Position numbers and translations under genes: made by a program
Part shown: one piece after another, positions 1-11,374 of the stretch
Layout: every line of letters begins with the position of its first letter
Position numbering within the stretch: the first letter of the stretch is position 1
The notes under the pieces: generated by a model
What the model saw: the letters and a program-made list of their open reading frames with translations, nothing else
What the model was told of the DNA's origin: nothing
The model's database searches: none
Assembly: GCA_048885925.1 (NCBI GenBank)
Contig: JBHLLG010000093.1
Coordinates: forward strand, 1-11,374
Length of the DNA: 11,374 nucleotides
Reading direction: 5' to 3'
Origin: Candidatus Hermodarchaeota archaeon
GTDB lineage: Archaea; Asgardarchaeota; Lokiarchaeia; Sigyniarchaeales; SOKP01

Positions 1-224
1 TTAGCTAAATTCATTGTTATTTGCCATCGATTTTCTGGGTCAATATAGAATCCTTCTAAATGAGTGTAATCAAATACGTAATTAGGTTCATTCAAAGGAG
101 GATAATAAAATTCTTTTAAAGCTTTACTCCAAGCTATTTTAGCTAGATTTATTAAATTCCATTCTCTTTCTGTTAGTTCCTTTTTAGATCTTTTATCTCT
201 CCCTTTTCTTTTTGCTTGAATCAT
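1..224 (-). CDS. 5' part of a hypothetical protein running off the window edge; probable partner (possibly VWA-domain) of the upstream MoxR AAA+ ATPase
   Basis: Manual translation from ATG at 224: MIQAKRKGRDKRSKKELTEREWNLINLAKIAWSKALKEFYYPPLNEPNYVFDYTHLEGFYIDPENRWQITMNLA..., open for 74 codons to the edge. It starts 15 nt after the AAA+ stop on the same strand. The VWA assignment is only inferred from typical MoxR operons. Confidence 0.7.
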   Translation of the reverse strand, partial: MIQAKRKGRDKRSKKELTEREWNLINLAKIAWSKALKEFYYPPLNEPNYVFDYTHLEGFYIDPENRWQITMNLA

Positions 225-239
225 AATAACATTAAATAA

Positions 240-1967
240 TTATTCTTCTTTTTGAATATAATCTAAATTATCTAAAATAGATCTCAATTTCAATGCTTCT
301 GAACCTCCTGAAATTTGAATATTTACTATAGAATCATCACTTTTACCAGTAACATTGATTTCAATGAGTAAATCTTCCGTTCGAATTTGTTTAGTTTGTC
401 TTTGACTAAACGCTTCTTTAATAGGTTGATCTAAGTTTGAGAATTCAGCAGCGATATCTGCCCAAACTTCTTTATTATATTGGTACCTAAAAACATAATC
501 AGTAACCGTTTGTTTAAAAAGCTCTCGATTAATCCATTCAATTAAATCTCCTCTATTTGGAAAATCAATTACTTCCATAAGATCATTTCTGATTTCTGTT
601 AGTTTGACAATATTTCCTCTTTTTGAAGCCTCCTGAATTTGTTGAGCAATTATTGGATATTTTTTATTATTAACTGAATTTACAAATGGAATTAGATCGT
701 ATTTTACAATCAGATCGTTCTTTTCGAATTTTTTTAATTCAGTCAAATCATTATCTTTAGAGCCTCCTTCACGAAATCTTTCTGCAATTCTATAGCACTC
801 TTCACGATTTTTAAATCTTCTTAAAATAGCATTTAATAAACTCTTCGAAAATTCATATTTATCACCATAATATGGCGGCTTATCTAATTCCCTTTTTACA
901 TATATCGTTCTATGGGAAATTACATAAGGTGCAATTGTGTTTACAATATTTATATCAATATTATCTAATCCCAGCAACCATGCTAAAGCTTTTGAATATC
1001 TCAATAGATCCTTAGCCACTCTTACGCTTAAAATCGAATCAATCTTGTTACAAACATTTTGAGCCGTATTGAAATGACACCCTGAACATAATCCGGTACT
1101 AGGTTTTAAATCTTCTGTGTTCCCTTTATCAACACGATCGCATAAAGTAAATTCTCTTACTATAGCATGTATGAAATTATTAACTTCAGAGGGGAAAGGG
1201 ATTCTATTAACATAGAAATGAATTTCCATTAATTCATCTATACTTAAAACTTGGGGTACTTGGATTAATTCATCGTATCCACTATACTTTTCATCTTTTC
1301 CAGTTAAAATTAGTTGTAAGTCATGACTTCCGGGCATTGAGATAGGCACAGAAATACCAAATCTGTCTAAAAATGGCTGAGATAATTCAAAAGTACCAAT
1401 ATCATGCGGATTTATAGTTGCAAATAAGCAATATTTGTTAATTGTTGTTATCGAATCATAGTATTTGACAGTACCTTCAGCAAGTAATGATAGAAGAATA
1501 TCTTGAGCATAAGGTGTTAAGCGATTTACTTCATCAATAATTTTCCAAAAGTTTGTAACAAATTGTCTCCATACAACTTCTTCCTCACCTTCTTTCATCA
1601 GTTTTCCAAGTTTTAGAGTTCCTATGAGTTTTTCTTCAGTTAATTGGGGATGTCCTCTTATTATTGAATTTTCGATTTCACTCAATGTATTTGCTGTGAA
1701 CATCCTCCCTAATAGTTTAACGAGTGTGGTTTTGCCGCCACCATGCCCGCCAATTAATAGCATAGCAGAATTAGGAACTATTGCATTCAATACACAGAGG
1801 GTTAATATTTCTGGTAATAATTTTGTATTTAACTTTTTATCTTTTTCAGTGAAATATTTGATACTCCAATCTTTATAATGTACAAATAGCTGATTAGCTT
1901 GTATTAAGTTAATTATTTTCCACACTTTTTTCCTTAATGTGTGTTCTTCACCTAATTTTGTCGACAT
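240..1967 (-). CDS. MoxR-like AAA+ ATPase with Cys4 insertion and C-terminal extension
   Basis: Walker A GGHGGGKT, helix-2-insert-like region GHPQLTEEKLIG, Walker B IIDEVNR, sensor-1 ATINP, arginine finger FLDRF, lid motifs SVRVAKDLLR and VISHR; 575 aa. Confidence 0.9.
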   Translation of the reverse strand: MSTKLGEEHTLRKKVWKIINLIQANQLFVHYKDWSIKYFTEKDKKLNTKLLPEILTLCVLNAIVPNSAMLLIGGHGGGKTTLVKLLGRMFTANTLSEIENSIIRGHPQLTEEKLIGTLKLGKLMKEGEEEVVWRQFVTNFWKIIDEVNRLTPYAQDILLSLLAEGTVKYYDSITTINKYCLFATINPHDIGTFELSQPFLDRFGISVPISMPGSHDLQLILTGKDEKYSGYDELIQVPQVLSIDELMEIHFYVNRIPFPSEVNNFIHAIVREFTLCDRVDKGNTEDLKPSTGLCSGCHFNTAQNVCNKIDSILSVRVAKDLLRYSKALAWLLGLDNIDINIVNTIAPYVISHRTIYVKRELDKPPYYGDKYEFSKSLLNAILRRFKNREECYRIAERFREGGSKDNDLTELKKFEKNDLIVKYDLIPFVNSVNNKKYPIIAQQIQEASKRGNIVKLTEIRNDLMEVIDFPNRGDLIEWINRELFKQTVTDYVFRYQYNKEVWADIAAEFSNLDQPIKEAFSQRQTKQIRTEDLLIEINVTGKSDDSIVNIQISGGSEALKLRSILDNLDYIQKEE

Positions 1968-2094
1968 TTGGACTATTCTCTTAAGACTTTCAATATTAAA
2001 TAAAAATCAGTTTGACTATTTAATTTTGATCCTTCTATAATTAATGTTGCTGTAGAGTAGATTGATAAAACAAGCAAAAATAAGATGAAGTAAA

Positions 2095-2787
2095 TTATAA
2101 ATTAACTAATTCATTTAAATGTTCGATAACGTAATCTGGTTGAATATTCCATCGTTTATATGACATATGATCTTTCTGTATATGACGTAAAATTAAACAT
2201 GAACTTATTTTAGCATTTTTCGCTGCTGTGATGTCATGAATCGAATCGCCAATCATTATCGCTGATTTTTCTGAAGGATCATAATCAAATTTCTTCAAAA
2301 TATTAAAAATTCCGTTTGGAGAAGGTTTAGCAAATTTTTGATTTATATTAGTTCCTAAACTAAAGATAGTATGAAAATAATGATTGATTTTAAAGTGATT
2401 CAAAAAAAAATCTACGATATAATCTGCTGTATTAGAGCAAATTGCCAATTTTTTATTTTCCTTATGATTTTGAATTACTTCCAGTACGGCTTTTACATCT
2501 TTATATAAAGAAATTTGTTTTTTCCTTAGAAGCTTTTTTCTTATTTTAAAATCATTCTTATCGTAATATTTCCAAAACAGATCTGAATCATTTATCCCCC
2601 AATCTCTTAAAACTTCCTTATATTTTTCAAATGAACGCCATAAGTTATTTCTTTCATTTTTTTCAGGTATTTTTTTAACATTCAATTTTTTTAATGTCTT
2701 AACTAATATTAAATCGACATGATTACCAATATTTCCAAGATCTAATAATGTTCCATCTAAATCAAATATATAAAAATCAAAATTCAT
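2095..2787 (-). CDS. HAD-superfamily hydrolase (phosphoglycolate phosphatase-like, subfamily IA)
   Basis: Motif I FDLDGTL, motif II CSN, motif III KPSP, motif IV MIGDSIHDI, C-terminal PDYVIEHLNEL. Confidence 0.92.
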   Translation of the reverse strand: MNFDFYIFDLDGTLLDLGNIGNHVDLILVKTLKKLNVKKIPEKNERNNLWRSFEKYKEVLRDWGINDSDLFWKYYDKNDFKIRKKLLRKKQISLYKDVKAVLEVIQNHKENKKLAICSNTADYIVDFFLNHFKINHYFHTIFSLGTNINQKFAKPSPNGIFNILKKFDYDPSEKSAIMIGDSIHDITAAKNAKISSCLILRHIQKDHMSYKRWNIQPDYVIEHLNELVNL

Positions 2788-2899
2788 ATGTTAAATAAAA
2801 GAAGTGAAATAAATCAGTTTAAGTTATCCAATTTTTTGATTTACAATTTTTTAGAATAATTCATGGAAATTCTCCTAATTAGAATTAAATTTAAAAATT

Positions 2900-2940
2900 A
2901 GACTAATAAAAATTTAAAAAAAATGTCTTTTTATTAGTCT
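2900..2940 (-). terminator. Perfect 13-bp inverted repeat; possible terminator, RNA hairpin or protein-binding site
   Basis: AGACTAATAAAAA (2900-2912) and TTTTTATTAGTCT (2928-2940) with a 15-nt spacer. It lies 28 nt downstream of the 2969-3322 stop, with T-runs on the minus strand. Confidence 0.45.
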
Positions 2941-2968
2941 TTCTATGATTATATCTTATTATTTTACT

Positions 2969-3322
2969 CTAAAACCACCCAATATGACCTAAAGAATTTC
3001 CGTTTTCATCTAAAGCATAGATTAATCCCATGGATAGTGGTTCTTCCTCTTCTTTTTTAGTTGATTTAGCTACTTTTTTTATTGTTTCAAGTTTTAAAAT
3101 GAAAACCCTATTACACTTTTTACATTTAATATAGATTTTTTTTATTGATTTCAATTCTTCTTCATATTCTTCTTTTTTAAGAGGTTCTAATAATTCAGGG
3201 TTTTGATTATCACAATTTTTTAAAAAACATTGATCTAAAGAAATTTTTTCCATACCTCTTCTAGCTAAGGCGATAAATGCATGGCTTGGGATTTCATTTC
3301 TTAAGTCTTCATTTTTTACCAT
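2969..3322 (-). CDS. Hypothetical small protein, putative zinc-ribbon (C-x4-C ... C-x2-C)
   Basis: 117-aa ORF with CFLKNC and CKKC; no family recognised. Confidence 0.75.
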   Translation of the reverse strand: MVKNEDLRNEIPSHAFIALARRGMEKISLDQCFLKNCDNQNPELLEPLKKEEYEEELKSIKKIYIKCKKCNRVFILKLETIKKVAKSTKKEEEEPLSMGLIYALDENGNSLGHIGWF

Positions 3323-3445
3323 ATATAATTTAAGATATTGATATGTCTTATTTCTTTTTCTTTTATTTTATAGAAAACGGATTTTAATAAATTATGGTGA
3401 CTAATTTTAATTAATAGCTAGAACTATATTTTATTGAATTAAAGT

Positions 3446-3751
3446 ATGACTAAAAAGGAAGAGATTTCAAAGGAAACCATTGAACATATTTCGAAATTAG
3501 CATTATTGGATTTATCTGAAGAAGAAAAAGAAAATTTTGCGAAAGAATTAGGTAATATTCTTTCCTATTTTAAAAAGCTAGATGATATAGATACTAGCAA
3601 TGTTAAGCCCATGACTCATCCAATAGATGGATTAAAGAATGTTTTTAGAGAAGATATACCTTGGAAATCTCTTTCTAATGAAGAAGCATTAAAGAATGCT
3701 AAACATAAACAGGATGGTTATATTAAAGCTCCAAGAATTATAAAGGAGTAA
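3446..3751 (+). CDS. gatC: Asp-tRNA(Asn)/Glu-tRNA(Gln) amidotransferase subunit C
   Basis: Typical GatC pattern: ISKETIEHISKLALLDL...LGNILSYFKKLDDIDTSNVKPMTHP...NVFRED...EEALKNA...DGYIKAPRII. Confidence 0.95.
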   Translation: MTKKEEISKETIEHISKLALLDLSEEEKENFAKELGNILSYFKKLDDIDTSNVKPMTHPIDGLKNVFREDIPWKSLSNEEALKNAKHKQDGYIKAPRIIKE

Positions 3752-3768
3752 ATGAATAATTGTTATTA

Positions 3769-4767
3769 TTATTTTTTATACTCTTCTGTTAATCTATTTA
3801 TTGCTTCAGCCATATCTCTAAGCGCTTTTCTTCTTTCTTCTGGACTCATTTCATAGAAACTATCCTCAATATCAGTGCCGATTTTTTCTGTAGACGCCAT
3901 GGTTAAAAATTTTTTATAAACTAACCTTGTTATATATTTTTCATAGCGTTCCAAAGCTTTATTCAATTTTGAGTCATTTTTAATTATATCATAAAGCTCT
4001 AAAGTTTCTAAAGACTTAATTCCTAGATCTATTCTAAACCAACTAATTGGAAATAAAAGTTCTCTTTGAATACCCATCTCAATAATAACAAGATTATCAT
4101 CGTCTATATACAGTTCTGGGAGCTCATCTTCTTTATATGTAATGTTATCGCTCATTATATAAAGATTTGCAGCACCTCTTGAAGTACATACAATCCCAGT
4201 AGCAAATCCTTTAGCCATTCTCAAAGTATCAGCAAAATCTTCTAATTTATTTCCTCTTAAATGAAGATTTTTCTTTTTAACTCCTTGAATCTCTACTTTT
4301 ATTTTTTTTAATCCTTTAGCATCAGATAAAATTTGTGGAAATAAATCTTTATTTCTTGTCTTTTTATGAGCTTCTAATAATTTGTTAATTATTTCATAAT
4401 CTAATTTAAGTCCAGGAATAATCGTATTTTGATTGAGAAACGCATCTACTTCAAAATCCGCAATCCCATAAAAAAGTTTTCCATTATTCATTATGTTATA
4501 GATACTATCTACTATTGCTTTGATTAAAGCTTTAGGATCCTCCCGAATTGAATCAAATTCTTTAGTTTCAAATGTATCAATCTGATCTTCTAGGCCCTCT
4601 TCTTGATAAAATGCTCCCCAACTTAACTCACTAAAAATATTACCTTCAGTATATAAATTATGATGCGCATCAATGCTTAAAATGGATTTTGAACCACCAA
4701 GTTCAACACCTAACTTAGATCCTGAAGCCAAAATCGCAGCCGGGGGATTAAAAAATTCTACGGGCAA
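3769..4767 (-). CDS. Hypothetical protein (332 aa, TTG start)
   Basis: Long ORF with natural soluble-protein composition, convergent with gatC; no family motif recognised. Confidence 0.8.
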   Translation of the reverse strand: MPVEFFNPPAAILASGSKLGVELGGSKSILSIDAHHNLYTEGNIFSELSWGAFYQEEGLEDQIDTFETKEFDSIREDPKALIKAIVDSIYNIMNNGKLFYGIADFEVDAFLNQNTIIPGLKLDYEIINKLLEAHKKTRNKDLFPQILSDAKGLKKIKVEIQGVKKKNLHLRGNKLEDFADTLRMAKGFATGIVCTSRGAANLYIMSDNITYKEDELPELYIDDDNLVIIEMGIQRELLFPISWFRIDLGIKSLETLELYDIIKNDSKLNKALERYEKYITRLVYKKFLTMASTEKIGTDIEDSFYEMSPEERRKALRDMAEAINRLTEEYKK

Positions 4768-4921
4768 TTTATAACACGTGCTAAATAAGTATTTTATATA
4801 GTGAAATTGTTATTGTTAATTAATGGTTTTTAAACAAATTCTAGATAATATACAACTTTAATTATATAAATAATTAGTGGAATGAATAATTGAAATCCAT
4901 AAAAAAATATTTATATAATGA

Positions 4922-6436
4922 TTATAGATTTGTAATTTTTCTACGAAATTCTGAATAATCACATAAAATTTTGAGACATTTAGTTATATCATCCCACATA
5001 CTAAAAATAGGAATATCATATTCAACAAATTTTTGCATCCATGAATATCTATAAGGATATGGACCAGCAAAAAACACAGGAATTGAATACTTTCTCATTA
5101 GTCTTTTTAGAGGTTTTAAAACAACATTATCAAATACTTCCTTCACATTTTTCAAGTTCTCATCGAGTTCCATGCCTGAATTTTCAATTATTTTCAGAAT
5201 ATCGTCAAAATCATAAACTCCAAACACTATAATTGCATCAACTTCACCAGATTTCATTAAAAGTTTTGGAAATTTTATAAACATATTCATAAAATTTTGA
5301 TGAAAAGTAATATCAATTGGATTTATAGAGCTTGCTGTCTTAGGAATATCTTTTTTAATTTCTAATTGTAAATCTTGTGAAAATTCGGGCACTTCCATTC
5401 CATATAATTCAGCTGTTTTTGTCATCATAGCACCGGGACCTCCTGAATCCGTTATAATACCTAATCTATTTCCTTTTGGAAAAATATTATGTGTTTGTGC
5501 TTGTGATAAAGTTCTAAGATAATACAAGAAATCCATTATAGAATTAGTTGATATTATACCTGTTTCTTTAAAAACAGCATCATAAATTTTTTTATCAGTA
5601 CTAATTGAACCTGTATGGCTCATTATAGATCTCGCAGCAGCTTGTGTCCCTCCAGCATAAATTGCTACTATTGGCTTTTTAGGCATTATTTCTTTGGCTA
5701 AATTAATAAAGTCTTTTCCCTGTTTGATTTCTTCGATATATAGCCCGATAACTTCTGTTTGAGGATCCTTTTTAAAATAATTTAATACATTTACCAAGTC
5801 TATATTTCTTTCATTTCCTACAGATATAGATTTTCCAATCCTAACTCCTAAATCATTTGTATAAAAAGCTGTTTGAGCAGCAACAGTGCCAGATTGACTT
5901 ATAATTGAGATATTTCCTCGTTTATGAGGGAGATACATCCAAAATGTATTTAAGTAGGCATCTTTTTTATCAGGATAACCATACCATCCATTATATATAC
6001 CTAAACAGTTAGGCCCAATAAATCTCATATTATATTTCTTAGCTATTTCATCAATTTTTTTAGATAATTCTATTCCATCAGAACCACTCTCTCGAAAGCC
6101 TCCTGATGTAATGATTAAGTGTTTAATACCTTTTTGACCACATTCTTCCATAACTAGCGGAACAATTCTTGTTGGCAATATAATAAAGGCTAAATCTGGT
6201 ATTATTGGAATATCAAACACAGATTTATAAGCTTTAAGTCCTTGAACTTTATCTAAACTGGGATGAACCGGAAAGATATTTCCATCAAATCCGCCTCCAG
6301 TAATAATGTTTCGGAGTTGCATTGATCCCATTGTAGTCATTAAGTCGTTATTCGCACCAAAAACACAAATACTTCCGGGATTTAAGATTTTTTCAATATA
6401 ACTTTCCCTATCTGGCTCTAGATTATTTTCATTCAT
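4922..6436 (-). CDS. acdA: Acyl-CoA synthetase / acetate-CoA ligase (ADP-forming), alpha subunit-like
   Basis: CoA-binding domain (SICVFGA...FPVHP...GLKAYKSVFDIP..PDLAFI), SGGFRE, RFIGPNCLG, ISQSG, SVGNE, phospho-His motif SHTGS, ITDSGG, NPIDIT. No beta (ATP-grasp) subunit in the window. Confidence 0.88.
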   Translation of the reverse strand: MNENNLEPDRESYIEKILNPGSICVFGANNDLMTTMGSMQLRNIITGGGFDGNIFPVHPSLDKVQGLKAYKSVFDIPIIPDLAFIILPTRIVPLVMEECGQKGIKHLIITSGGFRESGSDGIELSKKIDEIAKKYNMRFIGPNCLGIYNGWYGYPDKKDAYLNTFWMYLPHKRGNISIISQSGTVAAQTAFYTNDLGVRIGKSISVGNERNIDLVNVLNYFKKDPQTEVIGLYIEEIKQGKDFINLAKEIMPKKPIVAIYAGGTQAAARSIMSHTGSISTDKKIYDAVFKETGIISTNSIMDFLYYLRTLSQAQTHNIFPKGNRLGIITDSGGPGAMMTKTAELYGMEVPEFSQDLQLEIKKDIPKTASSINPIDITFHQNFMNMFIKFPKLLMKSGEVDAIIVFGVYDFDDILKIIENSGMELDENLKNVKEVFDNVVLKPLKRLMRKYSIPVFFAGPYPYRYSWMQKFVEYDIPIFSMWDDITKCLKILCDYSEFRRKITNL

Positions 6437-6511
6437 GATAATTTAAATAACAATGCTAAAAAAGAAAATAAAAAATGCAATAAGAGTTTTATGATTAATA
6501 CTTTTGTAATT

Positions 6512-6724
6512 TTAAAGTTCTCTTATTAACTCGATTTCTGCAGAAAATCCAGGTATCATCCCTTCATATGTAACAAATCCTTTCTCTTTTAATTTTTTTA
6601 GGATCAGTCTAACTCCTTCGAATTCATTTTCACATAATATTTGTATTTGTTTATAATTTAACTTTCCACCATTTTCGTTAAGTTTTTTAATTATAAAATT
6701 TTCCTCGTGTGTTAATTCTGTCAT
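6512..6724 (-). CDS. Small winged-helix-like protein (about 70 aa)
   Basis: MTELTHEENFIIKKLNENGGKLNYKQIQILCENEFEGVRLILKKLKEKGFVTYEG... fits a helix-helix-helix-wing pattern. The second ATG (6724) has an upstream AAGGAAAGG; alternative start at 6748. Confidence 0.7.
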   Translation of the reverse strand: MTELTHEENFIIKKLNENGGKLNYKQIQILCENEFEGVRLILKKLKEKGFVTYEGMIPGFSAEIELIREL

Positions 6725-6765
6725 ATTTAGCCTTTCCTTACAAGTCATTTATATTTACTTGAAAT

Positions 6766-7281
6766 TCAAGTCTTGCCAGTGCTTCCAAATCCCCCCTTTC
6801 CACGTTCCGAGTCTAAAAGTTTTTCGGTTTCTATAAATTCATAATTATAAATTTTAGAAAAAATAATTTGGCAAATTCTTTCTCCTTTTCTTAACACAAC
6901 GTTTTTATTGGATAAATTGATTACTATTGCCATCCATTCATTCCTATATCCCGCATCAATTGTACCAGGAGCATTTACTATGGAAATTCCATCCCACAAT
7001 GCTAGACCACTTCTAGGAACCACTTTGAAGTAATATCCTTCTGGTATAGCTGTGGAAAATCCTAGTGGACATCCTATTCTTTCAAGTGGTTTTAATATAT
7101 AAGTGTCAGAATCAACATCGATTAATTCTTTTTTATCCTTTTCATGGATTATTTTCTTAAAACCCATGATTCGAGCATCCGCACCTGCATCTCCTGGTTT
7201 TAACTGTTTTGGGATAGGTGTATCCTTTCTTAATTTTTTTAAAGGAATCGAAATCAGATTTTCATTAGTTTTTCTGCTCAT
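6766..7281 (-). CDS. dut: Trimeric dUTP diphosphatase
   Basis: Motifs GDAGAD, PRSGLA, NAPGTIDAGYRNE, GERICQ, RGKGGFGSTG. Confidence 0.96.
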   Translation of the reverse strand: MSRKTNENLISIPLKKLRKDTPIPKQLKPGDAGADARIMGFKKIIHEKDKKELIDVDSDTYILKPLERIGCPLGFSTAIPEGYYFKVVPRSGLALWDGISIVNAPGTIDAGYRNEWMAIVINLSNKNVVLRKGERICQIIFSKIYNYEFIETEKLLDSERGKGGFGSTGKT

Positions 7282-7367
7282 AATATATCAATTTAATTTA
7301 TATTTAGTTTTAAAAAAAAATTTTTATTAAAGAATAGATATTTTGTTAAATATCAATATTTCTACTA

Positions 7368-7832
7368 GTGATTATTTTGATTATAATCAACAGATTTGAT
7401 CCTAGAGTTGATAAAGAAGCACTGAAGGAGATTTTTAAAGATTTTATTGCAAGTAAGTCTTACTTCTTTTCTGTTTGGGAAAGATTTGAAGAGGAATTAA
7501 ATCGGAGGGCTCTCGATCTTCAATATAGAAACTCTATGGTTGTAGCGAAAGAAGATGGAAAAATACTAGGTTTTGGGACTTATACCTTCTTTAGAGACTA
7601 TCTGGGAAATGATAGAGTTTTAATTCATCAAGTAATGACAAAAAAAGAAGATTCCTTTAAAAGAGGAATTGAAGAAATGATTATTCGAGAGTTACAATTA
7701 TATATCAAAAGAACGCTAAAGATTGATAAAAGTTACTTTATTTGCCCAGATTCAGATGGAGCTATGAGAAGCTTATTTTTAAAACTTGGTATAAAGAAGT
7801 CACCAAACATATGGTATGAAAATGAGATGTAA
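7368..7832 (+). CDS. GNAT-fold N-acetyltransferase-like protein
   Basis: MVVAKEDGKILGFG strand, VLIHQVMT, degenerate motif A FKRGIEEMII, LFLKLG motif B. The true start may be TTG at 7377, preceded by SD-like AGTGA. Confidence 0.7.
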   Translation: MIILIIINRFDPRVDKEALKEIFKDFIASKSYFFSVWERFEEELNRRALDLQYRNSMVVAKEDGKILGFGTYTFFRDYLGNDRVLIHQVMTKKEDSFKRGIEEMIIRELQLYIKRTLKIDKSYFICPDSDGAMRSLFLKLGIKKSPNIWYENEM

Positions 7833-7881
7833 TCACTACTCAAATATTTTCATAAATTGAAATTAAATATAATGTTATTTC

Positions 7882-8391
7882 ATGAAAATTTCGAATGATA
7901 TCTCAGATCTAATTGAAAAAGCAAGAACCTTTAAAAAGCAAAATAAATTTGATGAAGCTTTGAGAATATTAAATGAGATTTACACAAGCAAACCTAATTC
8001 TGAGGAAATTAAAACTATATTAATCGAAACTTTATTTGATTATGGGGGATACCTTAATGATTATTATACTTTGGAATATGAAAAGGCCAAAGAAGTATTT
8101 GAACGAATTATAAACCTTAGTCCAAATAACTATAGAGCACATTATAATTTAGGACTTGCCTTCTTTAATTTAAGCAAATTCCAGAACGCAGAAAATTCAT
8201 TTAAAAAAGCATTAAGTATCAAACCAGATTATAAATATTGCTTCTATAACTTAGGTTTAATTTACGAAACCAAGGAAAAATATAAGAAAGCTTTACAATA
8301 TTATGAAAAAGCTTTAAAAATTGACCCAAATTTCATCTATGCTCTTACAGCAAGATCAGAAATGAGAAAAAGATTAGATGAGATAAAATAA
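7882..8391 (+). CDS. Tetratricopeptide repeat protein
   Basis: Repeats such as YRAHYNLGLAFFNLSKFQNAENSFKKALSIKPDY and KYCFYNLGLIYETKEKYKKALQYYEKALKIDPNF. Confidence 0.93.
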   Translation: MKISNDISDLIEKARTFKKQNKFDEALRILNEIYTSKPNSEEIKTILIETLFDYGGYLNDYYTLEYEKAKEVFERIINLSPNNYRAHYNLGLAFFNLSKFQNAENSFKKALSIKPDYKYCFYNLGLIYETKEKYKKALQYYEKALKIDPNFIYALTARSEMRKRLDEIK

Positions 8392-8424
8392 AAAAAATTA
8401 AATAGTTTTAATTTTAAATTAAAG

Positions 8425-8556
8425 CTATTTTTCAACTAATTTACGATGAATTGCACAGCATACAATTAAAACTATTAATACTATAACGCCACCAATTATA
8501 TATCGTATTACAGTGGGGTTAGAAAGCAAGTCTGCAATTAGATCTGACTGAAACAT
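8425..8556 (-). CDS. 43-aa single-pass membrane microprotein (not in ORF track)
   Basis: MFQSDLIADLLSNPTVIRYIIGGVIVLIVLIVCCAIHRKLVEK*. It has a hydrophobic stretch of about 19 residues and a basic tail, SD-like AAGGGG 4 nt before the ATG, and a TATA-like TTTAAATA upstream. Confidence 0.75.
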   Translation of the reverse strand: MFQSDLIADLLSNPTVIRYIIGGVIVLIVLIVCCAIHRKLVEK

Positions 8557-8595
8557 ATTACCCCTTAATCGAATTATAAAGTCTAAATAGAACCC

Positions 8596-8607
8596 TTAAT
8601 ATTTAAA
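8596..8607 (-). promoter_or_regulatory. Putative archaeal TATA box for the microprotein gene
   Basis: TTTAAATATTAA on the minus strand about 40 nt upstream of ATG 8556; the identical 12-mer lies upstream of the dodecin gene. Confidence 0.4.
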
Positions 8608-8704
8608 ATTTGATCATTAATTTTAGTTATATTCTTTTATTTGGAATAATCATTGAAAATTAAATTTTGAAAAAAGAAAAAAAAATAAAAATTATATTAA
8701 AAAT

Positions 8705-8941
8705 TTATCTTTCTAATTGGAAGTTAACTTGAACTCTGACGCGATAAATGAGTTTTTATTGAATTAATCTGAGTTAGATAAATTTATCAATATCTTCTTT
8801 AACTTTCACGTCAGATTCAATAATCTGAATGTTTCGAATACCACGTAAGCTTTTCTTTGCTTCATCATAACAATTTCTTACAGCTTCTGCCCAATTCTTA
8901 TCAGATGTACCTACTAATTGAATACTTTTGTAAACTGGCAT
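8705..8941 (-). CDS. Dodecin-family protein (calcium-dodecin-like), split into exon 1 (8941-8786) and exon 2 (8755-8705) by a 30-nt putative BHB intron
   Basis: Joined product is 68 aa: MPVYKSIQLVGTSDKNWAEAVRNCYDEAKKSLRGIRNIQIIESDVKVKEDID|KLIYRVRVQVNFQLER*, with dodecin hallmarks VYK.I.LVGTS...W..A, A.KSLRGI and YRV...V.F. Unspliced, it reads ...DIDKFI*LRLIQ*KLIY... SD-like AGTGA lies upstream. Confidence 0.88.
8756..8785 (-). other. Putative 30-nt bulge-helix-bulge intron in dodecin mRNA
   Basis: Insert AAATTTATCTAACTCAGATTAATTCAATAA. Central 4-bp helix ATTG/CAAT, 3-nt bulges AT^A and AA^A, inner 9-position stem (8 pairs plus one U-U) with a 5-nt loop. Cutting after the second nt of each bulge removes exactly 30 nt and both stops. 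Confidence 0.75.
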
Positions 8942-8990
8942 TTTGGTTTCACTTTTATTTTAATTTTTTTGTAAGTTAATTTGTTATTCG

Positions 8991-9002
8991 TTAATATTTA
9001 AA
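8991..9002 (-). promoter_or_regulatory. Putative archaeal TATA box (with purine-rich BRE-like AGAAA upstream) for the dodecin gene
   Basis: Minus strand reads AGAAATG-TTTAAATATTAA about 50 nt upstream of ATG 8941. Confidence 0.45.
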
Positions 9003-9125
9003 CATTTCTAAGATAAATGATAATATACTTTTCCTCATAAGGACTAAAAGGTTGCTCATCAAATTTAAATTAAACAAAAATTTAAGAAAATAAAAAAAAT
9101 AAAAGATAAAGATCTCAAAAATTAA

Positions 9126-10433
9126 TTATACATGAATGTTTTCCAGTAAAACAGCTATTCCTTGGCCTCCTCCTATACACGCATTAGCAATACCATACTT
9201 ACCGCCTTTATCCTTTAAAATTCTTGCTAAAGTTCCAGTAAGTCTTACCATTGTAGATCCTAAAGGATGGCCGATAGCAGTTGAGCCGCCCATTACATTT
9301 ACTTTCTCTTCGGGAATTTTTAATGCTTTCATACAGTTTAAGGTAACTATACAAAATGCTTCATTTATTTCCCAATAATCTATATCCTCAGCACTTAATC
9401 CCGCTAGTTTTAAAGCCATTTGGGATGCTGGTACAGGTCCTCGTCCCATAACAGAAGGATCAACACCAGCTACACCAAGTGATACAATTCTTGCCATTGG
9501 TTTGAGACTACGCTTTTCTGCCTCCTTGGCTTCCATTAGTAATGCAGCAGTAGCACCAGCATTTAAAGGTGAAGAATTTCCTGGAGTAATTACACCATCT
9601 TTTGTTCCTTCTCTTTGTTCATAACCTTGTCTACCACCAAGATCTTCTCCATATGCGTTTTGCTTTAAATAGAACGGTCTTGAAATTCTGGGTAATTTAG
9701 CTACTTGTTCTAAATTGGATTTTCTTGGTGCTTGATCTGCAACTATTAACATTTTTTCTTCAGTGTTACCCTCATTATGACCTTCGATAGGAATAATTTC
9801 TCCTTTGAACCACCCATTTTCGGTATTTTCTACAGCTAAATTATGACTCCTTACTCCAAATTTATCCATATCTTCTTTAGTAATATAGGGACTTTCCTCC
9901 TCATATAGTTTCTGCGCAGTTTGAAGCATATTGATAGTTGTCATAAAATCATATTGTGGTCTATACCATTTTGATTTCTTATTTATCAGATCTAAATTGG
10001 GTCGAATCCAATCATTCTGCATCGGAATACGGGTCATATGCTCAACACCACATGCTAATGCATAGTTTGTCATGCCAGTCATAATTTCCATTGCTAAAAA
10101 TTGGAGTCCTGCTCCTGCAGAACCACATTGTTTATCAACAAAGAATGTTGACGTTTCTGCAGGAAATCCTGCCATAAATGTAGGAAGTTTACCCCCATAG
10201 GTCCAACATTCAAATACTCCCATAGCGGTACCAGTAGATATTTCTTGGATATCTTTTTTTTCAATTCCTTTATCTGCCAATTTTTCGTCAAAAAATTTCA
10301 TTAATAATTGAGCTAATAATTCATCGCCTCTCTGATCTCCAAAAACATCTCTCTCTGGCTGTTTAGGTCTGGAACGGGAAAAAGCTGTTCTGGCATAATC
10401 AATTAACCATACTTCTTTTAATTCTTTTGCCAT
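9126..10433 (-). CDS. Acetyl-CoA C-acyltransferase (thiolase)
   Basis: Catalytic Cys in DKQCGS, GVEHM, TPGNSSPLNAGA, MGRGPVPA, EINEAF, GHPLG, CIGGGQG. Confidence 0.96.
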   Translation of the reverse strand: MAKELKEVWLIDYARTAFSRSRPKQPERDVFGDQRGDELLAQLLMKFFDEKLADKGIEKKDIQEISTGTAMGVFECWTYGGKLPTFMAGFPAETSTFFVDKQCGSAGAGLQFLAMEIMTGMTNYALACGVEHMTRIPMQNDWIRPNLDLINKKSKWYRPQYDFMTTINMLQTAQKLYEEESPYITKEDMDKFGVRSHNLAVENTENGWFKGEIIPIEGHNEGNTEEKMLIVADQAPRKSNLEQVAKLPRISRPFYLKQNAYGEDLGGRQGYEQREGTKDGVITPGNSSPLNAGATAALLMEAKEAEKRSLKPMARIVSLGVAGVDPSVMGRGPVPASQMALKLAGLSAEDIDYWEINEAFCIVTLNCMKALKIPEEKVNVMGGSTAIGHPLGSTMVRLTGTLARILKDKGGKYGIANACIGGGQGIAVLLENIHV

Positions 10434-10630
10434 TTTTCAATATCCCTTTTAAAATTCGTTTTTAACTCAAAATTCTTTTTAACAAATGAAAAAATTTAAT
10501 AGAGATATTAAAGTTTTTGATAAGGCATCTGATAGAAAAAAGAAAACAAATTAATAATTTTAGAAATATATTACATCGTTGTTAAGAAATTATTAGAATT
10601 ATTTTTATTTTTGCTAGTTTTAGATAGAAT

Positions 10631-11053
10631 ATGTCTAAAAAACCTATTAACATTGATGAAAAGATATTAGTCTCAATTATTGCTGGTAGTATTTCCGATA
10701 AAGAGATCTATGAAAAAGCTGAAAAAGTTTTAAAAGATAATAATATAAAATATGATCTTCAAATTATTTCTGCTCATAGAAATTCAGAGCAATTAGATAA
10801 ATATGTCAAGGATTCTGAGTCACTAATTTATATTGCTGTCGCTGGTCTTTCTGCTGCTTTACCTGGGGTAATCGCATCAAAAACAAATAAACCAGTTATT
10901 GGAGTGCCTGTAAGTGCAAAATTGGGAGGTTTAGATGCATTACTATCAATTGTACAAATGCCTCCAGGAGTTCCTGTTGCTAGTGTTGGAATAGATAGAG
11001 GCGAAAATGCAGCGTATTTAGCAATTAGAATTTTAAATTTACTTAAAAAATGA
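10631..11053 (+). CDS. purE: N5-CAIR mutase / AIR carboxylase catalytic subunit
   Basis: [57 protein letters not shown]. Confidence 0.97.
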
Positions 11054-11069
11054 ATTAGGTGTAATTATA

Positions 11070-11374
11070 TTGTCTGAAGATTTAATCGAACAGGGTAAGA
11101 GAAATGCTGCGATAAAAGCAGTAGAAGAAAATGTTAAAAGGAATATGATTATTGGAATTGGGAGTGGATCAACAATAGTATATGCTGTTCAAAGATTAGG
11201 TGAAATTGACAAGGCAAAATCTTTAAACGTAAAATGCATACCCAGTTCATTTCAAGCTTATCAATTAATTATTGAAAATGGGTTAAATCTAGCTACGTTG
11301 GAACAATATCCTGAAATTGATGTTGATTTAGATGGTGCAGATGAAATTGATAAAGATCTCAATTTAATTAAAGG
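11070..11374 (+). CDS. rpiA: Ribose-5-phosphate isomerase A (5' part, runs off window)
   Basis: TTG start after SD AGGTG (11057-11061): MSEDLIEQGKRNAAIKAVEENVKRNMIIGIGSGSTIVY...IPSSFQ...IDVDLDGADEIDKDLNLIK, with GIGSGST and DGADE signatures. Confidence 0.95.
   Translation, partial: MSEDLIEQGKRNAAIKAVEENVKRNMIIGIGSGSTIVYAVQRLGEIDKAKSLNVKCIPSSFQAYQLIIENGLNLATLEQYPEIDVDLDGADEIDKDLNLIK

What the first reader, a model, noticed from the sequence alone, without database searches (positions are those of the whole stretch)
8705..8941. Candidate tRNA-type (BHB) intron inside a protein-coding dodecin gene
Seen: an otherwise intact dodecin gene, with SD-like and TATA-like signals, is broken by a 30-nt in-frame insert (8785-8756) holding two TAA stops. 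The pre-mRNA can fold as U-[AUUG]-AU^A-[AAUUUAUCU]-AACUC-[AGAUUAAUU]-[CAAU]-AA^A-A. This gives a 4-bp central helix (8791-8788 with 8761-8758), two 3-nt bulges on opposite strands, an inner intron stem-loop and a closing U-A exon pair; the outer exon helix is otherwise weak. Established: archaeal splicing endonuclease EndA cuts after the second nt of each bulge and RtcB ligates. Applying that rule removes exactly 30 nt and gives ...EDID|KLIYRVRV..., a full-length 68-aa dodecin. BHB introns are common in archaeal tRNA and rRNA, but the well-known mRNA case is crenarchaeal cbf5. Inference: a probable Asgard archaeon splices mRNA with the tRNA machinery, and such genes would be missed or called pseudogenes by annotation pipelines.
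Basis: partly seen in the sequence, partly recalled or inferred. Interest (0 to 1): 0.95.

Follow-up and report, generated by a model that had tools for sequence, protein, structure and literature searches.

The report
Spliced mini-intron inside archaeal dodecin gene
A 30-base insert that breaks a small flavin-binding (dodecin) gene of an Asgard archaeon has the shape that the tRNA-splicing enzyme cuts, and similar mini-introns sit in other protein genes of this genome, so these archaea probably splice messenger RNA with their tRNA machinery.

Summary
On the minus strand, 8941-8705 is a dodecin gene broken by 30 nt (8785-8756) that carry two in-frame TAA codons. Removing exactly these 30 nt gives the 68-aa protein that 15 intact same-genus orthologues encode.

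The insert has a 4-bp helix, two 3-nt bulges and an inner hairpin in bulge-helix-bulge (BHB) register. It is not an isolated case:
- Dodecin alleles of related Promethearchaeota carry 29-38-nt inserts at five different sites.
- The window's site recurs in two other alleles, with compensatory changes that include the exon-intron helix.
- Seven more such inserts interrupt other genes of this genome, found through the 962 ORFs of a relative that have a match at 50% identity or more here.
- One of them, in an EF-2-family gene, is shared by 7 of 24 same-genus genomes whose exons stay 94-99% identical.
- In 12 of 12 cases tested, the excision that best restores homology has exactly one boundary placement with the 4-bp helix. 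Chance gives 0.026 per placement.

EndA and RtcB genes are present. Independent DNA assemblies contain the insert. No RNA data could be obtained, so splicing itself is inferred. My literature searches found only cbf5 and one Haloferax 5'-UTR as mRNA precedents.

The parts
8786..8941 (-). Dodecin exon 1 (codons 1-52, ATG 8941-8939)
   Evidence: ORF list and translation. Pfam Dodecin E 1e-12, profile positions 1-48 of 64. Aligns to the orthologues.
8756..8785 (-). 30-nt BHB-type intron, with in-frame TAA at 8776-8774 and 8758-8756
   Evidence: Absent from 15 intact same-genus orthologues. It is the homology-optimal excision: unique length 30, 4 equivalent placements, one of them with the 4-bp helix. 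Present unchanged in DNA contigs of two other studies.
8705..8755 (-). Dodecin exon 2 (16 codons plus TAA 8707-8705)
   Evidence: Read-through translation. Its residues equal the orthologue C-terminus. Compared with allele L069 it shows 5 synonymous and 0 non-synonymous differences (read).
8788..8791 (-). Central helix H, 5' strand (exon 1 side, AUUG)
   Evidence: 4 of 4 pairs with 8761-8758. The first pair changes A-U to G-C in allele L267.
8758..8761 (-). Central helix H, 3' strand (intron side, CAAU)
8785..8787 (-). 5' bulge (AU^A). The predicted cut is between 8786 and 8785.
   Evidence: The cut position follows the EndA rule (established knowledge) and matches the orthologue junction.
8755..8757 (-). 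3' bulge (AA^A). The predicted cut is between 8756 and 8755.
8762..8784 (-). Inner helix h' with loop. Arms are 8784-8776 and 8770-8762, and the loop is 8775-8771 (AACUC).
   Evidence: 8 of 9 pairs, with one U.U mismatch. Two pairs of this hairpin show compensatory changes among the three alleles of this site.
8947..8953 (-). Shine-Dalgarno-like AGUGAAA, 6-12 nt before the ATG
   Evidence: Read. The block is conserved in the 19-sequence orthologue alignment.
8993..9002 (-). A/T-rich TATA-like box, about 52-61 nt before the ATG
   Evidence: Read only. Its conservation and function were not tested.
8670..8690 (-). T-rich tract after the exon-2 stop codon (archaeal terminator-like)
   Evidence: Read. 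A T-run stands at the same place after the stop codon in the orthologues. It lies after exon 2, not after the exon-1 stop.

Best explanation
The 30 nt at 8785-8756 are a bulge-helix-bulge intron inside the coding sequence of a dodecin mRNA.

Proposed mechanism. In the transcript, the last bases of exon 1 (AUUG) pair with the intron's CAAU. An 8-of-9-bp intron hairpin stacks on this helix. One 3-nt bulge is left on each strand. The splicing endonuclease EndA cuts after the second base of each bulge. RtcB then joins the exons and circularises the intron. The result is an mRNA for the full 68-aa dodecin.

Wider picture. The element belongs to a population of stereotyped mini-introns of 29-38 nt. 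They have entered several protein-coding genes of this Promethearchaeota (Asgard) genus, and the dodecin gene repeatedly.

What is shown: the structure, the exact junction, recurrence at independent sites, compensatory changes, conserved exons and the presence of the enzyme genes.

What is inferred: the cleavage and the ligation themselves.
For: 1. Junction. Of 17 same-genus loci, 15 (L002-L016) are intact 68-aa genes whose sequence across the junction equals the predicted spliced product.

2. Recurrence in the dodecin gene.
- Same-genus relatives: G004 has a 30-nt insert and G013 a 32-nt insert, each at another site.
- Species-representative genomes: 3 of 80 loci carry inserts. L069 has 34 nt at the window's site, L085 is the G004 contig, and L110 has 31 nt.
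- Metagenome contigs: 68 of 80 loci are intact, 1 is partial and 11 carry inserts. All 11 have a BHB-compatible excision among the homology-optimal ones.
- Together this makes five sites in a 68-codon gene.

3. Test without a motif filter. For 12 of 12 inserts (5 dodecin alleles and 7 other genes of this genome), the excisions that maximise similarity to the orthologue have one unique length and 1-7 equivalent placements. Exactly one placement has the 4-bp helix in BHB register. Chance gives 0.026 per placement. All five dodecin inserts also have an inner hairpin of 8 or more pairs.

4. Covariation at the window's own site. Across three alleles (window, L069, L267), 94.7% of cells are paired, against 12-40% when the partner is slid. 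Three pairs change on both sides, including the exon-intron pair A-U to G-C in helix H.

5. Selection on exons.
- Exon 2 of the window and of L069 differ by 5 synonymous and 0 non-synonymous changes.
- Inserts of 31, 32 and 34 nt shift the frame, yet the downstream exons are conserved.
- The same 30-nt intron sits after codon 63 of an EF-2-family gene in 7 of 24 same-genus genomes, with 94-99% amino-acid identity over the 130-residue query. That intron shows one compensatory G-C to A-U change.
- A 34-nt insert at codon 70 of a 781-aa CdhA-like gene leaves the following 711 codons 94% identical to the relative.

6. Machinery.
- One EndA gene is present (198 aa; PF01974 at 101.7 bits, PF02778 at 33.8 bits). 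It aligns over residues 18-198 to chains 3p1z_B and 3ajv_B. The M. jannaschii homotetramer 1a79 aligns only from residue 67.
- RtcB is present (569.6 bits).
- PMC5829648 reports an (alpha-beta)2 EndA with the L1 insert in Asgard archaea (passages).

7. Not an assembly error. DNA contigs of two other studies span the insert with 0 differences and no gaps.
Against: - No RNA evidence of any kind was obtained. Splicing, the circular intron and the full-length protein are all unobserved.
- The fold is weak and A/U-rich. The inner hairpin is -0.9 kcal/mol, and the MFE of the region is -4.4 kcal/mol in a slightly different register.
- The outer exon-exon helix h is poor in all five dodecin inserts, so the motif is the relaxed HBh' form. 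That form needs a broad-specificity EndA. Only one EndA gene was found here, and no beta subunit was detected in a genome that is 95% complete.
- Covariation counts rest on 3 and 6 related sequences. Their shuffle controls are only 30/500 and 89/500.
- One intron-bearing allele (G013, L019) has ATA where the others have ATG or TTG, so it may be a dead copy.
- In 4 of the 5 dodecin inserts examined, AAA stands at both borders. That would also allow a ribosome-hop reading.
- Two genome-wide structure-plus-ORF scans showed no excess over their controls. The motif alone therefore does not find these introns.
Confidence: 0.85

Rival explanations
1. The gene is a pseudogene. A short palindromic DNA insertion (a hairpin-forming insertion or a miniature mobile element) disrupted it, and the 55-aa truncated product or nothing is made.
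For: Two in-frame stops lie in the insert. The inserts are inverted repeats, as small DNA elements often are. Allele L019 lacks a normal start codon. No transcript data exist.
Against: - A DNA insertion has no reason to pair 4 bp with the upstream exon in exact BHB register, yet 12 of 12 inserts do (chance 0.026 per placement).
- The exon-intron pair covaries.
- Exons behind stops and frameshifts stay conserved: 5 synonymous to 0 non-synonymous changes in exon 2, and 94% identity over 711 codons behind a 34-nt insert.
- The EF-2-family insert persists in 7 of 24 genomes with exons 94-99% identical.
- L085 has no target-site duplication, because only one boundary placement is possible.
Confidence: 0.05
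2. The ribosome bypasses the 30 nt (programmed translational hopping of the T4 gene 60 type). It takes off at AAA 8785-8783 and lands at AAA 8755-8753, which would give the same protein without RNA splicing.
For: Identical AAA codons stand at both borders in the window and in 3 of the other 4 dodecin inserts, and a hairpin follows the take-off site. A hop tolerates any gap length, including 31-34 nt.
Against: - L085 has no matching take-off and landing codons. Only the excision that splits a codon restores the conserved asparagine.
- In the EF-2-family gene a hop would lose one aspartate relative to the orthologue, whereas the excision restores it exactly.
- No stop codon follows the take-off codon directly.
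- A hop does not need the 4-bp exon-intron helix with 3-nt bulges found in 12 of 12 cases, nor its covariation.
- The gene 60 features are recalled, not taken from a call.
Confidence: 0.05
3. The insert is an assembly or binning artefact, or TAA is read as an amino acid, so the gene is simply 78 codons long.
For: The window comes from a metagenome-assembled genome with 4.4% estimated contamination. The 30 nt are in frame.
Against: - Contigs of two independent studies contain the insert with 0 differences.
- Related inserts occur in many independent assemblies.
- TAA also ends the gene, both here and in the orthologues.
- Inserts of 29, 31, 32, 34 and 38 nt shift the frame, so no stop-codon reassignment can explain them.
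Confidence: 0.02

Closest known systems
BHB intron in the cbf5 pre-mRNA of Crenarchaeota (Watanabe 2002; Yokobori 2009, PMC2738675)
   Same: It is an intron inside a protein-coding sequence with a BHB motif, removed by the tRNA splicing endonuclease and ligase. Its presence is patchy among relatives, implying gain and loss.
   Different: The lineage is different (Asgard/Promethearchaeota) and so are the genes. Here at least 13 sites lie in 8 genes, five of them in one 68-codon gene, and the introns follow a stereotyped 29-38-nt hairpin design. The conclusion of PMC2738675 (passage) says no archaeal pre-mRNA splicing was confirmed for genes other than cbf5. PMC7714728 (passage) calls cbf5 the only earlier example.
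BHB intron in the 5' UTR of Haloferax volcanii HVO_1309 mRNA (PMC7714728)
   Same: EndA acts on an mRNA at a BHB motif. This was shown in vivo and in vitro there (passages).
   Different: That intron lies in the untranslated leader, so it does not interrupt a reading frame, and it is a single case. Here the introns break coding frames with stop codons or frameshifts.
Archaeal tRNA introns, including the intron-rich tRNA genes of Asgard archaea (PMC11291895; bioRxiv 10.64898/2026.10.13.758758; PMC5829648)
   Same: The motif is the same (a 4-bp helix with two 3-nt bulges) and so are the presumed enzymes. Non-canonical, relaxed motifs are common where EndA carries the L1 insert. Repeated independent gains are reported for Asgard tRNA genes (passages).
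   Different: The host RNA here is an mRNA with no tRNA body to help recognition. None of these papers, in the passages I saw, reports introns in Asgard protein-coding genes.
Unconventional cytoplasmic splicing of HAC1/XBP1 mRNA in eukaryotes
   Same: An mRNA intron is bounded by small stem-loops, cut by a protein endonuclease and joined by a tRNA ligase (RtcB in animals). The abstract of PMC8718801 in the listing mentions RtcB in XBP-1 splicing. The rest is recalled.
   Different: The endonuclease there is IRE1, not the tRNA splicing endonuclease. That splicing is a stress-regulated switch. No regulation is shown here.

Membership tests
Archaeal BHB intron (EndA/RtcB-spliced) | [quoted passage not shown] | tested here: met
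   8791-8788 pairs with 8761-8758 (4 of 4 pairs). The bulges are 8787-8785 and 8757-8755. The same holds for 12 of 12 inserts tested.
Archaeal BHB intron (EndA/RtcB-spliced) | Cutting after the second bulge base on each strand yields a functional, orthologue-like product | tested here: met
   The excision gives a 68-aa dodecin whose junction equals that of 15 intact orthologues. The BHB placement is among the homology-optimal excisions in 12 of 12 cases.
Archaeal BHB intron (EndA/RtcB-spliced) | Flanking helices: h' (intron) and h (exon-exon) for the strict hBHBh' form | tested here: inconclusive
   h' is present with 8 of 9 pairs. h is weak, with pairs at positions 1, 3 and 4 of six, and it is weak in all five dodecin inserts. 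This fits the relaxed HBh' form only.
Archaeal BHB intron (EndA/RtcB-spliced) | The structure is kept by compensatory change in homologous introns | tested here: met
   Three alleles of this site: 94.7% of cells paired and 3 pairs changed on both sides, including one pair of helix H. EF-2-family intron in 6 genomes: 97.4% paired and 1 compensatory pair. The sets are small, and the shuffle controls are 30/500 and 89/500.
Archaeal BHB intron (EndA/RtcB-spliced) | The host encodes the splicing endonuclease and the RtcB ligase | tested here: met
   EndA lies at G000:C22:7621-8214. RtcB lies at G000:C12:26362-27669.
Archaeal BHB intron (EndA/RtcB-spliced) | An EndA of broad specificity, (alpha-beta)2 with the L1/CSL insert, as relaxed motifs require | tested here: inconclusive
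   The catalytic-type subunit aligns over residues 18-198 with 3p1z_B and 3ajv_B, whereas 1a79 aligns only from residue 67. No second subunit was found with PF01974, PF02778 or tblastn. That those PDB entries are the A. pernix heterotetramer, and where the loop lies, is recalled.
Archaeal BHB intron (EndA/RtcB-spliced) | The spliced RNA and the excised (circular) intron are observed | not testable with these tools
Dodecin (Pfam PF07311) | Full-length match to the family profile as a small protein of about 68 aa | tested here: met
   Exon 1 alone matches profile positions 1-48 of 64 at E 1e-12. The read-through translation raises the score to 52.3 bits. The spliced product has the length and the C-terminus of the orthologues.
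Programmed translational bypass (T4 gene 60 type) | Matched take-off and landing codons, with a stop codon directly after the take-off codon | tested here: not met
   AAA/AAA is matched in the window, but UUU rather than a stop follows the take-off codon. L085 and the EF-2-family insert have no matched codons that would restore the orthologue sequence. The defining features are recalled.
Pseudogene | Exon decay behind the lesion, with no constraint on the insert | tested here: not met
   Exon 2 shows 5 synonymous and 0 non-synonymous differences from L069. Exons behind frameshifting inserts are conserved. The insert's pairing is constrained.

The most novel reading that the evidence does not exclude
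A genus of Asgard archaea routinely splices messenger RNA with its tRNA machinery. A family of stereotyped BHB mini-introns of about 30 nt has colonised protein-coding genes again and again. At least 13 sites lie in 8 genes, five of them in the 68-codon dodecin gene, and intron load differs sharply between sister genomes. This would imply an intron-gain process that is still active, and it would make intron gain and loss in the closest archaeal relatives of eukaryotes directly testable.
Probability: 0.55. Interest if true: 0.95.

Novelty: new variant of a known kind. Interest (0 to 1): 0.88.

Why it matters
Protein-coding introns removed by the tRNA splicing enzymes were known in archaea essentially from one gene, cbf5 in Crenarchaeota, plus one 5'-UTR case in Haloferax. 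In this genome several genes are broken by the same kind of mini-intron:
- an EF-2-family GTPase
- a CdhA-like enzyme
- a Ras-like GTPase
- a JAB-domain protein
- an AMP/pyrimidine-nucleoside-phosphorylase-like enzyme
- a CoA-transferase
- a ribbon-helix-helix protein
- dodecin

The organism belongs to the archaeal group closest to eukaryotes.

If these introns are spliced, three things follow:
1. Gene callers systematically truncate or split such genes, or label them pseudogenes, in Asgard genomes. That distorts metabolic and phylogenomic inventories.
2. mRNA splicing of a protein-enzyme kind is part of normal gene expression in these archaea.
3. The repeated, site-variable gains offer a natural system for asking how introns spread without a spliceosome.

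Tried and rejected
- Structure-plus-ORF scans of the whole genome. The first required the 4-bp helix plus 5 or more contiguous inner pairs, with a parallel-pairing decoy. The second required the 4-bp helix plus a 9-position stem with at most 1 mismatch, with shifted-acceptor controls. Real counts equalled control counts at every ORF threshold, for example 327 against 295-349 at 50/50 codons. Ordinary gene junctions give too much background, and the first scan would have missed the window's intron. I abandoned these scans for a homology-based search.
- Covariance model R1, built from five 30-nt introns. On 16 sources it recovered the second intron of G016 (27.3 bits) and the CdhA-like introns (18 and 14.6 bits), but it did not recover the window's dodecin intron at E up to 10. 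The model leans on sequence, so I did not use it for a census. MAFFT also misaligned the two dodecin introns against the others.
- Flanking genes of about 108 dodecin loci. 391 ORFs of 100 aa or more gave 0 split matches. Gapped inserts with stops were ORF leaders, apart from one ambiguous 51-nt insert in L057/L010, whose best hairpin excision (40 nt) gives the wrong frame.
- tRNA introns. aragorn found 31 tRNA genes, 19 with intron calls, many of them implausible. I could not build a clean tRNA-intron set to compare with.
- Unresolved inserts. These are C35:28 (33 nt), C2:37940 (84 nt, bounded by a direct repeat, so more likely a duplication in a TFIIB-like gene), the CdhA-like inserts of G020 and G005, and two rows in G006 (a 21-nt insert with a stop and an 8-nt shift) that I did not examine.
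- RNA. No RNA holder was listed. The two metatranscriptome runs I laid (X21, X22) gave nothing on this stretch. This says nothing about expression either way.
- Not in print, as far as searched. Searches found no paper on BHB introns in Asgard protein-coding genes. Subscription journals are not covered, and I did not open supplements. The supplements of PMC11291895 and of bioRxiv 10.64898/2026.10.13.758758 could list such cases.
Full report
**The observation.** On the minus strand an ORF starts at ATG 8941-8939 and stops after 55 codons at TAA 8776-8774. Reading on in the same frame with TAA shown as X gives five more codons, a second TAA (8758-8756), then 16 codons and the terminal TAA 8707-8705. 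The 55-aa piece matches Pfam Dodecin (PF07311, E 1e-12), but only over profile positions 1-48 of 64. A conserved Shine-Dalgarno-like block lies before the ATG. A T-rich tract follows the second exon's stop, not the first stop.

- 8791-8788 pairs 4 of 4 with 8761-8758.
- The 3-nt bulges are 8787-8785 and 8757-8755.
- An inner hairpin has 8 of 9 pairs and a 5-nt loop.
- The outer exon helix is weak.

**Is it more than chance?** The fold is weak. The inner hairpin is -0.9 kcal/mol and the region is -4.4 kcal/mol, and the MFE register differs slightly from the BHB register. In this genome of about 28% G+C such shapes are common. Of 300,000 random placements, 2.6% have the 4-bp helix in register and 0.046% (138) also have a closing hairpin of 7 or more pairs. 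Two genome-wide scans that combined the motif with an ORF-joining test showed no excess over decoy or shifted controls. The motif alone would therefore prove nothing. The evidence that counts is comparative.

**Orthologues.** The nearest named relatives are metagenome-assembled Promethearchaeota, the phylum of the Asgard kingdom Promethearchaeati. Among 40 related genomes searched, 28 have a dodecin match.

Two other same-genus genomes have inserts elsewhere in the gene:
- G004 has 30 nt inside codon 16.
- G013 has 32 nt at codon 22/23. That copy also has ATA at the start position.

Among 80 loci from species-representative genomes, three carry inserts:
- L069 has 34 nt at the window's own site.
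- L085 is the G004 contig.
- L110 has 31 nt at codon 47/48.

Among 80 metagenome contigs, 68 are intact, 1 is cut short and 11 carry inserts:
- One more lies at the window's site (L267, 29 nt).
- Five lie at codon 47/48.
- Five lie at a new site near codon 56.

That makes five sites in a 68-codon gene.

**The boundary test.** I took 12 inserts: five dodecin alleles and seven other genes of this genome. For each I scored every possible excision of 9-60 nt by similarity of the translated product to the orthologue, without any structural filter. Each case has one best length and 1-7 equivalent placements. In all 12, exactly one of those placements has the 4-bp helix in BHB register. At 0.026 per placement, the joint chance for 11 independent sites is of the order of 1e-13 by my arithmetic. 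All five dodecin inserts also have an inner hairpin of 8-10 pairs that closes at or within one base of the bulge.

**Covariation at the window's site.** The window, L069 and L267 align well. Three pairs change on both sides. One of them is the first pair of helix H (A-U to G-C), which joins an exon base to an intron base. With three sequences the shuffle control is only 30/500.

**Selection on exons.** Exon 2 of the window and of L069 differ at five positions, all synonymous (read).

**Other genes of this genome.** I fetched 1.2 Mb (36%) of the complete same-genus genome G006 and compared its ORFs with the window's genome by tblastn. Of its ORFs, 962 had a match at 50% identity or more. Nine places in the window's genome had extra sequence. 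Seven are canonical, and their Pfam identities come from the G006 orthologues:

| Gene | Place | Strand | Length |
|---|---|---|---|
| EF-2-family GTPase | C2:56851-56880 | - | 30 nt |
| AMP/pyrimidine-nucleoside-phosphorylase-like | C5:45896-45925 | - | 30 nt |
| Ribbon-helix-helix protein | C176:2420-2449 | - | 30 nt |
| CoA-transferase III | C35:130-160 | + | 31 nt |
| JAB/MPN protein | C15:18539-18569 | - | 31 nt |
| Ras-family GTPase | C12:62467-62497 | - | 31 nt |
| CdhA/prismane-like protein | C6:5548-5581 | + | 34 nt |

Three of the 30-nt ones have a 9-bp stem with a 5-nt loop, the same layout as the dodecin intron's 8-of-9-bp stem. The other two places are unresolved: a 33-nt insert at C35:28, and an 84-nt direct-repeat duplication in a TFIIB-like gene. 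The reverse comparison, with 1086 own ORFs that had a match at 50% identity or more in G006, gave only two weak rows in G006. Intron load therefore differs between sister genomes.

**Persistence.** The EF-2-family intron sits at the same place in 7 of 24 same-genus genomes (G000, G001, G013, G015, G016, G021, G023). Amino-acid identity over the 130-residue query spanning it is 94-99%. G016 has a second 30-nt BHB intron in the P-loop region. The six aligned copies are 97.4% paired with one compensatory G-C to A-U change. The window's genome has a second, distant EF-2 paralogue (33% identity), so I do not claim the interrupted copy is the only one. The CdhA-like intron recurs in a second copy of that gene in G002, with another G-C to A-U change in the stem. 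There helix H has only 3 of 4 pairs by my reading.

**Machinery.**
- The genome has one EndA gene of 198 aa, with both Pfam domains, and an RtcB gene.
- EndA aligns over residues 18-198 with PDB chains 3p1z_B and 3ajv_B. The M. jannaschii homotetramer 1a79 aligns only from residue 67.
- From memory, the first two are catalytic subunits of the Aeropyrum pernix heterotetramer, and the extra N-terminal part holds the loop that widens specificity.
- PMC5829648 states that Asgard archaea have (alpha-beta)2 EndA with the L1 insert (passages).
- I found no second subunit. This matters because the weak outer helix makes these relaxed (HBh') substrates.

**Artefact check.** Contigs from two other studies span the insert with no difference and no gap: run X4 record 8 (8560-8861) and run X10 record 2 (8646-8929). 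A 94%-similar contig in X4 leaves the window sequence at 8781 and continues as an intronless allele, so both forms coexist in nature.

**Rivals.**
- A dead gene hit by a palindromic insertion does not explain the exon-intron helix in 12 of 12 cases, its covariation, or the conserved exons behind stops and frameshifts.
- Ribosome hopping is conceivable where AAA stands at both borders, which is the case for 4 of the 5 dodecin inserts. It fails for L085 and for the EF-2-family gene, where only the excision restores the orthologue sequence.
- Stop-codon reassignment fails for the inserts of 29, 31, 32, 34 and 38 nt.

**What is known.** My eight full-text searches and the passages I read found the following:
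- cbf5 in Crenarchaeota. PMC2738675 says no other gene was confirmed.
- One 5'-UTR intron in Haloferax. PMC7714728 calls cbf5 the only earlier example.
- Abundant tRNA introns in Asgard archaea (PMC11291895; bioRxiv 10.64898/2026.10.13.758758).

None reports BHB introns in Asgard protein-coding genes. Supplements were not opened, and subscription journals are not covered.

**Verdict.** It is a new variant of a known kind: mRNA BHB introns in a new lineage, in many genes, and of a stereotyped mini-hairpin design, with the dodecin gene as a hotspot. The missing piece is RNA. No RNA holder was listed and nothing was laid from two metatranscriptomes, which says nothing either way (see the tried-and-rejected section).

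Noticed in passing
G000:C2:56851-56880 (-); C5:45896-45925 (-); C176:2420-2449 (-); C35:130-160 (+); C15:18539-18569 (-); C12:62467-62497 (-); C6:5548-5581 (+): Seven more BHB-type mini-introns of 30-34 nt interrupt other protein genes of the same genome. The genes are an EF-2-family GTPase, a phosphorylase-like enzyme, an RHH protein, a CoA-transferase, a JAB protein, a Ras-like GTPase and a CdhA-like protein. They were found by comparison with 36% of one relative's genome.
   Followed up: yes
L185, L186, L187, L189, L191, L192, L194 (EF-2-family loci of G001, G021, G015, G013, G000, G023, G016): The same 30-nt intron after codon 63 is shared by 7 of 24 same-genus genomes. G016 has a second 30-nt intron in the P-loop region at L194:1830-1866 (-).
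   Followed up: yes
dodecin loci L262, L264, L271, L279, L280; L292, L293, L303, L304, L319; L267: The dodecin gene is an intron hotspot, with five different sites among related archaea. About 108 loci of flanking genes showed no clear case. Why this small gene attracts introns is unexplained.
   Followed up: partly
loops of the inner hairpins: Many of the mini-introns share a 5-nt loop of the form A-A/T-T/C-T-C (AACTC, AATTC, ATTTC) and A-rich bulges. This could mean common descent, mobility or an enzyme preference.
   Followed up: no
G006:C1:1-1,200,000 (L111-L170): The complete sister genome shows almost no such inserts in 1.2 Mb: two weak rows against nine places in the window's genome. 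Intron load is therefore lineage-specific.
   Followed up: partly
G000:C2:37940 (+), about 84 nt: A TFIIB-like gene has an 84-nt stretch with a stop codon, bounded by a direct repeat of the DDFFEE-coding segment. It looks like a tandem duplication with a second start codon rather than an intron.
   Followed up: partly
G000:C35:28 (+), 33 nt: A second insert with a stop codon lies in the same CoA-transferase gene, at the contig edge. No convincing BHB register was found for it.
   Followed up: partly
L057/L010 near 2048 and L085:751-787 (-): The C-terminal tail of a gene next to dodecin carries hairpin-containing inserts with stops in G002 and G004. The covariance model scored the L085 one at 19.4 bits (E 0.12). 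The frame after excision is unclear.
   Followed up: partly
L019 (G013 dodecin): This intron-bearing allele has ATA where the others have ATG or TTG, so it may be a dead copy or use an unusual start codon.
   Followed up: no
L047, L059: Two genomes carry a second dodecin copy in tandem about 40 nt downstream, 74-75% identical to the reference protein.
   Followed up: no
whole genome G000: aragorn finds only 31 tRNA genes, 19 of them with intron calls, in a genome that is 95% complete. Only one EndA gene is detected. Many tRNA genes are probably interrupted beyond what the tool can recognise.
   Followed up: partly
window 8781, run X4 record 9: A 94%-similar contig in the same sediment sample continues as an intronless dodecin allele, so intron-bearing and intronless relatives coexist.
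   Followed up: no
L226 (G020), L227/L232 (G005), L230 (G002:C18): The CdhA-like gene has further inserts in relatives. G002's second copy shares the window genome's 34-nt site. G020 has about 33 nt with a TGA, and G005 about 60 nt without stops. The last two were not resolved.
   Followed up: partly
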